64,000 nucleotides of DNA, taken from Bdellovibrionota bacterium. Its GTDB lineage: Bacteria; Bdellovibrionota_C; UBA2361; JBIKWN01. The notes under the pieces are model-generated. The model made no database searches and was not told the origin of the DNA. It was given only the letters and a program-made list of their open reading frames with translations. Location of the stretch: the NCBI GenBank assembly GCA_044356295.1, contig JBIKWN010000004.1, positions 1 through 64,000 of the forward strand, written 5' to 3'. Positions 1 through 64,000 of this stretch are shown piece after piece. The translations under genes were made by a program, and so were the position numbers. Position 1 is the first letter of the stretch. Every line of letters starts with the position of its first letter.

Positions 1-639
1 TTTTTGCACGTAGAGCCTTAGCGATAATTCGAAATCTTCATGATAGGCAAAGAGCGCTTCATCAAAGAGGGATTCATCGGCTTTGATGCAAGAGTTTCTA
101 AGGAAAAAAGCAGCTCCACTGAGACTCATTACGGGATAGGGGGTCGTTCTCGAAGCGATTGAACTTCTTGGCGCATTATTGTCTTTCACCATACTAAATC
201 CAAGATAGTGGCAAATATTACCAGCTGTATTTATTTTTGTTTTATCCTGGAGAGTAAGTAAAAGTGGTTGGGCAGCACCAATCTGTGAATTGCTTTCTAA
301 AAGAGTAACAAGTTTTGATATACAGTCAGGCTCAATTTCGGTATCGGGATTAAGGAGAAAAGTATATTTTGCGTCAGTTTTTTTTATCTTTTCAAAAGCT
401 AGATTATTTCCACCTACGAAACCGGTATTTTCTTTACTATGTATGAGCGTGTGGTGAAACTGAAGATCTGTGCTTTGTGACCCAGCTAATCTGAAAGAAT
501 CATCCGATGAGTTGTTATCAATTACATATAGTGAAATTTTGTCTTTTGGATACTCAATTTTTTTTATGGATTGATAGTACCCTTCAATATCTGAAGCGTT
601 ATTAAAAAGAACTGTGATTATTGCGACGTGTGGATGCAT
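1..639 (-). CDS. Glycosyltransferase family 2 (3' end runs off the window)
   Basis: Not in ORF track. Manual translation from ATG at 639: MHPHVAIITVLFNN...VIDNNSSD...ENTGFVGGNN...FLLNPDTEI...FDEALFAYHEDFELSLR, typical GT2 motifs. Confidence 0.85.
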   Translation of the reverse strand, partial: MHPHVAIITVLFNNASDIEGYYQSIKKIEYPKDKISLYVIDNNSSDDSFRLAGSQSTDLQFHHTLIHSKENTGFVGGNNLAFEKIKKTDAKYTFLLNPDTEIEPDCISKLVTLLESNSQIGAAQPLLLTLQDKTKINTAGNICHYLGFSMVKDNNAPRSSIASRTTPYPVMSLSGAAFFLRNSCIKADESLFDEALFAYHEDFELSLRLYVQK

Positions 640-694
640 TGCTTTTGGGATTTAATCTTACAATACTTTCTTCTTTTGTCGAAGCTACGCAGCT

Positions 695-1531
695 CTACTT
701 GCTGAATTTCGCAGAAAATTCTAGCTGCGCGTCTCTATCAGGAATATCTTGATATCCTTCCTTTGAAAGCAGTTCATCAGGGTAACCTTTATCAATTTGA
801 GTTATCTGAACTGTGTTATTTTCGAGTAAGAAGAAAATTCTCCAAGCCCCACATCCCATTCTGAATCTGTTGTTATCAACTTTAACTATACGCCGCGTTC
901 TGTGAGGTGAGGGATCTCTAGAAAGTATTTCAAGTGCTCTTGGTAGGAAATCTATGGAAAAGTTTTCTTTGAGCCATTGAAGCTGTACTGATGCTTTGGG
1001 TGATTGTAGTACCGAAAAACTTGCAGGTTTATTTTCCTCTTCTTCAATATTTTGGAGCCAGCCAATGTTAGAATCAGGAAATGCATCAGCTTTTGGTAGG
1101 TATGGTTTTATATCAAGAATTGCTGTTCCTTCAATGAGGTCAATTTCTCCTACAAAAATTTTACTACCCTCGATTCTTTCTAATGTTGTTGCAGTAATCC
1201 CAATTGGATTTGGGCGATAGGGGGCTCGTGTTGAGAATACTCCTTTTCTTTGACCGTCTCCTCGCGGGGGGCGAACAAGTGGTCGCCAATTTGAGTTTTT
1301 ATCAAACCACCAAATAATCCAAATTCTTTCGAATCCTTCAAGGTCTCGCGTCGCACGAATTATTTTTTCATCGTTAATAAGTTGAATGTAGTTCTCTGCT
1401 TTCTCCGTTGTCGAATTATGAGCGGATTGTTGTTCGTGATTCGGTTGATAGCGAGCGGAAAATTTTGCAATGAGTCCGGATTTCATGAAGCCGATAGGAA
1501 CACAGGTGAGTAATGATGAATTTTCAGCCAC
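695..1531 (-). CDS. trmO: tRNA t6A37 N6-methyltransferase TrmO (TsaA) with C-terminal domain
   Basis: VRPPR, GVFSTRAPYRPNPIG and DLIEGTAILDIKPY motifs. Confidence 0.88.
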   Translation of the reverse strand: MAENSSLLTCVPIGFMKSGLIAKFSARYQPNHEQQSAHNSTTEKAENYIQLINDEKIIRATRDLEGFERIWIIWWFDKNSNWRPLVRPPRGDGQRKGVFSTRAPYRPNPIGITATTLERIEGSKIFVGEIDLIEGTAILDIKPYLPKADAFPDSNIGWLQNIEEEENKPASFSVLQSPKASVQLQWLKENFSIDFLPRALEILSRDPSPHRTRRIVKVDNNRFRMGCGAWRIFFLLENNTVQITQIDKGYPDELLSKEGYQDIPDRDAQLEFSAKFSK

Positions 1532-1634
1532 TTTCGAAGATTTGTTATTTTTTATATTTCTAAAGACTTAAAACGAATTGGATTTTTACTATAAATCTAT
1601 AGTAAGTGATTTCATATTAAATCGACAGATAGCT

Positions 1635-2894
1635 CTATTTCACTGCCCCAGAGATCTTTTCAGCAATATCTAAAACAGGTTGAATTTTTTTCTCTTCTTT
1701 TTGAGTAAGTTGCGACATACGTTTCCGCAACTCATCAGGGTATGTTTTTTGAATTGTAATAATATTACCGATAAGTGCTGATGGTCCAAAAACAATAGAA
1801 CTATCATCTCTTTTATAGAGAGGTTGTTGCACATAAGTGTTAATGTCTAGCACCCTTCCAACTTTAGTTAATGGGTCGAGATAGTATTTACCCTTGTATA
1901 TAGGCGATATTCCAGTTGTCTTATTCGTAAGCTCTAAAAATGATTTATTGATCAAAAAGCTCTCTTGAGTATTCGAATTATGAAAATCTGCTGCTAAACC
2001 AGACCAAGCAGCAGCACGTATATGCGGCAGTAATCCTTGAAATGTTTTATCACTTGTATCGCTTACTTCTATACCTATGCGATTATCACTATTAAAAATC
2101 CAAACACCTTCATCACGATTTTTTCTAATAACAATTTTCTGAAAAAAAGATCCAGAATCTTCCAGGGTTGTCATTAGTGATTGCTGTATACTTGGCGAAA
2201 GTGGAAATTCCGATGTTATATCAACTAAATTCTTGTCTTTAGGAGAAAGGCTTTGATCATAGTGAAATCTTTTGACATTCAATGGATAGAATTCATAGCT
2301 TTCCGGTCGTTCGGTCTTGAGATCTGATATTCTAATTTGAAGTACATATTGTCGATCGTCTCTATTCGGTTCAAGATCGACAGAGAAGTTATCACCGTCA
2401 GAATAGAATCCAGTATTGTTATTCATCCCAGTGCCAGGCTTCTCTATTAATCCTAAGCTTTCACCAGCTTCGATTAATTCTCCAGCGAAAGGTCGTAGAT
2501 CTTTCGGTACTAGTTCATAAACACCGAGCTCAGTGTGGTTCTCAAATAGTGGCATTTCTTGACCACTGTTTGTGAGGATCGTAAATTCTACTTTCCTACC
2601 ATGTGATCCCTTGATTGCTTTTTTGGATTGCTCTTCATTGATTTTAAGAGTCCAACCATCTAGCGAAATATCAACACCGTGAATATTTTTCTTTTCTCCA
2701 GTTTGAATAATACTGCCCGCGCTCACTGTCTCTGGGGTAGGTTGTATAAGTTCCGCGAGGCTTTTTGCTCCACCGGCCAAAAGGAACCCACCTACCAAAC
2801 TGACAGCTGCAATAAAAGTCGATTTCCCGAAGCCTTTTAATGCAGACGGCGGTTCACGGTATTCACCATCATTCGGAGGAGACATTTTTTGCAT
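1635..2894 (-). CDS. Hypothetical protein with N-terminal membrane anchor/signal
   Basis: 419-aa ORF, hydrophobic segment FIAAVSLVGGFLLAGG, no recognised family. Confidence 0.6.
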   Translation of the reverse strand: MQKMSPPNDGEYREPPSALKGFGKSTFIAAVSLVGGFLLAGGAKSLAELIQPTPETVSAGSIIQTGEKKNIHGVDISLDGWTLKINEEQSKKAIKGSHGRKVEFTILTNSGQEMPLFENHTELGVYELVPKDLRPFAGELIEAGESLGLIEKPGTGMNNNTGFYSDGDNFSVDLEPNRDDRQYVLQIRISDLKTERPESYEFYPLNVKRFHYDQSLSPKDKNLVDITSEFPLSPSIQQSLMTTLEDSGSFFQKIVIRKNRDEGVWIFNSDNRIGIEVSDTSDKTFQGLLPHIRAAAWSGLAADFHNSNTQESFLINKSFLELTNKTTGISPIYKGKYYLDPLTKVGRVLDINTYVQQPLYKRDDSSIVFGPSALIGNIITIQKTYPDELRKRMSQLTQKEEKKIQPVLDIAEKISGAVK

Positions 2895-2931
2895 ATAAAA
2901 GGTTATGTCAGAAATAGTGAAAAAGAAGCAT

Positions 2932-2960
2932 AAAAAAACGCCCCCTTTCGGGAGCGTTTT
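2932..2960 (-). terminator. Rho-independent terminator of groESL
   Basis: Minus strand AAAACGCTCCC-GAAA-GGGGGCGTTTTTTT: stem, GAAA loop and U-tract just after the groEL stop. Confidence 0.85.
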
Positions 2961-2989
2961 CTTGAGCTTTTTTGAAGCTATACAGGAAA

Positions 2990-4648
<1,659 letters not shown>

Positions 4649-4680
4649 TTAAATAATAATATAAAAACAGTAATGTTTAA

Positions 4681-4983
4681 TTAATCAACTACAACACCAA
4701 GAACATCGTCTTCGCGCATAATGAGATAATCATTACCATCCATTTTAATCTCTGTTCCAGCGTATTTACCGAAAAGGATTTTATCTCCTTCCTTAAGGTC
4801 AACTGGACGGATTGTACCATCTTCATGGACTTTTCCTTTTCCAACTGCAATTACTTTACCTTGTTGTGGCTTTTCTTTAGCAGTTTCTGGAATGTAGAGA
4901 CCAGAAGCAGTTTTTTCTTCGCCTTCAAGTCGCTCTACGATTAGTCTGTCCTGTAGGGGACGGATCTTCGCTTTTTTACTCAT
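4681..4983 (-). CDS. groS: Co-chaperonin GroES
   Basis: IRPLQDR...[21 protein letters not shown] at 4983 preferred because GGAGGAG lies just upstream. Confidence 0.98.
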
Positions 4984-5052
4984 ACCGTATTTCTCCTCCA
5001 ATAAATGGTATTATAAATAAATTCAATAAGTTAGATTTGGGTAACTTCAAGT

Positions 5053-5077
5053 TAAGCAATCAATAAAGAACTGCTAA
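5053..5077 (-). promoter_or_regulatory. Degenerate CIRCE-like inverted repeat upstream of groES
   Basis: TTAGCAGTT-N7-GATTGCTTA versus canonical TTAGCACTC-N9-GAGTGCTAA; spacer is 2 nt short. Confidence 0.3.
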
Positions 5078-5191
5078 ACGAGAAATTTCTTAGGGTTTCC
5101 CACATCCGGTCGGACTTATACTCATGCTAAAGCAGAATTTCAAGGGCAGCTCAGTATATATTTGCGACAGGGAAGAGTTTATCATCGATTT

Positions 5192-6364
5192 ATGGGAAAC
5201 GCCGCTGCTGTAACATCGCACAATAATTATTCTGCAGATTTATTTTCAATTTTAGATAGAGCTGTAAAGGATTCTTTTGCTCCTTCTTTCTCTTGTGTCC
5301 TTGTAAAGGACGGAAAAATCATCGGTCAAGCAGCTGCGGGCCTTTCTTCACGAAGTAACGATAACGGTGGCGCCGTTGGTGATATTCAAGCAACTGTAGA
5401 TACCGTATATGATGTATCTGAGCTTACTCAAATTTTAGTAACTGTTCCTCTTCTTATGTTGATGGTTGAGGAAGGAAAGCTCGATTTAAATCATAGAGTT
5501 TCTCGTTATCTTCCTAGCTTTAATGTTCTTGGCAAATCCACTGTAACTATTGGGCATCTGCTTTCTCACACAAGTGGACTTCCAGCACAGGTTTCTTTTT
5601 ATGATGTTCTTTACTCAGAGCATGGTCAGGCAGCGTTAGGACTTATTTCTGGGAAAGGTGCCCGGGATTTTATCTTGAATTCAATTATGCGCTCGGGGCT
5701 AAAATACCCTTCAGAAACCAAGCAAAGTTATAGTGAGCAAAATTTCATTTTATTAGGTGCAATCATTGAGCTTCTTACTGGATTGACCTTAGAAAAAGCT
5801 GCGCAGAAATTTATTTTCAAACCTTTAAATCTTCGCTCAACAAGTTTTATTGATATATCACTCCTTCGACGACGTGGACTGCAAACGAGAAATGAAATGA
5901 TTGCAGTGACTGATATCTGTCCACGACGTGAAAAACTTGCGTGGGGAGAAGTGTTCGATGAAACCGGTTTTGTCATGGGTGGTATCTCTGGTCATACAGG
6001 GCTTTTTGCAACTGCGCATGATGTTGCAGCTATTTGTAATGAGTTTCTCTCTGCTGCGGCTGGAAAATCACAGATGCTTTCTCGATCTGTTGTTAAAAGT
6101 TTTATAGAAGGTGGTTCGTTTCCAATTCCAACATCGTATCGTTTTGGATTTGATAGTCCGTCTCGTGAAAATGGAATGAATGAATCAGGATTGTCTGCGA
6201 CAAGTGTTGGACAGAGCAGTGCGACCGGATGTTCTGCATGGATTGACCATGAGAGTAACTTAGCTGCAGTATTGCTCTCTAATAAAATAGATTCGTCTCG
6301 TACGAATCGAAAACTTCAAAGTGTACGACAAGAGATCGTACGTTTAGCAAAATCGAGAGTATAG
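5192..6364 (+). CDS. Beta-lactamase/serine-hydrolase-fold protein, catalytic SxxK apparently lost
   Basis: LLSHTSGL, YS...F.LLG.IIE..TG and GHTGLF motifs; YDVSELTQ occupies the FxxASxTK position. ATG at 5192 preferred over the track's TTG at 5162. Confidence 0.8.
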   Translation: MGNAAAVTSHNNYSADLFSILDRAVKDSFAPSFSCVLVKDGKIIGQAAAGLSSRSNDNGGAVGDIQATVDTVYDVSELTQILVTVPLLMLMVEEGKLDLNHRVSRYLPSFNVLGKSTVTIGHLLSHTSGLPAQVSFYDVLYSEHGQAALGLISGKGARDFILNSIMRSGLKYPSETKQSYSEQNFILLGAIIELLTGLTLEKAAQKFIFKPLNLRSTSFIDISLLRRRGLQTRNEMIAVTDICPRREKLAWGEVFDETGFVMGGISGHTGLFATAHDVAAICNEFLSAAAGKSQMLSRSVVKSFIEGGSFPIPTSYRFGFDSPSRENGMNESGLSATSVGQSSATGCSAWIDHESNLAAVLLSNKIDSSRTNRKLQSVRQEIVRLAKSRV

Positions 6365-6369
6365 CTTGT

Positions 6370-7443
6370 ATGTGGGATCGTCTTCAGGAAGTCGAACAAA
6401 GGTTCGAAGAGCTTGCGTTAATGTTGACGCAACCAGAAATAATTATGAATCGAGAGTTGTTTTCTCGATATTCTAAAGAGCATAAAGATCTTACTGAGCT
6501 TGTTGCTACATATCGTTCGTACAATAAAGCGCGCGAGGAACTTGCTGGAAGCAAAGAACTAATCAATGCCGAAAAAGATCCTGAACTTCGTGGTATGGCA
6601 GAAGAAGAAACCAAACTTCTGGAAGGAGAGCTTGAAGGACTAGAGGCTAAACTACAACTTTTACTGCTTCCTAAAGATCCTAACGATGAAAAAAACGTCA
6701 TCCTTGAAATTCGTGCGGGCGCAGGAGGCGATGAATCAGGAATATTTGCAGGTGAGTTGCTTCGTCTTTATACAAGATATGTAGAAAACCAGAAGTGGAA
6801 AATTGAGCTTCTCTCGACTAGTTATGCAGATGCAGGTGGATATAAAGAAGTGGTAGCTCTTATTACAGGGCATGCAGCGTTTAGCCGTTTAAAATATGAA
6901 AGAGGGGTTCATCGAGTACAGAGAGTGCCTGCAACTGAATCACAGGGGAGAATCCATACTTCAACAGTGACGGTAGCTGTTCTTCCAGAAGCTGAAGATG
7001 TTGAACTTCACGTCGATAATAAAGATCTTCAGATTGATGTGTACCGTGCATCTGGAGCAGGAGGGCAGCATGTCAACACTACTGATTCTGCTGTTCGAAT
7101 TACTCATGTTCCAACAGGAATTGTTGTTGCAATGCAAGATGAACGAAGTCAGCATAAGAACAAAGAGAAAGCGATGCGTGTCCTTCGTGCAAGGTTACTT
7201 GAAGCACAAGAAGAAAAAGCGAATGCAGAGCGCCGTGATGATAGGCGTTCACAGGTGGGAACCGGGGATCGTTCAGAGAAAATTCGTACGTATAATTTCC
7301 CGCAAAGCAGAGTTACCGATCACAGAATTGGATTAACCATTTATTCAATTGATTCAATAATGAACGGTGATTTAGACCAATTGATAGAACCTGCAGTAGC
7401 TTTTTTCCAAACAGAAGCCTTAAAGGAAAGTTTAGCGAATTGA
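6370..7443 (+). CDS. prfA: Peptide chain release factor 1
   Basis: GAGGQHVN, RVPATE (PxT), adjacent to prmC. Confidence 0.97.
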   Translation: MWDRLQEVEQRFEELALMLTQPEIIMNRELFSRYSKEHKDLTELVATYRSYNKAREELAGSKELINAEKDPELRGMAEEETKLLEGELEGLEAKLQLLLLPKDPNDEKNVILEIRAGAGGDESGIFAGELLRLYTRYVENQKWKIELLSTSYADAGGYKEVVALITGHAAFSRLKYERGVHRVQRVPATESQGRIHTSTVTVAVLPEAEDVELHVDNKDLQIDVYRASGAGGQHVNTTDSAVRITHVPTGIVVAMQDERSQHKNKEKAMRVLRARLLEAQEEKANAERRDDRRSQVGTGDRSEKIRTYNFPQSRVTDHRIGLTIYSIDSIMNGDLDQLIEPAVAFFQTEALKESLAN

Positions 7444-8324
7444 GATCTATAAAACAGACAATTCAAGATGGATGTGAAGTTTTAAGGGATATTTCTGATA
7501 CTGCTCGGTTAGATATGGAGCTGCTCGTTTCATTTGTTTTAAGAAAAGAAAGATCATGGCTCTTAGCCTATCCTGAAACTTTGATTTCTGAAGAAGATAA
7601 TAAAAATATTCAAATTCTTATCAACAGACGAGCACTCTTTGAACCGATTGCATATATTATCGAGACAAAAAGTTTTTGGGATTCAGATTTTATAGTTAAT
7701 CCTTCGGTTTTAATACCGCGACCCGAAACAGAAAGTTTAGTTATAGAAGCGATTTCTATTGCTCAGCAGATTTATTTAAAAACAAAAAAGTCACTATCTA
7801 TAATTGATTTAGGTTCAGGAAGTGGATGTATTGGAATTACTATTCTTAAGGAATTGATAAAAGCAGGTATTGAAGTTGAAACTGTCCACTTTGCTGATAT
7901 TTCTATTGAGGCACTTTCAGTGGCACAGATGAATGCTCAAGTACTTCTCACACAGGAAATACATCATAAAGTTTCATTTTGTCAGTCAAATTGGTTTTCA
8001 AATATAGAAAATAAATTCGATCTTATTCTTTCGAACCCACCGTACATTCCCCACAAGGATTCTCGAGTTTATAAAGGTGCGCATTTTGAACCATCCATTG
8101 CTTTATATGCAGATAATTACGAAGCCTTGAAAGGGTTAGATGATATTCATCAGATTATTTCGCAGTTGACCGATTATCTTACAGATAGTGGTAGGGCTGT
8201 CATTGAATGCGGAGATGGTCAAGCAGATGACATAGTCACTCTGTCACAAACGTATAACCTAAAATCTAAGGTTTATTTTGATCTTGAGAGAAAGAAAAGA
8301 GGCGTCATTATTTCTGTGATATAA
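7440..8324 (+). CDS. prmC: Release factor glutamine methyltransferase PrmC/HemK
   Basis: VLIPRPETE, DLGSGSG, SNPPY; overlaps the prfA stop. Confidence 0.95.
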   Translation: MRSIKQTIQDGCEVLRDISDTARLDMELLVSFVLRKERSWLLAYPETLISEEDNKNIQILINRRALFEPIAYIIETKSFWDSDFIVNPSVLIPRPETESLVIEAISIAQQIYLKTKKSLSIIDLGSGSGCIGITILKELIKAGIEVETVHFADISIEALSVAQMNAQVLLTQEIHHKVSFCQSNWFSNIENKFDLILSNPPYIPHKDSRVYKGAHFEPSIALYADNYEALKGLDDIHQIISQLTDYLTDSGRAVIECGDGQADDIVTLSQTYNLKSKVYFDLERKKRGVIISVI

Positions 8325-8428
8325 CAGAGATACAATTTTTCGTAATTGCGCTGTTTTTTTACTGTATAAAATTCGTAGAGCAATTTTTAACACTCAAAAA
8401 TTAGTGAATAAAATAAAAAATTCATGGT

Positions 8429-8444
8429 TGGCATTCTTTCTGCA
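8429..8444 (+). promoter_or_regulatory. Sigma-54 (-24/-12) promoter candidate
   Basis: TGGCAT-TCTTT-CTGCA with GG-N10-GC spacing, AT-rich upstream region, 40 nt before the ATG at 8485. Confidence 0.6.
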
Positions 8445-8484
8445 CTATCACTGATTATCTAACAATATTGAGTGAGGCAAATTT

Positions 8485-8883
8485 ATGATAAATCTTATTA
8501 AGACAATTTTTATTCTATGTATTCTTGTGACGACTGGAATAAATGCATATGCAGAGGATGATGACGCAGGCCCTCGAACACCAAAAGAGATTCGAGCAGA
8601 TTTAAAAAATAGTCTCTCTCAACATCTAGCTGAAGGATTCGCAAATTTCTTAATGCTTCGCTGTATTCCTGACGAATTACTTGAAAATGATTCTGCGAAT
8701 ATCTCTGAAGATCAAGCCTATGTTATTGAACAATGTGTAAGAAAACAGCTGTCTAATACCATTTCAATGAGGAAAAACGGAAGAGGAATGTTATCGAGTG
8801 TTTCACCCAAAGTATTAAAATCTGTTGCTTATGAAGTGATAACACAATACAGCGAATCAGATGTAGGAAATGTTGATAATTAG
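8485..8883 (+). CDS. Small secreted hypothetical protein
   Basis: Signal peptide ending AYA, GAGG RBS, two Cys in the mature part. Confidence 0.7.
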   Translation: MINLIKTIFILCILVTTGINAYAEDDDAGPRTPKEIRADLKNSLSQHLAEGFANFLMLRCIPDELLENDSANISEDQAYVIEQCVRKQLSNTISMRKNGRGMLSSVSPKVLKSVAYEVITQYSESDVGNVDN

Positions 8884-9525
8884 TTATTGAGAAAGTGCAG
8901 AAGAAAACTTTTGCCAAATATCAATTGCTTTAATAGGACTTACATCGGGGTCGATGATATCGGCCCCGCCAAATCGAAGTGTTAATTGATACACGTCATC
9001 TTTATGAATGATAGTTGTGTATAAATAATCATCAATTGATGGCGCAAATCCTGCCCAAGAGAAATAGTGTGGCACTATCCATTCTAAGCCAAATCGACAC
9101 TCTTCGAGCACAAAGCCATCTCGATTCAAGGCTTCAAGGATTTTATTTGTAGCTAATCCATCATATAACGAGACGGTCTCACCATTCATCTTCAATAAAA
9201 GAGAAAAACGATACTCACCACGCTTGATGCTTCCTACATATTCAGTAGAAAGTTTAATCGAAATTGGTTCAGGATCATTGTCTTGATTTAAAAAATGACC
9301 AGCGCAGAAAAATATCTCTTTTGCAAAAGCTCCTTGGATATTGATAGAGAATTCAGGGGCTGTATCGAGCTTGCATGCAATAGAAGATACTTCAAAAAGA
9401 TTTTTTGTGATTGTGATTGCGCTTTTGAGATCGATATTTTCACTGCTATCACCCTCACACGAATATGAAGAAGAAAAAATCTTTTTCTTTTTTGAGTAAT
9501 GAAGGGATATAAGCGGTGGAACCAT
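8884..9525 (-). CDS. Hypothetical protein
   Basis: 213-aa ORF co-oriented with the two GT genes; start uncertain. Confidence 0.55.
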   Translation of the reverse strand: MVPPLISLHYSKKKKIFSSSYSCEGDSSENIDLKSAITITKNLFEVSSIACKLDTAPEFSINIQGAFAKEIFFCAGHFLNQDNDPEPISIKLSTEYVGSIKRGEYRFSLLLKMNGETVSLYDGLATNKILEALNRDGFVLEECRFGLEWIVPHYFSWAGFAPSIDDYLYTTIIHKDDVYQLTLRFGGADIIDPDVSPIKAIDIWQKFSSALSQ

Positions 9526-9560
9526 TTTTAAATTATATAGTAAATGAACAAGAATGGCTT

Positions 9561-10313
9561 TTATTCTTTTACTTTGTTGTAGGGGCTAAGGAACGTCTCA
9601 GCTCCAGGCAGTCCTCCCCACTTACATTCATACAGTCTCATACTCTCATTCATTTCAAGTCGAAGCTTAAGAAGGAATGCTTCGTCATTATTAACCATCG
9701 CTCCCTTTAAAGAGACGCGGTCGAGATGAAAAAAAGGTGACATACCATCACAAGCAAATGAAAGCTTTAGCAATCGTAATCGGTAGGCCATATCTGCATC
9801 TTCATGATAGGCAGGACCAAACTGTTCATCAAAACCTCCTACTTTTGAAAGTAAGCGGCGATCTACCATGAAACAAGAGAAGTGAATCACATCATTATTA
9901 ACAATTTCTTTTGCTTCATTTTCAAGATTTTCTTGATTAGTGATAGCTGTTCCTGACCATACAATAAGTTCAGGGTTTTTGAGAGCAAAAGAAACTAAGT
10001 TGTCTATAAAAAATGTTGGAAGTACAACATCCATGTTCACTATTAAACAATAATCAGCATTGAGATGAAATGCTTCAGACAGTCCTTTATTCCAAGCACG
10101 AGATAAATTATTTTTATCATTAAGTATAATGTGCTGAAAAAAATCAGAAAGAGCAGCTAAATCATCAGGAGTTTTCCGTACCTCATTAACTACTAATATC
10201 GGGATAATTTCATGAACCGATTTCTGATTAGCAATTGAAAGTGCTGTCTGTAATGCAAAAAGAGCATGAAAATCATACCTGATAAAACCAACACAAATGA
10301 CAGCTACTTTCAT
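9561..10313 (-). CDS. Glycosyltransferase family 2
   Basis: AWNKGL, IVNMDV, VGGFDEQFGPAYHEDADMAYR. Confidence 0.88.
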   Translation of the reverse strand: MKVAVICVGFIRYDFHALFALQTALSIANQKSVHEIIPILVVNEVRKTPDDLAALSDFFQHIILNDKNNLSRAWNKGLSEAFHLNADYCLIVNMDVVLPTFFIDNLVSFALKNPELIVWSGTAITNQENLENEAKEIVNNDVIHFSCFMVDRRLLSKVGGFDEQFGPAYHEDADMAYRLRLLKLSFACDGMSPFFHLDRVSLKGAMVNNDEAFLLKLRLEMNESMRLYECKWGGLPGAETFLSPYNKVKE

Positions 10314-10408
10314 TCTGGTGTCCCTTTTTTAAGGTCTATTGTCATAATAAGATGACTAAAAAATAAAACTCAATATCTAGTTATAAAAGGTCAAAAGTTA
10401 GTCGTCAA

Positions 10409-11476
10409 TTATGTGAAACTTGTCAATAAATCTATTACTTCTTGAGCGACCACATTCCAAGTCCTCTTTCTTGCGATATGTTCGCAGTTTCTTGAATATG
10501 CTTTCAATTGCTCAGGATTCTGCATTAATGTAATGACGGTTTGATAAAACGAGAGATAATCATCTGCCTTCACTAATTTCCCGCATTCATTATTAAAAAG
10601 ATACTCGGAAACACCACCCGTACCAAATGCAACGACTGGACACCCTGATGCCTGTGCATCTACAACAGCAAGACCCGCTGATTCAAAAACTACTGATGGA
10701 AAAAGTAAAAGCCCCGAAGTTCGAAGCATTTCCGAAATTTCTAATTGAGATCTTTTACCAACAAATCGTAGTCCAGGATTCTCATGCTCAACTTTACTAA
10801 TATTTTCTTTTAAACCTGGATACTCGGAGTAATCCCCAATAAAAGTCATTTTTAAATCTGGAATTACGCTTTTTAGAGTTGGAAAAAAATCAAAAAGAAG
10901 ATGTGATCCCTTCCATCGTTCAACTCTTCCAACAATGACTACATGTGAATAATCTCTGTTATCAGGACCTTGATAAATAAAAATAGTAGGATCAAACCCA
11001 TTTTTAATAACACAAAACTTCGATTCATCTTTAAGGACTTCGGTGTGCAGATTTTTTTGAGCTTCTGATACGCAGACCATCGTATCGATCTGGTTTATGA
11101 CACTCTGTGGAGAAAGCCCATTAATAAATATTGATGGAGAATGATTGATGATTACTCTTGATACACAGTTTTTATGATTTTTAAGAAGTAAGAATGGATG
11201 AACAAATGTTGCCGAAAGACAGTGAAAAGCACCGATTGAATTCAAACGCTCTGAAAGAGAACTGATATCGTAATTTGTACCAAAGTTCCAAAAAGTAATT
11301 CCATCTACAACTGACTCAGCACATTCTAAATTGCCACAAACGATAACTTCTTCTCCAAATGAAGCTAATGCTTTCGCTAGAGAAAGGGATGCGGTTTCTC
11401 CACCACCTGCGTTAATTCCGTGTGGATTTATTGAAGTATCTGTAAGAAAAAAAACAATTTTATTTTTTTGAGGCAT
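10409..11476 (-). CDS. Glycosyltransferase family 4 (GT-B)
   Basis: GGGE, IKNGFD, GRVERWKG, ESAGLAVVDAQASGCPVV. Confidence 0.9.
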   Translation of the reverse strand: MPQKNKIVFFLTDTSINPHGINAGGGETASLSLAKALASFGEEVIVCGNLECAESVVDGITFWNFGTNYDISSLSERLNSIGAFHCLSATFVHPFLLLKNHKNCVSRVIINHSPSIFINGLSPQSVINQIDTMVCVSEAQKNLHTEVLKDESKFCVIKNGFDPTIFIYQGPDNRDYSHVVIVGRVERWKGSHLLFDFFPTLKSVIPDLKMTFIGDYSEYPGLKENISKVEHENPGLRFVGKRSQLEISEMLRTSGLLLFPSVVFESAGLAVVDAQASGCPVVAFGTGGVSEYLFNNECGKLVKADDYLSFYQTVITLMQNPEQLKAYSRNCEHIARKRTWNVVAQEVIDLLTSFT

Positions 11477-11807
11477 TTAAAAGGAATATTCTATATTGGC
11501 TAAAAATGACTGGATAGAAGCTAAATTTTGATGAATTTAGCTCAATTTTGATGCTTTCTTACGATAAATAACTGCATCTTTTCCCATGTTCTAAATTGTT
11601 TTTGTAGGGCATCGGTTGCTCTTAGCCAATGACTTAATCTGATTTCTGAAAGTTATTATCTGTACGAATCTGTATGGATCGATACTTTTCAATTGTTATC
11701 AAAATCAAAAAAAATCGTATAAATCACAGATTTATTTTTTTTAGTGGAGGAAACTTTGTTAGCGTGAAGAGCGATTCATTCGTGAGATGTAGAGGGGATC
11801 CCGATTC

Positions 11808-13169
11808 ATGATTGATTTTTTAGTAGTAGAGAGTAGTGCTGAACATAGAAATAGACTTTGCGAGCGTTTATTATCGCTCCAAGGCGAAGTAACACGTTTA
11901 TTTCATGCGGCTCCTCAAATCTCGTTACGTCCTGCAGCTCCCCAAGAGCTTTCATATTTAAAACACCCTGATTTTATAATTTTAGGAAAAGAATATCTTT
12001 CTGAAGATCTTGTGCAAATTGCATCTGTAAAAAAGTTTTTTCCAGATACTCGAATTATTGCAGAAGTTACAAAGGAACTTTCAAGCCTTGTCATTGCAGA
12101 ACAGATGGTACGTCTTGGAGTAGACGATATTCTTTCTGATGATATCTCAGCTACTGATTTTTTTAGAAAAATTATTTTACTCAGTAAAAAAGAGAAAAAA
12201 AGTTCTCTTGGAAAATTAATCATTGTTGATAGTGGGAAAGGGGGGACAGGAGTTACCACGGTTGTAGCTTCAATCGGTGAACTGCTTCGTTCAAGTGGTA
12301 AAAAAGTTTGTTTAGTCGATCTAGATACCGAGACTCAGGATCTTACACGGTTTCTTCAAGTACGCCCTTTTTTAAATGAAAATCTCACTGCAGCGCTTGA
12401 GAATGGCAAAGCAATTATAAAAGAATGCGTCGACCAGATGGTTGTAGCAATAGATGGTGATGAGGATTTTGGAATTGTTGCTCCTCCTGTGATTGAGCTG
12501 TTTATTCAAGATTCGCGCTCTCAGATGGTTCGATCATTTATCTCTGTCATTGAGCAGCTCGATAAGATCCATGATGTTGTTATAATTGATGTTGCAGGGC
12601 TTCGAGGATCACTGCAACTTGCATTACAACGGATAGCAGATACCTATATTCTTGTTGCTAATCTAGAAGTCGCCTCAGTTTTTTCAACAATTCAAGCAAT
12701 TCAAAAAGTTTCAGATACTCAGTCTAAAAATGATTTTCGAATTCTTTTAAATGCTCGTACGACACAAGGACTTCCACGTTCCCTTGTACAATCAGAGATT
12801 ATTAAATCTGCAGAGTTGTTAAACGGGCAAGTATTACAAAGTATTATTCCATTTTCTCAATCACTGCTTTCTTGGCCAGGTTCTGTTGGCTCAATGTTTT
12901 TAGCGAGTGGTAAAAAAGTTGAACAAGCATTGAGATCCATTCTCATTGAAATTGGTTATTTGGAAAAAGAAGTGGCTCCTTCGGTAATTCAACCTGTTCT
13001 TAAACAATTAATTGAGAAAACTTCAGAAAACTTACGTCAACTACGTTTTCATAAATCTAAACAAATAACTAAAAAAATATCTATTGCGAATCCTGAACTG
13101 AGTGATTCTACGACACATGTATTAAAGGCTATTGAGGCGCCTCGAAAAGCACTGCCTACGATTGAATAA
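11808..13169 (+). CDS. cpaE: TadZ/CpaE-like MinD-family pilus protein with N-terminal pseudo-receiver domain
   Basis: Deviant Walker A SGKGGTGVTT, VCLVDLD; first gene of the Tad cluster. Confidence 0.75.
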   Translation: MIDFLVVESSAEHRNRLCERLLSLQGEVTRLFHAAPQISLRPAAPQELSYLKHPDFIILGKEYLSEDLVQIASVKKFFPDTRIIAEVTKELSSLVIAEQMVRLGVDDILSDDISATDFFRKIILLSKKEKKSSLGKLIIVDSGKGGTGVTTVVASIGELLRSSGKKVCLVDLDTETQDLTRFLQVRPFLNENLTAALENGKAIIKECVDQMVVAIDGDEDFGIVAPPVIELFIQDSRSQMVRSFISVIEQLDKIHDVVIIDVAGLRGSLQLALQRIADTYILVANLEVASVFSTIQAIQKVSDTQSKNDFRILLNARTTQGLPRSLVQSEIIKSAELLNGQVLQSIIPFSQSLLSWPGSVGSMFLASGKKVEQALRSILIEIGYLEKEVAPSVIQPVLKQLIEKTSENLRQLRFHKSKQITKKISIANPELSDSTTHVLKAIEAPRKALPTIE

Positions 13170-13195
13170 ATTTAACTTAATTAAGGAGAGACTAA

Positions 13196-13402
13196 ATGAA
13201 AAAAAATAAGAAACAGAAAGGTTTTACCCTTCTCGAGTATACAGCAGGGGCCGCTGTCATAATCGGTGTTGTTTGGGTTGCAGTGAATGCAATGGGGGGC
13301 AGTCTTCGTGATGTGTTCGATGCAATTTCAAGATGGGCTAATGGTAGAGTCAGTCAAATTGATAATGGTTCTGCTGGCGGATCTGGATCAGGAACTCCAT
13401 AA
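13196..13402 (+). CDS. flp: Flp-type pilin
   Basis: 68 aa, KKQKG|FTLLEY followed by a hydrophobic helix, AAGGAGAG RBS. Confidence 0.85.
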   Translation: MKKNKKQKGFTLLEYTAGAAVIIGVVWVAVNAMGGSLRDVFDAISRWANGRVSQIDNGSAGGSGSGTP

Positions 13403-13405
13403 GTC

Positions 13406-14311
13406 ATGGCTGTAAGATATCGACCACGGCAAAGACGTGGAATCAATTCATATACTACGGCATTAGTGTTTTTGAGCGTTTCAATTTTAGGTGCTGCATT
13501 GATTTTATCAATGACAAAACAAAAACCAGAACTCAAACAACAATCAATTGTTGTTGCCGAGTATGATACTGTATCTTTGCCCGTTCCTTCTAAACCTGTT
13601 CCAGCAGGAGTAAAAGGAAAAGATATTTTATTTAAATTTGTTTCTTTTCCAAAACAACAAATTCCATTAGGCGCAATCACCGATCTTTCGTTGATTACCG
13701 ATCAATCGTCTAACGTTGCTCTTCCAGCCGATCTGCCTCTTTTTGAAAGTAATTTTTCAAAGGGATTCCATGCTTCAAATCCAGTGATTGAAAGAATCCC
13801 TGCCGGAATGAGAGCAATGACAATTCGTGTTGATGCAACAACAGCGGTAGAAGGGTGGGCAGGTAGTGGGGCCATTGTTGATATCCTTTTAGTTACTAAA
13901 GATCAGACGAAAGTTGTTGCTGAAAAAGTGAGAATACTTTCAGCAGAGCGATCAGTTGCACCTGTAGAGGGCGCTGGTTCTCCTTCAGTTCCTAATACGA
14001 TTACTGTGCTTGTGACTCAAGAGCAATGTCTTGCAATAAATACTGCGATACCACTTGGAAAAATTGCCTTTGCTCTTAGAAGTACTGCAGATGAAGCTGC
14101 TTGGAATGATGGTATTTATACAGCTGACCGATTAAAAGGTTCAAATATTGCTTCAACTGGAAAGCGTCCTGAAGTTTCAGGATTTGTTTCGGTAAAAGAT
14201 AGTGACCATAAGCCAGGTAAGCAGTTTGCCTTTACCGATGGTCGTTGGATTAAAACTGATTCTATTCCATCTGGATTTCTAGTTGATCAGGATAGAGGAA
14301 TATCAGAATGA
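13406..14311 (+). CDS. cpaB: Flp pilus assembly protein CpaB/RcpC
   Basis: IPAGMRAMTIRVD...AVEGW...G..VDILL; N-terminal TM helix. Confidence 0.9.
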   Translation: MAVRYRPRQRRGINSYTTALVFLSVSILGAALILSMTKQKPELKQQSIVVAEYDTVSLPVPSKPVPAGVKGKDILFKFVSFPKQQIPLGAITDLSLITDQSSNVALPADLPLFESNFSKGFHASNPVIERIPAGMRAMTIRVDATTAVEGWAGSGAIVDILLVTKDQTKVVAEKVRILSAERSVAPVEGAGSPSVPNTITVLVTQEQCLAINTAIPLGKIAFALRSTADEAAWNDGIYTADRLKGSNIASTGKRPEVSGFVSVKDSDHKPGKQFAFTDGRWIKTDSIPSGFLVDQDRGISE

Positions 14312-15672
14312 AAAAGGCAGCGCTGGCATTTCAAGATTCGTATTTGCCAGTGCCGGTTTCTAAAGGTACAGAACGAAAACCTGCTTTTTCATCAGCTACT
14401 ATTATTTATGTTTTGCAAGAAGTGCTCAGAGAACTTGCTAACCATTCAGATGAAACACTAAGCGATGAAAAAGAGCTCCAAAAAATTGTTCAATCAGTTG
14501 AAGAAAAAGTTGGTATTCAGCTCACTCAACTAGAACGAACTGAAGTTTTAGCTAGTATAGAGAAAGAAAAAAGAGCTTTTGGCGTTCTTCAGGAGCTTAT
14601 CGATGATAGCTCGGTATCCGATATAATCGTTTCTGATTATTGTCATATAACTGTTCAAAAGGGTCGAAAAAATATTCGAACTGATTATTCTTTTTCAACA
14701 GAAGCAGCATATGAAATATTTGTCGAACGGTTATTAACAAAAGCGGGAACGAGCTATTCGACTAAAAAGCCTATAGCTGACGGCATGATTGGCTCTTTCG
14801 CTCGAATCCATGCGGTTCATAAATCAATCTGTGAAGGTGGTCCATATCTTACGATTAGGTTAAATCGATTTTCGTCTGTTGGAATTTCAGATCTCTATCT
14901 TGCGGGCCTTGCACCTCGACAAATTTTTGATTATCTCGAAGCACTCGTTGCTACTGGGCATACACTTCTCTTAGCAGGGGAAGTCGGCACTGGTAAGACA
15001 ACGCTTGCAAGAGCACTTGCAGGTACTATTCCTTTTGATGAATCAATTATCGTCATTGAAGATACTGCCGAGATTCGCCTTGACCATCCGCATGTTCGCT
15101 ACGTTACGACACGAGAAGCAAACACTGAAGGAGCTGGTAAGCTTTCACCAAGTGAATGCATCCGCGCAGGCATGCGTATGGCAATGAATCGAATTATTTT
15201 CGGTGAGATTCGAGATGCAGAAGCCGCCGAAAGTTTTATTGATGTCTGTGCCTCTGGACATCCCGGTCTTTCAACAATTCATTCAAGAAGTGCAATTGAC
15301 GCAGTTGCGCGGCTAGAACTTTTTCTAGGAAGAGCCCAAAAAGGTGTTGAAAAACGAGTCCTGACGGAACAAATTGCAACAGCACTGCAAGTCATTATTC
15401 ATATTGATATCTGTAAAGAGACAGGACTTCGCAGAATTATGGAAGTAAAGGAAATAGGACCATTTTCTGACGGAGTTCTCCGGCAGCGTGATATGTTTCG
15501 ATATCAGTTAAAAGATGGCACTCCTACTTGGACAGTCTCAAATAAAGTAAGCGCTTATAAAAATAAAATTGAAAATACTCAAAAGCCTGTTCGACTATCA
15601 CAATATCCTAATCAATTAGCGTTCTCTGTCGAAGAACATTTTCAACATTTTCGGTCACGAGAGGCGGCATGA
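14308..15672 (+). CDS. cpaF: Tad secretion ATPase CpaF/TadA
   Basis: GEVGTGKTT, IEDTAEI, RIIFGEIRD, SGHPGLSTIH. Confidence 0.92.
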   Translation: MKKAALAFQDSYLPVPVSKGTERKPAFSSATIIYVLQEVLRELANHSDETLSDEKELQKIVQSVEEKVGIQLTQLERTEVLASIEKEKRAFGVLQELIDDSSVSDIIVSDYCHITVQKGRKNIRTDYSFSTEAAYEIFVERLLTKAGTSYSTKKPIADGMIGSFARIHAVHKSICEGGPYLTIRLNRFSSVGISDLYLAGLAPRQIFDYLEALVATGHTLLLAGEVGTGKTTLARALAGTIPFDESIIVIEDTAEIRLDHPHVRYVTTREANTEGAGKLSPSECIRAGMRMAMNRIIFGEIRDAEAAESFIDVCASGHPGLSTIHSRSAIDAVARLELFLGRAQKGVEKRVLTEQIATALQVIIHIDICKETGLRRIMEVKEIGPFSDGVLRQRDMFRYQLKDGTPTWTVSNKVSAYKNKIENTQKPVRLSQYPNQLAFSVEEHFQHFRSREAA

Positions 15673-16361
15673 GATTTCAAAATGCTTCAAGTATTCAGAT
15701 TCAAGATCTGCTTCGCGCTCATGAGCACGAAACTAGTCCGTCTCGTTCAGATTCAAACAAAGAAATTAATAAAAATCGAAAGAGTATTTTTAATTTCTTT
15801 ACGACACAATCAAATAAAAAAAAGTTTGAAGAAGATTATCCTGCTTTTTTGTTGGCAATGGCATCCGCTCTTCGAACTGGGCTTGATCCACTTGCAGCAA
15901 TTAATTCCGTTGAATCAATGCTTCCAGAGTCATCCGTTTTACGCAGAGAGATAGGATTGTTCAAAACACAGATTCAATCTAGTTCATCTGAAGAAGAAGC
16001 AATTTTTTCATTCGCATCATCTGTGAATCATCCTGATGTAAGACTTTTTACAACCGCACTGCTCCTTTCCAGGAAAGAAGGATCATCTTTAGGTGCGTGC
16101 TTGCAACGATTAAATCGATTTACAAGACAGCGACAAGCGTTTCGTAGAAAAGCCAAAGCAGCAGTTGCTATGCAGCGATTATCCAGTTTTGGAATTGTTG
16201 GATGCAGCCTTCTTATTGGAGTGATGCAACTTGGAATGAATCATCAAAGTTTTATCGAGGCTTGGAATCATCCTCTAGGTAGATTACTTCTTTCGGGCGG
16301 TGGATCGTTATTGTGTATAGGATTTATCTGGATGCTCTATCTTGGGAGGTCAAAGATATGA
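15669..16361 (+). CDS. tadB: TadB-like (T2SSF) platform protein
   Basis: MASALRTG, G.SL...L..L pattern, two C-terminal TM helices, position after tadA. Confidence 0.8.
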   Translation: MRFQNASSIQIQDLLRAHEHETSPSRSDSNKEINKNRKSIFNFFTTQSNKKKFEEDYPAFLLAMASALRTGLDPLAAINSVESMLPESSVLRREIGLFKTQIQSSSSEEEAIFSFASSVNHPDVRLFTTALLLSRKEGSSLGACLQRLNRFTRQRQAFRRKAKAAVAMQRLSSFGIVGCSLLIGVMQLGMNHQSFIEAWNHPLGRLLLSGGGSLLCIGFIWMLYLGRSKI

Positions 16362-17191
16362 TTCGCGATCTATTGATAATGTTGATACCACTTTGTTGTT
16401 TGATTGCTGGAATTGGTCTTCATCTTTATGAAAAAAGAATTAAGATTAAAGGAAAAATATTTGATCTCTTGGATGACGATCAGGAAAAAGATGCTGCAGT
16501 TAATACAAAACAACAGTCGATTGGATCAAATATAATACTTCCATCTACTTTTGTTGCAGTTGCGCTTTTTGTCCAAGCGTTGAGTGGTAGATCAACAGGG
16601 ACAATCTTTGCTTCAGGGCTTATTGCCGGTGCATTCGGTATAATCATTAGTGAACAGATAAGAAAAAGAAAAACTACTTCTCAGATTCGTTCTATTGAGT
16701 ATTTTTTGCCACTTATCATGGAGCGTGTTGTTATGGCGGTTGAAGCGGGACTAGATATCATTCCTGCGATTAAAACTGTTGTTGGTATAGAACAACGACA
16801 ACTCAATTACTTTAAAAATAAACAGATACATACAGTTGAAGATCCAGTAAGCAAAGCACTTAGTTTAGTGGTTCAAAGAACTGAGAAAGGAGTTCATTTC
16901 GAAGAGGCATTGAAAGACGTTGCAAAGCTTTCATCATGTGCAAGTTTACAGCACTCATTTCTCCATCTTGGCATTGCTTATAGAGAAGGAGGTGAACTCA
17001 TTGGACCACTCAGAGAACTTAGTGATGCCACACAGTCTCAGTATCAAGATAGCATTGAAGAAGATTTAGCAAAGCTTCCAGTTAAAGCGACAGCCCCGTT
17101 AGTTTTAACATTTGCTGGGCTTATTTTATTTTTCCTTTCGTCACCCCTTATTCAAATTCTTTCATTTGCTGCTAAGGCGACACCAAAATGA
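16358..17191 (+). CDS. tadC: TadC-like (T2SSF) platform protein
   Basis: VMAVEAGLD, AKLPVKATAPL. ATG at 16358 (ATGA overlap, GGAGGT RBS) preferred over 16313. Confidence 0.82.
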   Translation: MIRDLLIMLIPLCCLIAGIGLHLYEKRIKIKGKIFDLLDDDQEKDAAVNTKQQSIGSNIILPSTFVAVALFVQALSGRSTGTIFASGLIAGAFGIIISEQIRKRKTTSQIRSIEYFLPLIMERVVMAVEAGLDIIPAIKTVVGIEQRQLNYFKNKQIHTVEDPVSKALSLVVQRTEKGVHFEEALKDVAKLSSCASLQHSFLHLGIAYREGGELIGPLRELSDATQSQYQDSIEEDLAKLPVKATAPLVLTFAGLILFFLSSPLIQILSFAAKATPK

Positions 17192-18615
17192 GCTTTTTAA
17201 CGACAAGTTTTATTTTTCCCCTTCTCGTATTGCTTGGAAGTATTGTTATTGATGTTCAAAATTATACTGCTCAGGCAGTTTCTCTTCAGGATGCAGTTGA
17301 TGATGCTGCATTAGTTGGTACCAAATATCTTCCCAATGTAGGTTTAGCCCAATCAGTTGCATCAGATCTTATAAAAAGACGAGTACCATCTGCAACCTTA
17401 CTAGTAACAGTAAAAAGTGATTCACTTTCAATAACAGCAGATCAAAAATTTTATCCGTTTCTTGCAAGTTTTTTTACAAACGTTCAAGGACAAGAAGGAT
17501 ATGAATTTTCCCTTCCGCTGAAAGCGATTTCATATGGTAAAATTACCCCGGTCGACCTATTTCTTGCGATTGAACGCGGAAGTCGAGTAGCTCCATCACT
17601 TTCTGCAACTGCAGATGAACGTTTAGGAGACCAACAATCGTTTCCAGTTCCGCTCTATTTTTCACAGAATCAAATTTCCCAAGGCAGTCATATTATTCCT
17701 CCAGAAATTGCCCTTGAGCAGTGTTTTAATCCTCGATTTAATAAGATTAAAGAAACTAGTATTCGAGTGCTCGATAGTGTTGCAGGTTCAGCACTACACC
17801 GTTTAAGTGTGAGCTTTTTTCCTGGAAGCAGAACGTTTAGGGGCAATAATAGAGCGCTTCAAAAATTTCAAAATCCAGATGTTGCAACATTTTATGATAC
17901 ATATCCAGACTCTGATAATGGAACTCCCGTCGTTGTGAATGAACTTGAAAATTCTTTTGATAATGGGAAACCTATTTTTCCTGTGCAATCAGTTCAATGT
18001 GCATCTGTCGCGCAAAATGTGTTCTCAAGTACAACGTATCAATTCCCTAAAAAACCAAACTATATTGAGTCTTCAAATCAAAATCTAATTAACGATACTG
18101 ATTTAGCGATCAATCAATCGTATCCGTTAACGTATGCAGAACCAATCTGGTCTCGCGTGGCATATCCAACTGCTCTGTTTGATACGAATCTTTCTTTGCA
18201 GTCGATGATTGCTGATTTTAATTCAACGAATGCTGATACAAATCGTGGAGGGCTTATCAACCGCGCAAGACAAGTAGGGGTATTTGTATCTGTTGGTCTT
18301 CCTCAAGTACAAGGTGTAACGCTTCAACATGAAGATGATCCTGTTTGGAATGCGCTGGATGGAACCCTATCAAATATTCAGGCTATCAAACGAAGAGAAA
18401 ACAATAGACTTACTATTCTCTATATCATGCTTGAATCAACCCAAAGTGAAGCATCACTCGTAGAGCGACTCTTTCAACGTCATCAAGAACTAGGAGTTGA
18501 TGGGCAACCAGTTTTTCAAGCAAAAGTTTTTACGGGAGAACATTTCCAGTCACTTATCTCAGAAACAATTCCGTCTATTTTAAGAGGAGAGCAGGGAAGT
18601 GTTATTGCTCGGTAA
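17188..18615 (+). CDS. TadG-like pilus-associated protein, possible degenerate vWA domain
   Basis: N-terminal TM then IVID...LQDAVDDAALVG (Tad N-terminal signature); VDLFLAIERGSR resembles a degenerate vWA first strand. Confidence 0.7.
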   Translation: MSFLTTSFIFPLLVLLGSIVIDVQNYTAQAVSLQDAVDDAALVGTKYLPNVGLAQSVASDLIKRRVPSATLLVTVKSDSLSITADQKFYPFLASFFTNVQGQEGYEFSLPLKAISYGKITPVDLFLAIERGSRVAPSLSATADERLGDQQSFPVPLYFSQNQISQGSHIIPPEIALEQCFNPRFNKIKETSIRVLDSVAGSALHRLSVSFFPGSRTFRGNNRALQKFQNPDVATFYDTYPDSDNGTPVVVNELENSFDNGKPIFPVQSVQCASVAQNVFSSTTYQFPKKPNYIESSNQNLINDTDLAINQSYPLTYAEPIWSRVAYPTALFDTNLSLQSMIADFNSTNADTNRGGLINRARQVGVFVSVGLPQVQGVTLQHEDDPVWNALDGTLSNIQAIKRRENNRLTILYIMLESTQSEASLVERLFQRHQELGVDGQPVFQAKVFTGEHFQSLISETIPSILRGEQGSVIAR

Positions 18616-19291
18616 AAAACGAAACCAACAATTTGGATTCACTATCATCGAAACTGCTTCAATTGCTTTTATTTTAGCCTCTTTGTCGTATGTAATCTTT
18701 ACGCTCGGACAAGCATTCAGTCTTCGTCACGAAGTCAATCAATCAGTTTCAGAGATTCTTCATCTACAAAACCGACCGATGATGAGAGTGAGTTTTAATA
18801 ATCAAGGAATACCCTCATACGAAACTCAGAGTGACGCAGTATCAGAGACAACCCAACTGCTCTCTACTCACGGAAAAGAGCTTATAGAGAAACGGAATTT
18901 TTTAAGAAATCGTCCGTACCGGATAGATGCCGCAGTTGTATTTGGGTCTATAGATGAAGAGAGTGGATCATTTAATGGATTTGAATCGATACAATCAACG
19001 TCTCATAGCGGCGAACTTTCCGTTCCGCAGTCAATTTTGCAAGATTTTTCAATAAGTAAAATCCTTGAAGATTCAAGTCGTAATTCTTTCGTACTGCAAT
19101 CATTTGCTGAAAGCTCAATGGGAATTGTATACGAAGAGGGTCATAAGAATTTTATTCCTCGCCTCCCGCTTCAAATCGTGTGTCTCTATATCCAAGATAC
19201 TGGATCGATAAAAGCAATTTTTGGATCAACGTATATTCCTGACGGAATAATTGCACAGTGTGATATTAAAAAAGGCAGAACCGTATTATGA
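18599..19291 (+). CDS. Pseudopilin/minor pilin-like protein (TadE/F-like)
   Basis: KKRNQQFG|FTIIE followed by a hydrophobic helix. Confidence 0.65.
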   Translation: MLLLGKKRNQQFGFTIIETASIAFILASLSYVIFTLGQAFSLRHEVNQSVSEILHLQNRPMMRVSFNNQGIPSYETQSDAVSETTQLLSTHGKELIEKRNFLRNRPYRIDAAVVFGSIDEESGSFNGFESIQSTSHSGELSVPQSILQDFSISKILEDSSRNSFVLQSFAESSMGIVYEEGHKNFIPRLPLQIVCLYIQDTGSIKAIFGSTYIPDGIIAQCDIKKGRTVL

Positions 19292-20484
19292 AAACAATCA
19301 GACAATGTATATCTTCGTTATTTTCAAAATGGCATACGTTTCAAGACATGGAACAGTTTCTTAAGTCAAAACTTGGCTCAAAGTTTTTTGTTTCATTTAA
19401 GGCAAATCATATAGATCGAAGAGTTTGGATAGACGCAGCTTCGAAAGCACTAGGAATGAATTCAGCAGAACTCTGGATGGAATTTTCAGAAAAAAATGGC
19501 ACGCCGTTTATTGCTGTTATTCCTGAAATGAATTTTGGTGATAAGGATGAAGAGACTCTTTTTATTCGTTATGCAAGTATTCCCATTGTTGATACATCAG
19601 GTAGTGTTCTTGGCATTGCATCAATTGATCCCGTTTGGGCAAAAAAACATCTTTCAGAATATGCAATTTATGACTGGTATACTTCATCATGGGAATTAAT
19701 TGCTGCTCGGTACAGAGCAAAAACTAATCTTTTATCTGACAAAGTAAAAATTCATGCACAAGAAGTAAAGCCAGAAGAGATTTTAGAAAAAATTTGTAAA
19801 ACTGTTGATGGAATCGATTATCAAAAGATCGTGATTTCTCCCATGCTTGCACGGTATCAAATTGTATACGGAGCAGGTGAAACTGCTTTTGGAGAACTGC
19901 ATGAAAGAATTATTAATTCGCTCAATGATTATCTGAGTATTCGATTAGATCAAAAGAAATCAGTTACGCTTTCAATCAATGAATCCCCGTTTCTTTTAAG
20001 CAAAGACATTTCAAATGAGTTTGTACTTGAAAAAATCTCAAAACCCCAAGCTGGCATTATTCATCAATTCCCACCGCTCTTTAGGGATAGATCAGATAGC
20101 GTTTTATTAGTTGATGATAATAAAAGTTTTTTACAAATCGTATCTCAGTATCTTACGAAGCAAGGAATCAAAGTTTCAACTGCAATCGATGGAGACAAAG
20201 CACTTACGTTTCTCGAAGAGCAAACATTACTGCCGTCAGTTATTGTATGCGATCTTCACATGCCAAATAAAAATGGTTTTGAATTTATTCAAACTTTAAA
20301 AAGTGATGAACGATATCAAAGTATCCCAGTTATTTCACTGACCTCAGATAAAGATGTCGAAGCAGAGATATCTTTACTTACATTAGGTGTCGCCGCGTTT
20401 ATTTCTAAAAATGAAGATCCAAGAATTCTTGCCTTACACGTAAGGCGTCATTTACCAGTATCTAATAAAAAGAAAGCAGCATAA
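19288..20484 (+). CDS. Response regulator: unknown (possibly PilB/GspE-N-like) N-terminus plus C-terminal receiver domain
   Basis: VLLVDD, VCDLHMPNKNG, IPVISLT, FISK. Confidence 0.8.
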   Translation: MKTIRQCISSLFSKWHTFQDMEQFLKSKLGSKFFVSFKANHIDRRVWIDAASKALGMNSAELWMEFSEKNGTPFIAVIPEMNFGDKDEETLFIRYASIPIVDTSGSVLGIASIDPVWAKKHLSEYAIYDWYTSSWELIAARYRAKTNLLSDKVKIHAQEVKPEEILEKICKTVDGIDYQKIVISPMLARYQIVYGAGETAFGELHERIINSLNDYLSIRLDQKKSVTLSINESPFLLSKDISNEFVLEKISKPQAGIIHQFPPLFRDRSDSVLLVDDNKSFLQIVSQYLTKQGIKVSTAIDGDKALTFLEEQTLLPSVIVCDLHMPNKNGFEFIQTLKSDERYQSIPVISLTSDKDVEAEISLLTLGVAAFISKNEDPRILALHVRRHLPVSNKKKAA

Positions 20485-22145
20485 TGGTTCACGTGTCATC
20501 GATAACAGTACTTGCTCTCTTTGGTGCCATCGCTTTAGTTGCGTATCTGGCGCTTTTTTATCGTCGAGTTACCTATAAACGATTATCAAAACTATTATTT
20601 TCAACGGAAGAAAACATTTCATTCCATCAAATTAAGGAAGAGATTTTATCATTGCAAAAAAAGAAGCTTGCTTCTTCTATACATAATCCACATTTTTCTT
20701 CGATAGAAACTCTTCCTGAGCTTTTTGAACATTTTATTCAGGAAGTAAGAGCTCGAATTGGTTATTTAGAGATCTCTGGACCAGGACTTTCGATGCGACT
20801 CCCGTTTAGTGGGAATGATCCATTATTTAATCTTCAAGTTGATGACAAGCCGCTAGAAACTGTTTGTAACTCTGTATCATCTATGTGGCTTAAACGTTTT
20901 GGAGTCATATCGACTGAGTTTTTAGAACAACGACAACATCAACTTTCCGTAAATGTTTGGATTGGATTTTCACACACTAAAAAAATAGACCCTTCCCTTA
21001 GTAGTTCTTTTTTAAGTGCTGTTTTTGAATTTATTGAAAAAAAACTTTTAAAGCATCAATCAGGTGTCACCACAGAAAAGCACCTTCAAGAAATTACACA
21101 TGATATTCGAAGTCCACTGCACAACGTAAAACACGCAATCCAACTAGCACAAACAGAAATAGAAGATCCAAATGTAAAATCATATCTATCTGTTGCCCTT
21201 CAAAATATTGATACAGTTGCTGAATTAACTGACTCAATACTTGATTTCTCGTCTCGCGCTGCTGGAGTTGAAATTACTCGACCATCAGCTCAATCATTGT
21301 TTGACTCTGTTGTACAAGTCATTAACCGATACTCAGTAGCCTTAGCAATGAAGAAAATTATTCCAAGTATATTTATTGGAAAAGAACTTGAAGTTCTTTT
21401 TGATACAACTCAGTTCAGTCGTGTTCTCTCCAATATAGTGAGTAATGCTATAAAGTATAGTGATTCGGGCAATCTTGTTTTTAGAGCTGAGCAGATTAGA
21501 GATGTCATCATTCTATCAATAGCAGATCAAGGAATTGGAATGACTAAAGAGCAGCTTTCTTCTTTGTTCCAGCCTTTTACAAGGTATCAACGACATCTTG
21601 CTGAAGGTGCTGGGCTTGGATTAGTTGTTACCAAGGAGCTTCTGCACGCAAATGATGCTTCCGTAATAGTAGATTCAGAATTTGGAAGAGGTACTACTTT
21701 TACTTTGACACTCAAGTCTCCTTCCTTAAAAGATATACCATCAAGTTTAGTATCAAATTTTGAATTTGATACTTTCAAAAAAATTCTCTTAATTGAGGAC
21801 AATCAAGATATTCGTAATTCATTGGTACGCTCTTTCGAAGATAGTAAGATTAGAATCTATACTGCTCAGAATTTTATCGAAGCAGAATCAATTATTAGAT
21901 TTCAACAATTTGAAGCAGTGATTAGTGATCTTGAAACTGGTCAGGGAGATATTGAGCAATTTTTGAATCAACTGGACAGACGAAGTGGCTTCTGTCCAGT
22001 TCTTATCATTTCTGGAAAAACTGTTCCTCATTCAATCATCAATAGAGTTGACTACGTAAAGAAGCCATTTCATTTTGAAAAAATAGTGGAGTGGATTCAA
22101 AAAAACGATATAACTAATGCTCAATTGCAACAGGTACAGCAGTAA
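20484..22145 (+). CDS. Membrane-anchored hybrid sensor histidine kinase
   Basis: THDIRSPL (H box), NIVSNAIKY, DQGIG, GAGLGL, C-terminal REC domain (LIEDN, ISDL, KP). Confidence 0.92.
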   Translation: MVHVSSITVLALFGAIALVAYLALFYRRVTYKRLSKLLFSTEENISFHQIKEEILSLQKKKLASSIHNPHFSSIETLPELFEHFIQEVRARIGYLEISGPGLSMRLPFSGNDPLFNLQVDDKPLETVCNSVSSMWLKRFGVISTEFLEQRQHQLSVNVWIGFSHTKKIDPSLSSSFLSAVFEFIEKKLLKHQSGVTTEKHLQEITHDIRSPLHNVKHAIQLAQTEIEDPNVKSYLSVALQNIDTVAELTDSILDFSSRAAGVEITRPSAQSLFDSVVQVINRYSVALAMKKIIPSIFIGKELEVLFDTTQFSRVLSNIVSNAIKYSDSGNLVFRAEQIRDVIILSIADQGIGMTKEQLSSLFQPFTRYQRHLAEGAGLGLVVTKELLHANDASVIVDSEFGRGTTFTLTLKSPSLKDIPSSLVSNFEFDTFKKILLIEDNQDIRNSLVRSFEDSKIRIYTAQNFIEAESIIRFQQFEAVISDLETGQGDIEQFLNQLDRRSGFCPVLIISGKTVPHSIINRVDYVKKPFHFEKIVEWIQKNDITNAQLQQVQQ

Positions 22146-22296
22146 CAACTGAGACCTTTTCGCCAATTCCAAAGTTATTGCCTAACACTGGGGAGCCCAT
22201 GGCAAAAATGAGGGCAAAGAGAATCCCAACCACGATTACCTCAATTGATGCATCTCTTTTCTTTTCACGCATAGTTACTGGGATGGTAGACGTCAT
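22114..22296 (-). CDS. Possible small pilin-like membrane peptide
   Basis: 60 aa, REKKRDASIE followed by VIVVGILFALIFAMG. Confidence 0.45.
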   Translation of the reverse strand: MTSTIPVTMREKKRDASIEVIVVGILFALIFAMGSPVLGNNFGIGEKVSVVTAVPVAIEH

Positions 22297-22427
22297 AAAT
22301 CCAAAAAATATTAGATTCTGAGGCTAAAAAAATAAAAAAATCACTTTTCTTCTTTTTTATGCTGAGTTGATTTGATTTTTAGCCTGTCGCATGGCATCTA
22401 GAGAGAGTACTAGGAAACTGCCGTCTC

Positions 22428-22946
22428 ATGAGTCAAGAATCGAATCAAATAGATACTAAACTGCTTCTTGAAGAGCTATTAGCAGATGATCATTGCCTGA
22501 TTCATGTGAATCCTACCTTTCCTGGAACCACTGTTCCTGATCATCTACGAAAAGAACCTACTGTTACGATGAAACTAAGCCATTACTTCGCCGGGAGGGT
22601 CGTTTTAAGAGAAACTTCAGTTGAAGCTGAGTTACGTTTTGGGCCAAGCCCTTTTGCATGCATTGTTCCCTATGAAGCGATTTGGGCTGCAAGTTCGGTT
22701 ACAGGAGAGCTGACCGTTTGGGAGAAAAGAGCCCTTCATCCATCTCTGCCTCGAATGTTAAAGGAGTCTTTGGGAGCAACGAGTACAACCCCGCCGCAGG
22801 CTGCTCCGATCAAAAATTCCCCTAAACTAGCACATGCAAAGCCTGAGCTTACCTCTGTTTCTGAAAGCCCTTCTATCCCTTCTGAGGATATTGATAAGAA
22901 CTCTGTTGAAAAAAAGCGCCCGTCATTTCTTAAGCGAATTAAATAA
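22428..22946 (+). CDS. sspB: ClpXP adaptor SspB-like protein
   Basis: VPDHL, AELRFG...C.VPYEAIWA, C-terminal KKRPSFLKRIK (ClpX-binding-type tail). Confidence 0.8.
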   Translation: MSQESNQIDTKLLLEELLADDHCLIHVNPTFPGTTVPDHLRKEPTVTMKLSHYFAGRVVLRETSVEAELRFGPSPFACIVPYEAIWAASSVTGELTVWEKRALHPSLPRMLKESLGATSTTPPQAAPIKNSPKLAHAKPELTSVSESPSIPSEDIDKNSVEKKRPSFLKRIK

Positions 22947-23085
22947 AAATTGAGAACCTTGTATGCTTTAAGTGATTGAAAAGTTACGACTATACTTTTG
23001 TAGCTGATGACCACCTCATTGCTGCATCTGTCAAAAATATCTACACTAAACCTAATAAACATTCTTTCAAAGGGAGTAACTACTT

Positions 23086-23253
23086 ATGGGTAAAGGCGAT
23101 AAAAGAACAGCTAAAGGAAAAAGATTTGCAGGTTCATACGGTAAAGCGCGTCCAAAGGCAAAAACAAAAGCAGCTAAGTCTGGAACCAAGGTGGCAACAA
23201 AAACCACTGCGACAAAAACTACAGCTACTAAGACTACGACAAAGAAGAAATAA
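23086..23253 (+). CDS. thx: 30S ribosomal protein THX (bTHX) with K/T-rich tail
   Basis: Not in ORF track. MGKGDKRTAKGKRFAGSYGKARPK...TKTTATKTTTKKK, 55 aa, GGGAG RBS. Confidence 0.9.
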   Translation: MGKGDKRTAKGKRFAGSYGKARPKAKTKAAKSGTKVATKTTATKTTATKTTTKKK

Positions 23254-23459
23254 TTTTTTAAACGTTTAGTAGTTAAACAATTAGATCTTGAGGAGAGTTC
23301 TATTATAATCATACAGAGTAACCGAAATATTTTGGTTTTTGGTTAACTTAATTTTCATCAGATACAAAGATTTTTAGTCTTAGTACGATTCACAATAGTT
23401 CTTGTTCTCTTAGAGATTATTTTTCTGACTATCCTCGTAAATAGTCAGAACAAAAAAAA

Positions 23460-23822
23460 ATGCCCCACTATCCTTTGTTAGGATGGTGGGGTTTTTCTGT
23501 ATTAGAAAAGAAAAATCTTCTTTCATCTCGAAAAGCTCTATCTGAAAAACCCTTTTGTTTTTTAGATGAAAATGAAAAAAAAGTATTGGGGGTTTTATTT
23601 GACGAAATTGCAATAGGTAATATTACGGCCTTTTCAATTCTGCTTGAATATCTTCAATTGCATAATAAAGATGATTTTAAACGTCGATTTCAAACTGATT
23701 CAATGAAGGCATTTTTTGAATTGCCAGATGAAGTAATAAAGAAACGTCTGCTGCGATTTGCACTTACAACCATAGATGATAGCCCGAATCTACAATCCCT
23801 CTTCGAGAAGCATCAATCTTAA
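23460..23822 (+). CDS. Hypothetical protein
   Basis: 120-aa ORF filling the gap; start uncertain. Confidence 0.45.
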   Translation: MPHYPLLGWWGFSVLEKKNLLSSRKALSEKPFCFLDENEKKVLGVLFDEIAIGNITAFSILLEYLQLHNKDDFKRRFQTDSMKAFFELPDEVIKKRLLRFALTTIDDSPNLQSLFEKHQS

Positions 23823-23829
23823 AAAATCC

Positions 23830-25008
23830 TTAAGGCTGATGCTCCAGTCGAGCAGGATCGAAATCACCGATCTCTAACTGAAACTGATTCTCTGAGCACA
23901 CCGTATATTCTTGATACTCAATCAATGAACTTGCTTTCTCAGTGTGTTGACCATAAGTCCAAATCGAAACCTCTTTTGAATCTTTTTCAATAGATGCTAG
24001 AGCGTTTATCGATAAAGAAAGTAGCTCGCCATTTCTAAGCTCAGTTTTTTTATAGACTGGAATTCGGCTTTGTCTATCTAGGATGAGTGAGACTTTTCCA
24101 TAGTTATTGAAAGGGTCTTGATGTACTAATGATATAGCAATTGTTTCTCTCGAAGTGAGTTCCGTCGAAGGAATAGTTATGTTCGTTGGTAGTGACGTTT
24201 CTTTGCCATCAAGCGGCGGGCTTTGATGCTTTAAAAAGATATTACAGCTTCCAACCTTAGACAGTGAAAACGCCCCCTTTTTGATGGGTATGAGTTGTGT
24301 TTCTACTGCGCCAAAGGTGACCTCAACATTATTAAGATTTCCAGAAAAACCAAATAAATCATCAGCAGAAAGAGCTGAGAAAAATAGCGATTCACTCCGT
24401 AGTTGTGGAGCAATTGGTCTAGATTTTTTACCCTTTGGAGAATAAATCCACACTCTATCAAATGGATTTTTAAAAAAGCGAAACGTAAGCCACGTATAAC
24501 GACTTAAGGTATCTGGAGAAGAGATAGAGATTTTTTCTCTAAATTGTTGGGACAAATCATCTTCGGACTGAGGAAAATAAATACGAGTGAGCTCATTGGA
24601 TGTTTTTGAATAAAGTTTTCCTCGGAGTGTTTCTAGATTAAATTTAAGTTGAGTAGAAAATAATCCTTCAGTTTGTTGTTTCAGCGAGCGAATAATTGCC
24701 AATCGCTCATCTTCTGAGATTTCTTTAGGTGAAAGGTTTAGAGTTGGATTTTTTTCCTGAGACCGTATAAAGGATCCCCGATTTTTCAAAATAACTTCTT
24801 GAATCCATTTTGGAGTGAGGGCGCGAATGCCTTCAGTAAATTCTGTTATAGCAGGATCAACAATCTCTTCTTTCTTTTTGGTTGTTTCTTTTTCTACTTG
24901 CTGTTCAACGACTTTTTCTGCAAATGGCTCAGCGGAAATGCAAGAAGCTCCTATCAAATATACCAGTGTGCTTAAGCATACTAGAGAAGTCGTACGCTTC
25001 TGTATCAT
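23830..25008 (-). CDS. Exported protein, LolA-like/outer-membrane lipoprotein-sorting family
   Basis: Signal peptide; DRVWIYSP...SRPI...RSESLFFSALSADDL pattern. Confidence 0.6.
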   Translation of the reverse strand: MIQKRTTSLVCLSTLVYLIGASCISAEPFAEKVVEQQVEKETTKKKEEIVDPAITEFTEGIRALTPKWIQEVILKNRGSFIRSQEKNPTLNLSPKEISEDERLAIIRSLKQQTEGLFSTQLKFNLETLRGKLYSKTSNELTRIYFPQSEDDLSQQFREKISISSPDTLSRYTWLTFRFFKNPFDRVWIYSPKGKKSRPIAPQLRSESLFFSALSADDLFGFSGNLNNVEVTFGAVETQLIPIKKGAFSLSKVGSCNIFLKHQSPPLDGKETSLPTNITIPSTELTSRETIAISLVHQDPFNNYGKVSLILDRQSRIPVYKKTELRNGELLSLSINALASIEKDSKEVSIWTYGQHTEKASSLIEYQEYTVCSENQFQLEIGDFDPARLEHQP

Positions 25009-25011
25009 ATG

Positions 25012-25602
25012 TTATGAACGAAAGGGATGTTTCTCGAGATCCTGGATTTTTAACATGTGCTCTTCAAAGAGCGCTTCCTTACCTTTATCTTCAAGAATCC
25101 GTGAACGAGTCATGAGAACTTCTTTGTCTTCTATGAAATTTCTTGGATCTGGTGAATAGATTTCAGGATGAATGCCAGTATCCATTCGAATTGCATCAAC
25201 GGGACATGCTTCAACGCAATATCCACAATAAATACAAAGTAGTGTGTCTATTTCATAGCGGGCAGGGAATTTTTCTACATTTTTTTCTGGATGTTCTGCT
25301 GCTTCAATGTAAATGCATTTTGCAGGGCACGCCGTAGCGCAAAGGAAACAAGATGTACAACGAACGTCACCTGAAGGATAAAGGGTAAGGCGGTGACGCC
25401 CACGATATCTTTCGGGGTAGTCGCGACGCTCGTTTGGATACTGAATGCTTGCAGAGGCGGCTGTCCCTTTATTGATTCCTATGACATGAAGGCAATGAAG
25501 GGTTAGATTTTTGATTAACTTACCAAAAGTTATGACAACCCCTTTAAACGCTTCAACTACATAGAGCCGCTCAAGGAACGACATTTCTTCTCTTCTTTTC
25601 AT
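25012..25602 (-). CDS. nuoI: NADH-quinone oxidoreductase subunit I
   Basis: YRGRHRL, CTSCFLCATACP, CIYCGYCVEACPVDAI. Confidence 0.92.
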   Translation of the reverse strand: MKRREEMSFLERLYVVEAFKGVVITFGKLIKNLTLHCLHVIGINKGTAASASIQYPNERRDYPERYRGRHRLTLYPSGDVRCTSCFLCATACPAKCIYIEAAEHPEKNVEKFPARYEIDTLLCIYCGYCVEACPVDAIRMDTGIHPEIYSPDPRNFIEDKEVLMTRSRILEDKGKEALFEEHMLKIQDLEKHPFRS

Positions 25603-25701
25603 CGATGCTAAATATCGCCTAACCTGTTGAAAACTTAAAGAGGGATAAATTGCCTTTTTTGATACCTCTCAGGCAATCGAGCCATTCCGGCTCTAGACTG
25701 G

Positions 25702-25806
25702 ATGTCATTAAGTTAGGGCATTTCTATTCCGTGACCTGTTCTTTTTCGTTCACGCCTACGCTCACGCTCACGGTCACGGGGATCATGTGCTTAAATTAAT
25801 GACATT
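25702..25806. repeat. Palindromic intergenic element, copy A (MITE/REP-like)
   Basis: Ends ATGTCATTAAGTTAGG ... CTTAAATTAATGACAT, inner CCGTGACC...GGTCACGG, ACGCTC iterations. Confidence 0.75.
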
Positions 25807-25918
25807 GATGGATAGGGGGTAGGGGGGCAATACAGCAATGATATATATTGAGAAGTTTTGTAAAATTACAAGCTAGAACTTGCAAAATGGGGGCTAAAAA
25901 ACTATCTTTAACCACCTT

Positions 25919-26536
25919 ATGACCAAAAGTATTGAATTCTTCTTTTCTTACCAAAGCCCTTACTCCTACCTAGCTATCGATGCTTTGTATGATATCCAAG
26001 ACAACTATGATGTTGAGGTTCTTTGGCAACCATTCTCAGCAAAAGCTTCTGGTCAACAGATGCCTACAACTGGAATTATTCCTGATAAATTAACATATCT
26101 TTTCGAAGATACAGCTCGCTTTGCTCAGGAGTGCGCTGTTCCACTTCACTTCCCTGAAAACTGGCCAGAAAACGAATTTGATCCTAGCCGTGTTACACGT
26201 GGCGCTCTTATCGCTAATGATCTTGGTGTTTTAAAAGAGTACAACTACAAAGTTTTCGATAAGTGGTGGGGACAAGGTCAAAACCCTAACGAAGAAAATT
26301 TCATGACAGAGCTTTGCGAAGAGATCGATATCGACCTCGGTGATTTCTTAAGTAAAGTTTCTTCTTCGGATACTCGTGAGCGCGTTAAAGGTGTTTATAA
26401 ACGTGGTCGCAAACTTGGTGTTTATGATACGCCAACTATTCTTATCGATGGTAAAGAGCGTCTTGTAGGAATCGATAAAATTCCTTACCTCGCTAAGCGT
26501 CTTGAAGCAGAAGGTCTCCGTCGTACAAAGCGGTGA
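25919..26536 (+). CDS. DsbA-family / HCCA isomerase-like (GST-kappa) protein
   Basis: FFFSYQSPYSYLA, GVYDTPT. Confidence 0.85.
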   Translation: MTKSIEFFFSYQSPYSYLAIDALYDIQDNYDVEVLWQPFSAKASGQQMPTTGIIPDKLTYLFEDTARFAQECAVPLHFPENWPENEFDPSRVTRGALIANDLGVLKEYNYKVFDKWWGQGQNPNEENFMTELCEEIDIDLGDFLSKVSSSDTRERVKGVYKRGRKLGVYDTPTILIDGKERLVGIDKIPYLAKRLEAEGLRRTKR

Positions 26537-27300
26537 GCCACGACCGACGAATATTTGAAGAAAAAATACCAGAGTCAGGCGAATTATCGCTTTCTGATTC
26601 TAATTCACATTACCTTTCTAATGTTTTACGACTTAAAGTAGGTGATCCTGTCACTGTTGTTTCATCTACTACCAAGATGGAATCTGAGTGTTTTGTCACT
26701 AAAATATTCGAGAGAGAAGTTTTAGTAAAAATTTCAAAAAATATTCATTCAAAAGAATATACTTCTCGAGTCTCGATACTTTTGCCAGCTCTGTGTAAAG
26801 CAGAAGCAAATGAGATTATCGTTGAAAAAGCTACTGAACTTGGAGTTCAACAAATATTTTTTTGGCAATCAAAAAGAAGCGTTCTTCGATTAAAAGGTGA
26901 AGACGACGTCATAAAAAAAACAAATCGCTTCAAAAAAATTGCAGAAAGCGCAGCAAAACAATCTGGACGAGTTACTGTGCCTGAAATAGTCCTATTCGAG
27001 TCTCTTCCGATGGCACTAGCCAATGTCAGATCTTCACATGGCCAGTCTAATCATTTTTACGCAATTCTTTCCCTCGATTCTGACGCTCAACCCCCTCTGC
27101 ATTATTTAGAAGAATTATCTAAGAAAGATTCAACGATAATTGCAATCGGAGCAGAGGGTGATTTTGACCCATCAGAAGCTGTAGAATTTGCTTCAAATGG
27201 GTTCTCTAAAATCTCTCTTGGCGGAAATCGACTTCGCTCTGAAACAGCTGCAATTGCTGGAATATGCGCAATCGACGCAGTTTTACCCCCGTCGACTTGA
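26533..27300 (+). CDS. rsmE: 16S rRNA m3U1498 methyltransferase RsmE
   Basis: HYLSNVLRL, EKATELGV, AAKQSGR, IGAEGDF, LRSETA. Confidence 0.93.
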   Translation: MSHDRRIFEEKIPESGELSLSDSNSHYLSNVLRLKVGDPVTVVSSTTKMESECFVTKIFEREVLVKISKNIHSKEYTSRVSILLPALCKAEANEIIVEKATELGVQQIFFWQSKRSVLRLKGEDDVIKKTNRFKKIAESAAKQSGRVTVPEIVLFESLPMALANVRSSHGQSNHFYAILSLDSDAQPPLHYLEELSKKDSTIIAIGAEGDFDPSEAVEFASNGFSKISLGGNRLRSETAAIAGICAIDAVLPPST

Positions 27301-27325
27301 ATTGATGCGCACTATCCTATATCTT
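27297..27325 (+). promoter_or_regulatory. Sigma-70-like promoter for tRNA-Phe
   Basis: TTGAAT-N17-TATCTT, 20 nt before the tRNA. Confidence 0.45.
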
Positions 27326-27345
27326 CTCTCTTCGACTCTTTCCAT

Positions 27346-27418
<73 letters not shown>

Positions 27419-27423
27419 ATTTC

Positions 27424-27513
27424 CGCGCTAGGCGCTCCGGATCGTTTTTCGCGCTAGGCGCTCCGGCCTAGGGGCTTTGCCCCTCCCGCTCGCTGGTCGC
27501 TCGCTTCACCCCC
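27424..27513. repeat. GC-rich REP-like cluster downstream of tRNA-Phe
   Basis: Two copies of CGCGCTAGGCGCTCCGG (27424-27440, 27450-27466), hairpin AGGGGC-TTT-GCCCCT, two copies of CGCTCGCT. Confidence 0.7.
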
Positions 27514-27552
27514 TTATTCCTTTTTTGCAGCTCGGTGCTTTGGCTTCGGGCA

Positions 27553-27636
27553 TAATGTCATGAATATCCCCCGTGAACCTGACCGTGAGCGTGAGCGATT
27601 TAGGTCACAATAACTTGCCTTAACTTAATAACATTA
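27553..27636. repeat. Palindromic intergenic element, copy B (reverse orientation to A)
   Basis: TAATGTCAT...CCCCGTGA...GACCGTGAGCGTGAGCG...GGTCAC...CCTTAACTTAATAACATTA. Confidence 0.7.
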
Positions 27637-27788
27637 GCTCGCCACAAGTCGCTTATTTCTTTCTAACTGCCTTTAAAATGCAATTCTATATTGAAGCCTT
27701 AGTCTTTGCATTTCCTTGATTTGCATTGAACCCTTAAATTCTTCGAAAGAATCTTATTATCCTAGTATATAGTACCGGTTAACTTCGC

Positions 27789-29387
27789 ATGACTGAAATT
27801 AAGTTAAATTTAAAACGTATCATTCCCTTTGGAATACTTTTATTAATCTCAGTAATTGTTGCTTTGTATGGCGTCATTTCTCTTGGCAGTAGTGCCATCT
27901 TCTTAATTAACGGCGAAGAAGGTCCTGGCTCTGTCTCTATTGGTCCTGGCACTCGAGTAAATCTTGTTTTCTATGATCGAAATGGAAACAGTCACGTTGC
28001 ACAATTTAAACATATCTTTTCAGGTAATCTTTCTGAACGTGAACAAGTTCCAGTTTTATACAATCCAACGAGTCCCAGCAGCGCGACTATTAATAATGCC
28101 CTTTACATGTGGCTTCCAGGGTTTATCTTTTTATTGTTTGGTTTGTTAGTATCCTTTGTATCTATTTTCTTAATGGATATTCCGTTTCTACGAAACACTA
28201 AAGCTGGATCACATTCAGGTGGAGTACAAGAAAAACAAAATCAATCGACTTATCAAAACGAAAAAACATCATCAGGACACAGCTCTTCTTTAAGTGCTAC
28301 CCATAATTCAAGTGTATCAAGTGATCTTTTTGGACTACTAACTCCATTAATTGAAGATAAAGATGTTACCGATATTATAATTGAAAGTGCATCAGCAGTT
28401 TTTACCAAGAAAGGAAATACTATCACTAAGTCTTCAATCGTATTTCCTTCGCAGGTGAAATATGAGCAGCTCGTTGAACGATTATTAACCCAAGCCGATA
28501 CTTCCTACACTATTTCAAAACCTATTGTGGATGGAATGGTTACACCACTTGTTCGAATTCATGCAGTTCATAAAGTACTTTGTGAGACAGGTCCTTATGT
28601 AACGCTTCGAGTGAGTCGGGTCAGTTCTGTTACCTACCAAGAATTTTGCCGTGCAACGATGGCTCCTCGAGAAATAATTGCTTACTTAAGAGCGATGCTT
28701 TTAACTGGCAATACAATTCTTGTCGCTGGTGAAGTTGGTACAGGTAAAACAACACTACTTCGTGCTCTTGCTTCAACAATACCAAAAAATGAAAGTATCC
28801 TTGTAATAGAAGATACTTCTGAGATTAATATTGAGCATCCTACTGTTCGATATGTACGCACGAGAGAATCAAATACGGAAGGAGTGGGAAAGGTTTCCCC
28901 TGGTGAATGTATTCGAGCTGGTATGAGAATGGCAATGAATCGCATCATCTTTGGTGAGATCCGAGATCCTGAAGCTGCAGAATCATTTATCGATGTTTGT
29001 GTATCTGGTCACCCTGGAATGTCTACAGTGCATGCGAAAAGCGCAGAAGATGCCATTTCACGGCTAGAACTACTACTCGCTAGACAACAGCCAGGTGTTG
29101 AGCGTTCATCACTACGACAGCAAATCTGTTCTGCTGTCCAAGTGGTTGCTTATGCTCAGATCTGTAAACACACAGGACAACGTCGAATTACTGAAGTTAT
29201 TGAAATTGATTGTGACCAAAAAAATGTTGTCAGAACTCAAGAGATTTTTCGGTACGGAGTTTCTGGTTCAATGCCGTTTTGGCAGGTAAAAAACAGAAAA
29301 AGTTTCTTTCAAGAAGGACTTCGAGAATTTGAGGGTGGTTATACACTTGAATCATTGCCGGATGTTTTGTCTGTTCAAACAAAATAA
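27789..29387 (+). CDS. Second CpaF/TadA ATPase fused to an N-terminal two-TM domain (DUF3592-like)
   Basis: TM, then F.D.NG...VPVLYNPTSPSSA.I, second TM, Ser-rich linker, then ATPase with GEVGTGKTT and RIIFGEIRD. Confidence 0.85.
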   Translation: MTEIKLNLKRIIPFGILLLISVIVALYGVISLGSSAIFLINGEEGPGSVSIGPGTRVNLVFYDRNGNSHVAQFKHIFSGNLSEREQVPVLYNPTSPSSATINNALYMWLPGFIFLLFGLLVSFVSIFLMDIPFLRNTKAGSHSGGVQEKQNQSTYQNEKTSSGHSSSLSATHNSSVSSDLFGLLTPLIEDKDVTDIIIESASAVFTKKGNTITKSSIVFPSQVKYEQLVERLLTQADTSYTISKPIVDGMVTPLVRIHAVHKVLCETGPYVTLRVSRVSSVTYQEFCRATMAPREIIAYLRAMLLTGNTILVAGEVGTGKTTLLRALASTIPKNESILVIEDTSEINIEHPTVRYVRTRESNTEGVGKVSPGECIRAGMRMAMNRIIFGEIRDPEAAESFIDVCVSGHPGMSTVHAKSAEDAISRLELLLARQQPGVERSSLRQQICSAVQVVAYAQICKHTGQRRITEVIEIDCDQKNVVRTQEIFRYGVSGSMPFWQVKNRKSFFQEGLREFEGGYTLESLPDVLSVQTK

Positions 29388-29404
29388 ATCACTAAAGGAA
29401 CGAG

Positions 29405-29998
29405 TTATCCATTTAAAAGTGCCAACCTTTTTCTGCCTGTTGGTTCAATAAATACTTTAGCAACACCACAATTATCTATCTGAAAACTATTCCAACTTTG
29501 AATGCCTGAAGATAATAGGTGAGAAAGAATTGCGCGTATTGTACCACCATGACTTGTGACCAAGATATTACCCTGGTCGTAACGGTATTGTTCTATGAGT
29601 TCATCTATTACAGCAGAAGCTCTCTCAGTTAGTTGAGTTATCGTCTCTCCTTCACGAGGTGGAAAATTTATAGGATCAAGAAAATAGTTATCAATCTCTT
29701 CTTTATTGCTTCGAAGAGTTTCTACAGTTTCCCCTTCCCAAGCACCACAAAATATTTCTCGTAAACGAATATCAGTATGCATTAAGGGGCTTTTTCCAAG
29801 GGCAATCTCCATCGTTTCTTTTGCACGAACTAAATCACTCGATACACAATGCAAGAAAGGGGTATTTTGAAAAATTGGAGTGAGCTTTTTCGCTTGAGTT
29901 TTTCCGGTTTCATTTAAGGGAATATCGGTCCACCCTTGGAATCGACCAATTTTATTCCAATCAGTTTCTCCATGTCGTAGTAGATAAAGCGTTAACAC
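29405..29998 (-). CDS. Histidine phosphatase family (CobC/GpmB-like)
   Basis: LLRHGETDWN, SSDLVRA, SHGGTIR. Confidence 0.92.
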   Translation of the reverse strand: MLTLYLLRHGETDWNKIGRFQGWTDIPLNETGKTQAKKLTPIFQNTPFLHCVSSDLVRAKETMEIALGKSPLMHTDIRLREIFCGAWEGETVETLRSNKEEIDNYFLDPINFPPREGETITQLTERASAVIDELIEQYRYDQGNILVTSHGGTIRAILSHLLSSGIQSWNSFQIDNCGVAKVFIEPTGRKRLALLNG

Positions 29999-30189
29999 AG
30001 GAAGGGACTATATGAAAAATCGTATGAAGATGAAACGTACTAAAAACCGTTTTTTTATACTTTCAGCTAGAAGTTAATTGAGGTGAACTAGTACTTACGC
30101 AGTTACTGAAGTTTTATTGAATTTTTAACTCGTTTCATAGCTTCGATAGTGAAAGATCCTAATTTCTATGCAAGACTTAACCCTGAAAG

Positions 30190-31173
30190 ATGGTAAACCT
30201 ACAGACACCACAATCCATATTAGAGCTCGATGAGCCACCGACATTTCTCTATGTCGCTGATAAAGAATTACTTCGCCGAGAAAGATTTACAACTCGATTT
30301 TTAACAAAATTTGCTAATGCAAAACAACGAGAAGTAGTTACCTTTGATGGACGATCGTTTTCTGAAAAAGAGATTAGGATTTTTCAAAATAGTATTCGCT
30401 CGCTCTCACTCTTTGCAGAGAAAAAATGTATTGTTATTTCTCATACCGATGAAATAGCAGCTTCACTTTTAGCGGTTCTTACTAAAGAGTTTAAAGTTAT
30501 TGATTCATCAACAATAGTTTTATGTACAGGTGCTCCTCTGCAGGAACGTGCGCTTTTCCGAAAAAATTTCGATAGTTTTTATATTGAGTTTGAAGATATG
30601 AAAACTCCAGAGATGAAACGTTGGATAAAGAAGGAATGTGCTGCGCAAGGGATAACAATGATTGATGAGCCGTCAATTGCGATGATAGCAGAAGTAGGCG
30701 TTGGCTCTACAGATAAGACTTCGAAGTTAATTGAAAAAATTTCACTCTTTATTGATGGTCCCGAACTAAAATTACAAGAGTTAATGAAATTTCTTTCCTC
30801 ATCAAAAACGACTTCAGAGTATGAGCTTCTTGATGCAATGATGCTTTCTGATAAGAAGAAAGCAATCATGTTGAATTCTCAGATGGAAATGCAAGGTATG
30901 AATCCATATGGTTTTGTTCCGCTCATTGGAAAAAGCACATTTCATCTTCTTGCCCTTATTTTTGCTCAAAAAGAAAAGTATTCTTTCGATCGACTGAAGT
31001 CACGATTTGCGTTGAGTCCTTGGATCATTAATAAGCTTACAGCTGCAGTGAAAAAGAATTCAGTACGAGATGCCTGTTCGTTGCAACAGGCAACCCTCAA
31101 AGCTGAAATTCGTTTAAAGAGTAAATCGTTACCAGTGAAAGATATTCTGGATTCAATTACATTTAGAGAGTAA
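30190..31173 (+). CDS. holA: DNA polymerase III subunit delta (divergent)
   Basis: SLSLFAEKK, WIKKE, IEKISLF, YELLDAM pattern and expected size. Confidence 0.7.
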   Translation: MVNLQTPQSILELDEPPTFLYVADKELLRRERFTTRFLTKFANAKQREVVTFDGRSFSEKEIRIFQNSIRSLSLFAEKKCIVISHTDEIAASLLAVLTKEFKVIDSSTIVLCTGAPLQERALFRKNFDSFYIEFEDMKTPEMKRWIKKECAAQGITMIDEPSIAMIAEVGVGSTDKTSKLIEKISLFIDGPELKLQELMKFLSSSKTTSEYELLDAMMLSDKKKAIMLNSQMEMQGMNPYGFVPLIGKSTFHLLALIFAQKEKYSFDRLKSRFALSPWIINKLTAAVKKNSVRDACSLQQATLKAEIRLKSKSLPVKDILDSITFRE

Positions 31174-31178
31174 CGAAA

Positions 31179-32102
31179 GTGAGATTTTTTTTAAATTTAA
31201 AATTCTTAGTTTGTATTTTTCTTGCTCTTCTTAGTTGTAGTCAACGTACTTTGCCAATTGAAAAGCAACAAGATCCGCGTGCTCGATTTGCAATAGAGGA
31301 ACATTCTTTTCATTACTCGAATGATTATGGAGGTTGGGATTTTTTAGTTTCGTTTTTATCAAATGATGGAGTCTCGAAACAGCTTCTCCGTCATGTATAT
31401 GGGTCAGGTAGTATTGTTCCAACCTTTGATTTTGTTCCATTTAAACTAAACCCAAAAGAAAGCCATGATATGTATTCTGGTTTTCGTACTTCAAAAATTA
31501 GCAAACTTGTAGAGGATTGCTATATACGGTACCAGCCAATTTTCAATGAAGCCGCTCGTCGTTTCGAAGTTTCTCCGAGACTGCTCACTTCAATTTTATT
31601 TATTGAAAGTCATTGCGGACAGCATGTTGGGACTAACCTTGTCGTTAACAGACTTTCTCGAGTTGTCTCAGTTGGAGATCCTAATAATCTTAGAAAAAAT
31701 CTTGTTACGTTTCGACAAGATAATCCAACTGTGCAAGATGATGACGCAGTTCAACGGGCGCAGTATCTTTTTAATACGTTCTATCCACAGCTTCTTGCTC
31801 TTTTTCAAGAGCACGCAAAAGGCAAACTAAATCTTTTTGAATTAAAAGGTTCTATTGCTGGAGCATTTGGATGGACTCAGTTTTTACCTTTAACATATCA
31901 AAAATTTGGTGTTGATGGGGATCAGGATGGGATTATCCGATTAGATAACCCATCAGATGCTATTTTTTCAATTGCTCGTTTTTTTAATGAAAATGGCTGG
32001 AAAAATACACTTTCTCGTAAAGAAAAACACACTGTTATTTGGCAATATAATCGAAGTATCCCCTATATTGATACAGTGCTATATTTAATGAAGGAAACAT
32101 GA
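31179..32102 (+). CDS. Lytic murein transglycosylase (MltB-like lipoprotein)
   Basis: Lipobox LLSC, ILFIES, GSIAGAFGWTQFLP, DGDQDG, YNRS. Confidence 0.88.
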   Translation: MRFFLNLKFLVCIFLALLSCSQRTLPIEKQQDPRARFAIEEHSFHYSNDYGGWDFLVSFLSNDGVSKQLLRHVYGSGSIVPTFDFVPFKLNPKESHDMYSGFRTSKISKLVEDCYIRYQPIFNEAARRFEVSPRLLTSILFIESHCGQHVGTNLVVNRLSRVVSVGDPNNLRKNLVTFRQDNPTVQDDDAVQRAQYLFNTFYPQLLALFQEHAKGKLNLFELKGSIAGAFGWTQFLPLTYQKFGVDGDQDGIIRLDNPSDAIFSIARFFNENGWKNTLSRKEKHTVIWQYNRSIPYIDTVLYLMKET

Positions 32103-32479
32103 GTAAGAAAACAGTTCTAGTTGTTGAAGATAACGATGATAGCCGAAGTGCTATGACCGTTATGATTGAATCTTTTGGCTACAATGTCAGAGCATTTTCA
32201 GGTGGCCCAGAAGCACTGGCCGAGCTTAAAGAAGACGAAGCAAATGGTCGAACCTTAGATCTTGCTTTGCTTGATATCATGATGCCTGAAATGAATGGAT
32301 ACGAAGTGCTTGTTGAGCTTAAAAAAATACCTCAATACGCTAGCCTGTCTTGTATAATGGTAACTGCAAAAGATGCAGATAGTGAAATTATCGAAGGTTA
32401 TAAATACGGTGCTGATTACTATATAACAAAGCCGTTTACTGCTAAGCAGTTAAAATACGGTATCGAGCTCTATCTTTAA
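32099..32479 (+). CDS. Single-domain response regulator
   Basis: VVEDN, LDIMMPEMNG, VTAK, YITKPF. Confidence 0.92.
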   Translation: MSKKTVLVVEDNDDSRSAMTVMIESFGYNVRAFSGGPEALAELKEDEANGRTLDLALLDIMMPEMNGYEVLVELKKIPQYASLSCIMVTAKDADSEIIEGYKYGADYYITKPFTAKQLKYGIELYL

Positions 32480-32487
32480 TTTGTTTT

Positions 32488-33147
32488 ATGATCGTTACCA
32501 CTAAAGAGCTACAGATTAATTCTCCAAGCTTTATTGTATTTGAAGGTGGAAATGGTGTCGGTAAGTCGACGCTTATGACTTTGCTTGCTACCCATTTAAG
32601 ACAAAAAGGTAAACACGTCGTTACAACAAGAGAGCCCGGTGGGACTCCACTTGGAACAGAAATTAGATCCTTAGTGAAAGAACGACGAGATATTGCTATC
32701 GATGAGCTGACGGAGCTTTTTCTATTCTGTGCCGATAGAGCTCAGCATATTAAAGAATGTATTGAACCCAATATTAATCTTGGTAAATATGTTTTATGCG
32801 ATAGGCACTGGTTCTCGACAATTGCTTTCCAAGGATACGGGAGAGGAATATCTTTGCAAACAATCGAATCTGCCATTTCACTTTCTGTTGGTACGCTTCT
32901 GCCGGCATTGACTGTTGTTGTCGACCTTCCAGTTTTGATCGCTCGACAAAGGATGGAAGATCGAGCAAAACAGTCTCCAATACAAGAATCTGATAAATTT
33001 GAAGATGAAGCTCAAGTATTTCAAGAGAAAGTTCGGGCTGGATTTGTAACGCTTGCCCAAGCTTCTCGTGCACCGTCTGTTATTCTTGATGGAAAAAAGT
33101 CTTCTGAGGTAATGTTGCAAGAGCTTTTAGGTTTTTTTGCATTATGA
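32488..33147 (+). CDS. tmk: Thymidylate kinase
   Basis: FEGGNGVGKST, TREPGGT, LCDR. Confidence 0.95.
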   Translation: MIVTTKELQINSPSFIVFEGGNGVGKSTLMTLLATHLRQKGKHVVTTREPGGTPLGTEIRSLVKERRDIAIDELTELFLFCADRAQHIKECIEPNINLGKYVLCDRHWFSTIAFQGYGRGISLQTIESAISLSVGTLLPALTVVVDLPVLIARQRMEDRAKQSPIQESDKFEDEAQVFQEKVRAGFVTLAQASRAPSVILDGKKSSEVMLQELLGFFAL

Positions 33148-34148
33148 TAACAAAACCTCTTGGACATAAAGATCAGATCGATTCCTTACTTTCGAGTATT
33201 AAGAATCAAAAACTCCATCAAAGTTTATTATTTGTAGGTCCTTCTGGAATAGGAAAAAAAACAATCGCTCAGTACGTCGGAGCAGTATTACTTTGTGAAG
33301 CAGAACAATCAGTAATACCATGCGGAAAATGTGAAAGTTGTTTATTAAATGCGGTTAGAAACCATCCTGATTTATTCTCTTTTAGTCCGTCTATCAAAGA
33401 AGAGTCTTCAGTAGAAGCTTTGCGCAATCTCTTGTCTCGCTTATCACTTCGTCCATTTAGAGGAAAAGCAAAGGTAGTAATCATTGATGCAGCAGATGAA
33501 TTTTCAATTGCTGCTTCAAACATATTCTTAAAAACATTAGAAGAACCCAGACCCAATCTATATTTTATCCTTATAACCGAAAACCCATCACGACTACCGA
33601 TTACTATTCGCTCTCGTACGCAGCGGTGGGAATTTGCTGCTTTGAGTAACGAAGACCTTTCTTTAATTTTAATCGATCGGATGAGTAAAAAAGATGATAC
33701 CTACACAATCGATCCAAGCGTCATACATTATGCTGATGGCTCACTGACTCATATTAAACTTATTAAAGAAGCAGGAAGTGCAATCGATGAGTTTCTTACC
33801 TGGATTGATGTGATTATTAAAGGACAGGTTACCGAATCATTAAGCTATATCCCTTTGCTGGTAAAAGATAAAAATGAACTTCCAACAAAACTCCAGCTGT
33901 TGTTGCTATTAGTTCGTTTTAAAATGCGCACACTTGTACTTAGTAATGATTCAAGCGATCGATATGGGCAGGCTCGACTTGCATTTTTTTTGTCTGATCT
34001 TATTACCTCTCAGCATGTGTTGTTTGATAGAAACATTAATTCACTCATGGTGCTGACATCAATAATTCTTAAAGCTACTGGTGCAGAACCTCAACTAATA
34101 GCTACTGCGGCTCAAGAATCCTTATTTGAAACTATCTCTCAGTTTTGA
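33144..34148 (+). CDS. holB: DNA polymerase III subunit delta'
   Basis: GPSGIGK, PCGKCESC, NHPD, LKTLEEP, TIRSR; follows tmk. Confidence 0.92.
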   Translation: MITKPLGHKDQIDSLLSSIKNQKLHQSLLFVGPSGIGKKTIAQYVGAVLLCEAEQSVIPCGKCESCLLNAVRNHPDLFSFSPSIKEESSVEALRNLLSRLSLRPFRGKAKVVIIDAADEFSIAASNIFLKTLEEPRPNLYFILITENPSRLPITIRSRTQRWEFAALSNEDLSLILIDRMSKKDDTYTIDPSVIHYADGSLTHIKLIKEAGSAIDEFLTWIDVIIKGQVTESLSYIPLLVKDKNELPTKLQLLLLLVRFKMRTLVLSNDSSDRYGQARLAFFLSDLITSQHVLFDRNINSLMVLTSIILKATGAEPQLIATAAQESLFETISQF

Positions 34149-34271
34149 ATAGCTACTAAATTTTTTCAGTTCCCTGCGACATTTTGCCACATCGTTTTGT
34201 AAGCTCTATTACTCAAGTTTTTGGTACGTATGATGTTTCTCAGAATTAAGTTTTCAAGTAAATCTTCCCTA

Positions 34272-34391
34272 CATTAAGTTAAGAACTTAAGTACCGTGAC
34301 CTTGAACGTGTGCCTGAGCGTTAGCTTACATTATTTGGGTCACGCTCAGGCCTACGCTCAAGGTCACGGAATAGAAATTCAGATGACATTG
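34272..34391. repeat. Palindromic intergenic element, copy C
   Basis: CATTAAGTTAAG...CCGTGACCTTGAACGTGTGCCTGAGCG / CGCTCAGGCCTACGCTCAAGGTCACGG long stem ...AATAGAAAT...ATGACATTG. Confidence 0.78.
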
Positions 34392-34436
34392 TTGGGCTGT
34401 GGGCTGTTAGGTTGCTTTTGAATATATCTAAGAGCG

Positions 34437-34472
34437 AAAAGAGGCTGCTTCTTTGATTGCAGCCTCTTTTTT
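34437..34472 (+). terminator. Terminator-like hairpin, potentially bidirectional
   Basis: AAAAGAGGCTGC-N10-GCAGCCTCTTTTTT. Confidence 0.7.
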
Positions 34473-34487
34473 GTGTATTTTTGAGAC

Positions 34488-34874
34488 ATGGAAAATCCAG
34501 AAAATACCCAACAAGAACCCGCTCCTGTTATTGCTGCTCCTGAATATATTGATATCGATTATTTTTCAAAAGTAGATCTACGGATCGCTGATGTTTTAGA
34601 AGTTAACTCGATTCCTAAATCAAAAAAACTGTATAAGTTGAAAGTTTCTCTTGGACTACTCGGAGAGCGACAAATTCTTTCAGGCATTGCACATAAATTT
34701 ACTCCAGAAGAGCTCGTTGGAAGAAAAATTGTGATTATTGCTAACCTTAAACCTGCAAAGTTAATGGGAGAAGAAAGTCAGGGAATGCTTCTTGCCGCAT
34801 CAACGGAGGGTGATGAAATACTCACGCTACTACAACCCGGAGTTGAAATTCCTGCGGGAACAAGAGTGAGATAA
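34488..34874 (+). CDS. Stand-alone MetRS C-terminal tRNA-binding OB-fold (Trbp111/CsaA-like)
   Basis: IDIDYFSKVDLRIA, RQILSGI, ANLKPAKLMGEESQGMLLAA. Confidence 0.9.
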   Translation: MENPENTQQEPAPVIAAPEYIDIDYFSKVDLRIADVLEVNSIPKSKKLYKLKVSLGLLGERQILSGIAHKFTPEELVGRKIVIIANLKPAKLMGEESQGMLLAASTEGDEILTLLQPGVEIPAGTRVR

Positions 34875-34876
34875 CT

Positions 34877-35680
34877 GTGTTCTTAATTGATACACATATT
34901 CATCTTGATTTTGAAGCGTATAACATAGATAGAATCGAATTATTACAGCGAGCTAAAGAAGCAGGTGTTCATTATTCTATTTCAATTGGAGCAGGTGGAG
35001 GTCTTGATTCTACGGACAGAGCACTGCAACTTGCTTCAGAACATGAGCAGTTGTTTACAACAGTCGGTATTCATCCACATGATGCATCATTTGAACTAAC
35101 TGAAGATTCACTTCGTGAACGATTACATGGAGATCTAGCCCAGAAAAAAATAGTTGCGATTGGTGAGACTGGTCTTGATTATTTTAAAGACTGGTCACCG
35201 ATAGATGCACAAAAAAAATGGTTTCGTTTCCAAATTGAGCTAGCCAAAGAGTTTAATGTACCGTTAATCATTCACAATCGTGAAGCAGGTGAGGATTGTT
35301 TAAAAATCCTTCAAGAACTTAACGCATCACAGGTTGGCGGTGTATTTCACTGTTATAGTGAAGATGCAGATTTTGCTAAGGTACTGCGAGATCTTAATTT
35401 CCTTGTCTCCTTTACTGGAGTTATTACTTTTAAGAAATCAGATAGAACGCGAGCTGTTATTAAAGATATTCCCCTTGATCAGATAATGCTTGAGACTGAT
35501 GGTCCGTATATGGCACCAGAACCATACCGAGGACAGAGGAGTGAGAGTGCTCATGTTGTTGAGATGGCTAAGGTCCTTGCCGAGGTGAAGGGTATAAGCT
35601 TTGAAGAAGTATGTTTGGCTACTTCAAAAAATGCTATTCAACTTTTTAAACTTCCACTAAAAATTTCCGAGGATTCATGA
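34877..35680 (+). CDS. tatD: TatD-family hydrolase
   Basis: DTHIH, GIHPH, IGETGLDY, IHNREA, FHCY, ETDGPY. Confidence 0.93.
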   Translation: MFLIDTHIHLDFEAYNIDRIELLQRAKEAGVHYSISIGAGGGLDSTDRALQLASEHEQLFTTVGIHPHDASFELTEDSLRERLHGDLAQKKIVAIGETGLDYFKDWSPIDAQKKWFRFQIELAKEFNVPLIIHNREAGEDCLKILQELNASQVGGVFHCYSEDADFAKVLRDLNFLVSFTGVITFKKSDRTRAVIKDIPLDQIMLETDGPYMAPEPYRGQRSESAHVVEMAKVLAEVKGISFEEVCLATSKNAIQLFKLPLKISEDS

Positions 35681-36519
35681 AGATAGAAGTCATAGAATTT
35701 GGCATGTTTCGCTTAGATGGAGGAGCGATGTTTGGATCAGTGCCTAAAAATCTTTGGGCGAAGCTAATATCGGTTGATGAAGAAAATTGCATTCCCTTGG
35801 CTTCGAGAAGCTTACTCGTAACCGTTGAAGATAAAAAAATATTAATCGATGTTGGCCTGGGTGAAAAATGGGACGAGAAAAGTAAAAAAATTTTTGGGAT
35901 TAAGAATACCCCCCGAGATTTATTAGGATTTAATGACTCAGAGATTACGGATGTCATTTTAACGCATCTTCATTTTGATCATGGCGGTGGTATTTCTCGA
36001 TGGGCATCAAATGATGGTACCGTTGAAAGACAATATCCAAATGCAACTATTCATATCCAAAAAAGTAACTATGAAAGAGCTAAAGCTCCTGGACTTCGTG
36101 AGAAAGCAAGCTATCTTCCTGAAAATATCTCTGTCATAGACGCGTCAAAGGATGTTCTTCTAGCTGGAAATGGAATCATTCTCGAAGGGAAGGGATGGCA
36201 AATCTCTGGATTTCAAATTGATGGACATACCCTTGGGCAGCAGTGGATTGAGATTCGATTATCTAGTCCGTTGAAAGGTGCTTCTGTATTTATGTTTGCT
36301 ACAGATCTGATACCTACTTCGCGTCACTTGCCGCTGCCGTATCACATGGGATACGACCTCTGTGCAGAAAAAGTAATAGATGAAAAAAAATTATTTTTAG
36401 AATCTGCTATGAAAAATGATGCCGTCGTAGTTTTTCAGCATGATCCAGATATAGCTGCAGGAAGAGTAGGGATCAATGAAAAAGGGCATTTTGCTCTTAA
36501 AGAGAAATTTTTGTTTTAA
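35677..36519 (+). CDS. MBL-fold metallo-hydrolase (YtnP-like)
   Basis: LDGGAMFGSVPK, THLHFDHGGG, GHT. Confidence 0.9.
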   Translation: MKIEVIEFGMFRLDGGAMFGSVPKNLWAKLISVDEENCIPLASRSLLVTVEDKKILIDVGLGEKWDEKSKKIFGIKNTPRDLLGFNDSEITDVILTHLHFDHGGGISRWASNDGTVERQYPNATIHIQKSNYERAKAPGLREKASYLPENISVIDASKDVLLAGNGIILEGKGWQISGFQIDGHTLGQQWIEIRLSSPLKGASVFMFATDLIPTSRHLPLPYHMGYDLCAEKVIDEKKLFLESAMKNDAVVVFQHDPDIAAGRVGINEKGHFALKEKFLF

Positions 36520-36539
36520 TATTCCTATATATTGTTTCT

Positions 36540-37403
36540 ATGTCAGTTACCCAAGTACTCCGAGAATGGAATGGAAAACCTTTGGTTGAGGTTATCTCAC
36601 TTGCATTTAATCTTTCTAAAAAAAAAGCGAAAGAATTACTCGATAGAAAAAAAGTCCTTGTTAATAATAAACGAATTTGGATTGCTAAATATGTCGTCAA
36701 AACAGGCGAAGTAATAGAGGTTGTTGAAGATAAGGCTGTATCCCTAGGATCAAAGACCTCACTAGAATCAGTTGAAGTGCTTTTTGAAGATGAAAGTTTT
36801 CTTGTTTTAAATAAACCTGCTGGATTACTAACGAATGGTGATAAGAGTTTTGAAAAATTTGTTCAAAAAGAATTAAAGTTATCTCAGGTTAAAGCAGTAC
36901 ACCGACTTGATAGAGACACAAGTGGCGCGTTGATTTTTTCTAAAAATATGAAAATATTTGAACTTTTTGTAGAGCTTTTTAAGGCGGAAAAAATTCAAAA
37001 AAAGTATTACGCCCTTATTCTTTCTCAAAATATAAAACTAACTCTAGAAACTCAAATTGTTATAGAAACACCCTTAGAAGGAAAGTCGGCATATACAGAG
37101 GTTGTCATTAGAAAATCATACCCTCCAGTATATGAGGCTGAAATAGTCATTAAAACTGGACGTACACATCAAATACGAAAACATCTTTTATCACGTGGCA
37201 TGCAAGTGCTTGGAGACCGTGATTACGAAATACCGCTCGGGAAAACTCCTGATTTTAGGTCTGTAGGTCGTCAAATGTTACATGCACGGTGGCTTGCGTT
37301 TAAGCATCCAGTCACTTTAAAAGATATCGTTATTGATGCACCGGTTCCTCCAGATTTCATAAAAACTAAAAATATGTTGAAGTCAAAGAATGCAGCCCGA
37401 TAA
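36540..37403 (+). CDS. RluA-family pseudouridine synthase with S4-like N-terminus
   Basis: NKPAGL, HRLDRDTSG, TGRTHQIRKH. Confidence 0.93.
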   Translation: MSVTQVLREWNGKPLVEVISLAFNLSKKKAKELLDRKKVLVNNKRIWIAKYVVKTGEVIEVVEDKAVSLGSKTSLESVEVLFEDESFLVLNKPAGLLTNGDKSFEKFVQKELKLSQVKAVHRLDRDTSGALIFSKNMKIFELFVELFKAEKIQKKYYALILSQNIKLTLETQIVIETPLEGKSAYTEVVIRKSYPPVYEAEIVIKTGRTHQIRKHLLSRGMQVLGDRDYEIPLGKTPDFRSVGRQMLHARWLAFKHPVTLKDIVIDAPVPPDFIKTKNMLKSKNAAR

Positions 37404-38388
37404 TTCCATTTATCTTGTTACTGGTGCCACTGGTTTTGTTGGTGGTCACATGGTCGAATATCTCTTAAAAAAAGGTCTTACGGTTAGAGCTCTAGTTCGA
37501 AATTTAGAAAAAGCAGCATTTTTGAAAGAGAAAGGTGTTGAGCTCGTTCAAGGCGATATTAAAGATGCTTCTACCTTAACAAAAGCTGTTATGGGGGTGT
37601 CTGGTATTTTTCATATTGGAGCAGTCTTTCGAGAAGCAAAACTTCCAGATACTGAGTATTTTGCAGTCAATGTAGAAGGAACAAGAAATCTTTTTCAAGC
37701 AGCTATTCAAGCTCAAGTTCCAAGACTTATTTACTGTTCAACAAATGGTGTTCATGGAGATGTTAAAAATCCTCCTGCTGATGAACTCGCACCGTATGCT
37801 CCATGTGATGTATATCAAGAGAGTAAAGTCGCATCTGAGAAAGTTGCTTTTGATTTTTACCATTCTCAAAAAATTTCAGGTGTTATTCTCCGTCCTGCAA
37901 TGATTTATGGACCTCGTGATACACGCCTCGGAAAAATTTTTCGAATGATTCAGAAAGAAAAATTCTTTTATGTCGGAAAAGGTGATGCCTTATGTCATTT
38001 TATTGACGTACGTGATCTTGTGCATGCATTTTGGTTAGCGATGCAGAAAAATGAAGTATCTAATGAAGCATTTTTGATTGCAGGACAAGAAATTGTACCA
38101 TTAGATAGGTTTTGTAATCTTGTTGCTGATGTACTGAATGTAAAGCGTCCGTGGATTCATATACCACTGATTCCAATGCAGCTTCTGGGTGATCTGTGCG
38201 AACTACTGTGTAAGCCATTTGGAATAGAGCCTCCTCTGTATCGAAGAAGAGTTGATTTTTATATTAAAAATAGAAGTTTTGTGACGAATAAAGCTGAAAA
38301 ATTACTCGGGTTTCGAGCAAAATTATCGTTACAGGATGAAATCAAAGATATAATTTCTGAATATAGACGTAAAAAATTTCTTGAATAA
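37390..38388 (+). CDS. NAD-dependent epimerase/dehydratase
   Basis: GATGFVG, YQESK, RPAMIYGP. Confidence 0.9.
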   Translation: MQPDNSIYLVTGATGFVGGHMVEYLLKKGLTVRALVRNLEKAAFLKEKGVELVQGDIKDASTLTKAVMGVSGIFHIGAVFREAKLPDTEYFAVNVEGTRNLFQAAIQAQVPRLIYCSTNGVHGDVKNPPADELAPYAPCDVYQESKVASEKVAFDFYHSQKISGVILRPAMIYGPRDTRLGKIFRMIQKEKFFYVGKGDALCHFIDVRDLVHAFWLAMQKNEVSNEAFLIAGQEIVPLDRFCNLVADVLNVKRPWIHIPLIPMQLLGDLCELLCKPFGIEPPLYRRRVDFYIKNRSFVTNKAEKLLGFRAKLSLQDEIKDIISEYRRKKFLE

Positions 38389-38409
38389 TTAAATCAGAAA
38401 CGAGCTCTT

Positions 38410-39783
38410 TTACGCTGCTTTGAAAGGATTAAATTCAGGTAGATTTTTTTTTTGAATAGGTGGAGTTGCGCCTTGAATAACTGCTTTATCTGCAAACCAC
38501 TGAATGCGAAGCTCGTCAAGCGCTTGCTCACTTAAAAAGTATTCCGGATTACCAGAATCAACAGGATCACAATCACCAGTGTTTTCAGCAAGATTGGTTT
38601 GTTTTTTTGAATATTGAGCAATCAGAAGCATGAGTTTAAATTCAGCCCACTCGGTAGTGAGTCCGTCTCCAAAAAGTATGGGAAGTCTCTTAGAAAATTC
38701 AGTCGCTTCATATGTTGCAGATTCAAAAGTGCCAAGGGGTATTCGACTTGTAAGTACAATTGGTTTTCTTGCGGAAAAATCACTTAAGACATTGAGAACT
38801 GCTTCACCAACGGCTCCACTTCCGAAACCTTTAATGATAAAACCATCTACATCTACAGATAGTTCCTGAGCTAATTTTTCAGCAGCAACTTTAGCAGAAT
38901 GGTGAGAAGACATTTGAATAATATTGATCTTAACTTGATCAAGCGGTTTTCCCAGTTCAGGGACAATCATACTATCCTGCATTGTCACGCAACTTTGCTG
39001 TATAGATTCTTGTCTTGGAAATTTAACAAACCCTCGATAGGGAAGTCTATAAACTCTTGCAAAATCTTTTTTATCTGAGCGTATACTTCTAAAAGAGTCA
39101 GAAATACTGCCATTAATTTTAGTTACTTCATGGGCTGGGATAATTTTATGATTACAAATAATATAAAATCCTGGCGGAAAATTTTTACATTGAGCCGCAA
39201 TCGTTGCGTCATGAAAATTACTTACAGCATCGGATTTATGGGTATTTGCTGGCTTCATACCCCCTATAAGAAAGACTGGAACGGAAGGTGCGGGAATAAG
39301 AAGCGATAAAAATGCGGCAGAATCTGCCATTGTGTCGGTGCCGTGTGTAATAAAAATTGAGTCAGATTTTTTTTGCGTCAGCGCTCTAATCACAAGGGAT
39401 GCTAAGCGCATTTTTTTATCTTGATCAGAGTTGATGCTGTCATATAGTTTGCCGACATGTTCAGGATCCCTCGGTTTGGCAAAAGAAAAATGAGCGAGGT
39501 TACATGATTTTTTTAGTGATGTTGTTAGTAATTGTCCAATATGCGAACGAGGTGAAAGGTTCATCTGCTCAGTCATTTCCGAAGCAAACGTACCACCTGT
39601 TTCAATAATATAGATACGAGCCTTTTCAAATTTATTTCTAATACTCTCTTGTGCCCGAGTAAGAAAATTATGTTTAGGAAAAGATTTTTGGCAAGAAAGC
39701 GAATGTTGGTTTAGGTCGATACATTCGCACTGCTCATTTGGCGATCTTGAATTTTCGTTAAGAAAGAAAGTTCGTATACACAT
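38410..39783 (-). CDS. L-asparaginase-family protein with terminal extensions
   Basis: ETGGTFAS, THGTDTM, SDAVSN, GFGSG. Confidence 0.82.
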   Translation of the reverse strand: MCIRTFFLNENSRSPNEQCECIDLNQHSLSCQKSFPKHNFLTRAQESIRNKFEKARIYIIETGGTFASEMTEQMNLSPRSHIGQLLTTSLKKSCNLAHFSFAKPRDPEHVGKLYDSINSDQDKKMRLASLVIRALTQKKSDSIFITHGTDTMADSAAFLSLLIPAPSVPVFLIGGMKPANTHKSDAVSNFHDATIAAQCKNFPPGFYIICNHKIIPAHEVTKINGSISDSFRSIRSDKKDFARVYRLPYRGFVKFPRQESIQQSCVTMQDSMIVPELGKPLDQVKINIIQMSSHHSAKVAAEKLAQELSVDVDGFIIKGFGSGAVGEAVLNVLSDFSARKPIVLTSRIPLGTFESATYEATEFSKRLPILFGDGLTTEWAEFKLMLLIAQYSKKQTNLAENTGDCDPVDSGNPEYFLSEQALDELRIQWFADKAVIQGATPPIQKKNLPEFNPFKAA

Positions 39784-39971
39784 ATGGTCTGCCTAAAGTG
39801 TGCATGAAGACTAGCGCGAATGTGTTTTGAATCAAGTAAAAAAAACAACCTGCTTCAGTTATTTCTAGAATGATCATTCAGTCTTAGTATTATTATGCTT
39901 ATAGTGCTCAAAAAATGAGCTTTTTAATGATTAAAAAAATCCAACAGCAAGTATGCTTTGTTTAAGTTACT

Positions 39972-40745
39972 TTAACTATTTTTTATCCTATACATGATTT
40001 GTCGGTAGAGTAAGCCTATTAAGGAGCATTCCTTTAGAGTACTTGAACCGATAGGGGATTTAAGACTTACTAATGATATTGAGGTTGGTACTGTATTCGA
40101 TTCTATCTCAAATACGCTAATATATGTTGCAGAAAAGAAAGCTTCTTCTTTCAGCGGCAGAGGATCTGAGCCACATAGAATTGTTTTTTGGCATTTTTCA
40201 GAGATGTATTTTAATGAATCAAGACGTGGTCTTCCAAATATATCTCCAATAAATAAATTTTTAGAACTATTTAAGAAGGCTTCATAAACAGTTTTTCTTC
40301 TCGCGCCAATCCACTTCCCAAAAGACCACGGTATCACAACGATTTCATTTAATTCCAAAAGTTTCTGCGTTGTTTCAATAAGTGATAGTCCGTTTGGAAC
40401 TGCAGTTCGTTTCGAAATGCAAAGTGCTTCAAGTCCTTCCGATGTTTTAATTTGCTGACCTTGATATATATAAAGAGGTGTTCGATGAGAATTATGAGTG
40501 ACCTTTAAGCAGGTTTCTGAGATATACTCTATAGAACAATGAGCAACAGCTTTGTTTGTTTTCCAAATATTAAAGAAGTTTTCGCTCGATCTTTCAGTGA
40601 GTATAATTCCAAATGCTATTGAAGTAAGCTCTTTATAACCTAGTAATGTGGTATGTAATTCAAAATTTTCAAATGTACTATCAATCCATTGTTTAAGTGA
40701 ATAGTTTTCATAGTAATGAACATGAGTATCAAGTAAAAAAATCAT
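39972..40745 (-). CDS. PHP-like metal-dependent phosphoesterase domain protein
   Basis: DTHVH near the N-terminus, LTE, CGSD near the C-terminus. Confidence 0.55.
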   Translation of the reverse strand: MIFLLDTHVHYYENYSLKQWIDSTFENFELHTTLLGYKELTSIAFGIILTERSSENFFNIWKTNKAVAHCSIEYISETCLKVTHNSHRTPLYIYQGQQIKTSEGLEALCISKRTAVPNGLSLIETTQKLLELNEIVVIPWSFGKWIGARRKTVYEAFLNSSKNLFIGDIFGRPRLDSLKYISEKCQKTILCGSDPLPLKEEAFFSATYISVFEIESNTVPTSISLVSLKSPIGSSTLKECSLIGLLYRQIMYRIKNS

Positions 40746-41593
40746 GGAAGTGTGATTGTGTTTTTATTGATATGGATTAAACCATCATGATTTAATTTCT
40801 GAATGATTGATGGAATTACTTCTGATCGTTCTGGAAACATACTTTTTATGAGTGCAACCGTACATCTCTTTTTAGTAATCAGCAATTTTAAAATGGCACC
40901 TCGAACCTCTCGTTGTGATCCTTTGAATTTACTTTGTTTTGAATAATGTACACTTTTTGTGTGTTGTCGATTTCCTTGGCTCTTCAGTAAAGTCCCGTAA
41001 TCCATCAGAGCCCAATACCAATCTTTAGCAGAACATAATGAATTATCTGGAATACTAAGCTCAATGAGATTTAAGAGAGAGCTATCTGATATTTTGATTT
41101 TTTTTCGGGCGAAAAAAGAATCAATAAAAACCGTACGAATATTTGTTTCTATCATTACAACAGGTTTATTGTAAGCAAAAGCTAGAATTGCATGAGCTGT
41201 ATAATGCCCAATGCCAGGGAGTGAAATAAGTTCTTGAAACTCCTGAGGCACTTTTCCATTAAATTCTTTTTCGATAATTTTTGCAGCCCGGTGGAGTGCT
41301 ACGGCTCTTCGGTTATAACCAAGGCCACTCCAATATTTTAAAACTTTTGAAAGTGGTGCCCGCGCTACCGATCTAATCGTTGGAAATGTTTGAATCCATT
41401 TTAAATATTTTTCTATGACTCGTGGTACCTGAGTCTGTTGCAGCATATATTCAGAAACTAGAATTTTATATGGATCACTGGTTTCTCTCCAAGGAAGGAT
41501 TCTTTTATGGGTCAGATACCATGCCAGTACTTTCTTCTGAAAGTTCAGAATATCACTGTTTTTCCTTAATTTTTTTAATGTGCTCTTGGGCAT
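40742..41593 (-). CDS. mutY: A/G-specific adenine glycosylase MutY-like (short, no Fe-S motif)
   Basis: LPWR...PY.ILVSEYMLQQTQV, WSGLGYNRRA, LPGIGHYTA. Confidence 0.85.
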   Translation of the reverse strand: MPKSTLKKLRKNSDILNFQKKVLAWYLTHKRILPWRETSDPYKILVSEYMLQQTQVPRVIEKYLKWIQTFPTIRSVARAPLSKVLKYWSGLGYNRRAVALHRAAKIIEKEFNGKVPQEFQELISLPGIGHYTAHAILAFAYNKPVVMIETNIRTVFIDSFFARKKIKISDSSLLNLIELSIPDNSLCSAKDWYWALMDYGTLLKSQGNRQHTKSVHYSKQSKFKGSQREVRGAILKLLITKKRCTVALIKSMFPERSEVIPSIIQKLNHDGLIHINKNTITLP

Positions 41594-42308
41594 ATGGTGC
41601 CAAAAGCAAAGAGCTTACTTCTTTTGCTCTTAATGTAAAGGTCTCTTTGGTAATTGGATTAAAATTAGTGATTAATTTTTTATTCTCTGAAAAAGCATTT
41701 GGGTCAAGCGAAGCAAAATGATTGAGCTTCTTTTCAATACTACTATAAAAAGATTCTTTTTGAGCTATGGTATGAAATAGACCATTTTGATAGCACCAAT
41801 CTGATCCATACCAATCTGTACTCAAGCAGAGCTGTTGAAAAGCTCCAATGCCAATTCTTTTAATAATTGCAGGGCTTACCGTAAAGGGTCCAATTCCTAA
41901 AGAAAGTTCACCGAGTTTTACAGAAGCACTCTCACCTGCAATTACCCAATCAGCGGCGGCTATGATACCGACTCCACCTCCGACTACTTTTCCCTGAACG
42001 GTAATAACCACTGGTTTTGGTGAGTCGTATATTGCAAGCATTACATTTGCAAAACCCATAAAATACTCAGTGGCACGAGCTGGCTCTGTTATAGTAGATA
42101 GCTCCGCTAAAGAAGCTCCAGAACAGAAGACATCTCCTGGGCTTTTCAAAAATAGTACCCGGATCGCTTTATCTTGAGAGGCTTTATAAATCAACCGAGC
42201 AAGCGTCTGTAACATGTCAGTTGTCATCGAATTTGCTGTATTCGACGAAAAAGTTATTTCACAGATATTTCCTCGAATCTGCTCTGTTACGGAGGCTAAA
42301 GATTGCAT
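41553..42308 (-). CDS. Enoyl-CoA hydratase/isomerase (crotonase family)
   Basis: FCSGASL, VQGKVVGGGVG, ELSLGIGP. Confidence 0.88.
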   Translation of the reverse strand: MQSLASVTEQIRGNICEITFSSNTANSMTTDMLQTLARLIYKASQDKAIRVLFLKSPGDVFCSGASLAELSTITEPARATEYFMGFANVMLAIYDSPKPVVITVQGKVVGGGVGIIAAADWVIAGESASVKLGELSLGIGPFTVSPAIIKRIGIGAFQQLCLSTDWYGSDWCYQNGLFHTIAQKESFYSSIEKKLNHFASLDPNAFSENKKLITNFNPITKETFTLRAKEVSSLLLAPYAQEHIKKIKEKQ

Positions 42309-42325
42309 ATTCTTGGTAGTTTAAT

Positions 42326-42751
42326 ATGGAAATAGATTCATCGGTACACTCAAAAGTTACAGCACTATTTAGCGGTAACCCGCAAACGATACATGATGCC
42401 TTAGGGATTGCCTTTAAGAAGTTATCTAAAAATGAAGTACAGGCAACAATGCCTGTTGATGAAAGAACCAGACAGCCTTTTGGGATCCTTCATGGTGGTG
42501 CTTCAGTTGTATTGGCAGAATCCTGTGCTTCAATTGGTGCTTGGCTCAATATTGATGAAAACAAATATAATGCTCTTGGAATAGAGATTAACGCTAATCA
42601 TCTTCGTTCTGTTACTCAAGGTATCGTTACCGCATCAGCAACTCCGCAACGACTTGGTAAGAGAATTCAAGTATGGAATATCAGTATTACAGATGAAGAT
42701 CAAAATGAGATTTGTATTTCAAGATGCACAATCGCAGTGGTAGAGAAATAA
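42326..42751 (+). CDS. Hotdog-fold thioesterase (MenI/YdiI/PaaI-like)
   Basis: RQPFGILHGGASVVLAES, GIEINANHLR. Confidence 0.92.
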   Translation: MEIDSSVHSKVTALFSGNPQTIHDALGIAFKKLSKNEVQATMPVDERTRQPFGILHGGASVVLAESCASIGAWLNIDENKYNALGIEINANHLRSVTQGIVTASATPQRLGKRIQVWNISITDEDQNEICISRCTIAVVEK

Positions 42752-42755
42752 ATTC

Positions 42756-44447
42756 ATGAATGAAAGTAACGATACGAAGCAGTCAAAGAAAGAATTTATT
42801 AGAAACGCGTGGAGGCTTATCTATCCTTACTGGCTCTCTCGTGAATGGAAAATAGCATGGATACTTTTAGTAACAATTGTATCCCTGAATCTTGGGATCG
42901 TGTATGTAACTGTTTTAATAAATACATGGTATAATGCATTTTATAATTCACTACAACAAAAGAATTTTAATGATTTTAAATCATTAATAATTGAATTTTG
43001 TTATTTGGCTGGAATATACATAGTTGCTGCCGTTTACCGTCTCTATTTGCAGCAAATGCTCACCATTAAATGGAGGAGTTGGCTCACCGATAATTTTCTT
43101 ACGATCTGGCTCACGCAGAAGAGATTTTATTCCCTTGAGTTATTTAAATTTGGAACAGATAACCCCGATCAACGAATTGCCGAGGATCTTCGAAGTTTAA
43201 GTGGAGGAACATTATCTCTCGCACTTGGATTTTTATCTTCTGTCACGACGCTCATTTCATTCTTCATGATTCTTTGGAACTTATCTGGACCGATTGAATT
43301 AAATCTTTTTAATACATCAGTAGTTATTCCAGGCTATATGGTGTGGGCTGCGTTTCTCTATGCTTTCTTTGGAAGTATTCTTACGCATGTTATTGGTAAA
43401 AAACTTATAGTACTCAACTTTAACCAACAAAAAAATGAAGCTAATTTTCGTTATTCACTAGTCAGAACGAGGGAGTATGCAGATGCTATAGCACTGGCTG
43501 AAGGTGGTTCTAAAGAGTTATCAAATCTTAAAATATCATTCTCTTCTATCCTCAATAATTGGTGGATGATAATGCGGTATCAAAAACGCCTTACTTGGTT
43601 TACTTCAGCGTACGGACAAGCCGCTGTTATTTTCCCCCTCGTTGTTGCTGCACCACGATACTTTAGCGGTGCAATCGAACTTGGTGCTCTTATGCAGATA
43701 TCTTCAGCATTCGGAAGAGTTCAAGATGCACTTTCATGGTTTATTGATAGCTATACAGGGCTGACTGAATGGAAGGCAAGTCTTGATCGATTACTTGGAT
43801 TCCAACGTGCTGCAAACATTGCTGATGAATTACAAAATAAAAAAGATCTCACCATTACACGGTCTGATACTATAGAAGGTGTGCTTTCATTATCACTTCC
43901 AGATGGAAGAATATTAAAAGATAAATTGAATCTTAAAATTAATCCAAAAGAGCATACCTTTATTTCAGGAAGGTCTGGTTCTGGAAAAAGTACATTATTT
44001 AGAGTTTTTGCCGGACTGTGGCCGTTTACTTCTGGAAAAATTCAACTCCCTGAATCTGATACATCATTATTTTTCCCGCAGAAGCCTTATTTGCCGATAG
44101 GCACCCTGCGTTCAGCATGTTTTTATCCAAAAGATGAAGATAGCTCTTTTGATGATGACATTGTTGGATATTTTCGGGAATTAAATTTACCACTAACGAA
44201 AAATGATCTTGAGCAATCAAAAGATTGGTCAAAACATCTTTCTCTAGGCGAGCAACAACGCATTGTTCTCATCCGTGCAGTAATTTTAAAACCTAATTGG
44301 CTGTATCTCGATGAAGCTATGGCAAGTCTTGATATACAAAGCGAACAAGCTGCGAGACTTTTTTTACAGAAGTATCTACCTCATGTTTCCATAGTTGAGA
44401 TAGCGCATCATTCAAATATTGAACAAATAAATACGATTAATTTTTAA
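42756..44447 (+). CDS. ABC transporter fused permease/ATPase (YddA/SbmA-BacA-like)
   Basis: DNPDQRIAED, EANFR, GRSGSGKST, LSLGEQQR, YLDEA. Confidence 0.92.
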   Translation: MNESNDTKQSKKEFIRNAWRLIYPYWLSREWKIAWILLVTIVSLNLGIVYVTVLINTWYNAFYNSLQQKNFNDFKSLIIEFCYLAGIYIVAAVYRLYLQQMLTIKWRSWLTDNFLTIWLTQKRFYSLELFKFGTDNPDQRIAEDLRSLSGGTLSLALGFLSSVTTLISFFMILWNLSGPIELNLFNTSVVIPGYMVWAAFLYAFFGSILTHVIGKKLIVLNFNQQKNEANFRYSLVRTREYADAIALAEGGSKELSNLKISFSSILNNWWMIMRYQKRLTWFTSAYGQAAVIFPLVVAAPRYFSGAIELGALMQISSAFGRVQDALSWFIDSYTGLTEWKASLDRLLGFQRAANIADELQNKKDLTITRSDTIEGVLSLSLPDGRILKDKLNLKINPKEHTFISGRSGSGKSTLFRVFAGLWPFTSGKIQLPESDTSLFFPQKPYLPIGTLRSACFYPKDEDSSFDDDIVGYFRELNLPLTKNDLEQSKDWSKHLSLGEQQRIVLIRAVILKPNWLYLDEAMASLDIQSEQAARLFLQKYLPHVSIVEIAHHSNIEQINTINF

Positions 44448-44677
44448 GAAGGAAGCATACTAGGTAATTGTAGATTGTTCATGATTCGTTCAACGCAACA
44501 ACGTTAAAAGCTTTCAGTTTCATGAAAGAGCAAAAAATATAAAAAGATGCCACAGGCTTATTTTATTAACCACCTGAAATAACTCAGAAAAATAAAATTT
44601 ATTAGTCAAAAAACTGATAAATTTCGAATACTTATCATAATAATAATCATCTAATATGAGACACTGTAAACCTCAGC

Positions 44678-45583
44678 ATGGAAGCCGAAAAACTTTACCA
44701 ATCACTTTATACAATTCGTCATTTCGAGACGCGTCTTCTTGAGTTGTTTGGAGAAGGAAAGTTAAACGGGACTACTCATGCTTACATTGGACAAGAAGCA
44801 AATGCAGTTGGAGTTATCACGCATCTCCAAAGCGATGATGTTGTTTGGAGCAATCATCGATGTCATGGACACTACCTTACCTATACGAACGACCTTGAAG
44901 GATTAGTCCACGAGCTTGTTGGTACCTCAAAAGGAACATGTGCTGGTAAAGGTGGCAGTCAACATCTTTGTAAAGGAAATTTTTTTACGAATGGAATTCA
45001 AGGAAGCATTACTGCAGTAGCAGCAGGGATGGCACTTTCTCAAAAGCTATCAAACTCAAAAGCAATATCGACTGTTTTTATTGGTGATGGAACGCTCGGT
45101 GAGGGGCTTGTTTATGAAGTCATGAATATTGCATCACTTTGGAAACTTCCGATTCTATTTGTACTTGAACATAATCAATATGCTCAGAGCACTCCAGCAA
45201 CATTGGAAGTTTCAGGGATACCAAAACTTCGACCTGAAAGTTTTGGTATTAAAACATTTGAAATAGATTCAAATGACATTAATGAAACATATTTATTTGG
45301 GCAAGAAATAACAAATTTTGTTCGGACCAATCGGCTACCAGCATTTGCAATAATGCACACCTATCGGCTGTGTCCACACAGTAAAGGTGATGATTTTCGC
45401 GACATATCAGAGATCGAACACTGGAAAACAAAAGATCCAATTGGATTTGCTCAAAAACTTTTAGCGAAAGAAGCGATCAATCAGATAGAAGAATCTGTTC
45501 ATGAAAGAATGCACAGTGCTGTTCAAGATGCATTATCTTTATTTGAGCAGCAAAAACTTGCTCGAAAGGAGGCAATGACATGA
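44678..45583 (+). CDS. ThDP-dependent dehydrogenase E1 alpha subunit
   Basis: H.YIGQEA, SNHRCHGH, GKGGSQH, GDGTLGEG...EHNQY, YRLCPHSKGDD. Confidence 0.92.
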   Translation: MEAEKLYQSLYTIRHFETRLLELFGEGKLNGTTHAYIGQEANAVGVITHLQSDDVVWSNHRCHGHYLTYTNDLEGLVHELVGTSKGTCAGKGGSQHLCKGNFFTNGIQGSITAVAAGMALSQKLSNSKAISTVFIGDGTLGEGLVYEVMNIASLWKLPILFVLEHNQYAQSTPATLEVSGIPKLRPESFGIKTFEIDSNDINETYLFGQEITNFVRTNRLPAFAIMHTYRLCPHSKGDDFRDISEIEHWKTKDPIGFAQKLLAKEAINQIEESVHERMHSAVQDALSLFEQQKLARKEAMT

Positions 45584-46590
45584 ATAATCAGAACAAAAAA
45601 AGATTTGTCACTGTTCTGAATGAAACGCTCCATACTTTATTTGAAGAGCACGAAAATGTAGTACTTATTGGTGAAGACTTACTTGATCCTTACGGTGGAG
45701 CTTTTAAAGTTTCAAAAGGACTATCGACTGCTTATCCAGAGCGAGTCATTACTTCACCCATCAGTGAAGCCGCAATTGTTGGCATTGGAGCAGGCCTCGC
45801 AATAAAAGGGTTTTTGCCAATAATTGAAATTATGTTTGGTGACTTTACGACACTTGCTTTTGATCAAATAGTGAATGGCATCTCTAAGTTTCGTTCGATG
45901 TATAATAATCAAATAGAATGTCCTGTGATGATACGAACGCCTATGGGTGGTGGACGTGGATATGGTCCAACGCATAGTCAAAGTTTAGAAAAATTCTTTT
46001 TTGGAATACCACATTTCTTAGTTCTTGCTCCTCATACGATTCATGATGTTGAATCATTTTATAAAAATGCACTGTTAGATCCTCGTCCGAAACTAGTTGT
46101 AGAAAACAAATTACAGTACGCAGAATTTGTTGAATTCGGGAGTGATAAAATTAAAGATTTTTTTGTAAGCTATTCAAATACTCCTTTTCCAACAGCAACA
46201 CTATCTCTTGCTCAACAGAGCAAAGTCGATGCAACTATTATCACGTATGGTGGTATGGTTTCAGTTGCGCTGGAGGCAGCAGAAAAATTATATCTTGAAG
46301 AAGAGAAAATTGTTGAAGTTCTCGTGCCGACAATGATATCGCCCTTTCCCCTAAAAGATATCGAAAATTCAGTTCGTAAAAGTGGAAAAGTATTAATTCT
46401 GGAAGAGGGTACGAAAACAAATGGATTTGGAGCTGAAGTCGCTTGTCAGATTCAGGAACACCTTTTTAGCTGCTTAAAAGCTCCTGTAAAGAGAATAGCA
46501 AGCCCCGATGACTGTATTCCTAGCTCTAAAGCATTAGAAATCCACTTTTTACCTCAGGTAGATCTGGTTTATCGTGAACTCCTCTTATGA
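45580..46590 (+). CDS. ThDP-dependent dehydrogenase E1 beta subunit
   Basis: IGEDL..PYGGAFKV, SPISEAAIVG, EIMFGDF, GYGPTHSQS. Confidence 0.92.
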   Translation: MNNQNKKRFVTVLNETLHTLFEEHENVVLIGEDLLDPYGGAFKVSKGLSTAYPERVITSPISEAAIVGIGAGLAIKGFLPIIEIMFGDFTTLAFDQIVNGISKFRSMYNNQIECPVMIRTPMGGGRGYGPTHSQSLEKFFFGIPHFLVLAPHTIHDVESFYKNALLDPRPKLVVENKLQYAEFVEFGSDKIKDFFVSYSNTPFPTATLSLAQQSKVDATIITYGGMVSVALEAAEKLYLEEEKIVEVLVPTMISPFPLKDIENSVRKSGKVLILEEGTKTNGFGAEVACQIQEHLFSCLKAPVKRIASPDDCIPSSKALEIHFLPQVDLVYRELLL

Positions 46591-47702
46591 AAAAAGTATT
46601 TATTCCTGTTCAAGATGCAAATAGCACTACAGCAATTATTCGAGAGTTGCTCTGTAAAGACGGTGATGTTGTTACAAAAGGGCAAGTGATAGCTCATGTA
46701 GAAACATCGAAAGCTATCTATGATGTGAACTCCTCTGGAGCTGGTCGAATTATTTATAATACGAAGTTACATGACGAGCATTCATTTTCAAATCCAATTG
46801 CTTGCATCGCTGAAGAGGGAGAAGATTTTGAAACAGTACGGGCGAATTTTTATTCAGGAAAATCAGAAGAAAAAACTACTGAAGTAAAAGCTACTAAAAA
46901 AGCAAAACTTCTTGCTGAAACTATAGGCATACATCTTTCTGATATAATAAAAGAGGGGATACTTTCTGAAGAAGATGTAATGCAATTTGCAAAAGATCAA
47001 GGAATTGCTACCCCCAAAGCTCCGATTTCTTTTTTAAAACCAAATGAATTTCCGCCGCGACTTACAAGAGTACTTGTTATAGGAGCGGGCAACGGTCTGG
47101 CACAAGTTGCAGATATTATGAGTCATGTTGCTCATCAGAGAATTGTCGGTTGTGTCGATGATAGTAAGGACCTTCATTCAAATGAGCCTTTTGGAGTACC
47201 TCTGATAGGGACGATTGCTGATATTGAACGTCTCTATAACGAAAAGAAATTTGATGCAGCTGTTATAGCAATTTCATCGAACGTCAATGTGCGCCGTATG
47301 TTGTTTGAAAAAATTAAAAATTTTGGGATCCCATTTGTAAATGTTATCGATCCATCTACCAGAATAAATAAATTTTCCATATTAGGTGAGGGGAATATTA
47401 TCTGTAGTTTTGTACATGTCGGAACATATACATCTCTTGGCGATAACAATTTTATAAGCGCGCATTGTAGTATTGATCATCATAATATTTGGGGTTCACA
47501 CATCACCCTTGGGCCCGGATGCCATTTTTCAGGTCGAGTAAAAGTGTGTGATTCAGTGAAATTTGCTACTGGAATTTTTGTCCAAAACGGCATCGAGATT
47601 GGAGCTGAATCAACAATTGCATCAGGTGCAGTTATTACAAGCTCTATTCCTGAGAAATCATTGGTGAAGACACAAGTGTCGCATGTGATTGTTCCAAAAT
47701 GA
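46587..47702 (+). CDS. Fusion: lipoyl domain + subunit-binding domain + PglD/NeuD-like hexapeptide acyltransferase
   Basis: GDVV.KGQ.IAHVETSKA (lipoyl Lys42); KATKKAKLLAETIGIHLSDI..G.L..EDV; VIGAG...GCVDD; NVIDP, hexapeptide repeats, IDHH. Confidence 0.85.
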   Translation: MKKVFIPVQDANSTTAIIRELLCKDGDVVTKGQVIAHVETSKAIYDVNSSGAGRIIYNTKLHDEHSFSNPIACIAEEGEDFETVRANFYSGKSEEKTTEVKATKKAKLLAETIGIHLSDIIKEGILSEEDVMQFAKDQGIATPKAPISFLKPNEFPPRLTRVLVIGAGNGLAQVADIMSHVAHQRIVGCVDDSKDLHSNEPFGVPLIGTIADIERLYNEKKFDAAVIAISSNVNVRRMLFEKIKNFGIPFVNVIDPSTRINKFSILGEGNIICSFVHVGTYTSLGDNNFISAHCSIDHHNIWGSHITLGPGCHFSGRVKVCDSVKFATGIFVQNGIEIGAESTIASGAVITSSIPEKSLVKTQVSHVIVPK

Positions 47703-49317
47703 GCTCGATCGACTCAATGCTCCATTCAGACTGAGTATCTAATCCAATCTGTTCAATAGTCACACAAGTTACTGATGATGGCTCGCTAAAATAGAGCTCT
47801 ACGTTATTTTCTTGTTTTAAACTAAAAAGCGAATTATTAATCCGTTCAACAGCACCTCTCCACCATGGTTCTCTGTATAAGAGGATGTCTTTAGTACAAG
47901 CTCCATCTCTTGAAGAACCATTAAAGACTTGAACACCACGTGGAAAATCGCTGATAAAATTCCGAAGCGTGATGGCAATTCCTTGAACACTGAGAGGTTC
48001 AACAAGGTCAAATGATACCCATTCACCTCCATGCTGAGTTCTTGGGACAGTGCTCCAACGGGTTTGTTTTTTTCGTTCTAAAATTATTGGAAGCATTGAT
48101 TGATTTGTTGAACCCCAAAGATTTTTGATTTCGTTTTTTGTAAGAATTATTCGATTAGTATCGTTGAGTGGAGGAAGAGGAAGTTTCGATTTAATGATAT
48201 ACAAGGACGGTGAATTTAAGAGAGGGCTTATCTGAAGTCTTTTGTCGCTTACTGATGTATGAAAAAAAGTATCAATAGGAGCAGTCAGATATAAAAAAAC
48301 TGGCAACGCAAAGGAAAGAGCAGCAATCCGAGTATTAGATATACTGATGATCAGAGAAGTATAAATAATTAATCCAATACAAATCATTTGATTTATAGAA
48401 TACATTTTTGCAAACGGAATGATCCGCGATATTCCAGCAAGAGGAGATGCGGACCGAATAGAGGGCGAAAACAGATCGCTTTCCATAAATAATAAAAAGG
48501 TAAAAACGAGAAAGCCAAAAGACTTTTTTAGTTGTGATGTTTGAAAACTTGTAATCCATGAAAGAAATATTGCAAAGAAAACAAAGTAGGTAACGCGCCC
48601 AGCAATCCAGATTTCGTTCAGGGAAGGGCGCTCTGGGGATGGACCAAATAATGGATCGATACCGAGCCCAGTTCCGGTACTTGGGACAAATCGGCTCAAT
48701 GATGGCAGATGTAACTGTGGAGGGAAGTGGGTAAGAGCCAGTGCAATGAAAAAGCAAAATATAATAAAAAGAAATAATGAATTACCGAATGGATCTTTTC
48801 TTTGTTCGTTACGTAAAAGCTTATCTATAATGAGGGCAATAATAATAGTTACTGGAAAGAAAACCGGAAGGATGAGAGCAGAGATTAAGAGCAGGATATT
48901 TCTTTTTTGTAATGAAAGAGCACATACATTAATTAAAATTGAAATTGCGGTAAGTAGTGAAAAAAGAGAAACACCATCAAAAATAAAAGTACTAAAGATC
49001 AAAAAGAAAATTGCAACGAAACTTTTCTGATCGAGCGTAAAATTTTTACAAAGGAAAAAAAGCATCCCCAATAGTGCTGAGATCAGCGCTATACAGTTTA
49101 GAGGATAAAGATTTTGAAAGAATAAAGGCAGTCGTAGGGCATAGTAAGCATTTGTTTCCAGTCCTGTCACAATTGTAAGTGTATTTGTCGCAGAAGGGCG
49201 AATCGTCCCAAAAAAACTATCACCTGCAGGAATATAGAAGCTTAGAAAAAGTCCAAGGCAGCCAGAAAAAATGCTAAAAAAAACTAATCCGATACTCCAT
49301 GAATTTGATTTTACCAT
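47644..49317 (-). CDS. Multi-TM membrane protein with C-terminal discoidin/F5-8-like domain
   Basis: Many hydrophobic helices; TRWST...Q.GGEWVSFDL...DFPRG...WSIESIE. Confidence 0.65.
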   Translation of the reverse strand: MVKSNSWSIGLVFFSIFSGCLGLFLSFYIPAGDSFFGTIRPSATNTLTIVTGLETNAYYALRLPLFFQNLYPLNCIALISALLGMLFFLCKNFTLDQKSFVAIFFLIFSTFIFDGVSLFSLLTAISILINVCALSLQKRNILLLISALILPVFFPVTIIIALIIDKLLRNEQRKDPFGNSLFLFIIFCFFIALALTHFPPQLHLPSLSRFVPSTGTGLGIDPLFGPSPERPSLNEIWIAGRVTYFVFFAIFLSWITSFQTSQLKKSFGFLVFTFLLFMESDLFSPSIRSASPLAGISRIIPFAKMYSINQMICIGLIIYTSLIISISNTRIAALSFALPVFLYLTAPIDTFFHTSVSDKRLQISPLLNSPSLYIIKSKLPLPPLNDTNRIILTKNEIKNLWGSTNQSMLPIILERKKQTRWSTVPRTQHGGEWVSFDLVEPLSVQGIAITLRNFISDFPRGVQVFNGSSRDGACTKDILLYREPWWRGAVERINNSLFSLKQENNVELYFSEPSSVTCVTIEQIGLDTQSEWSIESIELILEQSHATLVSSPMISQE

Positions 49318-51533
49318 AACCTTGAAAACCCTGATTTTGCGTTAATAGTAATAGGTGTTTGTGTCGGACAATTACTGAGCTGTATAAAAGAAAGATTGCC
49401 TTCAAGTATTTTAGAAGTCATTTGACAAGAGCTGTTTGTTTTTAAAAACGGGAAATATTGAAAAGAAAGCAGTGCATTTGGTTCATCTAACGTGAGTGTG
49501 ACTGAATTAGAAGTCTGAGAGATAATATTTCCCTTGCCTTCAAGAATATAATTACTTAGATGTTTTCGTTTAAATACGTTAAATACGCCGTAGATTCCTA
49601 ACAAAGTATACTGTTCAGGATGTGCCCTGAAGTAAGTGCGCCATTTTTTCTCATGAGCAATAACAAGAGTAGCGTTTACTCTTGAGAAGTAATCTTCAAA
49701 TCCAATATTTCCACGGCGCAGATATTCTGCTGGCATAAGCTCTGTATAACGCCAAACATTATGGAATAAAGTAGAAGCAACTAAGGGAGTTTTTGCTTCT
49801 TGCATGAGCGGAGCAAGGTGCCCTTGATTGAGCTCATGAAGGACAAACCCAGCAAAAACTGCTCTTCCTCCTTGTGCATTATTTTGAATGACTTTAGAAA
49901 GTTCATAATAAACGGAATCAGCAAAGAAATATTTTTCGGGGCTTCTGTTGTAGATAATGCCACTGACTGAACCAATGCCTGAAAGTATTAAAGCTAAAGG
50001 AATACTGACAAGTACTCTACCAAGTTTCTTATGCCTTAAAATCTCTGTTGCATCAGAAAGAAGTCTTGCAGCAGGAATACACAATACAAATCCAAGGATG
50101 ATAATCATCCTGTCTAGCTCTAACTGAGGAAGTTTAGGGGCAACAATGAGTCCAAGTGTTAATAACCAGAATACATGAATAGCAGTAAGCCATTCTTTTC
50201 TAAATGCAAAAAAGACTGCAAAAAGTCCAAATATGAGAACAGTTATATTCATTGGATTAAAGAGTTCTCTGGAGTTCTTTAACACTATTTGAGGTGTAAT
50301 CTTTTTTGCTGATCCCTTTACGAATGCATTTGGTTGCTTTTTAGTTATCACTGGAGGGGCAATCGTTTCGTCTTGTGACTCAGAAGCTACCTCTGCAGTG
50401 CCATGTGATTTTTCATGAAGCGCCATAAAAGTGTTTACTTTCGAAACAGAAAGAAACAAAACAATCCATGGGACATTAATGATGAGAAGGGCTGCAATGA
50501 ATTTTTGAACCTCTTTTCTCTTAATGAGCGACGGAAATTTAAATAATCCAAAAATAATAGCAGGAAGAAAAATGAGTCCGGTTAAAGACCAGCAAAGCAT
50601 TAACGAGAAACTAATCGTTGCAAAAATCCACTGACGACGAGTCAGTACTTCTTCTCGAAGAATTTTTATAGCAAAAACAATATTAAGAGGAATAAAAAGA
50701 GTCGATGTTACAAACCCCATCGATCCGTACTTAAACGCCCAACGATACCAAAAAAGACTTGTTGCAAATGAAAGCAGTGATGCAATTGCAGGAATTGGAT
50801 CTCGGTAACGCTCTATACGACAAGCGTAAAATATCAGTGCAGGACCAATAATAAAAAGTGTCCCTGAAATAATAATGTTATAGATACTTCGAACATCAAA
50901 AAGGTAAATCAAAGGAGCCCAAAGGGTAAAAAGATTTAAAACTCCAGTAGCAAAAAAATCTCTCGCATCAAGTCCCATATTCCAAAACGGATTATAAAAT
51001 GGAATAAATGGAAAATTCTCTTTCAATAAACTTAATCGATACACAACAACAGAGTGATCATCTGAATAAAGAAAATTACCTTTCGAGACCGATAGAAAAG
51101 TAAATATTAAACAAACACTACTAATGACAAGAGATGTAGAGAAAAGAAATTTTTCTTTTCTATGCCAAAGGGCGGTAATAACCAGTGCAGTAAAAAAGAA
51201 AACTTCACCCCGTATCTCTGGAGCTTTAGGAAAGCTATATGTTCTTGCTGTCCAATCAGAGAAAAAGCAGATTAGAAAACTTATAACAACACCGAAGTGT
51301 GATATATTTGGAGTCCACTGCGATCTATTTATCCCTTTTGCATGGTGCTGATAAAGTGACAGTCCCAAAAATAATAAGCCGATCATTGTGACCCAAGAAC
51401 CAGCAGGAACAAGGACGGATCCTTCGGAGCTCCAGAGACGAAGGGTTCCACCTAAAATCCCAAAAAAAAGCAGGAATATCCCCACCGTAAAGAGGGTTTC
51501 TAATGTTGATTTATTTACACAGAATTTAAACAT
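49311..51533 (-). CDS. Multi-TM membrane protein, probable GT-C-type glycosyltransferase
   Basis: SDDH in the first large loop, YNPFWNMG, many TM helices, soluble C-terminal domain. Confidence 0.55.
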   Translation of the reverse strand: MFKFCVNKSTLETLFTVGIFLLFFGILGGTLRLWSSEGSVLVPAGSWVTMIGLLFLGLSLYQHHAKGINRSQWTPNISHFGVVISFLICFFSDWTARTYSFPKAPEIRGEVFFFTALVITALWHRKEKFLFSTSLVISSVCLIFTFLSVSKGNFLYSDDHSVVVYRLSLLKENFPFIPFYNPFWNMGLDARDFFATGVLNLFTLWAPLIYLFDVRSIYNIIISGTLFIIGPALIFYACRIERYRDPIPAIASLLSFATSLFWYRWAFKYGSMGFVTSTLFIPLNIVFAIKILREEVLTRRQWIFATISFSLMLCWSLTGLIFLPAIIFGLFKFPSLIKRKEVQKFIAALLIINVPWIVLFLSVSKVNTFMALHEKSHGTAEVASESQDETIAPPVITKKQPNAFVKGSAKKITPQIVLKNSRELFNPMNITVLIFGLFAVFFAFRKEWLTAIHVFWLLTLGLIVAPKLPQLELDRMIIILGFVLCIPAARLLSDATEILRHKKLGRVLVSIPLALILSGIGSVSGIIYNRSPEKYFFADSVYYELSKVIQNNAQGGRAVFAGFVLHELNQGHLAPLMQEAKTPLVASTLFHNVWRYTELMPAEYLRRGNIGFEDYFSRVNATLVIAHEKKWRTYFRAHPEQYTLLGIYGVFNVFKRKHLSNYILEGKGNIISQTSNSVTLTLDEPNALLSFQYFPFLKTNSSCQMTSKILEGNLSFIQLSNCPTQTPITINAKSGFSRLW

Positions 51534-51720
51534 CTATTCAGTTGTCGATTTTGCAAACAGCCTGTTACAATAGACCTAATTGCATATCTATGCCGGAAAC
51601 TAATAAGACCTTATTGCAATAAAGATACTGTCTTTAGACTCGAAAGGTTAGTAGGTTATGCAAAAGGTCTAATATAAACAAGTTAGCTAAATTAGAACCA
51701 AATTAAACGATAGTAATATT

Positions 51721-52296
51721 ATGGCTTCAAATCTTCCTGGCTCAAGTGGCGCTGAAAATTCTGGATTTTTCTATACAAAACTAGAGAGTGCTCTGGGTTG
51801 GGCGCGTAAATACTCGCTTTTTTCTTATCCATTTGTAACAGCGTGTTGTGGAATGGAATTTATGGCAGTGAGCTGTGCCCATTATGATACAGACCGCTTT
51901 GGTGCAGCACTTCCTCGATTTACCCCGCGACAATCTGACCTTTTAATGGTTGTAGGAACCATCAATCATAAATTAGCCCCTGTGCTGTTGCGTGTCTATG
52001 AACAGATGGCTGAGCCCAAATACGTTGTAGCATTTGGAGCATGTGCATCGTCTGGTGGATTCTACGATAATTACACGACGGTAGCTGGGATTGATAAAAT
52101 TATTCCCGTTGATATGTATATTCCAGGGTGTCCTCCACGACCAGAAACAGTTCTTGATGCACTCATACATCTTCAAAAGAATATTCAGAATTCTCGTCAA
52201 CAAATAATAGAAGAGCACGGCGGAAAACAGCCGCACCCCGATCTTCCTGATTTTCTTGGTGCGCCGATCGATACAAACATCAATAAAAGTATTTAA
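51721..52296 (+). CDS. nuoB: NADH-quinone oxidoreductase subunit B
   Basis: TACCGMEF, PRQSDL, GACASSGG, PGCPPRPE. Confidence 0.95.
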   Translation: MASNLPGSSGAENSGFFYTKLESALGWARKYSLFSYPFVTACCGMEFMAVSCAHYDTDRFGAALPRFTPRQSDLLMVVGTINHKLAPVLLRVYEQMAEPKYVVAFGACASSGGFYDNYTTVAGIDKIIPVDMYIPGCPPRPETVLDALIHLQKNIQNSRQQIIEEHGGKQPHPDLPDFLGAPIDTNINKSI

Positions 52297-52341
52297 AACG
52301 AATTTCAAACCGCTTTTCATTAAGCGAGAGAGCACAGAACT

Positions 52342-53415
52342 ATGAATCAAGAGCTTAAGAGCACAAATAATAATGCTCTCTTGATTATTTTACTGCTCTC
52401 ACTTGGGATTGTATTGCCCCTTGTTATTGTTGAGCTTGGCATCCGTATCTATAGTTCTACTGTTTCAACTTCAGATCTTTCTACAGCGCTCGATACTTCA
52501 GAGAAAAGTAAAATTGAAATTAATAATCCATCACTAAAAGGTCTTGTCAGACGTAGTAGTAATCCAAAAATTGTATACGAATTAAAATCTAATATTTCAG
52601 GGCTTTTCCTTAATCAGCCACTTCGTACGAATAGTTTAGGCATGAGGGGACCTGAATACTCATTAGAAAAAAATCCACAGATTATTCGAATCGCACTTAT
52701 CGGTGATTCAATTGCATTTGGTTGGGGTGTCAAAGAAGAAGAGCGATATAGCACGGTGCTAGAAAAACTTCTTTCAGAGAAATGGGGCAAGCAAGTTGAA
52801 ATTTTAAACTTTGGTGTTCCGGGCTACAACACAATGATTGAGGCTGAGCTAGTCGAGCAAAAAGTTGCTACATTTAATCCAGATATGCTTATCCTTCATT
52901 TCGTAAATAACGATGATGGTGCGCCGTATTTTATGTCTCGTCCCGAGTCATTCTGGACAATCAAAAAAAGTTTTTTATTTGAGTTTATAAAAGAACGATT
53001 AGTGCAGCCCTCAAAAGATTCAAACCCGAATCTTTCAGTTGGATTTGGAGGATTACCAGAAGAATCTAAAGCCGCCGTCATTAAAGAATATTCATATATG
53101 GTTGGGGCTCAAGCGGTCAAGCGTGGACTTGATAGAATAGGAAAATATGCTCAATCAAAGCAGATTCCATTTTATATCGTTTTTGGATCATTACGAGATG
53201 GACAATATTCACTGCTTCGACAAGCAGCAAAAAAAAATGGCACACAGTTAGTTAGTATTAAAGAAAATGTTGAGCGTTATTTTGCTGCTCGAGGAATTAT
53301 TACTCCTAAAGAACGAATTCAAGATCTGACCCTTAATCCAAAAGATCCGCATCCTAACGCGAAAGGTCACGGGATTTATGCTGAGGCACTTTTTGATGCG
53401 ATTAGTAAGAAATAA
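52342..53415 (+). CDS. SGNH/GDSL hydrolase, membrane anchored
   Basis: NSLGMR, GDSIAFG, NFGVPGYNT, DPHPNAKGH. Confidence 0.88.
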   Translation: MNQELKSTNNNALLIILLLSLGIVLPLVIVELGIRIYSSTVSTSDLSTALDTSEKSKIEINNPSLKGLVRRSSNPKIVYELKSNISGLFLNQPLRTNSLGMRGPEYSLEKNPQIIRIALIGDSIAFGWGVKEEERYSTVLEKLLSEKWGKQVEILNFGVPGYNTMIEAELVEQKVATFNPDMLILHFVNNDDGAPYFMSRPESFWTIKKSFLFEFIKERLVQPSKDSNPNLSVGFGGLPEESKAAVIKEYSYMVGAQAVKRGLDRIGKYAQSKQIPFYIVFGSLRDGQYSLLRQAAKKNGTQLVSIKENVERYFAARGIITPKERIQDLTLNPKDPHPNAKGHGIYAEALFDAISKK

Positions 53416-54205
53416 ATTTTTCATTCTTTTTCTTCTTACTTTTTTTTTATTGATTGGTTTTCTTACACTTGATGTTTATCAATATCTTTATCCTGGCGCT
53501 TTTCGATATCTTTTTTCAAAAGAGCAAACGAGTCCACCGCTTGGAACTGAAGTAATAATTATTAAAACAGCTGACAATGTTTCGTTAAGAGTCTGGAAGC
53601 GGCAGCAAGTAAAAAGTGATGCACCAACAATTCTTGTATTTGGGGGAGATGATGGAGACGTTCGTTATCAAGAGGGGATAGCGCAGTATTTTTTCCAGAA
53701 AGGCTTATCTGTTATCACTTTTGATTATCGTGGATTTGGGGCGAGCTCTGGATTTCCTTCGCAAACAGGTATTGAAAAAGATGTTGAAGCGCTTATCACA
53801 CTTTTTAAGGCCGTACCGCAACAGAACAGGTATGTTTTTGGAATTTCGTTTGGTACGTATCCCGCTTTGTATGCAGCAACGAAAATTCAGATTGAAAAAC
53901 TTATTTTAGTTGCTCCATTTATTGATTTTCCATCTGTTGATAGGACTTATTATCACTATCCATGGATTGTTGATCTGATTTGGCCTGAGTATTCAAATGA
54001 AAAACTGATCTATAGAATTGTCGGAGATCCTAGAATTAATATTGTTTATGGTGATAGCGATATATTAATTCCACCTGCGCAGTCTCTTTCTCTTGAGCAG
54101 CAAGCTCGTTCTGTTGGTTTGAAAGTAAAAGCTAGTAAAATTTCAAATGCTAACCACATGACAGTAATGTCAAAGATTGTTCAATCAACGAACGTATTGG
54201 AGTAA
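53378..54205 (+). CDS. Alpha/beta hydrolase (ABHD-like)
   Basis: DYRGFGAS, GISFG, D.LIP, NH; true start may be slightly downstream. Confidence 0.82.
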   Translation: MLRHFLMRLVRNKFFILFLLTFFLLIGFLTLDVYQYLYPGAFRYLFSKEQTSPPLGTEVIIIKTADNVSLRVWKRQQVKSDAPTILVFGGDDGDVRYQEGIAQYFFQKGLSVITFDYRGFGASSGFPSQTGIEKDVEALITLFKAVPQQNRYVFGISFGTYPALYAATKIQIEKLILVAPFIDFPSVDRTYYHYPWIVDLIWPEYSNEKLIYRIVGDPRINIVYGDSDILIPPAQSLSLEQQARSVGLKVKASKISNANHMTVMSKIVQSTNVLE

Positions 54206-54307
54206 TCAGTAAAACTCGTGGAACCTTACCAGTTAACAAGAATCATGATGAAGAAAGTTACGTTCTAATTTCCCTGCATCTAAAGAATTATTACATTTGG
54301 TGACATT

Positions 54308-54769
54308 ATGCGTTGTTTATTATCAATTCTAGGCTCGTACTTTTTTAGTGTTTTCTGTTCTACCGTTCATGCAAATGTAATTAGGCGAAATGTTCGTGCA
54401 GCGATAACGCAATGCAAGACTCTGTTTGCTCTTGCTTCTGCTATCAATTGCCCAATTGCTTATTTTGAAAAATCGCCAAGCTTGCTTGTCATGACAAGGG
54501 GAACACCACGCGTTTCCTCAGCAACTTTGATTGATGCAAAAGGCGGAAAACTTACAACTTGTGGGCAAAAACCTTGTCGTGATTGTAGTCAAGGATTTAG
54601 ATATGTTTGTACTACTGGTGGTGGAACAAATGCCTTGGCAAAAAGAGCTAAGAAAAACGGCGGGAGTTATACAGTGTATTATAAAGTTGGTTCACAGTGT
54701 GTAACTATTCCTGATATTGGAAAATGCAAAAGAAGTGTTAAAGGACTTTGTAATCAAGTGCTTCATTGA
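54308..54769 (+). CDS. Secreted, basic, Cys-rich hypothetical protein
   Basis: Signal peptide ending VHA; nine Cys in the mature part. Confidence 0.6.
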   Translation: MRCLLSILGSYFFSVFCSTVHANVIRRNVRAAITQCKTLFALASAINCPIAYFEKSPSLLVMTRGTPRVSSATLIDAKGGKLTTCGQKPCRDCSQGFRYVCTTGGGTNALAKRAKKNGGSYTVYYKVGSQCVTIPDIGKCKRSVKGLCNQVLH

Positions 54770-54773
54770 TAAA

Positions 54774-55103
54774 TCATTTACACCAAGACTCGCAATTCAA
54801 AAAAATCGGGCTAGCATTACGGATAGAAAGCAAGAAAAATAACAACACTAAGATAGCTTGAAGTATACTGCGCAAATATAATCTCGACCTTATATGAAAA
54901 ATAATTGAAATTAAGCCAGCCAACAGTAAACTCAAGTGAGATGTAAGACCTATGATCCTGTAAAGTTCGGTATCATTTGGAAATACTAATATAGGTAATT
55001 CCGAGCAATCACAGTAACTATTATTCCGAATCATTTGGAAAAAAACAGATAGAACCCCAAAAAAGAGAACACTCAAATCGAAAAACCATATCTTTAAACG
55101 CAT
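54774..55103 (-). CDS. Small hypothetical membrane protein
   Basis: About three hydrophobic segments. Confidence 0.5.
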   Translation of the reverse strand: MRLKIWFFDLSVLFFGVLSVFFQMIRNNSYCDCSELPILVFPNDTELYRIIGLTSHLSLLLAGLISIIFHIRSRLYLRSILQAILVLLFFLLSIRNASPIFLNCESWCK

Positions 55104-55166
55104 TATTCTGCCCCAGCCTACAAGATTCGATTAAAAAACTTATGGATAAACTGCCTTCTAAAAAGA

Positions 55167-56090
55167 TCAAAGCTCTTTTTGATAGACACGTAGCAAAATT
55201 CCATCACATATATCTTGCCTATAGAGCTCAGTTCTTGTTTTAAGATATTTTAGTCTTTCAGGATATCTATAATCAGCTAAAGGACCAATTAAAAGATCAT
55301 CGTAATAAGATGGATCATTTGCTTTTATCGAAATAAGTTCGTCACTGGAGAATTGAAAAAAATATTCAAGTTGAGACTCATAATTTTTATATACAGAAGT
55401 AATTCCTTCAATAAGCATAAGTTTTAATTTTTGAGAACACACTAGATTTTCTATATTTGCGAGGTCGGTCATTTTATAAAATGCATACCGTCCAATTGCA
55501 CCAAGATCTTTTAGTTTAAGTTTAGTCTGTTTTAAATTTTCCTCTGTAAGTTCGATTGTATCAGGAGTGCCTAGTGGAATAAGGTGACCATAATCATAAA
55601 GTCGTAAACTTTGACTTATGGGATCATATCCAAAATTTGAAGGATCGCTATCACAAATTAAACCAGTCTCTTGTAGTAATAAAGATGAAGCATGAATCTT
55701 CATTCTAAAAAGCTCGAGTATGGTTTCGTATTTATATTCATCATCCCCGCCTAGCTTAATGATTTTTGATATCATCTCTTTCATTGGGATTAATCTTTCG
55801 GTAGTAAGGATTGTTCGCGTACCATTTTCACCATAGTTAGCTTCAATACGAACAAAAGGCACTCCGATAAGAGGAGCAACTTGATCACGAATGAGATCCC
55901 AATCAAAGGATCCTAATTGTTCTGGGTTGATCATTTTACAAACAGTAGATTCTAAGATCTGTTTAGGAGGAGTAAAGACAATAGCATCATCACCACGTCT
56001 TCCCGACATTGACTTTTCGATATCAGCTGGAACTAACAAATCTGTTAGAAGTTCACGATCGAGTAATGTGGCAGAAAAGCAGATGCCCAT
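55167..56090 (-). CDS. Hypothetical protein with possible atypical-kinase-like motifs
   Basis: CDSDPSNFGY...LRLYDYG resembles D-x4-N ... DFG. Confidence 0.5.
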   Translation of the reverse strand: MGICFSATLLDRELLTDLLVPADIEKSMSGRRGDDAIVFTPPKQILESTVCKMINPEQLGSFDWDLIRDQVAPLIGVPFVRIEANYGENGTRTILTTERLIPMKEMISKIIKLGGDDEYKYETILELFRMKIHASSLLLQETGLICDSDPSNFGYDPISQSLRLYDYGHLIPLGTPDTIELTEENLKQTKLKLKDLGAIGRYAFYKMTDLANIENLVCSQKLKLMLIEGITSVYKNYESQLEYFFQFSSDELISIKANDPSYYDDLLIGPLADYRYPERLKYLKTRTELYRQDICDGILLRVYQKEL

Positions 56091-56099
56091 ACACTAAAG

Positions 56100-56420
56100 T
56101 TAAAGCTTGTTTGCTTCACTTCCACAAATAATAGCAGCATGAGCATTCGATAAAGCAGCGTCTTGTGATAATTCCATGCTTCGAATCACTCCTTGTTGTA
56201 AAATTGAAGTGATATGACAGAAATCTTCTTTTGTTAATTCTTTATTTCCAGAAACATGTTTAAAGATAGCTGTTTTACTAACAGGAATATATTTAGATAC
56301 ATCATGACAGATTGCTTCAAGGAGCTCATCTTTCGAGATTCTTTCACCGTTAATTGAACGAACTTCAATATTAAAGAGAGCTGAAATAGTTTCAAAATTA
56401 TTAACTGCTACTGATGACAT
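56100..56420 (-). CDS. Hypothetical protein, possibly an N-terminal fragment of the next ORF
   Basis: 106-aa ORF in the same frame as 55167..56090. Confidence 0.4.
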   Translation of the reverse strand: MSSVAVNNFETISALFNIEVRSINGERISKDELLEAICHDVSKYIPVSKTAIFKHVSGNKELTKEDFCHITSILQQGVIRSMELSQDAALSNAHAAIICGSEANKL

Positions 56421-56593
56421 ATGGTTTACTTCTTTTATTACTTATCTACAATTTGGTATGGAATGCTTCCTCTAAAATGAGACAGTCGACCGAATAGCTA
56501 TTCTTGATTAGAATTGGTACCGAATTCATTGAAATGAATAGTAAACATATTGTAACTAATTGAATTTGTTGCATATTCTTATTTAAACCCCTT

Positions 56594-58870
56594 ATGGCAG
56601 TAATAGACTCCTCAATACTTACCGAATCTCGTGACCGATATTTAACCTATGCTTTAAGCGTAGTCTCTGGAAGGGCGCTTCCAGATGTACGGGACGGACT
56701 AAAGCCCGTGCAGCGCAGAATCTTATTTGCGATGTTTAAAAATCTGCATTTAAAGCCAGGTTCTAGCCATAAAAAGTCAGCAAAAATAGTCGGGGAAGTC
56801 CTTGGTAACTATCACCCGCACGGTGATAGTGCATGTTATGAAGCAATGGTTCGAATGGCTCAGGATTTCTCGCTTCGCTATCCACTTGTTGATGGTCAAG
56901 GTAACTTTGGTTCTTTAGATGGAGATAGTGCAGCAGCTTACCGATATACAGAGGCTAAACTTACTGAGCTTGCAATCGAAGTCATCGGTGAAATAGATGA
57001 AGAAACTGTTGCATATAGAGATAACTTTGATGGCACAGCTGTTGAGCCGATAGTATTTCCTAGTAAAGTGCCAAATCTTTTAATCAACGGTGCTTCTGGC
57101 ATCGCTGTTGGAATGGCAACCAGTATTCCTCCGCATAATTTTAAAGATGTTATTAAAGCGCTACTTCTTTTGTGCGAAGAGCCCGATGCATCAAATGCAA
57201 AAATTGTTACTCAAATTAAAGGTCCTGATTTTCCGACTGGCTGTTCAATCTTAAATTCTAAAAAAGAACTCGATGAAATGTACGATACTGGAAGAGGCTC
57301 CATTCGTATGCGGGGAACCTATGAGTTAGAAGAGCTGGAGCGTGGCAAAAAAGCGATTGTTATTAATTCAATTCCTTATGCAGTTAATAAAGCGCAACTC
57401 GTAGAAAAAATCGCAAACTTAATCATTGATAAGAAACTTCCGCAGCTTCAAGACATACGAGACGAATCAACAGATGATATCCGTGTTGTATTAGAGCTTT
57501 CTTCTGGTGCAGACCCAGAGCTTGCAATGGCGTATCTGTACAAAAATACAGTTCTTGATACGACCTTTTCCATGAACCTTACCGTGCTTGTTCCTGCTGG
57601 AAAGAATTTTGAACGAACTCGTCCAGAGCAGGTTTCTATAAGGCAGTGCCTTCAGCATTTTATTGATTTTAGACAAGAAGTCGTTGCGCGTCGTTTAAGG
57701 TATGAAAAGAAAAATTTGCTTGCAAGAATTCACATTCTTGAAGGTTTAGTTAAGATATTTGACGCATTAGATGAAGCTTTAAAAATTATTAGAAAAAGTG
57801 ACGGACGATCGGACGCAGCATCAAAATTAGCTGCTCGCTTTAAACTTACTGAGATTCAAAGTTTTGCAATCGTTGACCTTCGTGTGTATCAACTTTCTAA
57901 AACAAATATTGATGAGATCCGTGCAGAACTTGGCGAGAAAGAGAAACGTGTTAAAGAAATTGATAAAATCTTAGCGAGCACGCGAGCCATTCTAACTATT
58001 GTTAAAGATGAGTTCGAAAAACTTGGCGAAAAATACGGTGATAAACGTAAAAGTCAGATCATTAAAGATGAAGTTGAAATTGAATTCGACGAATCTCAGT
58101 ATGTTGTTGAAGAAGATGTATACGCAATTGTTACCTATGACGGTTGGATAAAAAGAATCCGTCAAAATAATGAGCTCAATGGAACGCGGGTCAGGGAAGG
58201 GGATAGAATATTAAGGGCTCATCCACTTTCAACGCGAGATACTGTGGCTTTTTTCACAAATTTAGGGAATGTGTATTCGATAAAGGTTTCTGACTTTCCA
58301 TCATCATCGGGATATGGAAATCCGCTTCAGAAAACTTTAAAGATGAAGGATGGTGAAACTGTCTTTGAAAGTTTTGGAATTAGGGCTTCTGCATCAAAAG
58401 ATACTGAAGCAACTGCTGGATACACTCACTTTATCCTTGAAAAATCAGAGTTAATTCTTGTCTCAAAGAAAGGGCTCGGTTTTGGTGCGATTATTGACGG
58501 ACTTGTAGGGCTTAAAAAATCTGGCAAGCGTGTGATGAACCTTAAAGGAGAAGATAGGCTTGTTGCAGTTTGCTTCTATGAAAAAGAGCTTGCAATGTTT
58601 ACCAAAGATGCTTCAGCGCTTTCTATCCCATCCTCTGATATTGCCAAACGTGAAGGCCCAGCAGTTGGTGTTCAACTTATGGGAGTTCGCAGTGATGATG
58701 AAGTGATTGCCGCCATTAGCCATAATGGAAAAGCAAATTTCTTAGCAACCAGTGATACTGGAAGAACAAAAGAGATTCCAAACAAAGAAATAGTAAAAGG
58801 GCACCGTGCTTTAAAAGGAAATAAGATAGCTTCTAAAGTGCAACTTGCTTCAGTTGAAAAAAATAATTAA
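56594..58870 (+). CDS. parC: Type IIA topoisomerase subunit A, probably topoisomerase IV ParC
   Basis: [31 protein letters not shown]; no recognisable GyrA-box, short CTD. Confidence 0.8.
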
Positions 58871-58885
58871 TCGTAAATAAAAAAT

Positions 58886-60811
58886 ATGTCTCGAAGTTAT
58901 AAAGCTGAAAATATTGAAGTTCTTGAAGGGTTAGAACCCGTTCGTAAACGCCCCGGGATGTATATCGGAGGCACTGAAGGTCCAGGCGGGCTCCATCACC
59001 TCATTAAAGAGATTCTCGATAACTCCATCGATGAAGCAATGAACGGACATGCATCTCTTGTATCCGTAACGCTTCATAAAAATGGTGAAACAATTACCGT
59101 TGAAGATAATGGACGTGGAATTCCTGTAGATACTCATCCTAAATTTAAAAAGCCTGCAGTAGAGCTGATTATGACAACGCTCCATGCGGGGGGTAAGTTT
59201 TCAGATACAAGTTATGTTTCAGCTGGAGGACTGCACGGCGTTGGTGCTTCTGTAGTAAATGCACTTTCAAAAGAGCTCACTGTTTTTGTTTCAAGAGATG
59301 GCTTTGAATGGAATCAAACATACCGACAAGGAAAAACTGCAACAAAGCTTCAGAAAGGTTCTGCTACTAAAAAAACCGGAACGAAAGTTACTTTTACTCC
59401 AGATCCAGAGATATTCCGAAAAACTCAGTTTAATTCAAAATTGATCGAAAAGATTATTAAAGAGAAAGCATTCCTCAATAAGGGACTTAAACTTTCCTTT
59501 AAAGACGAAGTTCAAAATGAGAAGAAAGAGTTCTGTTATGAAGACGGAGTTCTTTCTTATGTAAAAAATCTGTTAGAAGAAGACAACCAAACTCCTGTTG
59601 GTGGTGAAGTATTCTATCTTGAGCGTACTGAAGGAATAAAAGTTGAAGCTGCTTTCTGTTGGACAGAAGGTACAACTGAAAAATCATATTCATACGTAAA
59701 CGGAATACATACTGCCGAAGGCGGAAGTCATGAGGATGGATTTCGTTCCGGGTTAGGGAAAGCTGTAAGAAATTATATCTCAGTTCATAATCTTCTACCG
59801 AAAGGCATGAAGCTCTCGGGTGAAGACTTACGAGAAGGTCTTATTGTTGTACTTTCTGTAAATGTACCTGGTGCGGTAAGCCAACTGCAATTTCAAGGAC
59901 AAACAAAAGATAAATTAAACAATCCAGAAATTACTGCTCCTGTTGATGGTTTAGTAAAAACTTTTGAAAATACTTTAAACTCAAATCCTAAACTTGCTGC
60001 AACTATTATTGAAAGAATTCTTCTTGCTGCAAAAGCTCGTGCGGCAGCTCGTTCTGCATCACAAAGTGTTTCAAGAAAAGTTGGTGTTTCTCATCGATTA
60101 AACTTACCTGGAAAACTTTCTGATTGTTCATCCAATCAATCATCTAAAAGTGAGTTGTTTATTGTGGAAGGAGATTCCGCAGGTGGAAGTGCAAAACAGG
60201 CTCGAGACAGAAAAATTCAAGCGATACTTCCTCTGAGAGGAAAAATTGTTAATACAATTGCAAATTCCTCGAATAAGCTTTCTGAAAACAAAGAGCTCAT
60301 CGATCTGGTTTCTGCAATTGGATGCGGTTACGGAGAAACCATGCGACTCGATAAAATTCGATACGATAAGGTAATAATCCTAACTGATGCGGATGCTGAT
60401 GGAATGCATATTGCGTCCCTTCTTATGGCTTTTTTCTTTAAATTTATGCGACCTTTGATTGTCAAGGGGCACCTCTACTTGGGGCTTCCCCCCCTTTACC
60501 GCATTCGAAGTGGCTCAGGAGCAAAACAAGAGACTCTCTGGGCATATAGTGACGAAAAAAAGGAGACCTTATTGAAAAATAAGGCTAACAAATCTAATAT
60601 TCAGATAACCCGGTTTAAAGGACTCGGAGAGATGAACCCACAAACCCTGTGGGAGACTACTCTGTCACCTAAAACCAGAACTTTACTGCGAGTAACCCTT
60701 GGTGACGAAGAAACTGTTCGGGGGATGTTCGAGAGTCTCTTAGGAAAGGACAGTAGTGAGCGCTATAAACTTATTCAGGAAAACGCAGAACGACTTGAAG
60801 TCGATATTTAA
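58886..60811 (+). CDS. parE: Type IIA topoisomerase subunit B, probably ParE
   Basis: VRKRPGMYIG, EILDNSIDE, GGLHGVGASVVNALS, VEGDSAGG, PLRGK, TDADADG, RFKGLGEM. Confidence 0.8.
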   Translation: MSRSYKAENIEVLEGLEPVRKRPGMYIGGTEGPGGLHHLIKEILDNSIDEAMNGHASLVSVTLHKNGETITVEDNGRGIPVDTHPKFKKPAVELIMTTLHAGGKFSDTSYVSAGGLHGVGASVVNALSKELTVFVSRDGFEWNQTYRQGKTATKLQKGSATKKTGTKVTFTPDPEIFRKTQFNSKLIEKIIKEKAFLNKGLKLSFKDEVQNEKKEFCYEDGVLSYVKNLLEEDNQTPVGGEVFYLERTEGIKVEAAFCWTEGTTEKSYSYVNGIHTAEGGSHEDGFRSGLGKAVRNYISVHNLLPKGMKLSGEDLREGLIVVLSVNVPGAVSQLQFQGQTKDKLNNPEITAPVDGLVKTFENTLNSNPKLAATIIERILLAAKARAAARSASQSVSRKVGVSHRLNLPGKLSDCSSNQSSKSELFIVEGDSAGGSAKQARDRKIQAILPLRGKIVNTIANSSNKLSENKELIDLVSAIGCGYGETMRLDKIRYDKVIILTDADADGMHIASLLMAFFFKFMRPLIVKGHLYLGLPPLYRIRSGSGAKQETLWAYSDEKKETLLKNKANKSNIQITRFKGLGEMNPQTLWETTLSPKTRTLLRVTLGDEETVRGMFESLLGKDSSERYKLIQENAERLEVDI

Positions 60812-60838
60812 GTATTACTCTCTTATTACCGGGAATTA

Positions 60839-61678
60839 ATGGTCAAAGGATTTTTCAAAGATCTCAAATCTACTGCAGCTAAACTTGGTTTTGCTGATCC
60901 CTCTTGGCTAAAAGAGGACGCAGACCCTGTGTTTGAGTCTGTTGATACGCCAGGTCCTGGACCTCAGCTCCTACTTCTTCATGGGCTTCTTGGACAGGTT
61001 AGTAATTGGGAGTATGTGACTCCTCATCTCGCAAAGAATACAAATCCGATTGCTCTAAAGTTTCCACTTCTTACTGCTTCAAAAAATGATGTAAAGGTTA
61101 AGTCACTTGCGTTATTTACTGAAGCTTTCATACGTGAACGTTCAATGGCACCTGCTGCTTTATGTGGAAATTCTCTTGGTGGACATGTTGCTCTTCGTTT
61201 AGCGCTCGCTCGCCCAGAACTTGTTGATTGTATGATTCTTTCTGGAAGTAGCGGATTGTATGAACATACCGTAGATAGTTTGCCTCTCCGTCCAGATGAA
61301 AAATTTGTTCGCGAGCATATGGCTCGTGTTTTCGTGAATAGTGAATTCATAACTGAAGAAGCTATTTCTCAGATGGTTGAAATTTTAGATAGCCGTCACA
61401 ATATTGGGAACCTTCTTTCAACTGCAAAGAGTGCCAAGCGTGACAATCTTTATGATCTTTTGCCTCAGATTACTTGCCCTGTTCTTCTTTTATGGGGAGA
61501 GGATGATACGGTTACTACTATGGAAGTTGCTGAGACATTTAAACGGAGACTTCCAAATTCAAAGCTTGTCAGTCAGAAACGATGCGGTCATGCGCCAATG
61601 ATTGAACATCCTGAGTGGTTTGCCGATGAAATTGATAAGTTTCTTCGTGAGCATTCTCGTTTTTATAACAAGAGATAA
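60839..61678 (+). CDS. Alpha/beta hydrolase
   Basis: LLHGL, GNSLGG, WGEDD, CGHAPMIEHP. Confidence 0.9.
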   Translation: MVKGFFKDLKSTAAKLGFADPSWLKEDADPVFESVDTPGPGPQLLLLHGLLGQVSNWEYVTPHLAKNTNPIALKFPLLTASKNDVKVKSLALFTEAFIRERSMAPAALCGNSLGGHVALRLALARPELVDCMILSGSSGLYEHTVDSLPLRPDEKFVREHMARVFVNSEFITEEAISQMVEILDSRHNIGNLLSTAKSAKRDNLYDLLPQITCPVLLLWGEDDTVTTMEVAETFKRRLPNSKLVSQKRCGHAPMIEHPEWFADEIDKFLREHSRFYNKR

Positions 61679-61690
61679 CCGGCCGAATTT

Positions 61691-62638
61691 TTATACTAAA
61701 AGCCTCTCTGCTCCGAATTTTGCACTTACGGCCTCTAATGCAAACCCTTCACGCATCGAATAAGGTGAAATAAGAGCTTTGTTACTACAGGCTGAGTCTA
61801 ATGTCGTTTTCATAGCCATGGCACTAACGAAATATTTCTCTCTGCTGGAAGCTTTAATGCCGTAGTTTTTCATGATGTATGAATCGGTTTTAGTTTCTAG
61901 ATCTGAAATAAGTTTTTGAAGTGATGCGAGATCAACAGTCAGTGAGTTGTCATCACTTTGACGTTTATCTAAAAGAGCAATTGCTTTAGCAATTCGTTTC
62001 ATCATTCGTCCACTAAAAACAACAGTATCTATCCTCGATCCACTAATCATCTCGCTTGTAAAAGTCGAAAGAGATGTCATCATCGATACAAGCTCAGATA
62101 GCTTCGTCGGACTCTCTTCAACTATTCGGCTCATTGCGACAATACCGATTGGGAGGCTTCGAAGTTTCTCTTGTTGATTGTCTAAAACGATCTGCTCTGT
62201 GCTGCCACCACCAGTTTTAGAAACTAATATTCGGCCGTTATTTTTTTCAGGATACTTTGAATTGATAAAAAATTGAGCAGCACTTCCTATGAATTTGGCT
62301 TCTTGTAAAGGATCGATGATGGATACTTCGATATCTTTCTTTGATAATCCTTGGACAATACGGCTTGAGTTTGCAGCACTTCTAAGCCCAGCAGTTGCGA
62401 GGAAATGAATTTCCTCATCATTTTTTTGATCATAGCTTTGGTGAGCAGCAAGGATTTTTTCGTTAATTTTTCTTATTTCACTAGTTGAATAAGTAGCTCC
62501 CGAAGATGGTACTGTTGGAAGGTATTCTTCAAAAAAGCTTTTTTGTTCTAGTGCTAAAGAATCAGGATCGATCGTTATCTCAACAGCACGAATGCCAGAA
62601 CCACCAATATCGACAATGTTTATAGGCTTACTAAGCAT
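61691..62638 (-). CDS. Ppx/GppA-family (ASKHA) phosphatase-like protein, divergent
   Basis: VDIGGSGIR, ATAGLRSAAN, EA, GGGSTE, SLPIG, MREG. Confidence 0.75.
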   Translation of the reverse strand: MLSKPINIVDIGGSGIRAVEITIDPDSLALEQKSFFEEYLPTVPSSGATYSTSEIRKINEKILAAHQSYDQKNDEEIHFLATAGLRSAANSSRIVQGLSKKDIEVSIIDPLQEAKFIGSAAQFFINSKYPEKNNGRILVSKTGGGSTEQIVLDNQQEKLRSLPIGIVAMSRIVEESPTKLSELVSMMTSLSTFTSEMISGSRIDTVVFSGRMMKRIAKAIALLDKRQSDDNSLTVDLASLQKLISDLETKTDSYIMKNYGIKASSREKYFVSAMAMKTTLDSACSNKALISPYSMREGFALEAVSAKFGAERLLV

Positions 62639-62711
62639 TAAGTTGCTTTACTTTAACAAAGTTAAAGTAAATGGCAATCTATAAATTTTCTCTTAAAATC
62701 CAAGGGAATAA

Positions 62712-63746
62712 TTAGGAAACAAGCTTATGACTAGTGATAAATTCATAAATAGCGTGAGCAATAATATCATACCCAAACTGTGTACAATGCCCATCCTTAG
62801 GATAATGGAGATCATCTTTTCCTTTGAAGTTTTTGAATGCTGGAAGTGTATCAATAAAGAATAAATTATTTTTTTCACTAAATGTAGAAAGACGATTTGA
62901 AGGATACCAATGCTCATCGAGCCAAGGGGCTCCTTGTGGAATATGAATTATGGCAGTTTTTGCTGAGATAGATTCTGCAACTTGAGCAATCTTTTTTATA
63001 TCAGTCTCAAGTTTTATCCAGTCTTTTTCCAAAGGACCTTCATGAATATAAATATCAGAGAATTTAATAGGTGTATCTTCATTCATTTTATATTTATATG
63101 AAACGTACTTTGTTAAAAGAATTCTCAGTACATAAGAATTCTCATAAAAAAAAGAAGCCCATTCACCAAGCTCCAAAGATTCACGTGTCCGTAACCTACC
63201 TTTTGAATCAACTTTAATTGCATCAACACCTAGGTGAGTATCAAGAATATCATTTGGAAGTAATCCAATAAGCACTAAGTCTGGGCTAAATTGTTTACCG
63301 TACTGTTCTAATACAATACGTTCAGTTTCTGGAAAAAAACGTGAGATGCCTAGTTTAATAATTTCTATTTTTGGATGATTGCCTTTGCGGTTATTTAAAA
63401 GCTCCTCTAATCGGTAAAGGTAGGTTTGTTCAAAGCTAACACCAGCACCCATAGTAAAACTGTCACCAACTCCGACAATTCTAAAGACATCTTTAGGTTT
63501 CTGAATTTGATGCTCAATGTCTCTAAAGCCAAGACTGTTGTAGTGATAGCTATAATTGAATTCGTTTGTTGCGCTCGTTCCTTCTCTGGTTGTGTTAGGG
63601 CGGGGTTTGTACGGTAAGTATGAATCGGGGGCATGGTTTGAGTATTGGTAGTTTATTGCTGGTGCTAGACCAATAATACGAACAGTAATCTCGAGTATTA
63701 AGCAGGAAATGCTGATGATAACGAAGGAGAGTAATAACTTTTTCAC
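62712..63746 (-). CDS. SGNH/GDSL hydrolase, membrane anchored
   Basis: NSLGFRD, GDSFTMG, PND, DGH...G. Confidence 0.88.
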   Translation of the reverse strand: MKKLLLSFVIISISCLILEITVRIIGLAPAINYQYSNHAPDSYLPYKPRPNTTREGTSATNEFNYSYHYNSLGFRDIEHQIQKPKDVFRIVGVGDSFTMGAGVSFEQTYLYRLEELLNNRKGNHPKIEIIKLGISRFFPETERIVLEQYGKQFSPDLVLIGLLPNDILDTHLGVDAIKVDSKGRLRTRESLELGEWASFFYENSYVLRILLTKYVSYKYKMNEDTPIKFSDIYIHEGPLEKDWIKLETDIKKIAQVAESISAKTAIIHIPQGAPWLDEHWYPSNRLSTFSEKNNLFFIDTLPAFKNFKGKDDLHYPKDGHCTQFGYDIIAHAIYEFITSHKLVS

Positions 63747-63851
63747 TCGATAAATCTAGCGAATATGGGGCAGTTGTAACAAATTTTATCTTTATCAATT
63801 GATCAATATAAACACTACAAATTCCCTGAATCGTTTGATACAGTCTTTCCC

Positions 63852-64000
63852 ATGGAAAAACTGCCGAAAATAGCTGGTCGCAAGTCGTGCCCAATCGATA
63901 TGGAGCCTGGAACGTACTTTTGGTGTTCTTGTGGCCTCTCTCAACAACAACCGTTCTGTGATGGATCTCATAAGGGGACAGATTTTACTCCGGTAAAAGT
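63852..64000 (+). CDS. CDGSH iron-sulfur domain protein (truncated by the window end)
   Basis: Not in ORF track. MEKLPKIAG...[22 protein letters not shown]. Confidence 0.9.

Follow-up and report, generated by a model that had tools for sequence, protein, structure and literature searches.

Can a sugar acyltransferase of the left-handed beta-helix type draw its acyl group from a lipoyl arm instead of CoA? The question is raised by three genes at 44678-47702 (+) of a 64,000-nt stretch of DNA from a Bdellovibrionota bacterium (this whole stretch is referred to as the window), encoding E1alpha, E1beta and a 371-aa fusion protein. A first reading of the letters, made with no database searches (the sequence-only reading), proposed a rewired 2-oxoacid dehydrogenase-like complex that would pass an acyl group, via lipoamide, directly to a sugar for the decoration of surface glycans. 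The lipoyl-armed module proves to be widespread and unstudied, and its probable role is to acylate the amino sugars of surface glycans, with a 2-oxoacid as the direct source of the acyl group. From the original interpretation, the architecture, the beta-helix transferase, the recurrence with E1, the E1 motifs and the glycan context in other genomes have stood, and a polysaccharide locus at this site has not.

The three-gene cassette

The three open reading frames (44678-45583, 45580-46590 and 46587-47702, all +) are coupled just as first described, with ATGA read at both gene junctions, so that each stop overlaps the next start. The features are as follows.

44448..44677, + strand: AT-rich intergenic leader, within a 3.25-kb stretch missing from the same-genus genome G002
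44678..45583, + strand: E1 alpha subunit (ThDP-binding), 301 aa, short subfamily (PF00676 E1_dh, 1.5e-45)
45580..46590, + strand: E1 beta subunit, 336 aa (Transket_pyr, 2e-29, and Transketolase_C, 1.8e-25)
46587..47702, + strand: fusion protein P0001, 371 aa, with lipoyl arm, subunit-binding-like linker, PglD_N and left-handed beta-helix acyltransferase (Pfam, NCBIfam, AlphaFold2, Foldseek)
46587..46850, + strand: lipoyl domain, residues 1 to about 88, with the K42 codon at 46710-46712 (Biotin_lipoyl match)
46884..47006, + strand: peripheral-subunit-binding-like segment, residues about 100-140, ATKKAKLLAETIGIHL...ILSEEDV (two predicted helices; E3_binding matches of relatives)
47067..47315, + strand: PglD_N domain of the nucleotide-sugar-binding type, residues 161-243 (PF17836, 5.4e-07)
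47346..47669, + strand: left-handed beta-helix, residues about 254-361, with the catalytic His298 codon at 47478-47480 (Hexapep match)

A promoter-like site in the leader (44614-44641) did not rise above chance, nor did those at the cassette ends, where no terminator was found; the leader and the cassette ends gave no notable Rfam match, and no flanking repeats that might account for insertion were found around the cassette.

Domains and residues of the fusion protein

Pfam recognizes Biotin_lipoyl (residues 16-56), PglD_N (161-243) and Hexapep (264-297) in the fusion protein, and neither Pfam nor NCBIfam finds in it the 2-oxoacid_dh acyltransferase core of E2 (PF00198, DHRxxDG), in agreement with the claim that the third gene lacks this core. 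The lipoyl motif read from the letters (ETSK, with Lys42) is likewise intact, as the translation contains VETSK with K42, along with IDHH at 296-299, and E39, K42 and H298 are all invariant in an alignment of 70 homologues. The Met-Lys-Met biotin motif is absent from the translation. The proposed PglD/NeuD-type domain and left-handed beta-helix are upheld by Pfam, NCBIfam and Foldseek alike: the NCBIfam model NeuD_NnaD (TIGR03570) matches residues 162-361 at 1.3e-38 (132.6 bits, below its cut-off of 160.8), PglD_N is found in 64 of the 70 family members, and the AlphaFold2 model (pLDDT 93.6) matches PerB 4eaa (TM on target 0.88, rmsd 1.4 A), PglB-ATD 4m99 and PglD. H298 aligns with the PerB histidine that is mutated in 4eaa and 4eab. 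The C-terminus of the fusion is thus a beta-helix transferase of the PglD/PerB type with its catalytic histidine. A complex prediction for three beta-helix halves and the lipoyl domain scored 0.00, was run without controls and carries no weight either way.

The fusion shares with the sugar N-acetyltransferases PglD, PglB-ATD, PerB, VioB and NeuD (TIGR03570) the PglD_N domain, the beta-helix, the aligned catalytic histidine and DegT neighbours. It differs from them in some 155 additional N-terminal residues, comprising the arm and the linker, in an N-domain motif that reads AGxGAxQ instead of GGH, and in standing below the NCBIfam cut-off, across a long separating branch. Its acyl donor is probably not CoA-bound, unlike that of the PglD-type enzymes.

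The peripheral subunit-binding motif is the weakest part of the observed architecture. The proposal that such a motif is present fits 28 of the 70 relatives, in which E3_binding matches the aligned segment (2.7e-13 in the representative P0187), and not the window protein itself, in which Pfam E3_binding has no match at E<=0.01; its AlphaFold2 model has predicted helices at 104-113 and 128-137.

The E1 pair

The identification of an E1alpha-E1beta pair was correct, on Pfam domains as well as on residues. The best solved relative of E1alpha is human PDH E1alpha (6.5e-32), by comparison with which it keeps the GDG...EHNQY ThDP/Mg motif and the histidine of CPHSKGD, and the glutamate of ISEAA and the histidine of PTHSQS in E1beta align with human E1beta. 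The ThDP/Mg motif, the alpha-histidine, the beta-glutamate and the beta-histidine are all invariant in the 30-32 cassettes compared, and on this motif and these residues the pair looks catalytically competent. E1alpha is 44-51% identical to E1alpha of other cassettes and 33% identical to its best paralogue in its own genome, the respective values for E1beta being 42-51% and 32%. With identity of 42-51% between phyla versus 32-33% to paralogues at home, these E1 proteins represent a dedicated lineage. The best NCBIfam match of E1 is PDH_E1_alph_y (226.6 bits, below the cut-off of 393.85). Judged by likeness, the substrate would most probably be pyruvate. The source annotation speaks of pyruvate/acetoin dehydrogenase, these names being automatic.

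Compared to the 2-oxoacid dehydrogenase complexes with a heterotetrameric E1 (PDH, BCKDH and acetoin dehydrogenase, composed of E1alpha2beta2, E2 and E3), the triad shares an E1 pair that keeps the catalytic residues and the ThDP motif, a lipoyl domain bearing the target lysine, a subunit-binding-like linker and translationally coupled genes. It differs from these complexes in possessing neither an E2 catalytic core nor an E3 gene (E3-like genes are found elsewhere in the genome), in the fusion of its arm to a beta-helix sugar acyltransferase, and in a short E1alpha (about 300 aa) of its own lineage.

E1 pairs have also been recruited to sugar biosynthesis in another way. The AviB1/AviB2 and Pau11/Pau12 proteins are PDH-like E1 pairs of branched-sugar biosynthesis that form a C-C branch and do not transfer an acyl group, and the available portion of the source names no lipoyl partner for them (PMC4425429). 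That the E1 pair of the triad acts in this manner would be in line with such precedents (PMC4425429, as far as its available portion goes) and with a further E1 pair of the same genome, found in a sugar cluster on contig C82 without a lipoyl partner. We regard this as very improbable, as 53 of 55 loci have the arm next to E1, the armless relatives lack an E1, and E1 retains the residues for reductive acylation of lipoamide.

Distribution and co-inheritance

A genome scan whose profile was a narrower, less diverse alignment detected the lipoyl-PglD fusion in the genomes of 55 species from many phyla, and it occurs in complete genomes of cultured actinomycetes. Recurrence of the same architecture beside E1alpha and E1beta, which the sequence-only reading had suggested searching for, was found in many phyla: E1beta lies within 3.5 kb of the full-length fusion in 53 of 55 loci and E1alpha in 52, counts that overstate independence since many of the loci are close kin (Micromonosporaceae). 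The two loci without E1beta alongside are L013, at a contig edge, and L006. In L016-L019 the gene order is flipped, with the fusion followed by a single-chain E1alpha-beta, and the partnership is retained. None of 10 armless relatives has E1 nearby. Arm and E1 are, in short, co-inherited near-obligately. About 138 of the best 150 profile matches are full length, and no E2-core or E3 homologue was found in any of the 70 related loci. A search for longer members returned no larger fusions, which is weak evidence. One protein, P0106 (865 aa), consists of four tandem PglD-like units without an arm. Its cultured carriers include Acanthopleuribacter pedis KCTC 12899, Actinoplanes regularis DSM 43151 and Catellatospora sichuanensis.

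In the phylogenetic tree, a long branch with full support separates the fused family from ordinary PglD-like proteins, and six armless forms group together as a single clade that arises within the fused one and has a fused form as its sister (SH-aLRT 97 and 100). The tree indicates that one lineage dropped the arm and E1 and retained the transferase. The beta-helix half is thus able to survive loss of the arm, a reason for caution about strict independence from CoA; in this clade it presumably runs on acyl-CoA, and CoA binding may still be possible. Three asparagines (N270, N288 and N300) that the armed forms conserve are replaced in the armless ones; we considered them as a donor signature and rejected them, as the armed L016 already lacks them.

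The armless clade, nested in the fused family and surviving without E1, is compatible with the beta-helix being an ordinary acyl-CoA-dependent sugar N-acetyltransferase, which the arm and the following segment merely tether to a 2-oxoacid dehydrogenase, via its own E1 or the host complex, for a local supply of acyl-CoA or for regulation. So is the fact that all solved relatives of the beta-helix domain use acyl-CoA, and in 17 of 70 members CoA_binding Pfam matches lie over the PglD_N region and point the same way, although we discount these, as they are weak, marginal and overlap a generic Rossmann-like fold. However, a module with no E2 core has nothing with which to make acyl-CoA, K42 is invariant, and the dedicated E1, present in 53 of 55 loci, would be without a role unless the arm became acylated and was then unloaded. 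Such tethering therefore appears unlikely.

The same arm on a second transferase

The reverse approach started from E1, in a metagenome sample with 41 assessable loci. The PglD-type fusion accompanies E1 in 23 of these, 7 carry the arm on a WcaF-like beta-helix acetyltransferase, and 3 carry a normal E2 core, one of the latter adjoining a PglF-like dehydratase gene. The presence of the same arm on two unrelated beta-helix transferases that use thioesters points to the arm as the acyl donor. The 3 loci with a normal E2 core, beside the same E1 subfamily, mean that a dedicated supply of acyl-CoA exists in this E1 lineage. They are thus in favor of a different role for the beta-helix trimer, as a non-homologous stand-in for the E2 core that would unload the arm onto CoA, the triad making a special acyl-CoA for other enzymes, and CoA thioesters are indeed bound by beta-helix transferases. 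Nevertheless, the PglD_N sugar-nucleotide domain and the catalytic histidine are retained, a single thioester tunnel cannot accommodate the arm and CoA simultaneously, and in several loci (L025, for example) the fusion takes the N-acetyltransferase slot beside DegT and a GFO oxidoreductase, with no second such transferase in the annotated parts of loci like L025. We consider this stand-in role improbable.

Genomic context

In the window the triad makes up an insertion or deletion of 3.25 kb that holds no other gene, with an ABC transporter gene on one side and a convergent membrane-protein gene on the other. In G002, a genome of the same genus without the triad, the ABC transporter gene directly adjoins the homologue of a 557-aa gene, the two sharing 4 nt, and homology to G002 ends at the stop codon of the fusion gene. 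The fusion is present in one of 40 other genomes of the order. By these comparisons the module evidently moves as a unit.

This patchy presence and an assembly of 128 contigs could be taken to mean that the triad is an assembly artefact, a possibility the sequence-only reading itself had named, or a functionless, decaying remnant. The reading frames are intact and catalytic residues retained, and the same DNA is found in runs of other studies, with an X1 contig spanning 44835-48400, X2 pieces that run across both gene junctions as well as the right-hand junction, and an X3 piece that crosses the latter. With the fusion in 55 species genomes, complete actinomycete genomes among them, and with full-length proteins making up about 138 of the best 150 matches, an artefact is contradicted, and a remnant is hardly credible.

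No E2 core or E3 gene is encoded within the 64,000 nt of the window, as originally claimed. The genome has three E2 cores (contigs C7, C123 and C82), E3-like genes on contigs C6, C93, C18 and C45, and a gene of the BPL_LplA_LipB (lipoyl-transferase) family on another contig. The proposed setting of glycan decoration applies to other genomes: DegT aminotransferase is encoded within 10 kb of the fusion in 37 of 55 loci, NeuB directly follows E1beta in L151, L176 and L179, and other neighbours include GFO oxidoreductase, 4,6-dehydratase, Bac_transf, GT2, Wzx and Wzy genes. It does not apply here, where the triad lies outside a polysaccharide locus and no amino-sugar gene adjoins it. The likeliest DegT partner is encoded on contig C69. 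Its co-acquisition with the triad was considered and rejected, as an 80% identical copy is present in G002, which has no triad.

How the module may work

We judge it modestly probable that the three genes constitute one self-contained acylation module, in which the lipoyl arm feeds the sugar transferase. In this mechanism, E1alpha2beta2, with ThDP, would decarboxylate a 2-oxoacid, by likeness most probably pyruvate, and reductively acylate K42, the lipoyl-bearing lysine of the fusion protein. This protein would probably form a beta-helix trimer, as PglD and PerB do, and its subunit-binding segment would dock E1 and the host E3. The acyl-dihydrolipoyl arm would then reach into the PglD/PerB-type transferase half of the same protein and occupy its thioester site in lieu of acyl-CoA. 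There His298 would activate the amine on a nucleotide-linked amino sugar, supplied by a DegT-type aminotransferase, for acyl transfer, after which the arm would be reoxidised by the host E3. We infer lipoylation, acylation of the arm by E1, direct transfer from arm to sugar, the acyl group and the acceptor alike. Were the acyl group acetyl, no advantage over acetyl-CoA would be evident.

Loading of glycolyl by a PDH-like E1 in naphthyridinomycin and quinocarcin biosynthesis was reportedly described by Peng et al. in 2012. In the pepteridine system (Plu2796-2798), according to the portion of the source available, a PDH-like E1 works with an E2-NRPS fusion to prime a carrier in place of CoA, relying on E3 supplied by the host (PMC5384830). 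Shared between these systems and the triad, with the same limit on the source, are a dedicated E1, a lipoyl arm, an acyl acceptor other than free CoA and the use of host E3 (PMC5384830). They still have the catalytic domain of E2, and it is a phosphopantetheine arm that they load, whereas the triad has no E2 core and its proposed acceptor is a sugar amine.

Implications

We know of no earlier beta-helix sugar acyltransferase fed by protein-bound lipoate. If the arm is the donor, the triad would be the first such enzyme with protein-bound lipoate as its acyl source, and a new outlet of 2-oxoacid dehydrogenase chemistry, with glycan decoration fed directly by a 2-oxoacid. Our literature search, which covered sources outside subscription journals, came upon no description of a lipoyl-PglD/NeuD or lipoyl-hexapeptide fusion; one candidate report, PMC4875605, was rejected, as its 'lipoyl' stands for lipid. 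The module is compact, portable and present in cultured, harmless actinomycetes and Acanthopleuribacter, and it is thus amenable to bench work and a possible tool for CoA-free glycan acylation.

A broader reading, which we put forward tentatively and find doubtful on balance, is that lipoyl-armed beta-helix acyltransferases, in two or more architectures (the PglD and WcaF types), each with a dedicated short E1, are an overlooked, widespread class for CoA-free acylation of glycan sugars with acyl groups that lack an available CoA thioester (glycolyl, glyceroyl-like, propionyl and others). For the nonulosonic acids of Tannerella, the genetic basis of a strain's N-acetimidoyl and N-glyceroyl groups is referred to as a major challenge in the accessible part of the source (PMC5378307). 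If true, the broader reading would account for how bacterial amino sugars and nonulosonic acids come by unusual N-acyl groups whose genetic source is obscure. The triad offers three specific genes as a candidate source of N-acyl groups other than acetyl on surface sugars.

Anatomy of the triad

The sequence-only reading had described three coupled genes, and the open reading frames in question lie on the forward strand with ATGA stop/start overlaps at both junctions, followed by two convergent genes.

44678-45583, + strand: E1alpha; Pfam E1_dh at 1.5e-45
45580-46590, + strand: E1beta; Pfam Transket_pyr and Transketolase_C
46587-47702, + strand: fusion; Pfam Biotin_lipoyl (residues 16-56), PglD_N (161-243) and Hexapep (264-297)
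47644-49317, - strand: 557 aa, no family in Pfam or NCBIfam; the last 59 nt of the ORF lie within the fusion gene
49311-51533, - strand: 740 aa, without Pfam or NCBIfam family

The fusion translation contains VETSK, with K42, and IDHH at residues 296-299, and 70 aligned homologues all keep E39, K42 and H298. The lipoyl motif is intact, as claimed. Along with PglD_N and Hexapep, the NCBIfam model NeuD_NnaD matches residues 162-361 (1.3e-38; 132.6 bits, below the cut-off of 160.8), in agreement with the PglD/NeuD-type domain and beta-helix first recognized there. The E2 catalytic core is missing, the Pfam scan of the gene giving no 2-oxoacid_dh match and the weak NCBIfam E2 matches being confined to residues 1 to about 131. 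The least secure element is the peripheral subunit-binding motif: Pfam E3_binding matches the corresponding segment of 28 of 70 relatives, as well as the representative protein P0187 (2.7e-13), and the AlphaFold2 model places two short helices there, but the protein encoded in the window itself has no E3_binding match.

The nearest solved chains of the transferase half by sequence are the acetyltransferase domain (ATD) of Neisseria PglB (4m98, 8.8e-17) and Caulobacter PerB (4ea7, 1.4e-14), and H298 is aligned with the PerB histidine mutated in entries 4eaa and 4eab. The AlphaFold2 model (mean pLDDT 93.6, pTM 0.63) matches PerB (TM-score on target 0.88, rmsd 1.4 A), PglB-ATD and PglD. On this evidence the C-terminus is a PglD/PerB-type hexapeptide sugar acyltransferase, as had been proposed.

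A dedicated E1 pair

The closest solved relative of E1alpha is human pyruvate dehydrogenase (PDH) E1alpha (6.5e-32). In E1alpha the ThDP/Mg motif (GDG...N.Y) is retained together with the active-site His, in E1beta the ThDP-activating Glu and the His, and these catalytic positions are invariant across 30 cassettes for E1alpha and 32 for E1beta. Identity to the cassette E1s of other phyla is 44-51% for the window E1alpha and 42-51% for its E1beta, versus 33% and 32% to their best paralogues in the same genome; the triad E1s belong to a dedicated lineage with short (about 300 aa) alpha subunits. This short-E1alpha lineage is large (4489 matches at E<=1e-20 among candidates), and its members carry the automatic source name of pyruvate/acetoin dehydrogenase alpha. 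In four loci (L016, L017, L018, L019) E1alpha and E1beta form one chain of 636-644 aa, with the fusion gene first.

Recurrence and co-inheritance

The fusion is real and recurrent. A word-indexed search returned 75 clusters, 68 of them with Biotin_lipoyl in the precomputed Pfam column, and a profile search of 1.84 billion representatives returned 2864 matches at E<=1e-30; among the best 150 of these, about 138 match over essentially the whole length, as read from the table. Scanning one genome per species gave 70 loci in many phyla. Some of these lie in cultured Dactylosporangium with complete genomes, others in type strains of Actinoplanes, Catellatospora and Acanthopleuribacter pedis, or in MAGs from Kapaibacteria, Opitutaceae, Alphaproteobacteria, Holophagae, UBP9 and further groups. 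Window DNA is also found on contigs from sequencing runs of other studies, one set of pieces (X2) spanning the right-hand junction and both gene junctions, another piece (X3) the right-hand junction of the triad. The cultured complete genomes and these junction-spanning pieces contradict an assembly artefact.

Within 3.5 kb of the full-length fusion, E1beta is present in 53 of 55 loci and E1alpha in 52; the exceptions to this partnership are a contig edge (L013) and a locus with no E1 in the 5 kb upstream (L006). Twelve matches start late: 10 are truly armless (about 220-260 aa), none of them with E1, and in the other two (L073, L075) E1 is present and the matches are fragmented. Of the 52 listed E1beta ORFs, 12 overlap the start of the fusion gene by 4 nt, as in the window. 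The order is reversed, fusion before single-chain E1, in L016-L019. No E2-core or E3 homologues were found in the 70 loci. Because many of the loci come from close kin (Micromonosporaceae), these counts do not represent independent events.

An approach from the E1 side drew a sample of metagenome contigs with the signature SNHRCHGH of E1alpha (579 confirmed stretches, 80 kept), of which 41 loci were assessable for companions of the E1 pair.

Companions of the E1 pair in 41 metagenome loci
18/41: arm-PglD_N-Hexapep protein directly after E1beta (15 by Pfam, 3 by tblastn only)
5/41: arm-PglD_N-Hexapep protein before E1alpha (NeuB right after E1beta in three)
7/41: same arm on a longer protein (490-525 aa) with a beta-helix like WcaF/maltose O-acetyltransferases, PglD_N absent
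5/41: lipoyl-bearing protein, remainder without assignment
3/41: normal E2 core
3/41: something else (GNAT, a formyltransferase-like gene, or nothing)

The WcaF-like architecture (L117, L118, L128, L130, L141, L156, L158) has arm and linker and follows E1beta of the short-E1 lineage. Two beta-helix, thioester-dependent transferases with the same arm and E1 lineage make the strongest comparative argument that the arm would be the acyl source. As the same E1 lineage occasionally has a normal E2, the data suggest that the module arose when the final transferase took the place of the E2 core in a dedicated mini-dehydrogenase. In one locus (L190) an E3-like gene lies 2 kb downstream. In L151, L176 and L179 the nonulosonic acid synthase gene NeuB directly follows E1beta, with the fusion before E1alpha, and this adjacency ties some cassettes to sialic-acid-like sugar pathways.

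Genomic setting

The polysaccharide-locus setting that had been envisaged is found in other genomes but not at the triad of the window. A DegT/DnrJ/EryC1 aminotransferase lies in the 10-kb flanks of 37 of 55 full-length loci versus 0 of the 12 late-starting matches, and further neighbours are GFO/IDH/MocA oxidoreductase, 4,6-dehydratase/epimerase, Bac_transf, GT2, Wzx-like and Wzy-like genes. Facing the triad in Catellatospora is a DegT-GFO-GT1-deacetylase block, and the A. pedis triad has DegT, radical SAM, cytidylyltransferase, split transketolase and heptose-type genes around it. In the window, the neighbours are genes for a hotdog thioesterase and an SbmA/BacA-like ABC transporter and the two convergent genes, and the remainder is housekeeping genes. 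There is also a Tad/Flp-pilus-like row (11808-19291, +), of a ParA/MinD-type ATPase, RcpC/CpaB, a T2SSE ATPase and two T2SSF genes; response-regulator and hybrid-kinase genes come next.

In a same-genus genome (G002), the ABC transporter gene, whose product is 72% identical, directly adjoins the homologue of the 557-aa gene (52%), the two overlapping by 4 nt. The 557-aa protein is homologous as far as residue 540, at the fusion stop codon; its last 17 codons, antisense within the fusion gene, are not represented in the homologue from G002, consistent with a C-terminus that the insertion or deletion rewrote. With the flanking genes abutting in G002 and homology ending at that stop codon, the triad and its 230-nt leader (44448-47702) are a clean 3.25-kb insertion or deletion; no flanking repeats were seen around it. 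Only 1 of 40 other same-order genomes has a full-length fusion (G025, 32% identity). The best DegT candidate of the window's genome, on contig C69, is 47.7% identical to a DegT adjoining a fusion elsewhere; co-acquisition with the triad is ruled out, as G002 has this DegT too, at 80%.

As first noted, the window has no E3 or normal E2 gene by Pfam scan. Genome-wide there are three ordinary E2 cores (C7, C123, C82), E3-like genes (C6, C93 and others), one BPL_LplA_LipB-family gene (C5) and six further E1_dh matches. A second E1alpha/E1beta pair, outside the window (C82:70203-78600; L106 1203-9624), has no lipoyl partner; it is followed by sugar C-methyltransferase-like, DmpF/DmpG-like aldehyde dehydrogenase and aldolase, SDR, acetolactate-synthase-type ThDP enzyme and methyltransferase genes, adjoins DegT, dehydratase and heptose genes (L077), and looks like an AviB1/AviB2-type branched-sugar cluster. 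Besides the fusion, no other PglD/NeuD-family gene was found in the window's genome. The same-genus genome G001 has an ordinary 211-aa PglD-like gene (L083, G001:C286) with no DNA counterpart in the window's genome, and between the two one acyltransferase type may have displaced the other.

Armless relatives and the question of CoA

A transferase-half tree (quick IQ-TREE search; 92 rows, with 79 armed and 6 armless forms and 7 ordinary PglD-like outgroups from relatives' genomes) sets off the armed family by a long branch with full support. All six armless forms, which come from gut, rumen and UBP9 MAGs, group together (SH-aLRT 97) inside the armed family, as sister to an armed UBP9 form (SH-aLRT 100). 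On this topology the arm and E1 were lost once, secondarily, while the transferase was kept, and the transferase half is evidently able to work, or to be re-adapted, with a diffusible donor. The nested clade speaks against strict CoA INDEPENDENCE. The residues differing between armed and armless forms yield no donor signature, as they are already changed in the armed sister. Armless nested PglD-like proteins without E1 occur in gut, rumen and UBP9 MAGs (L029, L031, L032, L035, L037-L041, L047), near BacA, FabA-like, methionine gamma-lyase, racemase and AnmK genes, and another protein, P0106 (865 aa), has four tandem PglD-like units and no lipoyl arm.

Proposed mechanism and known systems

We propose that E1 would acylate the lipoyl arm, that the arm, instead of acyl-CoA, would bring this group into the PglD-type site, that His298 would activate the amine of a nucleotide amino sugar, and that the E3 of the host would reoxidise the arm. 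We consider this scheme as a whole somewhat more probable than its negation. Its chemical steps are all ones we infer; what is observed is the anatomy, the conservation of catalytic residues, and the module's co-inheritance, portability and glycan context. Acetyl from pyruvate would fit the likeness of E1 to PDH, while a dedicated E1 in glycan loci argues for an acyl group without a ready CoA thioester.

According to PMC5384830, a rewired dehydrogenase is known in which E1 and an E2-NRPS fusion serve a non-CoA acceptor and borrow the E3 of the host; the same paper cites Peng 2012 for the glycolicacyl extender unit in naphthyridinomycin. PDH-like E1 pairs are known in sugar pathways, for C2 branches (PMC4425429). 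Unlike in the triad, in neither system, as described in these papers, is the arm joined to a beta-helix sugar transferase, and we found no description of such a fusion in the full-text literature, subscription journals being outside its scope. The armed-transferase module is a real, widespread and undescribed variant of known systems, with a plausible mechanism that is directly testable.
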